Origin: Eledone cirrhosa
Taxonomy: Eukaryota
Direction of reading: 5' to 3'
NCBI GenBank assembly: GCA_964016885.1
Contig: OZ024740.1
Coordinates: 311,922,001 to 311,986,000, forward strand
Length of the DNA stretch: 64,000 nucleotides
Of the stretch, positions 1-64,000 are shown piece after piece. The notes under the pieces are model-generated. The model ran no database searches. It was not told where the DNA came from and saw nothing but the letters and a program-made list of their open reading frames with translations. The translations under genes were made by a program, and so were the position numbers. Each line of letters begins with the position of its first letter. The stretch's first letter is position 1.

Positions 1-137
1 AATCCCGCCGAAGTTAGCTTTGCTTTTCATCCTTACGGGTTCGATAAAATAAAGTACTAGTAATGCACTGGGGTTGATTTAATCGACTTTCTCCTCCCTT
101 AAAATTGTTGGCCTTGTGCCTAAATTCAGAAACGATT
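1..137 (+). mobile_element. tRNA-derived SINE (family 1), cut by window edge
   Basis: Core 'aatcccgccga.gttagctttgcttttcatccttacgggttcgataaaataaagtac' recurs at ~12470, ~16955, ~17585, ~18020, ~48490, ~56660, ~58505. Confidence 0.8.
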
Positions 138-244
138 ATTTTACACCATACACCGCTTTAAAACTATACCTCTCATTTTTAAATAATCAAATCAAACATT
201 TAACAAAACATCGTACCAGCATGTTTTTGTAAACCTTTGAATTA

Positions 245-1332
245 TTATTTGGAGGGAAAGCAGTAGGTGTAAGGGTTAGTGTGGAACCTGAGGTTGACAC
301 AGTATGGGTGATGAGAGGAAAATACACCAGTAGGTCTGGAGTGTCCGAGTTGAAGTGGCTTGTGACCAGCCAGCTCCAAGGAGTAATAGATAAAGTAGTA
401 TGAGGTCACAATACGTTTGTGGGACAGACTAAAATATGTTCCCAAGAGTGAAGGCCCACCGGTGAGTGACACCGGAGAGTAGAGATCTAGTGGTCATTGG
501 AGCAGAAAGGGGGTTCAAAGTTATTCTTAATGGATATCTCCATCGTTTTTGAGATGTTGAAAGTGACAAAGATTGGTTGATAGTTGGCGACATAAGACCA
601 GCTTTCCTTCTTGGGAGCGTGACACACACTAGTGTATTTCCAAAGATTGAGATAGAAAGAGAGGGGGAGAGTGAAATGTTTGGTACGGATTGAGAGTTTG
701 TATTGAGATGCATTGTTTGAGGGTAATTGAGGGTGAATATTAAGACCGGTGGCTTTATTGGTTTAAAGTAATCAGGAGCACCTTTGCACTTAACATATAT
801 GTGTTCGTGGTGGTGATCTTAGTGCGTAGAGGGACAGTTCAGGAGGGGGATTACTTGTGCGCAGTGTGAAGCTAGATGTAAAGTGGGAAGCAAATGTAAA
901 GGCTTTCTGTAAAGGAGCATTGCTTGCAGAGTCGTTATGGTTGAGAAGAGGAAGGAAGATTTTGTAAAATTGGTTGAGTTCCTTTTGACAAAGGACCAAA
1001 AGGCTAGGCTGGGCTGGTCTAGGCTAGGCTGCAGTTTGTGAGGTAGGTGTGCCTGTAGGCTGTGTGAGGAACGGAGGCATTCTTGCTTTTAGGAGATTGA
1101 TCTTGTAGGAGTTGCAGTGTTGGTTGAAAGCCATCCGTTTTGTAGAGGTGGACGATTTTATCCAAGCGTTCTAAGTCGCATTCTTTGCCTGAATTGCTGC
1201 AGTACAGCAAGAAATGGATCACGTAGGAGATTCGTAAGTTTTCGTTGGGCTTGGAATATGAAGAGTTATACCTAACTAGATGGTTTCAGTTGCCTGTCTT
1301 ACTGTCTCTGTTGGATTGGGATTGAAGTACAT
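245..1332 (-). pseudogene. Decayed ORF, possibly LINE ORF1/gag-like remnant
   Basis: Strand-biased composition, ATG at 1332, broken frames, remnant 'PLFCSN..RCHSP..HSWEHILVCP' resembling a zinc knuckle. Weak. Confidence 0.25.
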
Positions 1333-1495
1333 GTCTTTCTAAGAGGAGTTAGCACAGAACTGGCGGAGCTCCGATCAGTCAGATAATTTGAAGTGTCACA
1401 GAGTCAAGAAGTTGAGTGCATTGTATATGAATGTGTGATAGGTAACAGAATATAAACAAATGTGCTAATAAATATGTCTTTCTTTTTTTCAATAG

Positions 1496-1537
1496 GGTTT
1501 GTTTGTGGCTGTCTTGTTCTGTTTTGTCAACGAAGAG
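1496..1537 (+). CDS. Class B (secretin-family) GPCR, TM7 exon (GLFVAVLFCFVNEE)
   Basis: Polypyrimidine tract and aatAG acceptor, GTAAGT donor, 42-nt phase-0 exon matching the class B motif GFFVAVLYCFLNxE. Confidence 0.9.
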
Positions 1538-1826
1538 GTAAGTATATAATTATCGTCCATTGAAATTTTATTGTTCTTTTAAATAAAATCATTTGATGTT
1601 TTAAAAATGTTTTATCAGATTATAAAGTGCCAGAGAAAGCCATGGGTTGAGGACCTTACTCCAGACCAAATCATTTAAAACGTATTCCGATTTTTATTAT
1701 GTCAAACTATTACAATCAATAAATTCTAAGTAATATATCTACTGAATACATTGTTTTCTCAGAAAGTTATAATCTTATTTATTTACAAAATGATTTACTA
1801 ATTCTCAACGTGTCCTTTATTTTCAG

Positions 1827-1961
1827 GTAATATCAGCAGTTAGACGAAAACACAATCAATATCTGCTACATAGTGGCCAACTAGATGTTAGACAGTCAAA
1901 TGTATCTTCAGCTATGGAGAGTACAGCTTTATCACACAAGAAGCCTCTTTGCAACGTCGAA
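1827..1961 (+). CDS. Class B GPCR helix 8 / C-tail exon (VISAVRRKHNQYLLHSG...PLCNVE)
   Basis: ttttcAG acceptor, 135 nt open and in frame with the previous exon (NEE|V..VRRK, helix-8 pattern), GTAAGT donor at 1962. Confidence 0.85.
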
Positions 1962-2832
1962 GTAAGTTATGATGTCGTTGTTGTATTTTAATCTCTAAAC
2001 CTATAATTTGCTTTGTTTGGGGAACCCAATGTTGAACTATTATTGAAATCTGTTGTATGATGTTAAGAAAATATAGTTGATTGTTGAAAATTTAAATAAA
2101 AGAAAGAAGTCTTAACGAAAATTAGTGACAAGAAAATGCTTTCAAAAGATTACGTGTATTTAAACACAACCATTACTTTGGTTACTGTATTTAAAATCTA
2201 AACATTCCTCCAAGCCAATGTGATTCCTCTGCTATTTATTTCAGCTGCTTTTATGCATTAATTCTGGCTGATAGTTATTTGATAGGCAGGAAGTGTTTCC
2301 ACCAACGATTTCTCATATAAAAGAATCAGAGAAGTGTGGAAATGTGTACATGTTCAACATTTGTCAAAAATAAAAAGCTATTTCTTCACTACTAGAACAG
2401 TGTCTTCTCTAAACTATGCAACATAGTGCCACTTTTATTTAACCCATTCCATACCAAGCTGCATGAAAACGACCCTGGTTCTGGCGTTAATAAGCTGTTT
2501 ACTTAAAAGTGTTTATATTTATTTAAAAGCCTTCCAACATAATTTTATATTAGAAGCTTTAAATTTTGCTCAACACTATATTTAAATATATATTTCTTTT
2601 ATTTGCCACTAGGGCATCAAAAGTGGGACAAGTACAAAGGGGGGAGTTTACACAAAAAGGCGTCCTCAATAAGGAGGAGGCAATAACAAAATATAAAAAT
2701 AAAATAAGATATAACAAAAAATAAAATTTTTAACAAAATCCAACAAAATCCAACACCCCCGAAAAAAGTGTGCAACCCTTCTCCTCAGGAGCACAGAGAA
2801 GGGGTGCTCCCTTGGTCTTTCATCTTCCTCAC

Positions 2833-5800
2833 CTATAGTCTGATGTAGAGTGAAGGCCCATTCACACGGGCCATTCTCGCCACTTTCACCCATCTTTCAT
2901 AGAAACGGCTGGGGTGCAGCACCTCTCTCTCCATCCTGATCCTTCTTCCAAAATGATATCGGAAGAAACGGACCAGTTGTTGGCCAGAGAGAAAGGTGCC
3001 CGACCTCAGTCCTTTCAGACGCGTCCACCATACAACCTCTTTCGCCATGGCTATTACGCACAGAAACACCGCCTCTGCTTCATCTTTGAAGGGGGGAGGC
3101 GGCTTGATCATTACAATAGACTCGGTGGTCAACCGGATCGGTCCCACCCTTGACAGCAGTTGTTCGACATAGCCCCACAGATCGGCTACGCCCGAGCAGT
3201 GTACTAATGCGTGTGCAACGGTTTCCTCGTCGCACACGCATCTGGGACAGATCTTTTTGGCGGGGTCCCTACCCGGGCGCCCGTGTCTGTAGAGCCTTTC
3301 TCGAACGGGTAAAGCCCCTCGGTAGCACTGCCAGGCCAGGGACTTCTGGAAGTTGTCCATAGGTCCCGGGCTGAATGTCCTACCGAACAGGCTGGCCAGT
3401 TCGTCCTCCTCCATGTCTAGGGCTTCTCCGAGGGCGTCGTCGCACCTGCTGCGTACCAGCCCTCTATAGAATGTTGCGGTGGAGTCTCCACTGATAACCG
3501 GATCCGCCTGCCAGAGGGCGGTGAGCGCCTGGGCACACTCAGTGTGCCAGGCGCCCAGTTTTCTCGGTCTTTGCTTGACCCAGGATTGCAGCTCGGTGAG
3601 TGAGACGAGTCTGGGAAAGGTTCGTCTCACAAACGAGGCCCACACCGGTTGTCCGGTGAGGAATACGTAGAGGTGCCGTAGCCTTAATGCGTGTTTACGC
3701 ATCATTAGCCACGGCATCCCCAGCCCTCCTTTCGAAGGGTGTTGACAGCAGATGGATCTCCTCACCATAGGAGCCCGCCTCTTCCAAAGGAATTGGAAGA
3801 GCGCGCGCTCCATCTTGGTGAGGGTTTCCCTTGGGCAGGGCACTACGGTCAGGCGGTAGTAGATGACGGACGCTATGTAGGTGTTCGCCACCTCCGCCCG
3901 ACCTTTCAGGGATAGTTTGCAACTGGCCCACTTCTGGGTCAGTGCAAACACCCTGTTCGTAACCTCCGCCCAGTTTTTCTCCACCTGGAGGTCCGGTCCG
4001 AACCAGACCCCGAGCAACTTCACCGGGCCCTCCGTCCAGCGTCCGACGACGCTATCGGAGGGCATCGGTCTGCCCCTCCACGTGCCGAGTTGCAAACCGA
4101 TCGACTTGTCCCGGTTCAGCTTAGCCCCTGTGAACTTTTCGTACTCCTCCAGTAAGGTGCCGACCGCCTCGATTTCGGAGGCCGTCGACACCATTACTGT
4201 CACGTCATCGGCGTAGGCCGACACCGCTTTCCGCAATCCCGGTTCCAAAGGGATGCCCTGCAACAACTCCAACTTCCGCAGTAGTGGCTCGAGAGTCAAC
4301 ACATACAGAAGGGAGGAGAGAGGGCACCCTTGTCGGATGGACCGCGCGATTTTGAACGGCTCCGAGAGGTAGCCGTTCACCTTGACCATAGAGCAGATGC
4401 GGCTGCTGTGCATAGCAGTGATCCAGCCCCTGAAAACGGGTCCGAAGCCTGCCGCCGCTAGCACCGCATCCAGGTAACCATGGTCGACCCTATCGAACGC
4501 CTTAGATTGATCCAAGTTGATCAGAGCCCCACCAAAGCCGGGTTCGTTCCCAACCCTCTCTATGATGTATCGCATGAGGTGGAGGTTGTCATGGATGGAC
4601 CTGGACGGGATAGCGCATGTCTGCGCATCTCCCACCAGGTTGCCCACGACAAGCGCCAACCTCTTTGCTAGCACCTTGGCCAAAATCTGTAACTCTGTAT
4701 TTAGCAGTGTTATGGGCCTGAAGTTACTTATTTCGTCCCCCTTGTTCTCGTCCTTCCTCACTAGCGTGACTACGCCCTTGGTCACAGTACAGGGAATTCT
4801 CCCGTTCTGTTGCCAGTTGCAGTAGACCGCCTCGAGGAGATCGGGGAACAAGTCCGGCATAGCTAGATATAATTCGTAAGGAAGACCATCGAGACCCGGG
4901 GATTTGCGTTTGCCGCATTGGCTCAGCACGTCCTCTATCTCAGCGGCCGAAATCGGCTCCTCGCAGGACTTTGCCTCCCTGTCCGAAAGGCGCGGCAGGC
5001 CGTCGAGGTATGGACCGAAGTCCACGTTCCCAACCGGCTCCCCGCCCCTCCCGAACAGTCGGGCAAAGTGCCTTTGAAAGGCCTCACACATCTGCTTCGG
5101 CTCAAGAATCGCCCGTCCATCCAGGTCTCGCAAAGACCGGATGGTGGATTTAGTTCCACTGTTGGCCTCTGTCACGCGGGCCCAGCTAACAGCTTTGGTC
5201 CCCTCGTTCCCTAGAGCACGTATTTTACTTCGGACAACGCAGCCTTCGTGCTTCGCGTCGAAAAACTGGCTCAGAGCCGTTCTCGACGCTAGCACTCTGG
5301 CCACGTCGCCGCTTCTAATTGCCTCTTCTACTCTATCTATTAGCTCCCTTTCCTTCCTATTCCTATCCGCAGCTAGAACCTTACTAAATTCTATCGAGAC
5401 TACTCTAATCTCTCTCTTTAGAGATACCCACCACCTGCTGTTGACGATCGCTCCAGTCAACCGTTCCTTAACTAACGTACTAATCCGATTCCTGTAGGCT
5501 CTACTTGCCGGCAAGGACAAGTTGAGCTTCCAGTAACCGGGGCCCTGTCTATGAGTTCTGTCAAGGTTGACCATGCAGGTCACTAATTTGTGGTCTGAAT
5601 AGCCAACCATGCGCATTTTTGGACAACTTAAAAAGTCCTTATCCTTAATTCTAACTAAGAACCTATCTAGGTACGACCTAGATGATCCGCTACGATTTGC
5701 CCAAGTCCAGGTTGGCGCAGTCGGAAAATCTAGTCGATATCTATCGGCCAGGTCAAATCGACCGATTAACCCTTTGAGGCTATTACACCCCTCTCTATCG

Positions 5801-6270
5801 GGGCAGGCCCCTACGTAGTCCCAGCGTGCATCTAGGATACCATTCCAGTCCCCCACTAATAGCAAGGAGCGGGACGTCCCTAGAAAAGTCTCCAGACGAT
5901 GGAAGAAGTCCGGCCGCATTGACCCGAAAGGGCCGTAGGCGGCTACCAACCTAAACGCTCCGCCTTTACCACTGCCAAGGTCCAGAACCACTAGTCGACC
6001 CTCCGGGTCCAAATGTACCATCTGTGTTGCGAGACCCAGATGTTTTTGCAGCAGAACGACAACTCCACCCCCACCTCCGGGCTGACAGAGAGATGCGTGC
6101 ATCTCAAAGTCATCAAAGGTGGGGGCCAGCTGTCGCACGTTGCTGATCCGGGCCTCGCAAATAACCATCACATCTATACGTTGTGACCTGAGGTCATTTA
6201 GAAGCATTGCTTGCTTCCAAGTTGAGCCCAGGCCACGCGCATTTAAACAGCCTACTCTTAGCATAGCCAT
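2833..6270 (-). CDS. LINE ORF2: APE endonuclease, reverse transcriptase, CCHC zinc knuckle (~1145 aa from ATG 6270)
   Basis: CLNARGL, GDWN, SDH (APE); GPGYWKLN (L1/Tx1); KSPGLDG, RPITLLN, DQSKAFD, RQGCPLS, YADD (RT); CPRC...HALVHC. Confidence 0.95.
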   Translation of the reverse strand: MAMLRVGCLNARGLGSTWKQAMLLNDLRSQRIDVMVICEARISNVRQLAPTFDDFEMHASLCQPGGGGGVVVLLQKHLGLATQMVHLDPEGRLVVLDLGSGKGGAFRLVAAYGPFGSMRPDFFHRLETFLGTSRSLLLVGDWNGILDARWDYVGACPDREGCNSLKGLIGRFDLADRYRLDFPTAPTWTWANRSGSSRSYLDRFLVRIKDKDFLSCPKMRMVGYSDHKLVTCMVNLDRTHRQGPGYWKLNLSLPASRAYRNRISTLVKERLTGAIVNSRWWVSLKREIRVVSIEFSKVLAADRNRKERELIDRVEEAIRSGDVARVLASRTALSQFFDAKHEGCVVRSKIRALGNEGTKAVSWARVTEANSGTKSTIRSLRDLDGRAILEPKQMCEAFQRHFARLFGRGGEPVGNVDFGPYLDGLPRLSDREAKSCEEPISAAEIEDVLSQCGKRKSPGLDGLPYELYLAMPDLFPDLLEAVYCNWQQNGRIPCTVTKGVVTLVRKDENKGDEISNFRPITLLNTELQILAKVLAKRLALVVGNLVGDAQTCAIPSRSIHDNLHLMRYIIERVGNEPGFGGALINLDQSKAFDRVDHGYLDAVLAAAGFGPVFRGWITAMHSSRICSMVKVNGYLSEPFKIARSIRQGCPLSSLLYVLTLEPLLRKLELLQGIPLEPGLRKAVSAYADDVTVMVSTASEIEAVGTLLEEYEKFTGAKLNRDKSIGLQLGTWRGRPMPSDSVVGRWTEGPVKLLGVWFGPDLQVEKNWAEVTNRVFALTQKWASCKLSLKGRAEVANTYIASVIYYRLTVVPCPRETLTKMERALFQFLWKRRAPMVRRSICCQHPSKGGLGMPWLMMRKHALRLRHLYVFLTGQPVWASFVRRTFPRLVSLTELQSWVKQRPRKLGAWHTECAQALTALWQADPVISGDSTATFYRGLVRSRCDDALGEALDMEEDELASLFGRTFSPGPMDNFQKSLAWQCYRGALPVRERLYRHGRPGRDPAKKICPRCVCDEETVAHALVHCSGVADLWGYVEQLLSRVGPIRLTTESIVMIKPPPPFKDEAEAVFLCVIAMAKEVVWWTRLKGLRSGTFLSGQQLVRFFRYHFGRRIRMEREVLHPSRFYERWVKVARMARVNGPSLYIRL

Positions 6271-6294
6271 GTTGGTGGTGAAGAGAAAAGGCAC

Positions 6295-6771
6295 TTACCT
6301 CTCTGCGTCCCGGGTATCGGGCTGCACAATTTCCATTAGGGTGGGGGATGGGTTGTTGGGTGGAGTGGTGGTCTGTGGAAGTGTGGGGGCATCAGTGTGT
6401 TGTGTGGTTGGGGAGCTTGGAGTTGTGTGGGTGTTTGGGGAGGGGGTGGGATAGTTTTTTAGGAGGACGCGGTTAATGGGCCCGACGCAGGGGGGACCCA
6501 CGTCCTCTTTAAAATTGTTTTTTAAAGTTTTATAGGTGTCCTGTGGGGCCTTAATCATTTTGAGGTGGGGGAAATCCCCTGCCTGGGTGAAGTTAGGCCC
6601 TTGTGTTTTTATTAGATTGTTGTTGTACACAATGTTTAACAGTTTTTTGTTTCTTGTATTTATGTATGTGTATGCATGTTTTTGTTTTTGTGTGGTGTTT
6701 TTTGTTTGCTGTTGTTGTGAGCTCTTTTGTGTTGGTGTCAGTGTTATGTTTTGGGGAGGGTTTTTTTTCAT
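6295..6771 (-). CDS. C-terminal low-complexity part of LINE ORF1 (probably truncated)
   Basis: T/K/N/P-rich ORF whose TAA lies 24 nt before the ORF2 ATG in the same frame. Confidence 0.55.
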   Translation of the reverse strand: MKKNPPQNITLTPTQKSSQQQQTKNTTQKQKHAYTYINTRNKKLLNIVYNNNLIKTQGPNFTQAGDFPHLKMIKAPQDTYKTLKNNFKEDVGPPCVGPINRVLLKNYPTPSPNTHTTPSSPTTQHTDAPTLPQTTTPPNNPSPTLMEIVQPDTRDAER

Positions 6772-6876
6772 TTGTGTGTCTGAGGTGTGTTATAATGCCT
6801 AAATTGGGTTTGCTTTTCATTCCGCTGGGAACTAATTAAATAACTACCAGTACTATACTAGGCTTTGTTTATTGTA

Positions 6877-7283
6877 CAGGGTAGGCCAGAATTCATGACT
6901 CACTTGATTATTTATAGATCTATTAACACAAAATGTTATAAAACAAGTTAAGGAATATAATACCATATACAGGCATAAGATTATGAACAAGATACGGTAA
7001 GCACACAAATGTACACATTTAATTAATGCGCTGCTTAGTTAAATCGGTTTTCCATTTCGTGGTCATCTTGACCTCCTTCAGTTGCAACACAGGCTTGCAA
7101 CCTTATTGAAATAAATAAAAAAACCTGTGAGGCATATTAAGAAATATAAATATAAATTAAGAAACCTGCTAAGCATATTAAGAAATAAAATAATAAATCA
7201 AAACAATACAATCGCAATAAAATAAGCATGTTAAGAAATATAACTTGCAAGCGAGTCATGAATTATCCCCCCCCCCCCTCCTG
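6877..7283. mobile_element. Tc1/mariner-type MITE
   Basis: TA|CAGGG...aattcatgactc and gagtcatgaatt...CCTG|TA terminal inverted repeats with TA duplication. Confidence 0.7.
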
Positions 7284-7363
7284 TACACTATGTGCTATCG
7301 TTAACAACAAATCTTATCTGGAATCTAATAAAAAATAATCCATATTTTTATTTTGTTTTTCAG

Positions 7364-7429
7364 AGCAAAACTGATTGTGAATTTAGAAGTAAAACTGGAG
7401 TAAACAAGGTCCACGCTGTTTGCAAATAA
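7364..7429 (+). CDS. Probable terminal coding exon of the class B GPCR (SKTDCEFRSKTGVNKVHAVCK*)
   Basis: Strong acceptor tttttattttgtttttcAG, phase 0 compatible with the 1961 donor, TAA at 7427-7429. Confidence 0.6.
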   Translation, partial: SKTDCEFRSKTGVNKVHAVCK

Positions 7430-7508
7430 ACAACCTTATTTTCACTTGTTATTGTTTCTGTTCGGGTTACTAATATGTCATTACAATTTATCAGTTAATT
7501 AAAGTTAT

Positions 7509-7558
<50 letters not shown>

Positions 7559-7694
7559 TAAGGAAAAGGCAAACAGAGGTACAAAAGTCTTATTAGTTTC
7601 ACGTTTTATATGGAAAGTTCGACGTGCCGGGCTTTAACCCTTCTTCGGGAGTAGAAAAATAGAAACAGGATCACAAAGTATATATATATACGTG

Positions 7695-7726
<32 letters not shown>

Positions 7727-7847
7727 AGTGAGTTTTTTTTACAAAATGAAAAAAAAACGGTATCCTACACGAGTGAAAGTATAGGGAAAAAAGATGAAAT
7801 CGAAAATGCAACTAGGGTCTTTTTTTTTAAATATATTTATTTGGTTC

Positions 7848-7883
7848 CTTTACCGGTTTCGCAGTTCTTGTGCTTTTCAAAAG
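7848..7883 (-). ncRNA. Minimal type I hammerhead, U3-A8 core variant
   Basis: ctt UUGAAAA gca-caagaac-ugc GAAA ccgg UA aag. Confidence 0.5.
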
Positions 7884-7990
7884 TAGAATTGAGATGGAGG
7901 GTTTGTGGTTTTTCTCATATATATATATAAAATAAAATAAGTAAGTCAAATATGTAAAATTTGGCTTCGTTTATTATAAATTATAAATTT

Positions 7991-8045
7991 ACTGCTATAT
8001 ATATTTCGGTGACAGCCATCATTGGCTGTGACCTCTTCAGGCAGT
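7991..8045 (-). ncRNA. Type I hammerhead ribozyme (PLE pLTR type)
   Basis: actgc CTGAAGA ggtcacagcc-aatgat-ggctgtcacc GAAA tatata TA gcagt: 5-bp stem I, long stem II, palindromic stem III. Confidence 0.85.
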
Positions 8046-8331
8046 CAGAATTGGTGTGGAAAAGACAGGTACACATGTTGTTGAAGTGTGTTTCACTCCT
8101 TCAATATATCGATATGTCCAGCTCCTGGGTATGCTGTTAGTCCTCCGAGGAACTGGAATCATATATATATATATTATAAAAAATTATAAAAAATTATAAA
8201 AAATTATAAAAAATAAAAAATATTTTTTATAATTCTTCGGCTCTGTTTAATTACATTGAGCTATATCTTATACTGTCATTTCTATAATATGAAGAGGGTG
8301 TTTAACTCCAACACACACTAGTATTTTAATT

Positions 8332-8392
<61 letters not shown>

Positions 8393-8453
8393 CGTTTCTG
8401 AATTTGTTTAGCAAGATTCTTTATCTGAAATCGTGTGTTGAAACCGATATTGT

Positions 8454-10798
8454 TATACTTTGGGAGGGTCATGTTGCCAATAAGAAACACACGCACCAGT
8501 TGCTTTCACTTCAATTTATTATATATTTATAAATTTACAAATTTATAAATTTATAAATTTCTGGTTGGGTGGTTGGTTCCACAACCAGATAGTTGTTTAT
8601 ATATAGTCATAGTTATTTCGTCACACACTCTGTGACCTCTTCAGTGACTGGGGATTCCTTTCTTTGTTTCTGTGCCTCTCCTTTGTTCTGTCCTACGCCA
8701 TTTTGTTTCTGTGTGTGTGTTGTGTGCTCAGTCTGCGCATGCGCCACATCCGGGTGTCTGTGTGTGTTTATGTTCATTTATCTATTTGTTTATTTACATG
8801 TTGCTGGTTGGTTGTTTGTTCTATGTGTGTGTGTGTTTTCATTTTGTCCTTAATTGTAAGTTGTGATGTTGCTGTTCCACTCATATTTTCTATTTAATTT
8901 TGGTTGTAATTCTTTTATGTTTATTGCCTCTGTAATTTGTCTAAACATTGCGTCTTTTCTGTGTGTAGATTCTATTTTTATTTCTATGTTCTCTAATTTA
9001 CCCTTGTGTTCTATCTTAGCATGTTGGTAGAGTACAGATGATTCTTTATTATCTTGAAGGTCTCGCCAGTGTTCATTTATCCGTTCCCCTACACTACGAG
9101 CTGTCTCACCTATGTACACTATATTTTTGTCTCTACATTGTCCTTCAGTACATCTTATGCTATACACTACATTTCTAGTTTTACAGTTAATATGGGGGCT
9201 TATTTTACAGGTTACACATTTCTTATCTATACATGAGGGTCTTTGAAAAGGGTATGTCTTGCTAATAAGTGTTTTTACGGAGGTACCTGGTCTTTCTACT
9301 ATCTTAATATTGAGTTTATGTTTATTTAGGGCCCTTCTAAATTTGTAAGCTAGTTCACCTCTAGGGGTTGTATCGATGAACATTACACTCTGGTATTTAT
9401 TGCTATCATACCATGAGTTTATTCTATTAGCCTTATTCCTAGTTCTTTCTATTCTATTCCAAAATTTGCTCCTATACAAGGGGCAGGTCCCATTTATGTC
9501 ATTATTTACCATTTTTTCCCATTTGGTTCTGGCTCCTCTATACACTCTGATTCTATCTCTCTGATTGTAGCCAGAGAACTGCATACGGTGGATGAAGTGT
9601 TGTATGTGTCTCTCTAGTTCTTCGGGGTTGCACATGCGGGACACATTTCTCATCACCCGTACCAAATCTGCAATCAGTATGTTGATTTTGGTATGGTCCG
9701 AAATGGCCGAGTTTCGGTGGATCAGATGTTTGGAAGTCATGGGTTTGGCATAATGGGAATGGAGGATTTGTTTTTTGTTGTTAATGGTATCTAACCAGAG
9801 CTCTGTGTCTAGTACAGGTAATCGATGGTTGGGGTGTTTACTTGGGTAGTCTATAGTAACTCTAATGCTCTGGTGGATGGAGTTTGCTATTTGCTGGATG
9901 CTTTCCATTGTGTTTTTCTCTAGTTCCTGACTGTTGTGACTGTAGTGGGAGTGTCTTAACTACGATGTTTATATCATCTACGTAGCGGGAGTACATTATC
10001 AGGGTTAAGCTGTCTTCTAATTGTTCTTTAAGTTTAAGTTTAAGTCTACTGTCCCACCATACCATGAATAAGTTAGCTATGTCGCCTGCAATGCTAACAC
10101 CAATGGCTGCTCCTTCCTCTTGGGCATATGTTTTTCCATTAAATTTGAACATATGTTCCTTAAGGGTTAGTTTTATGCTGGCCCCTACCGCATGTGCAAT
10201 CATTTTCTTCAGTTCATCGTGGTTTTCGGGTGTCCGTATGGCTCTGGTTCACCCGTTCCATCTATCTGTGTGGGTTTTCTTGGCCATTGAGGTAATGGTA
10301 GGTGGTCTGCCTCTTGCTGGTCTTGTAGGGCACAGGTTGCTAAGGTCATAAGTGTCTAGGTAACTATTACTATAGGTAAGCTTAAGTAGGAGTCCCAGCT
10401 CACTGGTATCAATCCCACGGAACTCAACCTTGCTCTCACTGATCATTTCTACGCATTTCTCCACAGCAAAATCCACGTCAATAGATGGATACAGGGACAC
10501 AACATCCATACTGCCTATTATGCAGTTTGTTAGGTCCCCAGATCGGTTACTCACGCCGATTCTGCTGAGGAGGTCCTCCGTGCTGTCACATACATCTGGG
10601 GACATTTCAATGAAGAAGTCACAGAGTGTGTGACGAAAGAACTATGACTATATATAAACAACTATCTGGTTGTGGAACCAGCCAACCAACCAGAAATTTA
10701 TAAATTTATAAATTTGTAAATTTATAAATATATAATAAATTGAAGTGAAAGCAACTGGTGCGTGTGTTTCTTATTGGCAACATGACCCTCCCAAAGTA

Positions 10799-10801
<3 letters not shown>
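8454..10801 (-). mobile_element. Penelope-like element (RT + GIY-YIG, frameshifted, 5'-truncated) with 3' pLTR and inverted pLTR copy at its 5' end
   Basis: SMDVVSLYPSI (10249-10605), QEEGAAIG and YSRYVDD (9862-10203), Cys linker and VVYSIRC..YIGETAR..ERINEH (8850-9908); 8454-8636 is inverted at 10618-10801. Confidence 0.9.
8605..8649 (-). ncRNA. Type I hammerhead in PLE pLTR
   Basis: agtca CTGAAGA ggtcaca-gagtg-tgtgac GAAA taac TA tgact. Confidence 0.75.
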
Positions 10802-10884
<83 letters not shown>

Positions 10885-11819
10885 GTCATTGTTCGAAAGC
10901 AACGTGTGTCGATATACCTGAGATAGCTCAATCAACACTCAATGATACACGAAATGAGTTCATTGTAAATCCGATCTTGAAAGGACTGGACTATGAACAG
11001 AATGCAGAGAAAGCGTGTAGAACTCTGATAGAAATTAACAATAAACACTCGGGAAAATATATTAACTTTAACTGTTTCAGGCTATACATGTAGTTAATTG
11101 CATAGATTCACAGCCAGAACAAATGGGGCTGGCATTATGTCGTCAGCAGATCTTAGCCCAGGAGTTGCACATTTTGATTTAGCGAGTGCGAGTGCCGACT
11201 TCATGACATCGCACCGTTCGGATGTGGTTAGCCACTGGCTCACCAACAGTTTTTTGTCGTAAGGCATTTATTCTCCTCCCTGTATCAGCTCATCTGTGTC
11301 TCATTTTTTGTTTCTATAATCCTAATTGATCATTCCGTTCTTCGTCACACAGTGTTCGATTTAAATATTGAACATTCATTTTGTTTAATTTGTGACCGCC
11401 ATGTAATTTCATGTAAGTTTCGTTTCATTTCATTTTGTTTACATTATCGTTCATGCCTGCGTTTTGTACTGCATTTTCGTCTCGTTCCTTGTCTTTTAAA
11501 ATTTTCCAGGATAGTGTTTAATTATCTTGTTAAACATAGTACTGTCCAGTTGGGGTGAAAACGTTCCATTTCGAACAGTCGGTGACCACGGGTTTGTTAG
11601 TCCTGTTCATGTTACCATTTTTGTGTCGTCTGTGTATCACCTCGTTCCGTATTTGTTCATTCTTGTACATAAATAAATAAAATTAATCTGGTCTAGATCA
11701 TTTTCAGAACAAATTTTGCTTAATGAGGACAGCGATTGAAGCAGTTGAGTCGCATTTAAGCAGTATTTAAGAGCATTTAAGCAGCATTTCCTAGAAAACA
11801 GCTGTAAGCATATATATCA

Positions 11820-12450
11820 CTTCTCAGGGCATGTTTCAGCTTCACCTCTCAGCCTCACAACAGCGCCTGTCTGTAGTCAACTGATGCCCAGCTGGACAAA
11901 TACTGTGTCCATATCGGCAAATGCCGTTATAGGTCTGTGGTAAACACTTTTGGATTCTAGCTGCATACATGCCGCCTCTACATCGGCCGCTTCCCATAAT
12001 ATGCCCTTCTCAACGAGATCCTTAAAAGTGGCTTGAATGTGGCTGCCCCCCCCCCCCCCTCACACACACACAGAGTTAGACTAAGGGGTTGGTAAAAAGC
12101 TGAACGTCGTCATAGTCTTCTCGTTGTGAGATTGTAAGCCCCTTATCTGTGACGCGACTAGTAGCGATAATTTTTCCAGTAGCAGCCTGGTGAAATCCGT
12201 ATCAGACCCTGGCTCCGTTGCTCGACAAATTGAAGATCACAAACAGACAAAACATCGGCCAAAATTATTGTCGAACCCATAGCTGTGAAAACATCTAGCA
12301 TCTTGGCTCCCCGAACCACTTCCCTACTCACTTCGATTGAAATAGAAATGACCATCAGTAAGAACGATCCCCGCAAGTTGGGTTGACTATTTCAGCGCAA
12401 CTCTCCTGTTATCCTCTGGAATAACGTATTCGCTATTCTGTCCACCTGAA
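11820..12450 (+). mobile_element. CRE-like (RLE) non-LTR retrotransposon 3' fragment, decayed
   Basis: Manual translation KPLICDAT...VEPIAVKTSSIL...NDPRKLG*LFQR...WNNVFAILST matches the CRE-type RLE C-terminus (PxAVETxG...DPRE...QRxSxAxxRGNA). Confidence 0.65.
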
Positions 12451-12469
12451 CCATGAAGCAAGAATAAAT

Positions 12470-12652
12470 AATTGTTTCTACAATAGGCACAAGGCCAGCA
12501 ATTATCCCAGTGTATTACTGGTACTTTATTTTATCGACCCCGTTAGGATGAAAGGCAAAGTTAACCTCGACGGGATTTGAACTCAGAATGGCAAGGGCCG
12601 TAACTCTATGCGTCAAAGCATGGCGTCCGACTCTCTACCGATACTGCCAATT
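12470..12652 (-). mobile_element. SINE family 1
   Basis: Reverse complement of the 16955-17150 copy. Confidence 0.85.
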
Positions 12653-12734
12653 TAAATAATGTTTCTTATTCAATAAAGCTGTATGTTTCTACTGTCTTTA
12701 AAAAAGGAAGGATACTATATATATACACTGCCTA

Positions 12735-13070
12735 ACAACCCTCATCCCCGACTCAACAAAAAGCCCCTCATTTGGGACGTGACAGGTAACAATACTTTCT
12801 CCAGCGACAACCTAGTGCATTCAGCGACAGGCCTAGGTTTCGTTGTCTGACAAGTTAAACTATAGGCCGTTTTCTGATAGGTTTGTCGATGAACACATAA
12901 CGGTGGGAACTTCTGAAGTTCTTCGTCCCTGAACTATCTCCCTACTTACTGCTATCGACGCTAAGTTGACCACTTGCATGAGTGACACCCGTGAATTGGA
13001 ATGGCTACGTCAACGTGTACTCCATCGTTATCTTCCGGGTAATCGCTTTCTCCACTCAGTCCGTTGTGAC
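12735..13070 (+). mobile_element. CRE-like 3' fragment, second copy
   Basis: KPLIWDVT...VGTSEVL...SDTRELEWLRQRV...PGN. Confidence 0.65.
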
Positions 13071-13187
13071 TATGAGGTGGGTTGCGTCTGGGGTTCTGCA
13101 CACCCGAGAGCGTTCTCTCCCACACTGTCCAGGCTTGTAGTGATGGTATGAGTTGGTGTTATCTACGGCATCTGTCCATACACGCGA

Positions 13188-13343
<156 letters not shown>

Positions 13344-14510
13344 ATTATGAACAACTGAACAAAATACGGGATTGTTATAGCTGGAATAGAATGCATTTGA
13401 TCATGGCTCGAGCAGGGCTGACTTGGTGTTAAACAACAACAACAACACTGCAAAATACCATCAACAACACTGATATAACAATTAGCGAGGGTTCTTTTAA
13501 GTCGTAGCTCAACTTGCTTATAAAACGAAGGACACACTAAATGTATTAAAAGAACAGGGTAGTTACGGCTGGATCGCTTATGATCATAGTTGGGTGAAAG
13601 CTGGCCTGGGGCTAAAAATTCAACCCCACTCATGTCTATCATTTTTAGCGCAGTAACCTTTGTGATCGCTTGATCTACTAGAAATAGCAGCTCAGTCTCC
13701 TTCAAATCACACCCTACCATCTTAAAAAAAAAAAAAAAATGAAAATAACATAGTGGACGATATAATCTGACACACCATGTGTGAAATGAAATATAGGATG
13801 GCCATGGCTGGAATGCCTTTGATCATGGATCTGTTCAGTCACGGCTGATTCCTGACTAAACAATACAAACTATCATTTTCAACAATCACGAACACCTCTA
13901 TTATGCAGAAACATTTTAACTGCTTTCCGTAGTATAAAAAAACAACAACAAAAGTAACGTGAACGATGTAGAAGCGACATCAGTTTGAGAAATTTCCATT
14001 TTACATAGTTCATTCATTTTGTAGTTTCGCTCTCTTTCTCTATCTAACTTCCGCATCTTTTTCTCTCTCTTTCTTCCTCTCTCTCTTGCACACACACACG
14101 ACATTCGCGTTATTAGACAAAAAAATTACAAACGCATGTTTTCTCCATTTATGTGTTGTGTGTGTTAACAACCCCAGGTTGGCCCAAGTAAGAAGACCTG
14201 TGATTATAACCATCCGCCTTTTTTCAGGCATTGCTTGCTTATTTAGTTAGGGTGTGATTTGAGAGAGATTGTTTGAAGGTAAAAAAATAAAATCCCTTAA
14301 CGATCCCCAGTAGGGATCGTTCCGAGTGTACTCCTCGCTCCACGCCACCGTTTTCGGGAAAAGAAGTCGTTGGCGAGAAAAAGAAACAAAAATTAAAATT
14401 AAAATGTTTAAGCAAAAAAAGAAAAATTATTCCCACCGAAGAATTCTCTAAGTTTTCGGGAAAAAATCGGTTCCGAGCATGTCAAAGGTCAAATTAGAAA
14501 ACACACCACC

Positions 14511-14511
<1 letters not shown>

Positions 14512-14541
<30 letters not shown>

Positions 14542-15255
14542 CTTCTTCTTCTTCTTCTTCTTCTTCTTCTTCTTCTTCTTCTTCTTGTGGGGGCAGAGTC
14601 AACACACATTTCCAGCGAGTTTTGTTAAAAGCAACCGTTTCCACCCATCTTGTTCGGGGTCTACCCTTGGGTCTCCTGTCGGTTGGTTTTGCCTGTAAAG
14701 TATGTCCAGCGATTCTTTCCTGAGACATTTTAACCATATGCCCAGAGTATTGGATCTGTGATCTCTCAATTCTGAGAAGTAGCGGCTCTACCTGGGGTGA
14801 TTTTCTTATCTCCGAGCTACGCACTCTATCGAGTAACATTGCTCCAAAGACATTTCGGAGGAACCCCATTTCAGCCGCTTGTATTCACAATCGTACTCTT
14901 TCGGTCATTACCCAAGATTCTTAACCATAGGTAAGGATTGGTACAAATACCGAATTTAAGATAGCGAGTTTGGCTTTTACACCTACCTCCCTTCTTCTGA
15001 TTACCAAATGCTGAAGCTGGCGTCTCACTGCATCAGCTCCTGCAATTCTTGCACTTAATTCAACCTCCTACCTTCCATCACTCGTGAATACGGAACCGCG
15101 ATACTTGAACTTCTTCACCTGCTTCAGTGGAACTCCATTCACTTCCAGAGTGTACTGCACAGGCTTCCTTGAGAGAACGAGTGTCTTAGTTTTCTCAGCA
15201 CTGATTTTCGTTCCAGCCATGCAACATTTGGCATCAAACCTATGAAGCAGTTTCT
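14512..15255 (-). mobile_element. RTE-clade LINE 3' part with (GAA)n tail
   Basis: KFKYRGS...PILTYG.ESW...AAEMGFLR...YSGHMVKM...RPKGRPRTRW, followed by (GAA)n at 14512-14586. Confidence 0.85.
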
Positions 15256-15269
15256 GCTTTAGCTGTTAA

Positions 15270-15890
15270 TTGTTGCAGTCGAAAGAGGATTGATGTGACG
15301 CCGAATAGCAGGAGGACCTTTGGTTCAACCAAGAGGTCAAAGTTGTCATCCGAGCAAAGAAGGAGGTTTACAAAGCTTGGTTTGGAAATAAGTCCTCCTT
15401 CTTGCACTTGCGGTACAAGCAGGCATGAAGAATCGCAACAGAGACAGTAAGGGTGTCCAAAATTAAGACATGGGAGGACTTTCGAGTTAAGCTGGAAACG
15501 GGCTTCAGATCAGCAATTAAAGTGTTCTGGCAGACCGTCCACCGGATTTGGAATAAGAAGTCATCCTCCACACCTGCTATCAGGAACGTGTCTGGCGTTC
15601 TCTCTTCAGAGAGGTGCGTCCTCGCAAGGTGGAGAGGATACTTTGTTGATCTCCTAAATCCGATCAAAACACCAACTTCTGATATGCACAAGGCGCATCT
15701 GGGAGTGATGACTAATCTCACGGAGAATGAGGTCATAAGAGCTGAAATGTGCCATGGCCGCTGGGAAAGATGAAATCCGGTCCGAGATGTTAAAAACCTT
15801 AAATAGAGAAGGTATTCTCTGGCTGACTCATGTATGCCTGAATCTTTGGAAAGGCACCCTAGCTATGGCAATCGGGAGTAATAATCCCAC
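15270..15890 (+). mobile_element. RTE-clade LINE internal fragment (EN-RT linker to RT start), inverted relative to its neighbour
   Basis: PWFNQEVK..., LARWRGYFVDLLN, AAGKDEIRSEMLK. Confidence 0.8.
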
Positions 15891-16494
15891 GAATATTTAT
15901 ATTTTTATATTAATTCAATTAACATATAAAATAGGAAGTAGTAACTAACATAATATATTATTTTATGATAGCATTTTAAATATGGCTCAATCGAATTCTT
16001 CTTCGTTTACGATGAAAATGATCAATAACTTTGCCTTAATACCATGTTGACGTACTACAGAAGGCCACACACGTTTATATTTAAAAGAACGGGCAAATCT
16101 TGTTTGGCAGAAAACTAAAAGCCCATTGTTTTCTTAAGCATTATGTATGACCATTACGCACGCTGCCGAAATCAATTCATCCAAGACCTTTATTAGTCCA
16201 ACAAGAATAAGCAGGTGAAAAAATAGAAGGGTGGAGAAATATCCTTAACAACTGTACTGTTTGAGGCTAAAAAATCACTGAAGACAACTTCATTACAGAA
16301 AGGTGTTTGTCTTTATTCCTCACCCATGGATACTGGTTTCATTTTCATTTGGTTTTAAATTCGTGCTACCTTAGTTGCTGCAATCGAAGCGTTTACAATG
16401 ACCTGATCAACAATGTAATCCTTGTACCCGAAAGCACAACGATGGACTTGGATAATATAAATGTTTCGAAAGATTTATCTATAATTATGAATAA

Positions 16495-17234
16495 CTAGCA
16501 GAAAAACCACCCTCGGGTAGTTTTCTGCTAGCATGTGTAGTGTGTATATTGATATTATACGCAAGTATATATACATGTAGATATGATACATCAAATAAAA
16601 TCGTAATTGACAATATACACAGAAATTGAAAAAAGACTGTGTTACACTATCTTATGTAATCAGTAACGTAATCCATGATACATTAAAAAAAGACGATATT
16701 ATATATAAACTGCATTAGGAGAAAATTAGTGACAGAAAATTAGTATGTTTATTTAAGTGATCGCCACCGGAAGTGTTGAGATCACACACTCTCTCTCTCT
16801 TTCTATATATATATGGTAGTTGAAGTGGTGGTGGTGGCAACGATATACCGGAAGTGCAACTTTGAAAAGAAGTCAATTTTAAATTATTTATTTTTACGAA
16901 ATTATTTTTGTTTACGAAATTTAGTAGATAAATTATGTAATATTGATTCATTATTTGTGGATTGGCAGTATCGGTAGAGGGTCGGACGCTATGCTTTGAC
17001 GTATAGAGTTACGGCCCTTGCCATTCTGAGTTCAAATCCCGCCGAGGTTAACTTTGCCTTTCATCCTTACGGGTTCGATAAAATAAAGTACCAGTAATGT
17101 ACTGGGTAATTGCTGGCCTTGTGCCAAACGTAGAAACAATTATTTATTCAAAGTAATCCAACTTATTTTACTAACGGGATAAAAAAAAATAAACCGTACG
17201 CAGTCCCGCAGACCTTCCTTTATTATAGTTTAGA
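16495..17234 (-). mobile_element. Non-autonomous Helitron with nested SINE
   Basis: Minus strand begins A|TCTAAACTATAATAAA and ends hairpin-CTAG|T (ctagcagaaaa...ttttctgctag), i.e. TC...CTAG inserted into AT. Confidence 0.6.
16955..17150 (+). mobile_element. SINE family 1, full-length-like
   Basis: A-box-like TGGCAGTATCGG, B-box GAGTTCAAATCC, shared central core. Confidence 0.85.
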
Positions 17235-17584
17235 TTTGTTGACCATTATAAATCTCCGTTGAAATAACTTCATTGCTGAGAAACAGCTGAAATTAACATT
17301 TCATAAGGATGAAATATCGCCAAAGGAATTGTTCACACTTGATAGTTGAACTCAGAAAATGAAAAACATTCATATCAATAGTTTCTCCATCTCCATTGCT
17401 TCACACAATTAGCGTTATATATACCTAAGTATTGATGGAAATATTGAATACAAAAGTGCTATGTATTGAATACAAAAGTGCTATGAATAAGGTAAGACTG
17501 GCCAAAGAATATTATACTAGACTTTAAAATATGACAGTCCACCTACAACAAAACTATATCCCACAATCCATTTGAAGTAACGGA

Positions 17585-18205
17585 AAGGCGGCTAATTGTC
17601 TGCCATTAGAGCGTCGGATTAAATGTTTCACAGTATTTGTTCCAGCTCTCTACGTTCAAATCCCACCGAAGTCAACTTTGCCTTTCATTCTTTCTGGATC
17701 GATAAGATAAGTACCAGTGTAGGGCGCTGGTGCCAAGCTGCATCGGCCTTGCTTTTCCTTTGGATAACATCGGTGGTGTGGAGAAGGAAGATTTGCAGGA
17801 GCGACTGACTGCTGGTCGTCTACATAAAAAAAATAAAAACATTGTCTTTGCCTACGCCAACTTATGGCAAGACATGTCCGAAAGGGGCCTATCGAACTGG
17901 AACCAGCATTTGGGATACATGACTGGACTACAAAGGAAATCTATTCCATCAATATTCTTTCTAATATTAGCAGAATGTCAACAACTTGGAAGAAGAGAAA
18001 GTTGATTATATCGACTCACAGTATTTTACTGGTACTTTATTTTATCGACCCCGGGAGGAAGAAAAGCAAAGTTGACCTCGGCGGGATTTGCATTCATTAA
18101 TATTGATTGCTAATTTAGGCACAAAACCAGCCAATTTGGCGAAAGGACATGACTGGTACTTTATTTTATCAGCCCTGGGCGGATGAAAAGCAAAGTTGAC
18201 CTTGC
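17585..18205. mobile_element. Cluster of SINE family 1 fragments (17585-17720 +; 18020-18205 -)
   Basis: Shared core gtcaactttgcctttcat...gataa...agtaccagt. Confidence 0.7.
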
Positions 18206-18559
18206 AAGAGAGTGTTTATGGTCAACTGCTTATAAGTCTACAATATCACAACCCAGATTATAAATTTACATGTTCACCCATAATCATTAGCTCTTGAACA
18301 TCTTACAAAGTGTTTTAGTATTAGTCTTCTCGATGATGACTGACCTGGGATTAAACAACCACGATAACAAATACGAAGAGCTGTTGATAGAAAAAAGAAG
18401 GGTAAGAGAATAAAATTAAACGGGTGCAGGTGGGAGACAGGAGAGTCATCTGAAGTAAGTAATTCGAATAATAAGTTTCCATGACAACAATCTCGTGGGC
18501 TAGATTATCTTTCTTTACTGTGACTCGAGTTTCTCAGGATCAAATATGACAAACATGGT

Positions 18560-18850
18560 AGAAACGTATCTGACACGCACTCTCCTGTCAAAACCGCCTT
18601 CATCTATCTAAGTGAGTGAACAAAACAAAGTTATTTACCCAATAAATGTTTGCAATAAAAAAAGAAAAATAATGAGAAAGAGAAAAAATGAAGTCCCTTT
18701 CCGCCAGGTTTACGGTCGAGCCCGTAGCAGTGAAGACTTCTGGTGTCCTTGGCCTTAAGGCCACCTCCCTACACACCACCATCGGCACAGAGTTGGTTAC
18801 CCGCAGATGTGAGCCACGCCAGCTGGAATGGCTCTTCCTCTGTGTTCAGA
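18560..18850 (+). mobile_element. CRE-like 3' fragment, third copy
   Basis: VEPVAVKTSGVLG...IGTEL...EPRQLEWL. Confidence 0.6.
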
Positions 18851-19049
18851 CCTGTATATGTTTCACGGACACACACTCACATTGAGGCAATTTAATTACT
18901 ATATTTAACCACTGGTTTAGTTGTTAAATTAATATAGGTTCCTATTCACAAGTTTAGAATTGTTTGAAATTTTGTAACAAGTTCGCGATGTATAAAAGGG
19001 AAAGGGGGAGGTAGCGGTAGACTCTGCATCCCAGTTTAGGTGATACATC

Positions 19050-19260
19050 TCGAACGCGCTCTGTGGACAAAATAGCGAAACATTGCCGCAGAGAACATTC
19101 CAGCGATACCAGTTGCATCAACCACTCAACCTGACCAGGATCTTTCCTCGGGTATGATGTACTCTTCTTAATTTTGCGGAGAACGGCAGTTCGGAGCCCA
19201 AGGATAACGGAGGTCTTGACGGCGACCAGCACGAAAAGGAAACGGGCGGTTAAATGCTGG
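19050..19260 (-). mobile_element. CRE-like 3' fragment, fourth copy
   Basis: VAVKTSVILG...KDPGQVEWLMQLVSL...FAILST. Confidence 0.6.
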
Positions 19261-19370
19261 TATTTAGCTAGCTTCCTCTCCCCTGCCTAACGGGTGACAG
19301 TTGCCCGGGTTTGTTGTACTACTTAGGTACATTGTACTTCCTATATAAATTGTACTGCCTTGATAAATTG

Positions 19371-19571
19371 TATAAAGTAGGCCAAAAGTCACGAGGGAAT
19401 TTTCATATTTAAGAATTCCTTTACCTTTTGTTTTAAATTTATCATAGCATCATATACAGTATATAATAGAAATAAATGTACGCTAAGTATGGTAAGTCAC
19501 ATCTTGTAAATAGCATAAAAATAATTTTTAAATTTTTAAATCCCCTTCGTGGACTTTTGATCTATCCTATA
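19371..19571. mobile_element. Short MITE with imperfect ~35-bp TIRs
   Basis: tata..gtaggccaaaagtcacgagggaattt versus aaatccccttcgtggacttttgatctatcctata. Confidence 0.5.
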
Positions 19572-20330
19572 CTACCTAGGTGAAGTAACTGATCAAACAC
19601 AGGTATTATTGTACTACATAGTAATATTAATGAAACATAATAGGATTTCCGGGGACAGGACTGGGTTGTGTATTGCGTACTTGAGCAAAACACTTCATTT
19701 CACGTAGCTCCAGTATATTCAGCTGAAAATGAGTACCATCAATAGCTGGAGGTTTAACCTTACGTTGGACTGGCTTCCTGCCCGGGGATGAGTCTTGTAC
19801 GGAAACAAGAATAAACACCGGACTTTTTAATTTACACTTGTTGAACAATCATGAAACTGTCTCGGCATGCCAACAAATTTAGTGGACAACATACCTTTCG
19901 AAATAAAACCTGGAATGCTTTCTTATTAACCGTGGCTAAAGTTTTCGTAAGATAAATAACTTAATAATGGTTAACACGCTGTTCAATACATTTCTCTTCG
20001 ACATGCAGTAAATATTAAATCAACAGCCCTTTATTGCTTTAAAGCTACATTGGTATTGCAGTAGGACACGCATAGTGGAAAGGTCTATACATAGACAAGC
20101 ACTTTCAAATGCTGAAAATTGTAATGAAATCTGTCGGTCGAAATTAGGTTTAATATGGCAGATTAGCATGTCAAATACCAATGGTAATAAAACCATACAC
20201 ATGACATCGGTGACAGAACCTGCAGGTCAGTAACTGAGCCCATGACAAAGGTGGAACCTCATCTCAACTAGGAGAGAAGTGAACGCGAAAGGAGATCATA
20301 CTCGGCATCAAGTCGACAGCCACCACGGAC

Positions 20331-21143
20331 TGTATGTATGTATGTGTATGTATGTATGTATGTATGTATGTATGTATGTATGTATGTATGTATGTGTATG
20401 TATGTGTGTATGTATGTATGTGTGTATGTATGTATGTATGTATGTATGTATGTATGTATGTATGTCAAAGGGCAAAGGAGCTCTTAAGAGTCAATGGCCA
20501 TCCAAAATCACCGGGAGAGATGACCCCTTAGCCTTTGTCAAGGCAGAATTCTAGGAGAAGGCAAACTCTGATATAACACCTGCAACCCTGATGGTATCCA
20601 ATGATGTTGACTTGTTCTTCTTTTTAGTAAATATCATCTTGGTTAAGAGAGTGGGACTGGCTTTGTGCACTGCCTTTGCTCACTATAAAAGCTTCACGGC
20701 ACAGGCATTGCTTTATATCTGGAGATCTCTCTGCACTTGTCGTCACATGGTACCATGGGCCCAGCACTATGTGTCAATAATTGTCACAAGTGTAGTGTTT
20801 GTACCAGAGTTTTCAAGTCGCTGGCTGGACTAAAAAGTCACACTTGTTCAGCGCATCGGTAGGGGTTCTCCTACATGGATATAAAGTAGTGACCGTACTC
20901 GAAAACGAGTTGGCAGCCACCACCATGTATGTATGTACGTATGTATGTATGTGTATGTATGTACGTATGTATGTATATATATATGTATGTATTGTGTGCA
21001 TGTATGTGTGTATGTATGTATGTGTGTATGTATGTGTGTATGTATGTATGTATGTATGTATGTATGTATGTATGTATGTATGTATGTATGTATGTATGTA
21101 TGTATGTATGTATGTACGTATGTATGTGTATATATGTATGTAT
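20331..21143. repeat. Two (TATG)n tracts (20331-20465, 20926-21143) flanking an RTE-like 5' UTR fragment
   Basis: Microsatellites by inspection; spacer contains ctaggagaaggcaaactctga, resembling RTE 5' UTRs. Confidence 0.7.
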
Positions 21144-21144
21144 G

Positions 21145-24100
21145 TTCTTCTGGTTTTATAATTTCACAAATTTTACCAATAGAGGGAGAGTCGGTTTCTA
21201 TCATAGACACAAGACTCATTGGAATTTACACAACATCAACTAGGTAGATATGTATGCATGTCTGCATGCATGCATGTGTAGATATGGATGTTATTGTATG
21301 TGTGGATGTGGATGTGTTGAGTTGTATGTGTGCATGTGTATATGCTTTGTATCTGTACATGTGTATATGCAGTTATTAGATGCAAAATTTGTGGAATGTT
21401 TTATATATTTCTACTGTTCCATTAATGGATTGAACTTGTAATTTCCTAACTAGTTGTATTCTTTCTGTTCCTATGAAGCCTAGCTTCTCAAGATTTGTAT
21501 TGAGGCAGTTACTAACATACCCCACTGCCCCAATAATCACAGGCATAAATCTGAAGGTGTAATGAAGGTGGAGTATCTGCAGATTTCTCATCAGTTCTGC
21601 ATAGATATTCTCCTTTTCGTTAATCTTTGATATCATATTAGCATCTGCTGGGCAGCTAACTTCCACTACTGTGCATGCTTTCTTTTCCCTATCCCATATC
21701 ATATCTGGCCTGTTATACCTGCATTTTATTGGGGTTTTTACTGGAACATTCCACTAGTACTCTTTCATATTATGTATATGGATGTCTTCCGCAGTGCTGT
21801 AGCTTTTAATGTGTTTATTATCGGGGCTATCTTTTCTATGGATTGCATTGTACAGTGTTTGGGCCACTACATCATGCCTCATAGGTAGATAGTACCGCGA
21901 TGACATCTTTGGACAGCTGCTGATGACATGGGTGACATCTTCGATGTTAATTCTGCAGAGTCTGCACTTGTTATCACATCTAGGTGTTTTGCCTGCATCC
22001 CTATCTCTTTTGTGAATCAGGTATTTCGTGTTAATTTCCTGTTCTTGGATTGCAAAAGCGTATCCTTCAAAGTGGGAGCCAATATAGCGGTTTTTGGTCC
22101 AAGATAGACTACTTTCCTTATCTATATTACTCTCACTCTGGAGCTTCCTGGCAACATATCCATGTATGATTTTTTTCCTGGCAACATATCCATGGATTCA
22201 CTGCGATACTGCTGAGCGACTTCCCTGGGTGTGAGTTTTTGATTATCACACAGGAAATATCTCTAGAGGAGTTCCTTCCCAACTCTCATGATCTTATCTG
22301 TTTGATGCAGATAGACTTGCTCGAGGGACGGGCTCCTACGCTTCGAGGTTCGTAGATGTTACGGAGGGATATGATGCGACATTCAAATGCTGTCTGGACT
22401 GATGTTAGGCCTCTGCCTCCCTGCTTACGTTTCAAGCAAAGACGGTCTATGTCACTGTTCATATGGAAGTTTCCGGTGTTGTTTAGTATTTTCCGAGTTC
22501 TAACATCAACTCCTCGGATTTCGTCTATCGTCCAATTGAGTATTCCAAAAGTTGGTATTAGGACAGACACAGCAAACACATTGTGAGCCAGTGTTTTGTT
22601 TTGCGCAGAGAGTTCCGATGACTATATCTTTCTTAATCGGGTGTAGTATTCCCTGGTTACGCGTTCCTTATTACAGATACCATTATAGGATATGTTCTCA
22701 TCTATCCCTAGGTATCTGTAGCAGTCCTCATCAGATATCGGTGAAACAGTTAGGCCATTGATGACAATGTTGCTAGATTGGGGTTGTTGTTTTTCCCCGC
22801 TTTACAGTCATATATGAGCATTTATCTTGGCCAAACTCCATTCCTATATCCTTTGAGAACCAGGTCAAGATTTTTCTTAATCCCATCCATGTTTTTGGCA
22901 TAGAGTTTCAGAGCATCCACAAAGAAATTATGGGTTAGGTTCGTATTTCTGTCCTCCTGTGAGCCAATGATGTATCCTTCACATTTCTTGAGCAGAAAGG
23001 ACAAGGGGTTTAATGACAGGATGAATAATACCACAGATAGACTGTCTTCCTGAAATATACCCCTGCGATATTTTATTTTATCAGTGAAAATAGAGTCCTC
23101 CTTCTCTGTCTTTAACCTTAGGATAGTAGCCCAAGAAGAAGACAGCCTCTCTATGGCTCTGATAATAATGCCTGGGACTTTAGCAAGTTGGAGGGCCTCT
23201 ATCATCCAAAAGTGGGGAACAGAATCGAAAACTTTCCTGTAGTCCAGCCAGACTGTAGCCATATTCCTCCTAAGTTGTCGCACCACCGACATCGCAGTTT
23301 TGTTGATTAGGAGTTGTTAAGCACATCCCCAAACCCCTTTCTTTCCAGCTGCTTGTTCATCTGTGATGATGTTATTATTTTCACAGTGATCTTGGAGGAA
23401 TAGGTTCAGGCAAGCTGTATACATCTTATACGTCATGCAATGGCTCTTATTCTGACATGCAATGGCTCAGTAGTTTTTTGCCAAGCGGGTGTCTTTGTTC
23501 TTGGAGACCAGTAATGGTTGTGCTAATGTCAACCATTCTGGTATAAGCGTATTTCCCTTAAGAACTTGTTGGTAAAGGTCAGTAAGATACCTCCGATAGA
23601 ATATCAATTTGTTGTACCAGTAGCCAACAATCATGTCTCTTCCTGGTGTTTTCTTATCTTGGAGTTTTCCTATCACAGTCTCAAGAGTACCCTCACTTAT
23701 TTCGTATGTTTTTGTTGTAACGTAGGAGCAATAGTTCTTTCAGATTTCTTTTAGCCACACTGCATCTTGGTTGAAATTCTTCTTTTCACTCCATATTTTT
23801 CTCCAAAAGGAATCTATGTCTTTCTGAGATGGGGCCTCAGTGACACTTATTATTTTGCCCTTCATATCTCTATAGACTGATGTTTGGTTTCGTCTGAATC
23901 TTTTATTAAGCATTTTTCTTTCATCTACCTTCTTCAGGTATCGGCGTTTTTCGGTAACAGCTCTCAATTCTTGTTTGAGGGTGATCAGCTTATATTGAAG
24001 AGTTCTGGTTCTACTGTTACCAAACATCGTCTCTATTTTATTTTTCACTCTTTGCTGGTGAGGAGTGAGGGGTTTTTTGTGTTTGTTTGCATGTAAGGAA

Positions 24101-25252
24101 CATTGTCACATATCCTATGGTTTTTCGTAAGTCAGCAATCTTTTTTTTCTATTTTAGTTATATATGATGGTATTTTTGGTGGTGTTTTGTTCTTGTTAAT
24201 ATCTCTGCTATCACCAAGATAATGCTTCACTGTCGTTGCTAAGGCATATAAACAGGCGTTGATTTGCCAAAATGTTGGGGTTTTATCCGTCGTAAATATT
24301 CATCCCCTATTTCGTCAATAACATGTAATATTTCATTATTTGTTTTTTTTATTAAATATTGTTGTTTTAATACGTTCAGCAAGAGAGATATTTATACATG
24401 AATTAATTTCTCTCTGGAAGATTTCGTTGAGGGAAATTTTCAATTGTTTATACTTTTGATTATTATCATTATCGATAGTATTTTCCACAATAGTCGAGGT
24501 AGACTCGGGTGGTACACGTGGTGTCAAATTTCTTCGATTATTATTATCGATAGTGTTTTCCCCAACATTCGAGGTAGACTTAGATGGTACACGTGGTGTC
24601 AAGTTTCTTACAGGAATAGTTGTTTCAAGGCACTGTTCGACCTGGCTGCTAGGAAGTCTAGTAGCATGGCGACCTGTAGCACGTGTTGTTGATACCATGT
24701 TTGTTGTGGGGGACTTAAAATTAATAATATTTATCTTATTTTTACTTTCAACAAACGTCGCTTTTTGGCGTAATTGTTTCGCTGTGAAGTGATTTAGCTT
24801 TGGGTGTATTTCGTCCCAGTGTAGCTTCATTCTGTTCATATAGCCAATGGAGAGATTGTTTTTTACCATTTTATAACAATTAAATAAATAATCATTAAGT
24901 TCGCAACTCCAAGAAAAATGCGATTTATAATTTCGGTTTCTTCTGTAGCTACAACTGAATAAATTTTGTTTACCTTTCTCGTTGTTTTTCTTCGGTACTT
25001 CCTTAATATTGTTGTTGTTGATGTTGTGTTCAGCCATGCTGTTTGTAGCAAATCCTTCTAAAATGGTCGGTTTCTATCATAGATACAAGACTCTCTCATT
25101 GGAATTTACACATCAACTAGGTAGATATGTATGCATGGCTGCATGCATGCACGTGTGTGCAGGTATGGATGTTATTGTATGTGTGGATGTGGATGTTTTG
25201 AGTTGTATGTGTGCATGTGCATATGCTTTGTGTCTGTACAAGTGTATATGCA
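21145..25252 (-). mobile_element. R4/Dong-like RLE non-LTR retrotransposon, near full length, decayed
   Basis: N-term W..ELN..LF.CY..GYMNRM..HW; TPGRD; WLDYRKVFDSVPH; RGIFQEDSLS; FFVDALKLYA; CRLC...HVISSC; PDMIWD...VEVSCP (RLE); ends in (TACA)n. Confidence 0.85.
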
Positions 25253-25369
25253 AATAATATATATATATATTTATTATTTGTTTATTAAAATAATCAAATT
25301 AAATTAATTCAACAGTTAAACACACATAGGAATAATAAGGTTGTTACTAAAGAGCCAGAAGATTGACAA

Positions 25370-25815
25370 GACGACCCTAAATATGACTAATAGCTCTAGG
25401 AAAGCCATGAACGACACCACATCTTTTTAACTTTGATTTTTAAAGTAGGTTTATAATTATTAATTTTCATTCCACTTTTGTAGCTGTCTCGGTGGCCTAG
25501 TTGGAGGAATCATAGACGGTGGTGATCCTGGTCTGAAGTTCGATCCTGGTCTGGAGTAGGGTTCCCGGTAAACCTTTGCAGTCTTTTTCTATGGGATCTT
25601 AAAACTGAAAAAGATTACATGTACCTCTTGGCCAGCATTGAACCCAAGGCCAGGAACACCACCGTTTCTAGTACCTACCGCTAGTCTACAGAGACAACTA
25701 CGAAAATCTACTGAAAATTCATACTTATAAACTTACTTTCAAAATTTTCAAAACAAAATGATGTGGTGTCGTTCATGTCTTTCTTAATGTTATTGCTCCT
25801 ACTTAAGGTCGACTT
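25370..25815. mobile_element. Fold-back element whose two arms each contain a tRNA-like head
   Basis: catgaacgacaccacatc (25406) inverted at 25760; left arm TGGCCTAGTTGG...GTTCGATCC, right arm (minus) TAGACTAGCGG...GGTTCAATG. Confidence 0.6.
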
Positions 25816-26029
25816 TTAAATCATTTGGGTGTTCCATAAAATACATCCTCGTTTTGTTTCTCATCTATCTAGACTATATTTTAACCCGTAATCCATGTTT
25901 TATTTCTGTTCCACCTCATTTCTCCACCCCCTCTCAATCTCTGTGATATTTGAATCTACTATGATTTGGGCTTACTTTATTCATATATATATGGTTTTGC
26001 ATGCCAGATTCAAACTTACAACGATTGGC

Positions 26030-26276
<247 letters not shown>

Positions 26277-26732
26277 AAAGGATAACAAGGACGATTGGTT
26301 ACACTCACTAGATATATATATATATATATATTATATAGCGTCGGACTGGGTCTAAAAATATTAGCTGCCAGATGAATGGGCCCACCTACATATAGAATGC
26401 TATCATTTAATTTCTATAATGAATAAATAACATTTTTAAAAAATACATAAGTGGAAACAAAACAATGCAATCAAATTTTTGCTGGAAAATAACTTACCTT
26501 CTCCAACAAAAAATATTATGTATTTTGCGAAATCCAGAGACTTTCAATAATGACCTTTGGTCTTTCACATTCACTCAATATATATATCTTCACAGGCCTG
26601 ACCGGATGATTATACCGAGATGATGGCCAAAATCCATCAACCAATGACCTTCACCTATCCCAATCACCACCCTCTATATATATATATACAATATATTAAT
26701 AAATGGAAACTATATTTATAAAACCATAATTA

Positions 26733-26793
26733 TTTTATTATATATATTTCAAGGGCAACCAAGGCAGCCTTGGTGCGCTTTCATCAGATAAAA
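26733..26793 (-). ncRNA. Type I hammerhead (pLTR family P)
   Basis: ttttat CTGATGA aag..caccaagg-ctg-ccttggt..ctt GAAA tatata TA ataaaa. Confidence 0.8.
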
Positions 26794-26895
26794 TACAAAA
26801 TGTGTTTTATAAATAGTGACATAGCCGTGGAAAACAACCTTGACGGTTGAAAATTCGCTGGATAGCGAATTTTATCTGATTATTTTATCTCATTA

Positions 26896-26946
26896 TTTTA
26901 TCTGATGAAAGCGCACTTGGTTGCCCTTGAAATATATATAATAAAA
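26896..26946 (+). ncRNA. Type I hammerhead (family P, shortened stem II)
   Basis: ttttat CTGATGA aagcgcacttggttgccctt GAAA tatata TA ataaaa. Confidence 0.75.
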
Positions 26947-27078
26947 TAATTATGGTTTTATAAATATAGTATCCATTTATTAATATATTGACTATTTACT
27001 CCAGTAGGCTGTTGAGTGCTCTATATCAGTTATAAACCTTTAAGTTTGTTGGAATCCCAACAAATTAAATATGACTTC

Positions 27079-27131
<53 letters not shown>

Positions 27132-27182
27132 GGCTTCTACAGGGCTAGAACTGTTTCATTCGGGAAAAATCATCAGGAAGCC
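27132..27182 (-). ncRNA. Type I hammerhead with a conventional stem III
   Basis: ggcttc CTGATGA tttttcccgaat GAAA cag-ttctagcc-ctg TA gaagcc; stem II is weak. Confidence 0.7.
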
Positions 27183-27455
27183 GACTGTCCAAGTAATATA
27201 GTGGTATTTATACATTTTCTGGTGGTAGGAGAGGGTGGTGATTGGGATGGGTGAAGGTCATTGGTTGATGGAATTAAAGAAAAGGGAATTCTTTAAAAAC
27301 TATATTTAGAGTAACAAAGGCTGAAAAAAATTCAAGCTAAGTACCTATAAACAAATTCACACTGGGGGCACTCCTGATTTTTAAGGTTCATTTATTTCAA
27401 GCAAACAATAGCTATTCAGTGGTGAGGTCTGCAAAAATGGTCAGGTATCTACAAT

Positions 27456-27478
27456 CACACACACACACACATACACAC

Positions 27479-27545
<67 letters not shown>

Positions 27546-27644
27546 ATCACACCGACACACACACAAACTCACACTCATATACATATATACATATCCACAT
27601 ATATACATATATATACCTCTATACACACATATACACACACATAT

Positions 27645-27737
<93 letters not shown>
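27456..27737. repeat. (CA)n/(TA)n microsatellite
   Basis: Direct inspection. Confidence 0.95.
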
Positions 27738-27741
<4 letters not shown>

Positions 27742-27782
27742 CGAATCATAAGTCAATTGCATGAACTCATAATCTTTTATTT

Positions 27783-27838
27783 ACTGCTATATATATTTCG
27801 ATGATAGCCATTGAATGGATATGACCTCATCAGGCAGT
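27783..27838 (-). ncRNA. Type I hammerhead (same family as 7991)
   Basis: actgc CTGATGA ggtcatatccatt-c-aatggctatcatc GAAA tatata TA gcagt. Confidence 0.8.
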
Positions 27839-28102
27839 TAGTCAGTTCTTAGATATGCCAGCTCTGTGTTTATAGTGTTGATGGTATCAGAACCTTGGGA
27901 CATATGAGCTTGTTAGGAATAATTTAATGTTGTCAGCAGGAATAGTCTTGATTCTCATTGGTCAGTTTGTAGATGTTAGTAGGGTTGGTATTTGACCTCA
28001 AAGAGGCAGGTGGTGTTGTAAAGTTCAAACCGTCAGGCAAGATGACAATAGTTCCATATGACTGATTATCATACGACTGATATATTTATAAAACCATAAT
28101 TA

Positions 28103-28164
28103 TTTTATTATATATATTTCAAGTGCAACCAAGGCAAATTTTGGTGCGCTTTCATCAGATAAAA
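28103..28164 (-). ncRNA. Type I hammerhead (family P)
   Basis: ttttat CTGATGA aagcgcacca...tggttgcactt GAAA tatata TA ataaaa. Confidence 0.75.
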
Positions 28165-28342
28165 TACAAAATTTGTTTTATAAATGTTGACATACCCGCA
28201 GAAGAACAACCTTCATGGTTGGAGGTTCGCTGGATAGTTGAAAAAATGTTTATTGGAGGCTATTCAAAATTATGTGTGAGTATGTAAATGAATGTCCGAA
28301 AAAATTGAAAAAACAACGGTTTATTTAAATTATACTGTTGGA

Positions 28343-28466
<124 letters not shown>

Positions 28467-28786
28467 AAAGAAAAAGAAAAAGAGAGAAGAAAGAAAGAGA
28501 GAGAGGAAGAAAGAGAGAAAGAAAGAAAAAGAATCATATGCAGAGTAATGATGAAAAAAAGTTAAAGAAGAACGACCGAAGAAATAAGCTTATCTAGGGA
28601 TGAATCCATATCTCGTAAATACATTTTTTTGTTATGTTTATATTAAAAAATAATGATAAGATAAAAATAATGATAAATTAATGATAATGATAAATTAAAA
28701 ATAGTGTTAAATTAAAAAATAAGGATATATTACATTAAAGATGTATTTAAAATTATATGTCATGTTATAGATGATAAATTATTTAA

Positions 28787-29330
28787 ATGTATACACCTAA
28801 CTTAGCTAGGAATATAGCCAATTTCAACACTGCTAAATTAAATAAGCCTACTACCTCCGAAACCCATCCCTGGACGGGAGCATTGTACAATTGCCAAAAT
28901 AAGGAAGCTTGTCCACTCGAAAACAAATGTCTGTTGAACGACATCGTATATAAATGTGATGTCGTCTCAGGTATTGATGACAACAAAAAGACATATATCG
29001 GAATGACTTCCAACAATTTTAAGACTCGGTGGTATACCCATACCCACTCGTTCAGAAGACCGGGAAAATCCAATCAGTCAACACTCGCCTCCTATGTCTG
29101 GGACTTCAAGAGGAACTCCACTCCTTTCACGCTCAAATGGAAACTACTCCAGAGAGCGCGCTCATGCATGGACAGACACAAGTGTTGTGACCTTTATATT
29201 TCAGGGAGCTACGAAATACTATTTTCAAGGGCCCGACACTGAACAAACTCTCTGAACACTGCCCGAATTGCATGCACAAAAACTTTGCAACATACAAATA
29301 TGTCAAGCCCCTTCCCCTCCACTCCACCCC
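28787..29330 (+). mobile_element. PLE 3' fragment (GIY-YIG endonuclease; Naiad-like)
   Basis: NCQNKEACPLENKC..IVYKC..YIGMTSNNFKTRW..H; frameshift into LNKLSE...CMH. Confidence 0.85.
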
Positions 29331-29479
29331 ACCCTAAACCCAAGCCCTCTCTTGATCCGCCTCACGGTACTAAGGTTATGTACCGACTTGTCATTACTAC
29401 ATGTATAACGTACTTGTATTGCGAGTGCGTGTGTGTATGTATATGCCTGTGTGTGTGTGTATGTATATATGTGTGTATA

Positions 29480-29543
<64 letters not shown>

Positions 29544-29581
29544 TTGGTGCTCTGAAATAGCGATATATATATATAAATGTA

Positions 29582-29700
29582 TATATAGTGTATTTTGCAA
29601 TACACTGCATGCTTAATTAAAAGCATTTTGAAGACCTTACGCTAAGGTCTTCGAAATGCTTTTAATTAAGCATACAGTGTATTGCAAAATATACTATATA
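29582..29700. repeat. ~120-bp near-perfect hairpin
   Basis: tatatagtgtattttgcaatacactg...gaagacctta / taaggtcttc...cagtgtattgcaaaatatactatata. Confidence 0.9.
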
Positions 29701-29703
29701 AAC

Positions 29704-29973
29704 TGTGGTTAGAAAAAGCTATCTCACTTACCGCTTTTCATATGCGCCGCTAAATCCCATGGCTGGTTTCTCCTCTTCCACGTGCGTCCAACTCATTAAC
29801 ACAAGGCAGCTGCCAAACTCGCGTCCACACCGTTCCTGGTCACCACTAGAGAGAGGCTGATCTGCTGGCCCTTCCGGTGGAACACCCTTCCGGCCAAGCA
29901 CCCTTCCGGTCAAGCACTCTTCCGGTCGAGCACTCCCCAGCTTCCGGCGACCGCACACCATACAATACCCACA
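29704..29973 (-). mobile_element. 3' LTR of Gypsy element (270 bp)
   Basis: TGTGG...CCACA termini, purine-rich tract agtggggcg immediately upstream, internal ~19-bp tandem repeats (cccttccgg..aagca). Confidence 0.8.
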
Positions 29974-32790
29974 CGCCCCACTGATCTCAAGGATCAATTT
30001 CCCCCTCGTCCTTCTGCATATGAAAGTCTGCTATCCAGGTTGGTGGTTTGCGACTTCTTTGCGATCTCCGCAGTGTTGGGGCGGCACTTTGGGTTTCCTC
30101 TTCCTCGGAGTCCGTTGACACAGTGATTCTACGGACATCCAGGACATGACGTGGTACTCCGTCCACGGACACATTGTTCTGGGAATTTACGGCCGTCACC
30201 GTTCCCCTTCCCCATTGAGATGTGCAACGTGCATCTGGGGGCTTAACCCAGACTTCTTCGCCCACCTGCACGAATGCATTCGCTCTCCCCACTGGCCGTT
30301 GTGGTGGCGTGCACGGGTGCCGCCACTCGTATCTGAATACTGCTCTGTGTGGAACCGATTCCTCAACCTGTCTCACCCGAGGGGTCATGTTGTACCAGAA
30401 CACTGCCTCCATTAGTGAGATATGGCCCCGCTCCATCATTGCCTTGATCGTCCGGTGGTGTCGCTCCACAATTCCATTTCCGCTCGGCCTGTGCGCTGCT
30501 CTGAAGAAACGGTCTACCTTCCATCCATCGAGCATCTCCCTCAGCGCCTCCGAGCGGAACGCTGCGCTGTTGTCCATCAGCAGTTCGTCCACAGGGCCCC
30601 GCACCAAGAACACCTCTCTCAACGTCCGCATGATTTCCTCGGCCATTCCAGTCTTCATCTCCCTCCATATCGCCATCCGTCCTGGTCCACAGTCGACCAT
30701 CGAGAGGTACGTTCCCTGTCGGTAGTGCGTTACATCCACCGCCAATCGCTTCCAGTCGCGATCAACCGAGAGGCTTCCCGTTTCGTGCACACCCGGGGCG
30801 GGATCAATGGACTGACATCGGACGCAGCCTCTAACCACCCTTTGAACACTGTGTCTGTTAACATCCGAGTCGATTCTCCTGGCTAGGAACAGGCTCCTAT
30901 CCACTCCCATGTGGTGCACGTCATGCAATCCTTTCAGATCCGACTCGATCAGCCGACACACGGCAGCTATCTCCTCTTCTACCTCCTCCGACGCTTCCAT
31001 CCAGGCTTTCTTCACCCTGGTTAAGACGTCCGCCCTATTTTTCTCTGAGGGCACGAAAACTACGCTCAGCCTCAGGTCGAACTTGGTGGCCAACTCTCCT
31101 AAAGTTCCCAGGCGGCGCTTTATCAGCATCTCCGCCGCCCCTCTCGTTCGCACTCTCTTCTCACTGGTGAGCACTGATCTCACCCATCCGAGTACAGTAG
31201 CCGAGTCGGTGCGCAGTCCCCACCTCAGGGCGAGGTTCACCCCTCTCAACACCACGTCCAGTTCGGCCACATTGATGAGGTTGCAGTCGTCCTTCTTCCT
31301 AAGCCAGGCTGCATCCTCGACATCAACACCTCCTATCTCCATCGTGACACCCAGCGCTATGCTGCTGGCATCGCACCATACGGTCCCGCTCTGCGATTTG
31401 GGAACATACCAGCGTCCCCGCACTGGGTCGTCGGCCTTCACCCTCTCCACGATCTCCTGCATCATGGCCACCGTCCTCTCTCCCACTCTGTCACTCCAAG
31501 TCACCCCCTCCCGCTCGTCTCTTGACATAGCTGCATGCCGTCCGGAGCCACCCAGCAATCGGGTAGTGACCCACCAACTTTCCACACACCGAAAAAAGCT
31601 CCCGCCTACTCATACTTGGGCCCAGTTCTGGAACTTCATTTCCCCTCTGGAATACCAAGACGCCCGTCCTGTCTCGCCGTAGCCTAAGTCCCAGCGCGGC
31701 TCCTCCCTCCAACGCTTCTGACGGCTTCGCAACCAGTCCATACCCCTGTAAATGGCTCGTGACCTCCGCCGCCGACACTACAGACTCGTCCACTAGGATG
31801 TCGTCAATGTAGGAATTAGTGGCCCCCTTCATCTTGTCAGCCTATCCCAGAATGGTCTTGAGGACCGCCGCCATGATCTTCGGTGCGGAGCTCAGCCCGA
31901 AACCGAGCCTGGTTAGGCAATATGTCCGGCCCTTATACCTGACCAGCTGATACTGCCAGAGCTTCTCATCTATATGCAATTGCAAGTATGCCGACTTTAG
32001 ATCTACGATTGCGGAACCCCCCGTCATGCGTCTCCACTCACGAAGGGTTTCCCCACAGACATCCATGACCTCGCCACCCGTGTAGCATGGCACGTGCTCG
32101 TTCAGCTCCCGAAAGTCCAGTACCGGCCTCACCTTGTTCTTCGTGGGTTGCGCCACCACCATTAACGGCAATACTCCGCACTTCACCTCTTTCCAGGGAA
32201 GCAGTATGCCCTCCTCAATCCATCTCTCTACCTCTCGCTCGAACTCGCTCCTAATGTCTCCCTTCAATGTGTGTTGATAGCAGCCCACTTTGGTCTTCAG
32301 TGTTGGTGGTTCTCCCTTCCAGTACCACTCAACAACCCATCGCTGCCCATCGAACACGGCCTTGAAGTCTTTGTCCTGCACAGTGTAAGCGGGGTATTTC
32401 TCCTCGTGGGCCTTCTGGTTCTCCTGTCGCGTACTCACAGCGCATACCGATGCAGCGCCGCCAAACGACACACCGACGTTGTTCACTGTGACGCCTCCTA
32501 GACGGCCAAATGTGTCCATGCCCATAACCACGCCGATCCCATCCACCACGTTGTCACCGACGATGGCAGAAAGCCTTATTTTCCTTCCCCGTACCGCCAT
32601 CTCCACCTCGCTGCGACCTCAGCATTCAATTTTCCTGCCGTCGACTGCCCTTATGCTGCTCTTCCCTCTCCACCTCTGCGCCACCCCCGCGGTCACCAGT
32701 GTCGTCGTACAGCCCGTGTCCACGAGGGCTTGCTGTGGCTTTCCCCTCACGAAGACTTCCACCACGGTAAACGCCTCTACTCGTAAGGGC
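29974..32790 (-). mobile_element. Ty3/Gypsy pol (PR-RT-RH-IN), frameshifted, truncated upstream of the protease
   Basis: ALVDTGC (protease), VRPVLDFRELN, DLKSAYLQ, FGLSSAP, YIDD (RT), CDAS..VAEL (RNase H), H..H..CVRC and D..D..E (integrase). Confidence 0.92.
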
Positions 32791-32794
32791 AACT

Positions 32795-34417
<1,623 letters not shown>

Positions 34418-35426
34418 GATGGATAATTAACATTTTTTAACATCTTAACATCTTAAACTTTATAACATTTAACTTTATAACATTTAAACTACAGATTGAA
34501 TTGATAAATTATTAATTAAACATTTAATCAAATTTATTAATTAAACATTAGATACATTCTTCAACTTAGCTTTATCCATTTTTATTATTATCTGTTATTG
34601 GTTGTTATTAGTATTCATCCACGCTATATTTTTTCTTCGCATCTTCCCTCAAAATTACGCTATTCTCTCTCACTAAAATATACTCAGGTTTCTCTCTTTC
34701 TTTCTTTCGTTTTTTTTCCCTATTCCAACGGCTTAATTTAAATATACTGTTTTTAATAATATATATTCTTTAATAATATAATTTTTTAATAATATATATT
34801 CTTTAATAATATAATTTTTTAATAATATATATTCTCTAATAATATAATTTTTTAATAAAATATATATTCTCTAATAATAATATAATATAACATACACATT
34901 TAAACATTTAAACTACGGATTGAATTGATAAATTATTAATTAAATATTTAATCAAAATTATTAATTAAACAATAGATAAATTCTTCAACTTAACTTTATT
35001 ATTGTTTTTATCCACCTTTTTATTAGTATCTGTTATTAGTTGCTATTCATCCACACTATATATTTTTTTGATAAGTATCTGTTATTAGTTGTTATCATTG
35101 ATTTATCCATCTTACGGTATTCATCCACTCTATATTTATTTTCTTCGTCTCTTCTCTCAAAATTACGCTATTCTCTCTCACTAAAATATACTCAGATGTC
35201 TCTCTTTCTTTTTTTCTTTCCTTCGTTTTTTCTCTTTCTTTTCTTTTTTTCTCCTATTCCAACGGCTTAATTTAAATATACTGTTTTAAAGCTTTCCAAC
35301 ACTAATTTGCATAATAAACCAACAATAAATCTAATAACTCCACTATCCAGGAGATTCCAACCAGAATGGTTACATTTTTTTTTAAGGGTATGTCAATATT
35401 TATTTATAAAACTAACCTATATTATA

Positions 35427-35488
35427 TTTTATCTGATGAAAGCGCACCATAGTTTGCTCTGGTGGCCCTTGAAATATGTATAATTAAA
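35427..35488 (+). ncRNA. Type I hammerhead in 5' pLTR (family P)
   Basis: ttttat CTGATGA aagcgcacca...tggtggccctt GAAA tatgta TA attaaa. Confidence 0.75.
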
Positions 35489-37459
35489 TAAATATGGTTT
35501 TATAAATATAGTTTCTATTTGTTAATATATTGTATATTTACTCCAATAATTTGTTGAGTGCTTTATATCAGTTATAAAAATATTTAGCTTGTTGTATCCC
35601 AACAAATTAAATATAACCTCTACATATACTTTGCTCCTTTACTGTCGAGCGCTTTAAATTATAACTGAAAAATAATGGAATTCTTTAAGATCTCTTCTTC
35701 TCTAAAGGACATACCTTTACCTAGGAAAAAGACTTTATAAAACAATTAATAGAAAAATCAAACTCATTTATAAGAAGACTCAGATGGCGTGCTTTCCATT
35801 TTGATAAATCAGATGATAAAGAGAATATTTCCAATCTTGATAGAATCTTCAAATCTAAAAAGAATCCACCTTCCAACAAACTACTAATGGATTTTGAAAA
35901 TGAAATCATCTCTATCATTCAAAGCATTAAATTTAAAAATAAACAACTTCATAGGCCAGGATTACTTAAGAAATCTCAAAAATAATATAGAAAGCTTTGA
36001 AAAAACGGAAAAAATTCTAGTCAAGTCAGACAAAACTAACAATCTCTATGGAATGCAAAAGGATATTTATCGCGATCTTATACTAAAAGAATTAAGGAAG
36101 AAATACAAAAAGACAACTTATGATGACCTTGAAAAATTGAATACAGAAGCTTCTTACATAATGCAAGAATTAGGCATTGCAAATAGGACACAACCCTTCA
36201 TGCCAAGAAAACCAAAAATTAATATGAAGGACCATAAAAGGAATTTTGAAATTGAATTACCAGTTAGATTAATTGCACCATCTAAATCGGACCTTGGCAT
36301 ACGTAGCAAGAACATTTTAGACAGAATCATACCACAAATTAAAGAATTATCTTATTTAAAATTGTGGAAAGGAACTAACTAAGTTATCGACTGGTTTAAA
36401 GACATTAAATATAACTATAATAATAAGTTTATTCAATTGGATATTGCTAATTATTACTCATCCATCACTCCTAATCTACTTAACAAAGCCCTAATATATG
36501 CATTTAAACATACAGACTTAACTAGTAATGAAATGCGCATTATCTTAACTGCACGGAAAACATTAATTAAATTTACCAACCAGCTCTGGACTAGAGCAGA
36601 CAGAGATAATAATTTCGATATCACTATGGGGTCATCGGATTCCGCCCAGGTAACGGATCTTGTGGGGCTTTTTGTTAATAATACCCTACATAGAAAAATA
36701 CCGGAGATGACCGGAGGTTTATATTGCGACGATATGCTATTACTTATAGAAAATAATAATAACTGTGAAATAAATAGGAAAAGAAAAGAAATTATACAAT
36801 TTTTTAATTACCTTAATCTTGAAGTAGAAATAGAGAATAATTATAAAATAGTTAACTTTCTAGATATAACTTTAAACCTTAACACAGGTCTTTATTATCC
36901 ATTTCACAAAATAAACGAAAACTTAAACTACGTTAATTTTAATTTAAATCACCCCATATCCGTTAAAAACACTATAGTAAACTCTGTGCAGCAACGTATT
37001 TCTAGAATTTCAGCTAATAAGAATATTTTTGAAGATAAAGCGCAATATTATAACGATGCGTTAGGTAGAGCGGGATATAGCAATAAAATGAAATACATTG
37101 ATAGTAATATTATGACAAATAACTATAATTTTAACAAATATAATAGAAAACCTTACAATAATTCGGAAAACAAAAAAAGAAATAGAACTAGGAATATATT
37201 ATGGTTCGCTCCTCCTTTCTCATTAAGTAATAAAACTCCTATTGCTAAATTATTTTTTAAAGCTCTAGATAAATGCTTCCCTAGAACACATTCCAACGGC
37301 TTAATTTAAATATACTGTTTTAAAGCTTTCCACCACTAATTTGCATAATAAACCAACAATAAATCTAATAACTCCACTATCCAGAAGATTCCAACCAGAA
37401 TGGTTACATTTCTTTTAAGGGTATGTCAATATTTATTTATAAAACTAACCTATATTATA

Positions 37460-37521
37460 TTTTATCTGATGAAAGCGCACCATAGTTTGCTCTGGTGGCC
37501 TTTGAAATATGTATAATGAAA
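37460..37521 (+). ncRNA. Type I hammerhead in 3' pLTR (family P)
   Basis: Copy of 35427-35488. Confidence 0.7.
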
Positions 37522-37653
37522 TAAATATGGTTTTATAAATATTGTTTCCATTTGTTAATATATTATATATTTACTCCAATAATTTGTTGAGTGCTTTATA
37601 TCAGTTATAAAAATATTTAGCTTGTTGTATCCCAACAAATTAAATATAACCTC

Positions 37654-38721
<1,068 letters not shown>

Positions 38722-39444
38722 CATTACTCCAAGTGTTAACAACATAGGAATTACCGCGTACTCGCAGCATCACTATGGAAACGCAGATACCAACATATCA
38801 GTGTTTGTATTGTAAATGACTAAGTTAGCTAGATTGAAAAATACTAATTATAATAATACAGTTTGCCTGTCTCGATTTAAAATAATAAATCAATAAAAAC
38901 AAACCATATTGGAAAATAGCCGTGGTACTTAGACAAATTTAAATTTCAAAATCAAACCTGTTCCGTAGATAAGTTTAAACTTTAAAATCCAAATATGTTT
39001 CGATAAATGAAAAAGTGAAACGGTGAAAAAATATCACAATCAGATCTCCTCAGTAAGTATCCTGAAAAATTGGTATGTTTCACTTCAAAATATTTAAAAA
39101 GACTGATTAACGCACATGGTTTTTCAGTTTCTAGCTGCCGCATACTCGTGCTGCTATAAATAACAGCCGTTTATATGGGGCTAAAGTTAGCTCAACATAA
39201 GGAGCAGTGATACTATGAATAAAGAGTTCAAAACTCAGGCAGTCGTTTACAATGAAATAGCTCAAAGAAAGAAGTATTTCTGAGCCGTGTAATACAAGAT
39301 AATATAAATTAATATATATGATAAACACAGATACCAACATATCAGTTTTTGTATTGTAAATGACTAAGTTAGCTAGATTGAAAAATACTAATTATAATAA
39401 TACATATATAATAATAATATATATATATATATATATATATACAC

Positions 39445-41430
39445 CACTTTCCGCCACCTGACCCATAACGCTATTACTTCTAAATATAAGAAAGCTAACC
39501 CTATGGCCTACCACGACATTAATACAGAAGCCAAGGAACTCGCCACCGACCTTAAGGTTGATAAGAAGCTACAATCTCTAGCTAAGCGAGAGGCGTTCCT
39601 CACCCTGAAAGATCACAAGGTAGACTTTACTTCTAACCCCACATGCAGACTAATAAACCCAGCACGCACAGATATGGGACTAGTCAGTAAGGCCATACTT
39701 AGAAACATAGTTAAGACCATTAGGACCAAGTTCAACCTGCCCCAGTGGGAGAACAGCGACTCCGTAATTAAGTGGTTTAACTCCTTTAAATCCCAAAAAG
39801 CGAAGTTTACACAATTTGACATTGTCGATTTTTACCCGTCGATCTCAGAGACCCTGTTAAAGAAAGCGTTGGACTTCGCTACCACTTATACCACCGTCGA
39901 TGGTTTAGACAGGGAAATCATCGCTCACTGCCGGAAAACCCTCCTCTTCAACGACGGATTAGCCTGGGCAAAGAAGTCTACATCTTCAGACCTGTTCGAC
40001 GTCTCCATGGGATCGTTTGACAGTGCTGACGTATGTGACTTGGTTGGCCTTTTTATCTTAGACATATTACGTGTTAGATTCCCGGACTTCCACACAGGAA
40101 TATACCGTGACGATGGACTGACTTTATCGAGCCATGAAAGTGGTCACGACCTCGACCGGTTTAAAAAAGACTTAGCTTCTACCTTCAATGGGTTAGGCCT
40201 TAGGATAACAGTAGCCACCAACCTCTCTAGCGTGGATTTCTTAGACATTAATTTAGATCTTCGCACACATACCCACAGACCCTTCCATAAGCTAAACGAG
40301 AAACTTAATTACATTTACAAGGACTCATGCCACCCTCCCACTGTTTTTAGAAACTTCGTTAAGAATATCAGTACTAGAATCTCAAACCTCTACTCTAATA
40401 AGGCTATCTTTGACAGGGCGGCACCCTACTATAACACGGCGTTGGCTAACAGCGACTTCTCACAACCTATCACCTACTCTCCCACTAGCAACAACACCAT
40501 TAAAAAAGTAAGCGCATCAATAGACAAACTATCTGGTTCTCTCCTCCCTTCTCACTCAACGTTAAAACCAATGTAGGAAAAAAAATTCTAGCCCTCTTAG
40601 ATAGACACTTCCCCATATGTCATAAATACCGCTCCATCTTTAACCAACACAAAGTTAAACTAGGATACTCCTGCACTAAGAACATGAAGGCCCACATCAC
40701 CAGCAGCCCTAGGAGCAATACCCCACCAGGGTGCTCTTGCCGTAAGCCTGAAGCTTGCCCCCTTCAACAACAATGCAACACACCAGCTGTAATCTATGAA
40801 GCTGTGGTCACTTCCAACCGACCAAACGAACCACAAGAGGTCAAATCCTATGTGGGCATGGCGGAGGGCCGATTCAAGGAGCGTTTCCTGAACCACCAGT
40901 CTACCTTCAGATACCCGGACAGACGTTCATCCACGAAACTCGCGAGCCACGTATGGTCCCTCAAGGACTCAAGTATAGGGTACTCCATTCAATGGAAAGC
41001 CATCACTAAGTCCAAGCCATACGCAAGAGGAAATCCGACGTGTGGCTTATGTATCGACGAACGAATAACTATCCTAAAGAGATTACGCAATAGTGATTGC
41101 CTAAACACGAGAAGTGAATTTTTCACACGTTGTCCACACGTCACCAAACATATATTACATAACTACAAGGCTCCGGACTGATTCTTTGTAATTTTATTTT
41201 TAAATCTTTTTATTTTATTTTCAACCCAAAAACTTTCCGGCCTTTCGCAGTTATTTCCCTTACACCCCCCGCACGCAGTCTACTATTGCCTGTGTGAAGT
41301 GACCGAGTTTCTGCGCATGCGCGTTCTACGGTTGTCCTTCCTGTTCCTATAACCATATACATCCCAAGCTGAAGATCCGCGAAGGTGAAACAATTGTTCT
41401 CGGTATGGTGAACTAACTGTTGTGTAATCA
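39445..41430 (+). mobile_element. Naiad-like PLE, 5'-truncated: RT (39503-40576), GIY-YIG (to 41181), pLTR
   Basis: CRLINPA, FDIVDFYPSI, MGSFDSADVCDLVG, IYRDDG, FLDI; CSCRKPEACPLQQQC, VIYEA..YVGMAE..FKERF..H, CGLC, CPH. Confidence 0.92.
41364..41403 (+). ncRNA. Minimal type I hammerhead in pLTR
   Basis: ccaag CTGAAGA tcc-gcgaa-ggt GAAA caattg TT ctcgg. Confidence 0.65.
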
Positions 41431-41476
<46 letters not shown>

Positions 41477-41505
41477 GGAATTGTGGTAAGGAACCAAATG
41501 GATCA

Positions 41506-41684
<179 letters not shown>

Positions 41685-41738
41685 GACGTAAATAAGAAAA
41701 CTTTTTAAAAAATTAAAAATTAACTTACTAAAATTTTC

Positions 41739-41820
41739 ACTCCAACTAATTAGTTTCTGTAATGGGATAAAGATAGTTACGTAATATAACCATCGAGAAT
41801 TCATTACGTCATCAGGGAGT
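41739..41820 (-). ncRNA. Hammerhead with branched extended stem II (family A, copy 1)
   Basis: actcc CTGATGA c gtaatg [aattctc gatggtta-tattacg-taactatc tttatcc] cattac a GAAA ctaattag TT ggagt. Confidence 0.8.
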
Positions 41821-42276
41821 CTATTCTCATCTAAGTCTCCAGGCAATGCGCGGACACTAGGGACTCATATAAAAATAATAATAATTCGGTGGATGGAACA
41901 GCTAGCGGGGACTGGATTCCATGCACTGAAAAAGTTCGCTGTCTCTGGTCAAATGGCAGATTCTAAAGAATCAATCACGTGACACTGAGGCTAGTCGGAA
42001 GGAGTGGGCTGGTAAGATGACAAAAGCCTACTACCACACCAATGGATTAGTAGTGGTTTTGGCAGATTTGCTCAACAAATAAATAATTTGGAGATAAATA
42101 TAAAGAATTAGTATATCTACCAACATATGCGTACAGATGTACACTAATGCTAGCAAATACATAAGTTATGTCATAGTACCTAGGTGGTTCAATGCAGGGG
42201 GATGCAGAAAAAATATATGAAAGACGTAAATAAGAAAATTTAAAAAAAAATTAAAAATTAACTTACTAAAATTTTC

Positions 42277-42358
42277 ACTCCAACTAATTAGTTTCTGTAA
42301 TGGGATAAAGATAGTTACGTAATATAACCATCGAGAATTCATTACGTCATCAGGGAGT
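42277..42358 (-). ncRNA. Hammerhead with branched extended stem II (family A, copy 2)
   Basis: Same as copy 1; a third copy at 42819-42892 is truncated within the CUGAUGA box. Confidence 0.8.
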
Positions 42359-42965
42359 CTATTCTCAGCTAAGTCTCCAGGCAATGCGCGGACACTAGGG
42401 ACTCATATAAAAATAATAATAATTCGGTGGATGGAACAGCTAGCGGGGACTGGATTCCATGCACTGAAAAAGTTCGCTGTCTCTGGTCAAATGGCAGATT
42501 CTAAAGAATCAATCACGTGACACTGGGGCTAGTCGGAAGGAGTGGGTTGGTAAGATGACAAAAGCCTACTACCACACCAATGAATTAGTAGTGGTTTTGG
42601 CAGGTTTGCTCAACAAATAAATAATTTGGAGATAAATATAAAGAATTAGTATATCTACCAACATATGCGTACAGATGTACACTAATGCTAGCAAATACAT
42701 AAGTTATGTCATAGTACCTAGGTGGTTCAATGCAGGAGGATGCAGAACAAATATATGAAAGACGTAAATAAGAAAATTTAAAAAAAAATTAAAAATTAAC
42801 TTACTTACTAAAATTTTCACTCCAACTAATTAGTTTCTGTAATGGGATAAAGATAGTTAAGTAATATAACCATCGAGAATTCATTACGTCATACCTATGA
42901 CATAACTTATGTATTTGCTAGCATTAGTGTACATCTGTACGCATATGTTGGTAGATATACTAATT

Positions 42966-43048
<83 letters not shown>

Positions 43049-43200
43049 GATAGATAAATCTACCAAAATATACGGTAGTGTCCAATCCGTATGAAGAACT
43101 CAATGTAATCCAAATATCATGAAAAGAGAAGATGTATTCAAAATATTTTTCGATGAAAATCACAGGAAAACTGAATCAAGATAAATTAATAAAAACAAAT

Positions 43201-43461
43201 TATATATAAATTAATAAAAATAATGAATAGAAACAAAGAAACAGTTCCTTATATTAAAAAATTCATCATTTTACGATCGTTTCTAGGATATATATGTGTG
43301 TGTTGGTATAATATATAGATCTATGTAAAAAAAACTTTTTTTACATAGATCTATATAATATACATACCAACACACACATATATATCCTAGAAACGATCGT
43401 AAAATGATGAATTTTTTAATATAAGGAACTGTTTCTTTGTTTTTATTCATTATTTTTATTA

Positions 43462-43470
<9 letters not shown>
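43201..43470. repeat. ~270-bp hairpin centred at 43335
   Basis: ...gatctatgtaaaaaaaa-c-tttttttacatagatc... with arms matching outwards. Confidence 0.9.
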
Positions 43471-43542
<72 letters not shown>

Positions 43543-43593
43543 GAGAGACGTAAAATAAGAAAATTATAAAATTAACTTACTTACTAAAATATC

Positions 43594-43675
43594 ACTTCCA
43601 ACTAATTAGTTTCTGGAATGGAGTTAATATATTTTCCGAAGAAGATATTGAGAAGCATTCCGTCGTCAGGAAAGT
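43594..43675 (-). ncRNA. Hammerhead with extended stem II (family B, inverted copy)
   Basis: Reverse complement of 44316-44397. Confidence 0.8.
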
Positions 43676-44315
43676 CTATTCTCGTATAAATTTCCAGGCA
43701 AAGCGAGGACTCTGGAAACTTATTAAAAAATAATTCAGTGGATAGGAAATAGCGAAGCGTGGACTGAATTCCTAGCCATTGAGAAAATCTCTGCCTCTGC
43801 GTCTGTGGCAAATTCAAAAAGAATCAAACACGTGACATCGAGGTCAATCAGTGGAAAGTGGTTCGCTATTGGAAGTGATATTTTAGTAATAAGTTAATTT
43901 TATAATTTTCTTATTTTACGTCTCTCATATTATTATTCTGCAACCCCATGCATTGAACCACAATGTTATTAAGACAAAACCTATATATTTGCTAGCATCG
44001 ATATGCATCTGTATGTATATATATGTTACTAGATATGAATTCTTTATAATTATCTCCAAATTATTTGTCGAGCAATATTGGCCATGACTGCTGCTATGGT
44101 AGTAGGCAGGCCGCTGTCTTAATAGCGAACCACTTTCCACTGATTGACCTCGATGTCACGTGTTTGATTCTTTTTGAATTTGCCACAGACGCAGAGGCAG
44201 AGATTTTCTCAATGGCTAGGAATTCAGTCCACGCTTCGCTATTTCCTATCCACTGAATTATTTTTTAATAAGTTTCCAGAGTCCTCGCTTTGCCTGGAAA
44301 TTTATACGAGAATAG

Positions 44316-44397
44316 ACTTTCCTGACGACGGAATGCTTCTCAATATCTTCTTCGGAAAATATATTTACTCCATTCCAGAAACTAATTAGTTGGAAGT
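44316..44397 (+). ncRNA. Hammerhead with extended stem II (family B)
   Basis: actttc CTGACGA c ggaatg [cttctca atatcttc-ttcg-gaaaatat atttactc] cattcc a GAAA ctaattag TT ggaagt. Confidence 0.85.
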
Positions 44398-44565
44398 GAT
44401 ATTTTAGTAAGTAAGTTAATTTTATAATTTTCTTATTTTACGTCTCTCGTATTATTGTTCTGCAACCCCGTGCATTGAACCACAATGTTATTAAGACAAA
44501 ACCTATATATTTGCTAGCATCGATATGCATCTGTATGTATATATATGTTACTAGATATGAATTCT

Positions 44566-44602
<37 letters not shown>

Positions 44603-44606
<4 letters not shown>

Positions 44607-44705
44607 AAAATTTACGAAATGGAAATGCGGGTATATAGAATTTATTATTATATTGTTACCTAATAAATTCTATATACCCGCATTTCCATTTCGTAAATTT
44701 TTTCT
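44603..44705. repeat. ~100-bp hairpin (44-bp arms)
   Basis: agaaaaaatttacgaaatggaaatgcggg... / ...cccgcatttccatttcgtaaattttttct. Confidence 0.9.
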
Positions 44706-44811
44706 CCATATTTTCTCCGGATTTTAAAACACACTTTATTATACGTTGAGCAATCTCTGACGTCAGTTGACTCCATCCAATGCAACTACTTAGTAACATT
44801 GGAATACAAAT

Positions 44812-44871
<60 letters not shown>

Positions 44872-44910
44872 ATTAAATAAATGGAAACTATATTTATAAA
44901 ACCATATTTA

Positions 44911-44972
44911 TTTCATTATATATATTTCAGGGATATCATATTAACAATATGCTATGCCTTCCTCAGACAAAA
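44911..44972 (-). ncRNA. Type I hammerhead (family P variant), left palindrome arm
   Basis: Reverse complement of 47844-47905. Confidence 0.75.
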
Positions 44973-47843
44973 TACAATATAAACAGTTTTATAGATAAAT
45001 AGATTCGACATACCGTAACAACATCGACTTGTATTTGAAAAGGTTGATTTGGTAGTGAAAAAATTGTACACAGAGAGAAAGAAAGAGAGAAAAAAGAAAG
45101 AAAGACAGAAAACGAAGAAAAAGAAGAAAAAGAAGAAATGCATGGAACAAAATAGAGAGATGGAAAGATAGATAAAGAGAAGAACTTCATGTAAAGAAAC
45201 AGAAAGAGATATATATATATAGAGAGAGGGGAAATAGAGATAGATACATATATATAGAAAACTAGGTAGTGGGACGTCTGTTGAGTAAACGTATCAATAA
45301 TACATTTATTTATTTATTTATTTATTTAGCTCTAGTATTAATGTAAGGGAGATATATGGAGAGAAACCAGCTGTTATATATAGAGAGAAAATATATATAG
45401 AGAGAGAAAAAATATAGAGAGAGAAAAAATATAGAGAGAGAAAAAATTTAAAAATATCCAGACATAGGCGAGGCGTAAAAACCCTATGTTTTAATGTAGA
45501 GGTATTAGTATTTATAAAATCAGCCACTATATTGTAAATATCAGTATTCCTGAATGAGACATGTAACCATAATGTGTGAAAATTAATGATCTTATGTTTA
45601 GTTTTTTAAAAAAATTCATATGTTTATGTGATAACTACAAACATCTATGTGAATCTACATGATCAACTCTGCAAACCCTAAGTTCACGGAAAACATTCTC
45701 AATGTGGTATAAAAATTTAAGTATACATATATGTGTATATATATACACACAAATATATATAGAGTCAATATTAGTATTCCTGTCTTTACTCTACAAGATT
45801 ATCTATCAAGCAGAAATAGAGAGCAGATTTCAATATACTAATAAAAATATATATCAGAAACAAAACTAAAAAAATAACAATAATAATAATAAGTAATAAT
45901 AAAATAGAAAACTAAAAAATATTACGAAAGAATATTACATATTAAAAATATTACATATTAAAAAATTTACATATTAAAAATATTAAAAATAAAAATATTA
46001 GAAAATACTAGAAAATACTACAATAATAAAAAATAAAAATAAACCACAAAGATCAACCCTTCAAAATTAATTGACAATATATTGCCAAGTTCATTATAAG
46101 CATCAGAGTCGAAAAACAGATAAAGCCAAAAATTATCTATCAAATCGCATCTAGCAAAGATCATTTCAAAAAGTTTAGGATGCCCAATTTGGTCTACATG
46201 TGTTCTTATATTTAATATAGAAGTTTATCTAGTGTAACGTTTATTCGAAATATTTGGAGCATCAACTTTTAGGGTAGCTTAATTTTTCATGAAGAATGTT
46301 TAAATAAAAATAAAATTAAATAAAAAGAATAAAAAGAAGGAATCAAAGATTTATCGGCTAGTTTCCCATATAATTATAAATCAAACTAAATATACTACAT
46401 TTTAAATTTAAAATGTAGTATATTTAGTTTGATTTATAATTATATGGGAAACTAGCCGATAAATCTTTGATTCCTTCTTTTTATTCTTTTTATTTTATTT
46501 TATTTTTATTTAAACATTCTTCATGAAAAATTAAGCTACCCTAAAAGTTGATGCTCCAAATATTTCGAATAAACGTTACACTAGATAAACTTCTATATTA
46601 AATATAAGAACACATGTAGACCAAATTGGGCATCCTAAACTTTTTGAAATGATCTTTGCTAGATGCGATTTGATAGATAATTTTTGGCTTTATCTGTTTT
46701 TCGACTCTGATGCTTATAATGAACTTGGCAATATATTGTCAATTAATTTTGAAGGGTTGATCTTTGTGGTTTATTTTTATTTTTTATTATTGTAGTATTT
46801 TCTAGTATTTTCTAATATTTTTATTTTTAATATTTTTAATATGTAAATTTTTTAATATGTAATATTTTTAATATGTAATATTCTTTCGTAATATTTTTTA
46901 GTTTTCTATTTTATTATTACTTATTATTATTATTGTTATTTTTTTAGTTTTGTTTCTGATATATATTTTTATTAGTATATTGAAATCTGCTCTCTATTTC
47001 TGCTTGATAGATAATCTTGTAGAGAAAAGACAGGAATACTAATATTGACTCTATATATATTTGTGTGTATATATATATACACATATATGTATACTTAAAT
47101 TTTTATACCACATTGAGAATGTTTTCCGTGAACCTAGGGTTTGCAGAGTTGATCATGTAGATTCACATAGATGTTTGTAGTTATCACATAAACATATGAA
47201 TTTTTTTTAAAAACTAAACATAAGATCATTAATTTTCACACATTATGGTTACATGTCTCATTCAGGAATACTGATATTTACAATATAGTGGCTGGTTTTA
47301 TAAATACTAATACCTCTACATTAAAACATAGGGTTTTTACGCCTCGCCTATGTCTGGATATTTTTAAATTTTTTCTCTCTCTATATTTTTTCTCTCTCTA
47401 TATTTTTTCTCTCTCTATATATTTTTTCTCTCTATATATAACAGCTGGTTTCTCTCCATATATCTCCCTTACATTAATACTAGAGCTAAATAAATAAATA
47501 AATAAATAAATGTATTATTGATACGTTTACTCAACAGACGTCCCACTACCTAGTTTTCTATATATATGTATCTATCTCTATTTCCTCTCTCTCTCTATAT
47601 ATATATCTCTTTCTGTTTCTTTACATGAAGTTCTTCTCTTTATCTATCTTTCCATCTCTCTATTTTGTTCCATGCATTTCTTCTTTTTCTTCTTTTTCTT
47701 CGTTTTCTGTCTTTCTTTCCTTTTTTCTCTCTTTCTTTCTCTCTGTGTACAATTTTTTCACTACCAAATCAACCTTTTCAAATACAAGTCGATGTTGTTA
47801 CGGTATGTCGAATCTATTTATCTATAAAACTGTTTATATTGTA

Positions 47844-47905
47844 TTTTGTCTGAGGAAGGCATAGCATATTGTTAATATGATATCCCTGAAATATATATAA
47901 TGAAA
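47844..47905 (+). ncRNA. Type I hammerhead (family P variant), right palindrome arm
   Basis: ttttgt CTGAGGA agg..catatt-gtt-aatatg..cct GAAA tatata TA atgaaa. Confidence 0.75.
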
Positions 47906-48036
47906 TAAATATGGTTTTATAAATATAGTTTCCATTTATTTAATATTGTAAATATACTCCAAATATTTGTCGAGTGCTTTTATATCAGTTATAAGTATTT
48001 ACTAGTTGTAACCCAACAATTTAAATATAACTTTCC

Positions 48037-48087
<51 letters not shown>

Positions 48088-48260
48088 GTCTGAAAGTTCA
48101 GACTAACTAATCCGACCGGAATAATATTTTTCGACGAAATATTTTATCGAATAACGAAACAAAACCTGTGCTAAAGTCTAACTTTAATTTACTCTTTAGA
48201 ACTTGTATTAACTAATAACCCTCCCCACAACAGAACGACGAACTTTTCCAACATCTCGAT

Positions 48261-48320
48261 ATGACAGAAACTGAGGAATTAGACGGTGCTACTATTTTGG
48301 CGAAAGCTTTAAAACAACAA
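48261..48320 (+). CDS. HACL1: 2-hydroxyacyl-CoA lyase 1, coding exon 1 (MTETEELDGATILAKALKQQ)
   Basis: ATG to GTACGT donor; matches the GAxxxAxALKxQ N-terminus of HACL1; phase 0 with exon 2. Confidence 0.88.
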
Positions 48321-48484
48321 GTACGTTTGATTATTCCTTTTTCTTTCTTTCTTTTCAAAATAGTCTTAGTAGTGTGAATGATAAATATACCACCAGTTGT
48401 TCTTTAGTAATAATTTCTGAAATAATTCTCAGCATATTTTGCGACTAAACAACCCAGGTCTTTCCTTTAAGTATTTTACGTAAG

Positions 48485-48855
48485 AAGGTGGACAATTAGC
48501 GAAATTGGTAGAGCGTCGGACGAAATGACTTGTCGTATTTACGTTCTGGGTTCGAATAACACTAATGTCAATTTCGATCATTTACTCCTCCTAAAATATG
48601 TTACCTTTGTGCATAACAGAGATCAATGTTTTGTTGTTGAAGGGTGGATTGGCAGAATTGGAAGAGCGTCGGTATTTGTTCAGGCTCTTTACATTCTGAG
48701 TTCGACACCCGCCAAATGTCTACTTTACTTTTCATCCTTTGGGGGAAGGGAAGGTCGATAGAATAAGTACCAGTTACGTATTAACGTTGATTTAATTAAC
48801 TTTGTCCTTTAACCCAAATTTGCTAGCCTTATTCCTTAATTAGACATCAATATGT
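48485..48855 (+). mobile_element. Two decayed SINE family 1 copies
   Basis: A/B-box heads and tttcatcctttgg..gtcgata..aataagtaccagt core. Confidence 0.65.
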
Positions 48856-51539
48856 TTTTGTTGTTCTTGTTCAACCCTAAGTAAACCCTGATAGAACAAA
48901 CTTATGATCAAAATATCTCAACCATACCCACCCAGTTTTTTTTTTTTTTTGGGGGGGGGGGGGGTCCTATGCCAAGATACTCTGCATTATCCAACGTGTC
49001 CTTTTTTAAGACGGTAGGACGTATTCGAAATGGATTTAGCTGCTATTTCTAGCACGCTCAACGACCATATATGCTCCCTCGTTTGCACTGGAGATAAATG
49101 GAAACAGTGGACTATTACTTGCAAGATAACACCTATAAGTCCACTTAAAACGATTTCCTGCTTGGACATCACATCTCATTTACCTATTAACAGGTGTGGG
49201 CAACCAGTGATTATTTATGATTTTATATCACGTATATTATGATAAAATAATTGACATAATAATATTTGCCCTAATTTTTTAAAACTTTATGTCCGAACAA
49301 TTTCATTTCTTCTCTCCCTCTCCGCCTCTCTGTCATTCACTCGTGCTTTCTTTCGAATTTTTTTTTCTTTTGCTGTGATATAGTGTTTTCTGAACTACAT
49401 ACGATGTTCATTAAATTATTATTTTAACCCGATATATATCGAGTAGTATCTAATAAAACCCGATGCTAAAACAGCGTATTTGTGTATACTGTCAATGTGT
49501 GTTTGTATGTTTACGTTTAAGTTTTCTCTTAAAAGCCTGACAGAATATATATATGCACAATTATCTATTCAATGATTTATCACCAACTTTTTTATTTACT
49601 GACTACTTCTCAAAACACGGTTGACTGCTTGTTTTTGAAAATATATTGATAATCGATAATTAATAATTATAAAATCAAATTATAGCTAATAGCGTTGTAG
49701 TGCCGAAATTATTTCCATACAAAGTTCAAAAGTAATCCTTGGACTTAGTTCATAAGAACAAACACGCACACACATACATCATAGTCATTTCAGACCCTCT
49801 TTTCATGCTGGCATGGGTTGGAGGGGTCGTCATAGATTAAGTTAGTTTTTATTTGGACTGTTGCTCGGGAGACCACTTCGAGCTCATGTTCGCTTTAGGT
49901 ATGTTTCCTATCACCAACCACTTTACAGAGTGCACGAGGTGCATTTTATCGTAGCCCTAGAACTACAGATGTTATGCCCTCAGTAAGACTGAAGATTATT
50001 CTCTACATTGCCTTCGTTCAACAACCACTTTAAAGTGTGAACTGGGTGTCAGTGCCGTCTTAAGGCATCGCTTCACTTGGTAGTTATCCAGTGACCCACT
50101 TGGTCGAGTTGCCCAAAGCTGTGATTGTTTGTGTTGGGGCCCCTGTGCATTACTTTGCTTGTGGTAGCTATAATGCTAAGACGAGCCTGCGGGGTGCATC
50201 TCATTTAAGCTAATTCTTTTCCTCTCTGTAATACCTGATTATCTATGGGCCAGTGAGGGAGCTTCTTCGTGGCCACTCAACCTCGACATCAGTGAAGAAT
50301 GTATTAAACAAAAATAACTTACAGTATTTACTTCCATCTGACTTTTGCCCCTTTGAATAAAGATGAACTCAACTTTCGCTCCCTACAAAATCGATTAAAA
50401 TATACCAAAGTACTGGAGTCACTATAATCAACTAAAGCCCTTAGTGATGTGTGGAGCCCCAAGTTTTATATATCTTTATGTATGTATACATAGATATGTG
50501 TGTATCTATATATATATATATATATATCATCATCATCACCATTGTCGTCGTTGTTATATATAGCAAAGGTAAAAATATAAATCTATTTTCATGTAGTTAG
50601 CTATAGAAATATTTTTACACAAAGCTCAATGTGTTTATGCAGTTATAAGTGGCAGATATGAGAGATATTCTTCGGGTGAAAAGTACAGAAAGATAGATGT
50701 AAACAGAACATATCCAACAAAAGAGAATAGCAAAATACTGTTCTTAGCTCATTTAATGCTTTACAATTGTTTCAGTATTACAACTAGTTATTACTCAGTT
50801 TAGGAAAAGGCAACATAAGAAGATGGAATATATTTGTGTATAACATGTGTATAAAAAAATGCAATGCCTCATCAGACATGGTATAAACAACAAATAAAGG
50901 TTGAGCATTACAGGGCGAGATGCAGTCCATAAAAGGTTACATTTCAATATAACAGACCATGCTAGTGTGGGTTAAATAGGCTGTTATGTTAGTAGGCCAT
51001 ATAGGTGAGGTGACCACTTCCTGCTCATGCACTCCATTTTTGGCTTGATTTTCTACTGCTGGATACCCTTCTTAATACCAACTGCTTGCAGTGTGTGCTG
51101 GGTGCTTTTTGTCATGGCACCAGTATGATCACCTTACACGGTGAACAAGGTGCTTTTATCATAGCACCAGCAAGACCTTATAGGGTGAATTGGGTGTGTT
51201 TTATCATGTCACCAGTGCTACATCATTACAACATTTGAATATTCGTGTCCTTAGCCCAGTTGGGGAGGCAGTTAAAAAGGTAGGCAATGAGTGAGCAAGC
51301 ATCATCTCACAGTGTGGGAGCAATTGATGTGTTATGAGGATGGCTTTGAAGAAAGTGAGTTGTGGTGCTTAGCAGTTTATTGAAGAACGTGTCTGACTTT
51401 CCATGTATGCAGAGCAGATGCAATGGAGATGCAGCAGGGAGGTACACATAATCATCATTGTTAAAAGCCTATTTTCCATTCCAGGTGGGCTGTCGTGCTC
51501 TGTGACTAGGCCGGACATGGGGGGAGAGGCAGAGCATAA

Positions 51540-51830
51540 ACGAGTTGAGAAAGAGACTGAGCATAAGAGGAATCAAATGCTCTGTGCAGGAGAGGAGGCT
51601 GCATTGGTATGGACATGTGATGCGTATGACGGATGACAGCAACATAAAAAGGTGTAGAGCAATAGAAGTCGATGGAAGCCACGGAGTGGGGAGACCCAAG
51701 AAGACCTGGGATGAGGTGATAAAAGCCGACCTTACCCAATTATACCTCTCAAGGGCAATGACACACCACCGTGACCTCTGGCGTCATGCAGTAATACAGA
51801 AGACCCAACCCCCCATGGGTACAAGCTGAA
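51540..51830 (+). mobile_element. RTE LINE 3' fragment
   Basis: RRLHWYGHVMRM...GRPKKTWDEVI..D....WR. Confidence 0.8.
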
Positions 51831-51859
51831 ACATATAGACAATATGCCCCCACACCCTC

Positions 51860-52015
51860 CCACTGCAAAGTGCTCGTGGAGGTGCCACGGCCAAAAAGCA
51901 CCCAGCCCACACTATAAAGTGGACGTGTAGGCGCCACAGTAAAAAAGCTCCCAGCGCTCACTGTAAATGAGGTTGGTGTTAGGAAGGGCATCCAGCTGTA
52001 GAAATCTTATGACTA
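51860..52015 (+). mobile_element. SINE-like repeat family 2 (aggaagggcatccagctgta tail)
   Basis: Near-identical copy at 60124-60265; reverse copies at ~55810-56025, ~51050 and ~49800-50050. Confidence 0.7.
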
Positions 52016-53579
52016 AAACAGCACGACGTGCTGTGACCAGCAGCGCCGATTGGCACCCGACAGACTGGTCGGTCAAGGTGATATATATATATATATACAT
52101 GCATATATGTATGTATATATATATTTAACATCCACTTTCCTTGCTACCAAGGGATGGACGGGTCTTCACAGACCAAGTCAGTATGAAGCAGGACTACTGA
52201 CCTCCAGGGATTTGTATCTCACTTACATACAGTTTCACATTCTACCAAGTGCATTTCATCATGGCATCAGCATTAGACAGGTTATCATGTCTTTAACACA
52301 ACTTAAGGGTCCTCTCAATCCTTTGTTAGGCAAGCTTTCTACAGCTAGATGGTTTTTCTCTCACTAACCAATATACAGTGTGTTTATCATGTACATCACC
52401 AACACTAGAGAGGTTGTCATGTCCTCATGTCCTTCACAAAACTGAAGGATCCTTCTAACCCTTTGTTTGGTAAGCTTTCTGCATTCTGCCATAGTATAGA
52501 GTGTTGATTTTGGTACCTTCTTCAGTTAACCACAAATCTACCAAACCTCCAATTGTATATAATGTGTATATATATATATATATGTGTATATATATATATG
52601 TGTGTGTATATATATATCATACAAGCATCATACAATCTACCTTTCATTTTTAGAGAAAAACCCTTTGTGGCCAACAGCGGTGGTAGCTCTTAGAACTTTT
52701 CCATCCCGTTCTAACTCTGGGCACTGTATTATGTATATATATAATAAGCAATTCAACAATAGGAGAAAGGAACTGCATGCATCACAGGTAATATTACAAA
52801 ATTGGCAGCAGATACAATTAAAACCGGACATAGGCACTAAAACAGACGAATAAGGAATGAACTGGTATATAGACTATACAAAAATGATAACATGACCAAG
52901 ATAACAACTCCTTGGTTGTTGGCTGTCAAAATGGTTGCACAGCTTCATTTCCTACCAAGATGAAAATACAGAACAAGCTGACATGAACAATAAAGTAAAC
53001 AAAACTCACATGAAATTTCATGGTGAAGACAAAATAAATAGATAAATAAATGGACAGATGTGGACTCCATAAGACATAGTGAAGGCAACCTGTCTAGGAG
53101 AGCTATGATTCTATTTTTAACGACAGAATGGGGCAGACATAGGGCTCTGTAAGCCACAGTGAAGGCAACCCATCTAGGAAAGTAGATACTCCAAATAAAA
53201 ATTGATACAGAATAGAGAGGACTCTTGAGTCCAGTAAGACAACACCTCTAGTGCTGGTGACACGAATAGTGCATCCAGGCCATGCTGTAAAGTGGTTGGT
53301 GGATTTGTATCTCACTTACACACTGTTCGACATTCTGCTAAGTACATTTTATCGTGGCTCCAGCACTAGAGAAAAACCCTACCAAAAATATGACATGTAC
53401 CTCAAGTATGATTCTCAGTAATTGCATGCACAGGGCTAACACTAGTCATGTTAGTGCTGTGCACGGTAGTGGAGTGGCTAGAGTAGCCATGTGTAGGGAC
53501 CCCTCAACTGTCATCAAGCAACACAGTCTTTTTCCTTTCAGGTACATAGAACCTCTACCCAACTAAGTAACAACTGTCA

Positions 53580-55185
53580 AGGTACAAATCTCAGGACTGC
53601 CACCATCAATGTTCACACCCTGAATCAGGTGAAATTGTGAAACTGTTAGAGTTGTATGCTGTGTACAAAAAGTAAGATGAAGGGGTGCCTCAGCAAGACT
53701 AATCACAGGCAAACAACTCTAGATATAAACTCTACTGGGTTGGAAATTATGTGTAGGAATCTTATTAGCTGAAAAATGGATAGATAAGGTGATAGAGGTA
53801 GTTAGAGTAAGTGACAGAATCATCAAGCTTAGAATAGCTGTAGGAAATAGAATGGTGACAATTACATCTACCTATGCTCCACAGGCAGGACTAAGTAAAG
53901 ATCAAAAGGACATTCTATGAGGAACTTTTACAGAAAACTTCATGTAATGATGAAAGAGACCTCATCATTCTGGCAGGCGACTTTAATGGACATGTGGGAC
54001 AGTACCAAAACAGATTCTGTGGAGTTCACGGTGGCTATGGTTATGGCTCAAGAAACGAAGAGGGATTGAGGCTCCTGGAATTCTGTGATCTGAATGAAAT
54101 AACCATTTGCAACAAAATTTGAGGAAACCGGCCAACCACTTGATCTAATATCAATCAGGTGAACACACAAGCCACATTAATTACTTACTCATAAGACGGG
54201 ATAAGTGGACTGTAATAAACACTAAGGTCTTCCTTGGGGAAGAATGCACTGTCCAACACAAGTTAGTCATTAGCAACATTAAAATAAATACAAGACAGAA
54301 CAAGATATGCAGGAAAATAGGGAGATGGAGGGTCATCATCATCATCATCATAATCATCATCATCACCAGAGGGTGTAAAAACAACCTTTTGCAAACTACT
54401 GAGGAGACTTGTGGTTGGAGTAAAGCGCGTGACCTAATGGCGGAACAACACAATGGATAGAGCCATTAAAACCAAGAGACAGGCATGGAAAGTCTGGAAA
54501 AATGGTGGAGCAGTACCAGGTAGCTAAGAGATAAGCTAGGTGACAGGTATACACAGCTCGGAGAGAGGTTGAAAAAAGAAAGTTTGACAATGTCTTGAAA
54601 TGAGAGGATCAGAGACATGAAATGTTTTGCATTGCAAGGCAATGTGATAGTGTAAATCAAGATTTTGTTGGGGAAAATGTTAGAAATAACGATGGTGCTC
54701 TTAGCACCACTGATGCCCAAAAGAAAGAGGCCTGGAAATGTTACTATGTGAGATTAATGAATGTAGAGAATGAGTGGGAGGAAGAGAGACTACCCCTAAC
54801 TTACCCAACAGAATGACCAGCTATTGAAATTGACAGTTATAGAGATGAAGAATGGTAAAACTGCAGGACTGTCAGAGATTGTTGCTGAGATGCAAATATC
54901 ATTGGCTAGTCGCATAGTCAATCAGGTAATACAGGACGGAGTCATACTAAATGACTGGTGCAGTGGTACAATTATAAATAGCTATTAGGGCAAAGATGAT
55001 GCTATAGAAAGGAGCAACTATAGAGGAATAAAACTAATGGTTCAAGTTATGAAAGTGACAGAAAGAGTTATAGCACAGCTAATTAGGGAAAGAGTCGAAT
55101 TAGACAAGATGCAGTTTGGTTTCATGCCTAGGACAAGTACTACAGATGGCCTCTTCTTAGTGAGGCAACTACAAGAGAAGTTGCT
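53580..55185 (+). mobile_element. RTE LINE (APE + RT N-terminus), decayed
   Basis: TATINVHTL, YAPQAG, LAGDFNGHVG, GYGYGSRNEEG, NYRGIKL, QFGFMP..STTD..F.VRQLQEK. Confidence 0.85.
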
Positions 55186-55319
55186 CCTCAAGACACAGTG
55201 TGTGTTGGGTGCTTTTTGTTGTGACTCCTACACAACCACTTTACAGTATATATATATATATATATATATTACATATACCTCTTGACCAGGATTGAACCCA
55301 AGACCAGGATCTCCACCAT

Positions 55320-55805
55320 CTCTAGTACCCACTGAGACTTTCCTTATGCAATCTCAACTTCGTTGGGCTGGCCATGTCATCCACATGAATGATGACAGAA
55401 TTCCAAAAGTCCTCATGAATGGTCAGCTCAGCAGCGGCAACAGGAAGGTTGGTAGCCCATGGCTACGATATAAGGATAAGTTAAAATCAAATCTCACTGC
55501 TCTTGCAATCCCTTTCCGTGATTGTGAACAAATTGTTGCTGACAGAAAGGACTGGAGAGAAAGGCGCCATAGTGCAGTCAGGAGCTTTGAATCCAGTCGC
55601 ATAGAGAAATTGCGTGTTGACCGAACAGGGACAAAACAAGGGGCCTTGATACCTGCAAGACTCTCCATAAATTCTTGCTCTAGCGACCTATATGGCTTGA
55701 TCTGTGGGTCACTGGCGGGATTGAAATGTCACATGAGACACCACCATCCAAAGAGCTGAACTTTTGTTGGACACTCATACGTCGGATATTGTCGAGAGAG
55801 TCCAT
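55320..55805 (+). mobile_element. RTE/BovB-like LINE 3' fragment
   Basis: QLRWAGHVIHM.DDRIPK....QL..G.R..G....RYKD.LK; terminal C..GL..H..H finger remnant. Confidence 0.8.
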
Positions 55806-56659
55806 CATCCTCATCATCAACGTTTAACGTCCGTGTTCCACGCTTGCATGGGTTTGGACGGGGGTTTTCCCACTTGAGGCAAGAGTGATTATCTTGCTCG
55901 CATAGGACTATCTGGCAGGTTTTCTACAGCTGGATGCCCTTCCTAACACCAACCACATTTACAGTGTGGGGCTGGGAGGTTTTTACCGTGTTGCCTACAC
56001 AGCCACATTACAGTGTGGACTGTCTCATTATATATATATATATATATATATATTATTTCATTGGTTTTAGTCATTAGACTGTGACCATGCTGGAGCACCA
56101 CCTATAAGGAATTTAGTCGATCATATCAACCCCATACTAATTTTTCATGCTTGGTACTTATTTTATGAAACTTTATTTGTCAAACTGGTAAGTTACAGGA
56201 CATATACAAACAAAGATAAGCATAAACACAGACAGTTATACATATGAACATCTACACACAGACACACATGTATAGTGCAAGGTCTACAATGATAAACAGT
56301 AAAAACAAACATGGAGATCAATTACAAAAGCTCTTATTATTGTATGAAATGGAAAAAGAAGAGTCATTAACGTATCAGATATTAGTCTTTCATCAGGAAA
56401 GAAACAAGAGTGGAAGAGAAAAGGTGAAAAATGGAGGGTAATCAGAAGGGATGAAATGGAGGGGAATGTAAGGATGTATGCTTTCTTGAGGGTGTGTATG
56501 TAGTAGTGGTTGAAAACTGTCCAGATCTCACAGTAGTACTGGTTTGTTAGTGTGGCTGAGGTGCATTGTGTGTGTCCCTTTATTCAAGTTGTACAGGTGT
56601 CTGTACATTTGTGTGTGATCACAGATATATATCACAGTGAGTGATATATATATATAATT

Positions 56660-56840
56660 GTTTTTACTTTAGGCACAAGGCCAGCAATTACCCAGTACAT
56701 TACTGGTACTTTATTTTATCGACCCCGTAAGGATGAAAGGCAAAGTCAACCTCGGCGGGATTTGAACTCAGACTGTAAAGGGACGTAACTATGCTAGAAC
56801 ACATGGCGTCCAACCCTCTACCGATACTGCCAATTCACCA
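56660..56840 (-). mobile_element. SINE family 1
   Basis: Near match to 12470-12652. Confidence 0.85.
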
Positions 56841-57949
56841 ATATAATGAAGGGCTTCTGCATAGTTTCTATCTACCAAATATCACTCACAAGGCTTTGGT
56901 CAACCTTCCTATGAGTGCTCCAGTTGATTCAATCAACGGAATTGCCTACTTGTGAAATTAATGTATATAAGGCTGAGTATTCCACAGAAACACTTAATGT
57001 AGTTCTCATGCAGATTCAGTGTGACACAATGTGTGACAAGGCTGACCCTTTGAATTACACTTACCCAAAATGTCATAACTGAACCTGAAACCATGTGGTT
57101 GTAAAACAAATATCTTAACCACATGTCTATATGGGTGTGTGTGTGTATGTATGTGTATATACCTAATGGTTTTAAGATATTTGCCTTATTTACTTAACAT
57201 CAGAAGCTGATATAATATACCTACTATTTATTTGTATTTCTTTATCTTGTAACCCAGCTCTTTAGTCCTATATATTTATACAATTCTTTGGACTTTTTGG
57301 TAGTTTATAGATAATATAATGTATGTGTGATCTGTACAATTGAGTCCCAATAATTACACTTTGAAACTAAGTTTTTATCATTAGTGACCTCTCAAAATGT
57401 ATCTGATTTGGAATTGATTCTCAGTGTCTATTTAATGTGTGTGTGTTAATAATAGTTACATTCCAAACACTAACTTAACATACTTCCTCCCTTTTGGTCA
57501 TATCTGACAATGGATTGGTATTTGCACGTGGAGAGTTATTCTCAAAAACACAAGCTTGAGCAAGGTGTTTTTGTGGAAGATGAGCAGTTGCCCATGCATG
57601 TCAGCCTCCCCTCTCCATGCCACCAATGTTGTCCAAGGGAAAGGCAAAGTTCAATAAAGCTTGAGACCAGTGTCCTTGCAACTCTTTTTTCCCAGCTGAG
57701 TAGACTGGAGCAACATGACATAAATGCAGGAATAGAATTAATGACTTTATGATGATGAGCCAAACACTCTAGCCACTAAGCCTCTGAGATTAGCTTGTTT
57801 ACTAAACCCTCCAAATTTTATATTATTTTAAAAATTAATGGAAAATCATACAGTGTATTTCATTAGAGATATGGTAATAACGGGGTTAAGTTTACCATCC
57901 ATTAGAAAAAATTAAAATGTTAAGACTATATTTTTACAAATGTAAACTA

Positions 57950-58245
57950 TGAGTGCTCCAGTTGATTTAATCAATGGAACTGTCTACTTGTGAAATTAAT
58001 GTATATGAGGCTGAGTATTATGCAGACACGTGTGCACTTAAAGTAGTTCTCATGCAGATTCAGTGTGACACAATGTATGACAAGGCTGACCCTTTGAATT
58101 ACAAGTACAACTCATTTTTGCCAGCTGAATGAGAGCAACCTGAAATAAAATGCCTTACCCAAGAACACAACATGCTACCCTTTCTGGGAATTGAACTCAC
58201 AATTTTATGATCATGGGCCAAATACATAACCACTAAGCTACACAC
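57950..58245 (-). mobile_element. SINE family 3 (related pieces at ~56910-57125, 59990-60095, 61710-61872, 62970-63130)
   Basis: tRNA-like head (gagttcaattcc), tgtgttcttgggtaaggcattt core, tail gtgacacaatgtgtgacaaggctg. Confidence 0.7.
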
Positions 58246-58504
58246 TGGGAAGAAATATTTGACTCAATATCATAGGCATAGGATGAAAAAGTTGGTCCTC
58301 CAGGCCAACAAAATGTGCATTCCTGGTAAGGTTCTGTTGTAGCAACTGGCCTTAATAATTATAAATATATATATGGTATGGTCCCATAACTCCTGAGTCG
58401 TAGAAGCACTTTATTGACATACAGCATTTCTTGGGCATTTTAATCCTGGCAGAGCCCATCCCTTTCCCGGCCTGAGTACAGCAGATTTCTTTCAGAAAGG
58501 AAGA

Positions 58505-58665
58505 ATCGACCCCCAGTGCTAGACTGGTATTTTTTTTATCAACCTCGAAAGGATGAGAGGCAAAGTTGACCTCAGCAGGATTTGAACTCAGATAGCAGAG
58601 AGCCAGAATCAACACCATAAAGCATTCAATCCAACGTTCTAATGACTCTGCCAATTCGCCACCCT
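58505..58665 (-). mobile_element. SINE family 1
   Basis: ggatgagaggcaaagttgacctc..ggatttgaactc. Confidence 0.8.
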
Positions 58666-59372
58666 TATATATATATATAAAGGTTAAACAATGAAAAAAT
58701 AATGAAGACGAAGTCAAGTATAATTTAATCCATTTTTTTTACAATCATTTCCAAGGGCTAAATGTTAATGTGCAAACTTATAGAGAAAGGAGGATAGAAA
58801 GAGGAGAGAAAAGGATAAAGGAGAAATAGCGTAAGAGAAAAATAAAAATAAAGGGAAAATAATGATATCAACAATAAATGAATAAATGTTAATACATGAA
58901 TAAATGTAAATAAATAAATAAATAAACAAATTACATCAAGGATGATACAAAATATGAAATATGAAAATAAATAAGTAAAAATGTGCGAAGAAATTTAAAC
59001 ATATTAAGATTATTGAAAGTGGTTAAAATATAGAAAGATACGAAGGTATAAATATGATAATGTTAAATATATTTATGTGTGTATTGGTTATTTTAATAAA
59101 TTAATTATATATTTAATTAATTATTTGATTAATTAGTTGTATGTTATATTAGAAGTGAAAATGATATGATAAGATAAGATTAAATAAATTTAGGGAGAGA
59201 AATAGAGAGATAGAAAATGAAAGATAGAGATACATAAAATATGAATGTAGATATAAGAGGTTTTGATGTTGGTTCATTGATAGATGATGACAATTATAAC
59301 AATAATGATGATGATGTGATATTATAATAGATCTAAGTGGTACAATTTGCGTTATGGAATAGATAAGATGAA

Positions 59373-59955
59373 TTAAGCTGGTCTAAAGTTCTCAAATTTG
59401 GTCGCCGTTTTATGCCTACAGAAAATAGTTCTTTGAATTTTACTGTTAAGTAGAATTTTGTTGTAATTTAAAATTTGGAAAAGTTCCATATTCCAAAGAC
59501 CACAGTGGGACATGCCAATTCGATAGGCCATTGCTGTTGATAGCTTCGTCCAACTGATTTTATAGTCCATGTTTGCATCTCTGAGTTGCCAGATTTTATT
59601 GGCGAGAGTTGTATTTATGAGCTTCCTGTTATTCATAGAGTGTCTATGGACATACCACCTTTTCTTAAACTCCCCAGCTGTAGATCCTATGTAGTGCCAT
59701 GCTAAGCTGCCTGAATTTATAGTACATAGGTACACTATATTTGACTCCAGGCATCTATTTTGTAATGGGCATTTGTCAGGTAGGTGACAGTTACATTTAG
59801 ATGCCTTCCTATGTGCCGGTTCTTCTATATGGTTTTGTAAATTGTTATGTACGGACTGAGAATTGGGTTTGTTGATGTATTGTGGTGATGTGTTCTGACG
59901 TGTGTTTCGTTGTGATGATGTTATATGCTTGTGTTTTGTATTTGGTGTTATGGTA
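59373..59955 (-). mobile_element. PLE GIY-YIG fragment (Naiad-like)
   Basis: KCNCHLPDKCPLQNRC..IVYLC..YIGSTAGEFKKRWYVH...CRH. Confidence 0.85.
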
Positions 59956-60409
59956 CTTATTTGCGGGCTACTTGTATTATAAATCCTTGCAATCGAAAGG
60001 TTGTGAGTTCAATTCTCAGACCGGGTGATGTGTTGTGTCCTTGAGCAAGACACTTTATTTCACATTGCTCCAGTTTACTCAGCTGTAGAAATGAGATGAT
60101 AGGACTAAGGGTCCCTATCATTTCACTGCAAAGTGGTCGTGGAGGTGCCACGGCAAAAAGCACCCAGCCCACACTGTAAAGTGGACGTGTAGGCGCCACA
60201 GAAAAAAAGCACCCAGCACTCACTGTAAATGAGGTTGGTGTTAGGAAGGGCATCCAGCTGTAAAAATCAAGCCAGAATCAGTTCCCGTCCCACCCTTGCA
60301 AGCAGGGAAAAGCGGACATAAAATGATGATGATAATTTGACTGTAATGTAATATTTGATTGATAATTTAGTATAATTTTGTAATTGTTTTTTATCTGATA
60401 TTTATCCAG

Positions 60410-60514
60410 GGTGTGAAATATGTATTTGGCATTGTTGGAGTCCCTGTTGTTGAAGTTGCGATGGCCATGCAAGCATCTGGGATCAAATTTGTGGCTATGA
60501 GAAATGAGCAAGCT
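60410..60514 (+). CDS. HACL1: HACL1 coding exon 2 ([35 protein letters not shown])
   Basis: ccAG...GTAAGT, 105 nt; FGIVGxP and MRNEQA motifs of the TPP-dependent lyase. Confidence 0.95.
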
Positions 60515-63500
60515 GTAAGTATGATTCAAATATTTTCTCAACTCTAGTTATAGCGTTAAACATTTAACATCTATCAATATAAAGACATGGGCTTGGGTGG
60601 AATAGGGGATTTTCAGAGCCATTTTAGTTTAGTGATTCTCATTTGGTACAAGTTTCTTTAACTCTTAACATCCTGTAATGATATATCAGGATCGACTGAA
60701 AAGTTCAATAGGCTGACCAAGATACTCTCATGGAATGACCAAATGAGGTTTATTTTTCAAAATAGTTTCTTGAAAGAAACAATATTGTTAATAATAAAAA
60801 TAGTTGAAATTAATGTAAGCAAGATTTCACAGCTCTAGCATCACTCCTTCATAGTCAGCCTATGAACTTTTCAGCCGACCCTCATAAAAAATATCTAAAT
60901 AACAGAGTTTTTAATTCAAATTTTCAAAGTATCTTTACTAGTGGACAGACTGTTGTTAAAATGTGCAGTATTATAGTAAAGACTTTAATATTTAATGTGA
61001 TTCAGACACAATGCTGTTTTATACTTTTCAAGAATGTCTTGCTAATGCAGTTTCATGCAGTACAAGATGTTATGGGTTAAACTGTATTAGAGGTAACCTG
61101 TCTCAAAAATAATGGGCAAATGTAAATTAGTGCTTCATAGATGAGATAATACAAAAACAAGTCATATGGTATTGCAGACTGATCCAAACTATGCTATCAA
61201 GGAATATATTGGTGTTAAAAGAAAGATTATGACAATGGTCATGATGAGTGATGTTATTAAAGAAACACCATTTATGCTCTTCTATTGACCTGAATTACAG
61301 AGATTCAATCCTTACACCAGCTGCGTTGTAGCGATCTGTCCCTCTTTACACATATTACTAAATTACTCTGCTTCCTTCGTTCTGCTCATCTTAAAATAGA
61401 AGCTTATCAACACTTCATGGTTGAGAGTAGTAAAAAAAAAACAGAAATAAAATAAAAACCTACTTATTCTCACAAGCTATATTGAAATATCCAAATTTGT
61501 AAACAAATACCATACCAGTTGTGTTAACAGAAAAGGGCAGTAAAAACAGTAGTGAAATATAGTTTGGTTATTCTAGTTTGTCTTGAATGTTATTTTAAAT
61601 TTCAGTTTAGAATTTAAACATTCAGCTATGTTATTGACAATATCATGCCTCACCTTCCTCACTAGGTTGGTTTTCATTGTTACCATCACGTTAATAGAAG
61701 TCATCATGAAGGAGCATGGCTTAATGGTTAGGGTGTTTGGTTCACAATCATATGGTTGTTAGTTTGATCCCTGACAGTGCATTGAGTCCTTGAACAAGAC
61801 ACTTTATTTCACATTGCAAAAATGATTTGCACCTGTAATTCAAAGATCCAAACTTGTTACACAATGTGTCACAGATTCTCTCACCTCTTTCTGTTCAAAC
61901 CGGCCATAACTGGCTGCTCATACCGACGTTAAGGTATTGTTCTCAAAATAAATACTATCAAAATCTTGTAGATTCAATATTGTGTGAGATAATTATGTGA
62001 GATTAACCTTTTCTGTGAAAATACAATAGTAAGTATGGAGTAATGTGAATGCTAAAGGGTTAAAGGTGTATGCATTTGTGGAATGCTCAGACACTTGCAC
62101 GTTGATTCCATGAACATGCTGTTTCAATGTTCAAACAACTGGAACACTCATCATGAGAGCCAATAGAGGTCTAGTACACACAGACACACACAAGTAATTA
62201 AAGCATCAATCATTGATATGCCTTAGATAATATTAAATTTTATATTTATTCGCTCACATCGAATGATAAAAATGAAACATGGACTTCACGAAAGAGACCA
62301 TATCACAGACTACACATCAGTCTTTATGTTTAAGCATTAACTTTAAATATTTATATTGAGTTATTTTGATGTTATTTTGATCAACCCTATACTACCTTCC
62401 TCACTCTTTCTCTCTATCTCTCCTCTAGTTCTTCTACAATTCTGGGGGTGTCTGTGCATTCATGTGTGCTCATATGTCTGTGTGTTCCTATTTTAGATTG
62501 TGTCTGTTCAATACAACATATATGTATATAAGCCAGACAAAATGTTGACTTCACTAAGTTCATGACAATTGATAGTATAACATGCAATTCATGTGCAAAG
62601 GTTTGCAAATCTATTGATGGATTGAAAAGACAAAATGTTGTACATTACATACTGATGTTTGCAAGATCTACCAAAAGATAACCAGGAGTTTCATAGGCTT
62701 AAAGAGCCACTTTCAAAACACAATTCTCTCTAATAATCAGTCTGTAATTGTCTTCTTCAGAAATAAATAAACAACTATCATGTGTGTGTGTGTGAGTATA
62801 TTTTCATATGTGTATGTGTATGTGTGTGTGTGTGAGAGAGAGAGAGAATGCGAGAGTGAAAAAATCTTTACAATTTTTCAATGGCTTTCCATCTTGTATA
62901 CCAGCATAGTAAAGGTGTATATATCTTATAGAGTGGTCTGGCACCAAATAATTCTTGCTGTTCTTCAGGGTGATGAGTGTTCCAATTATTTCTTGAATAG
63001 AACAACCTGCTCATGAAATTAATGTGTAAATGGCAGAGCATTCCACAAACGCGTGTACCTTTAATGTAATTCTCAGGGAGATTCAACATGACACAATGTG
63101 TGACAAGGCTGGTTCTTTAAATTACAGGTTCAATCCTTCTGATGAGCTTCCAAGCAGTCCCCATCTACCCAATTTTACTCAGAAGGATAAGTCTACCTTA
63201 GGGTATGATAAAAGACACTTGCCTGAAATGCCATGCAGTGGGACTGAACCCAGGACCCAATGGTTGTGGTCTGAACTTCTTAACCATTCGACCATGCTAC
63301 ATCTTAACAATCAATACCTTTATAGTCTATAAGAAGAGAAATTAGTTTGAACTCCTATCTTGTTTTTTTGTTGTGTGTGATGCAGTAAACACATGATAAT
63401 TGACATCCACTGAGTGTGTCTCATCATTACCAATATCATCATCATTATCTCTACCATTATATTTTTTTGCATTCATTTTTTTCATGCTTGAATAGGTTGG

Positions 63501-63622
63501 ACAACTAACTCATATCCACTATTCAGTTGATTGACACTAATAGCTGAGAGATCCACAAGATAATGTTAATTTTTTTAAAGTCCATTAATTCCATTCTAAT
63601 GGTCTACAATTTTGTCTTCCAG

Positions 63623-63663
63623 GCTTCTTATGCTGCTAGTGTAATTGGTTACCTAACAAGAAG
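63623..63663 (+). CDS. HACL1: HACL1 coding exon 3 (ASYAASVIGYLTR..)
   Basis: tcttccAG...AG|GTAAAT, 41 nt; continues EQA|ASYAAS.IGYLT. Confidence 0.93.
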
Positions 63664-63734
63664 GTAAATTATTCTTTTTTTTAGTATAGGAGTACATAGC
63701 TCTTAAGACAAATTCAAATCTTGCAACAGTCCTT

Positions 63735-63908
63735 GTAGTGTGTCTCTTGAGCAAGGAACATAAGTTTACTTGCTTCAATGTAAAAAAATAAATAGATTAG
63801 GGAACACATGAGTTTACTTACTTCAGTGTAAAAAAAATAGAGACACACAAGTTTAATGCAATGTAAAAAAATAAACAGAGCAGGGAACACATGAGTCTAC
63901 TTACTTCA
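63735..63908 (+). repeat. Short imperfect tandem repeat (gaacacatgagtttacttacttca.tgtaaaaaa) x4
   Basis: Direct inspection; follows a SINE core fragment. Confidence 0.6.
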
Positions 63909-64000
63909 GCAGACCTGCCAAACTCTAAAAATCCAAACAGGAAGTACCATGAAAAAAGTGCCCCAAAACAGGGAAAAATGAGGCAAAATGGGGAGATTTT

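Follow-up and report, generated by a model that had tools for sequence, protein, structure and literature searches.

The described systems closest to the repeat reported here are PLE hammerheads, as defined by Cervera and de la Pena (2014; PMC4209133), and the non-LTR retrozymes, defined by the same authors (2020; PMC7229834), with circular templates proposed in both papers. Retrozymes have since been described as deriving from PLE repeats and proposed to be non-autonomous PLE derivatives (Li, Clavereau and Pollet; bioRxiv 10.64898/2026.07.22.740005). PLE insertions carry inverted 5'-truncated copies and one-sided tails and lie in (TA)n targets (Craig et al. 2021; PMC8557442), and in vitro work has identified two internal RT start sites, with both target strands cut and extended (Frangieh et al. 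2024; PMC11167929). The same study found hammerhead cleavage to be dispensable in vitro and saw no RNA-seq reads that ended at the cut. The available sections of a report on octopus repeat annotation (PMC13282606) make no mention of ribozymes, and within the literature searched, which leaves most subscription journals outside, no title or abstract describes genomic breakpoints mapped against a hammerhead cut.

The copy considered here lies in a 64,000-nt window of the Eledone cirrhosa genome (GCA_964016885.1, contig OZ024740.1, positions 311,922,001 to 311,986,000 of the forward strand; all window coordinates are counted from its first base) and consists of two arms joined head to head. A (TA)n tract at 43465-43542 (no strand), apparently the left half of the target microsatellite, adjoins the 3' end of an inverted "short-tail" arm on the minus strand (43536-43870; unit positions 251-521 and 1-62). 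On the plus strand follow a complete 521-nt unit (43871-44391), which begins at the base 3' of the predicted cut, and a partial second unit (44392-44572; positions 1-178, with a "long-tail" 3' end), and a second (TA)n tract at 44567-44603 (no strand) would be the right half of the microsatellite. The first-pass annotation had placed the start of the plus-strand copy at 43871 with a 2-nt TT ambiguity, and sequence comparison within the window agrees, the first base of the plus arm lying directly 3' of the GUU of a type I hammerhead. The arm-arm join at 43871 reads TTCGCTATT followed directly by GGAAGTGAT, and the unit-unit join at 44392 reads TAATTAGTT followed by GGAAGTGAT, with GTT at 44389-44391, so that the TT overlap at 43869-43870 (no strand) is compatible with both arms. 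The region 43869-44050 aligns with 44390-44572 at 97.8% identity. The plus arm is indeed preceded by an inverted copy of its own downstream part, as had been noted, since 43536-43870 is the reverse complement of 44121-44455 with 333 of 335 positions identical; the short arm is wholly nested in the long arm at this locus. Each arm has its own hammerhead, that of the short-tail arm with its core at 43663-43669 and a predicted cut between 43600 and 43599, and the plus arm continues through an intact cut site between 44391 and 44392. Three alleles are common to the two arms and occur in 0, 0 and 1 of 100-127 other loci, and these near-private alleles indicate that both arms come from one template lineage. 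The complete unit has a GC content of 35% (0.351) and contains no ATG-started ORF of at least 40 aa, and an ORF check found the element without the RT and GIY-YIG endonuclease ORF that marks an autonomous PLE. The junction is real and was described correctly, and it belongs to a new family of a known element type.

The repeat is present in high copy number, as the 3.0-Gb genome contains 1936 exact matches to a 19-nt anchor placed just downstream of the cut and 2301 matches to a second anchor, and the unit measures 516-544 nt in most of 101 monomers. A SINE likeness suggests a cephalopod host. From its sequence, this high-copy, tandem and non-coding repeat with a hammerhead in each unit is classified as a non-LTR retrozyme, being a short tandem repeat with a type I hammerhead per unit and a GC content below 45%. 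Like the animal non-LTR retrozymes in the available description (PMC7229834), it has an AT-rich non-coding tandem unit with one type I hammerhead each and thousands of copies ranging from monomers to long multimers. The unit of 521-542 nt differs from the roughly 300 bp of the animal retrozymes, with RNAs of 170-400 nt (PMC7229834); the present unit falls outside the latter range, which is taken as descriptive rather than defining. The available retrozyme descriptions mention neither the two-armed head-to-head insertion nor fixed 3' ends. Comparison with the 3' repeat of a neighbouring element, made to look for homology to the pLTR of an autonomous PLE, yielded a 30-nt AT-rich match and no real homology, and no autonomous partner emerged. 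One head-to-head locus elsewhere in the assembly (G000:C5:11373443-11379524) has more than 10 tandem units in one arm.

The type I hammerhead at 44316-44397 on the plus strand was delimited by a motif scan and an alignment of 237 copies. It comprises the helix I 5' strand (44316-44321), CUGACGA (44322-44328), helix II (44329-44377) closed by a C.A mismatch, GAAA (44378-44381), the palindromic helix III (44381-44390), U17 (44391) and the helix I 3' strand (44392-44397), with helix I pairing as ACTTTC/GGAAGT. The GUU at 44389-44391 that had been flagged as the cleavage site is accordingly found within a hammerhead, with CTGACGA at 44322-44328, GAAA at 44378-44381 and helices I and III in place. 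The motif has 15 matches in the window and none in each of 30 shuffles, two of the 15 (10565 and 39053) having very long loops and possibly being chance matches. An Rfam scan returned nothing at the gathering score. The monomer MFE fold of the hammerhead region is not better than that of shuffles (z=-0.03), and in the dimer fold the palindromes pair and the active core does not; neither fold is informative on activity. The 237 hammerheads come from the window and the sampled loci and, being mutually related, do not represent independent events. Of these, 210 have an intact core; pairing is seen in 97-100% at helix II pairs 2-7 and in 93-99% at helix I pairs 1-5, and pair 3 of helix II has compensatory changes (G-C 170, A-U 58, C-G 3, U-A 2). 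The PLE-type core CUGANGA / GAAA / UH is present together with paired helices I and II and a palindromic helix III. In common with PLE-type hammerheads as described in the accessible text of PMC4209133 are the conserved core, the extra base between 9 and 10.1, G10.1-C11.1 and the palindromic helix III, which is expected to act as a dimer. Unlike those hammerheads, C11.1 does not directly precede G12, an extra A intervening in 236 of 237 copies, helix II is long and closed by C.A in 236 of 237, and U occupies the cleavage position (GUU triplet) in 233 of 237. The hammerhead assignment holds, and self-cutting is predicted.

Several neighbouring elements in the window also carry hammerhead motifs. 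At 41675-42977 lies a related family, with a 538-542-nt unit and about 72% identity, that shares the hammerhead, the C.A closing pair and the two-armed layout and has further compensatory changes in helix II. The element at 39445-41432, of which copies about 90% identical occur at other loci, contains a broken RT and endonuclease-like ORF in two frames that is RT-like by atlas features; we recognize in it an endonuclease motif and take it to resemble a Penelope-type element. In the 3' repeat of this element, a small hammerhead occurs at 41369; it has GUU and a palindromic helix III, its closing pair is U.U, and 34 nt further on the repeat ends in (TA)n. A second broken RT ORF at 35376-37661, 39% identical to the first, lies between 253-nt direct repeats, and Pfam and PDB searches of these neighbouring ORFs assigned no family. 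A 3.1-kb near-perfect palindrome without spacer (44860-47956; 99.2%) carries one hammerhead motif close to either outer end, at 44966 on the minus strand and at 47850 on the plus strand. Its ends are related to the 35376/37409 repeats, and it may have arisen as a symmetric head-to-head insertion or through fold-back in the assembly. Hammerhead motifs with a palindromic helix III occur in other repeat families at 8040, 26787, 26902, 27833, 28158 and 38528. Small palindromic elements adjoin (TA)n tracts at 38367-38721, 43201-43472 and 44597-44711, which suggests nested insertions into one microsatellite.

Arms were traced in three samples, namely 58 loci from the first 100 of the 1936 anchor matches, the first 100 of the 156 matches to a pattern that targets the long 3' end, and another 24 loci from the second-anchor list; 4 doubly sampled loci, one censored fragment and 6 arms that were duplicates or had been mis-traced were removed. 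Two sampling patterns based on a rare variant had no match, and a third matched only 9 copies. An inverted partner is present at the 5' end of 186 of 236 traced arms, 33 others adjoining microsatellite and 17 something else. The 3' ends are fixed near +62 (short) or +178 (long) after the cut, against (TA)n, the (TA)n at both arm ends being partly built into the sample anchors. A short end is paired with a long end in 75 of the 76 joins with both ends identified by motif, in 95 of 114 joins by a BLAST-based count (2 same-type, 17 unclassified) and in all 29 classifiable joins of the sample not anchored on the 3' end. The rule is seen in five large contigs, and head-to-head joints of like kind occur in contigs of a separate public sample, represented by three runs; no RNA data set was listed among those containing the element. 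The two arms are nested in 42 of 75 pairs and not nested in 33 (one of which, L255, is a reference-coordinate artefact). Short+long pairing in 75 of 76 joins and the lack of nesting in 33 of 75 pairs require two separately primed cDNAs. Opposite arms of a locus differ by 1.8% and different loci by 6.0%, and rare alleles are shared between the arms of one locus in 20% of cases vs 0.7% between loci. Among 112 joins, 79 have an overlap of at least 1 nt (mostly 1-6 nt), 18 are blunt and 15 contain an insertion; symmetric joins are common throughout (21/112), no two of 76 joins have both breakpoints identical, and the distribution of arm lengths is consistent with an exponential (n=99, mean 375 nt, KS p=0.29).

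These insertions have the traits of the PLE type, namely an inverted 5'-truncated copy, a one-sided tail from two 3' ends and a (TA)n target. The likeness to PLE insertions, as far as they are described in the available text of PMC8557442 and PMC11167929, extends to partial tandems, a tail on one end, (TA)n or AT-rich targets and two internal RT start sites 3' of the hammerhead. The present family differs from them in having no ORF and in the spacing of its two ends, about 116 nt here vs 30-40 in the PLE descriptions, and the strict pairing of one short and one long end per insertion is shown here.

The 5' breakpoints were plotted relative to the predicted cut, as the first-pass annotation had proposed, and form no spike there, yet are not fully uniform. 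The unbiased sample for breakpoints is the 156 arms anchored at the 3' end, as the initial DNA search favours full-length copies and breakpoint rates were not taken from it, and filtered patterns favour fold-back joins and TA flanks and were used for local shape only. In the 3'-anchored sample, the mean stop rate is about 0.0026-0.0027 per nt, and none of 151 arrivals at the cut stopped within -2 to +1 vs 1.2 expected, a sample too small to exclude a twofold excess there. At the mean rate, an arm passing the 3-nt cut window has about a 0.8% chance of stopping in it, and the rate observed genome-wide is about 1.3-1.5%; a stop at the cut is uncommon, yet expected in a few dozen of the roughly 2000 copies. 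Intact junctions are read through in at least 98% of passes, and 108 of 110 copies of the C1 sample keep the hammerhead side upstream. Genome-wide, a first filter picked out 23 of 1936 copies in which the upstream side is broken; 18 of them are true arm starts, this copy among them, 2 are single-T insertions and 3 carry one and the same internal deletion. A second filter gave 97 rows, less 7 internal deletions, and by hand tally 21 of the remaining 90 start in -2 to +1 vs about 12.6 expected. The union of both filters gives at least 26 of 1936 arms stopping at -2 to +1 vs 15 expected (p=0.007), or 23 arms after collapsing duplicates (p=0.035); capture-recapture arithmetic places the number at about 29, with 26 as the lower bound. 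The 26 cut-site arms match the upstream sequence over 0, 1 and 2 nt in 4, 12 and 10 cases, respectively (hand tally), so that 22 keep the base before the cut. This split is compatible with uniform stopping (p=0.19) and excludes a blunt stop at +1 (p=1.5e-6) unless the enzyme adds an untemplated A. Other RTs make such additions, which at a cleaved end would also give T at -1.

The enrichment at -2 to +1, about 1.7-1.9-fold, resembles the edge of a broader twofold zone, of which the cut forms the upstream limit. Positions +2 to +24 have 22 stops vs 10.9 expected in the pooled samples (p=0.0015), about twice the mean rate, in bins picked after a by-eye tally of 66 events among 100 of 402 rows (34 dropped as length variants, duplicates or unclear); the zone was threefold in the tally and twofold in the unbiased sample. 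With similar exposure, positions -22 to -3 have 5 stops vs 12.4 expected (pooled). An equally strong zone at unit positions 436-462 is the top window of a scan, with 29 stops vs 14.4 expected (scan-corrected p=0.022), and the two zones are the two strands of an extended helix I, 436-462 also taking in the core. Both arms stop in -2 to +20 in 6 of 112 joins vs 1.6 expected (permutation p=0.001), the doubled rate alone giving by arithmetic about 3.7 of 21 symmetric joins in that interval. The roughly twofold excess at -2 to +24 could be caused by RNA cleavage, helix I stalling or microhomology. At three loci (L121, L122 and L123; about 1395-1565), one arm is without unit positions 442-521, the entire hammerhead, and rejoins exactly at +1; this deletion is probably one event copied three times, and a similar joint is present in public contigs. 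Two others (L101, 1504; L112, 1520) have an additional T at the unit junction (GUUU), which could reflect slippage or an untemplated base at ligation or at a template jump.

Taken together, this copy is one insertion of a 521-522-nt non-coding hammerhead retrozyme, likely copied by a Penelope-type RT/endonuclease, whose plus arm probably stopped by chance or stalling rather than at a cleaved end. The enzyme would cut both strands of the (TA)n tract and prime one cDNA per cut end, each at its own RNA start site, on a template that runs unbroken through the cut position, either a re-ligated circle or an uncleaved multimer; each cDNA would stop at a near-constant rate, and the two ends would then be joined by microhomology. 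Here the long arm would have copied 178 nt and crossed one junction, then continued through a whole unit to stop 0-2 nt beyond the following junction. The simplest reading of the TT overlap is joining microhomology, in which case the cDNA end lies 2 nt past the scissile bond. Unique junctions and arrays of at least 10 units suit a circular template, but in a test for rolling-circle homogenisation, units within one arm differ by 2.2% and the nearest other locus by 1.5%, the latter being the lowest value among many comparisons. Divergence between units is also slightly greater than between arms (2.3% vs 1.8%, p=0.047), and a near-private allele is shared between units in only 9 of 39 multi-unit loci. 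A re-ligated circle would itself need cleavage. Counting against chance stopping, the roughly doubled stops at -2 to +24 imply some process acting there.

The first-pass annotation had seen in this copy the genomic fossil of a self-cleaved RNA, of which the start of the plus arm at the cut stands and the cleaved origin is doubtful in view of the absence of stops among 151 arrivals and the read-through in at least 98% of passes. On that account, which we regard as unlikely, the template would be a linear RNA with a 5' end made by hammerhead cleavage, and the long cDNA would have run off at G+1 and been joined to the other arm bluntly or after an untemplated A, such templates being a minority (about 6% of passes, by arithmetic) and most cDNAs being trimmed by up to 20 nt before joining. 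The excess does lie just 3' of the cut and end there (22 stops at +2 to +24 vs 5 at -22 to -3), but the zone at 436-462 is equally strong, and the unbiased sample has no stop at the site itself. The surplus of stops at -2 to +1 points in the same direction, yet the T before the cut is missing in only 4 of the 26 arms concerned. Four loci (L106/107, L108-110, L119/120 and L133) have the stops of both arms no more than 3 nt from the cut, and the two-armed stops in -2 to +20 are the pattern expected of a shared template end, a signal weakened by the frequency of symmetric joins everywhere. Conservation of the hammerhead, with its compensatory changes in helix II and largely intact core, is consistent with cleavage, but at this locus the plus arm itself passes an intact cut site at 44391 and the join overlap comprises 2 nt 5' of the cut and none 3' of it. 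The share given to a cleaved end for this copy is small because a twofold excess leaves at most about half of the probability to a site-specific cause and the TT overlap lowers it further.

The inverted arm had in turn been attributed to a template switch, in which the cDNA, once stopped, would have served as its own template after folding back or jumping, so that its downstream part was copied. That origin is very improbable for this copy, even with its nested short arm and three near-private alleles common to both arms, and as a mechanism for the family it is unsupported. Inverted arms are present whatever the breakpoint, and while the 42 nested pairs suit a switch, the 33 that are not nested are impossible for a single cDNA folding back. 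In almost every case, the second arm also has its end at the other fixed RNA site, next to (TA)n, a position at which nothing would make a DNA-templated copy end. Non-nested pairs with a fixed second end refute template switching as a general mechanism. An artefact of assembly or of long-read fold-back, or a DNA rearrangement that came later and had nothing to do with retrotransposition, would fit the 99.4% identity of the arms, the other near-perfect palindromes in the window and a join not spanned by an independent read set, but it is hardly credible given arms that are asymmetric and differ at 2 sites, a short+long rule obeyed across five large contigs and like joints in a separate public sample.

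A fuller version of the two-primed reading, which we consider rather unlikely, is a complete Penelope-type cycle in which a dimeric RT/endonuclease primes both (TA)n ends at two fixed sites of one RNA. The templates would mostly be hammerhead-made circles, copied without stopping, and in a minority RNAs still linear after cleavage, on which cDNA synthesis terminates at the cut or a little 3' of it. If it is true, the zone at -2 to +24 and the loci at which both arms stop there would be genomic evidence of in vivo cleavage, with this copy among the fossils of a cleaved RNA.

For the part that PLE and retrozyme hammerheads play in transposition, cleavage having been found dispensable in vitro (PMC11167929), a young family of about 2000 copies offers a genomic test. 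By itself, the single flagged copy is weak evidence. The family data argue against cleaved linear RNA as the usual template and provide a testable rule, that each insertion consists of one cDNA from each of two start sites, and it is this family-level pairing rule, together with the modest excess beside the cut, that is worth testing.
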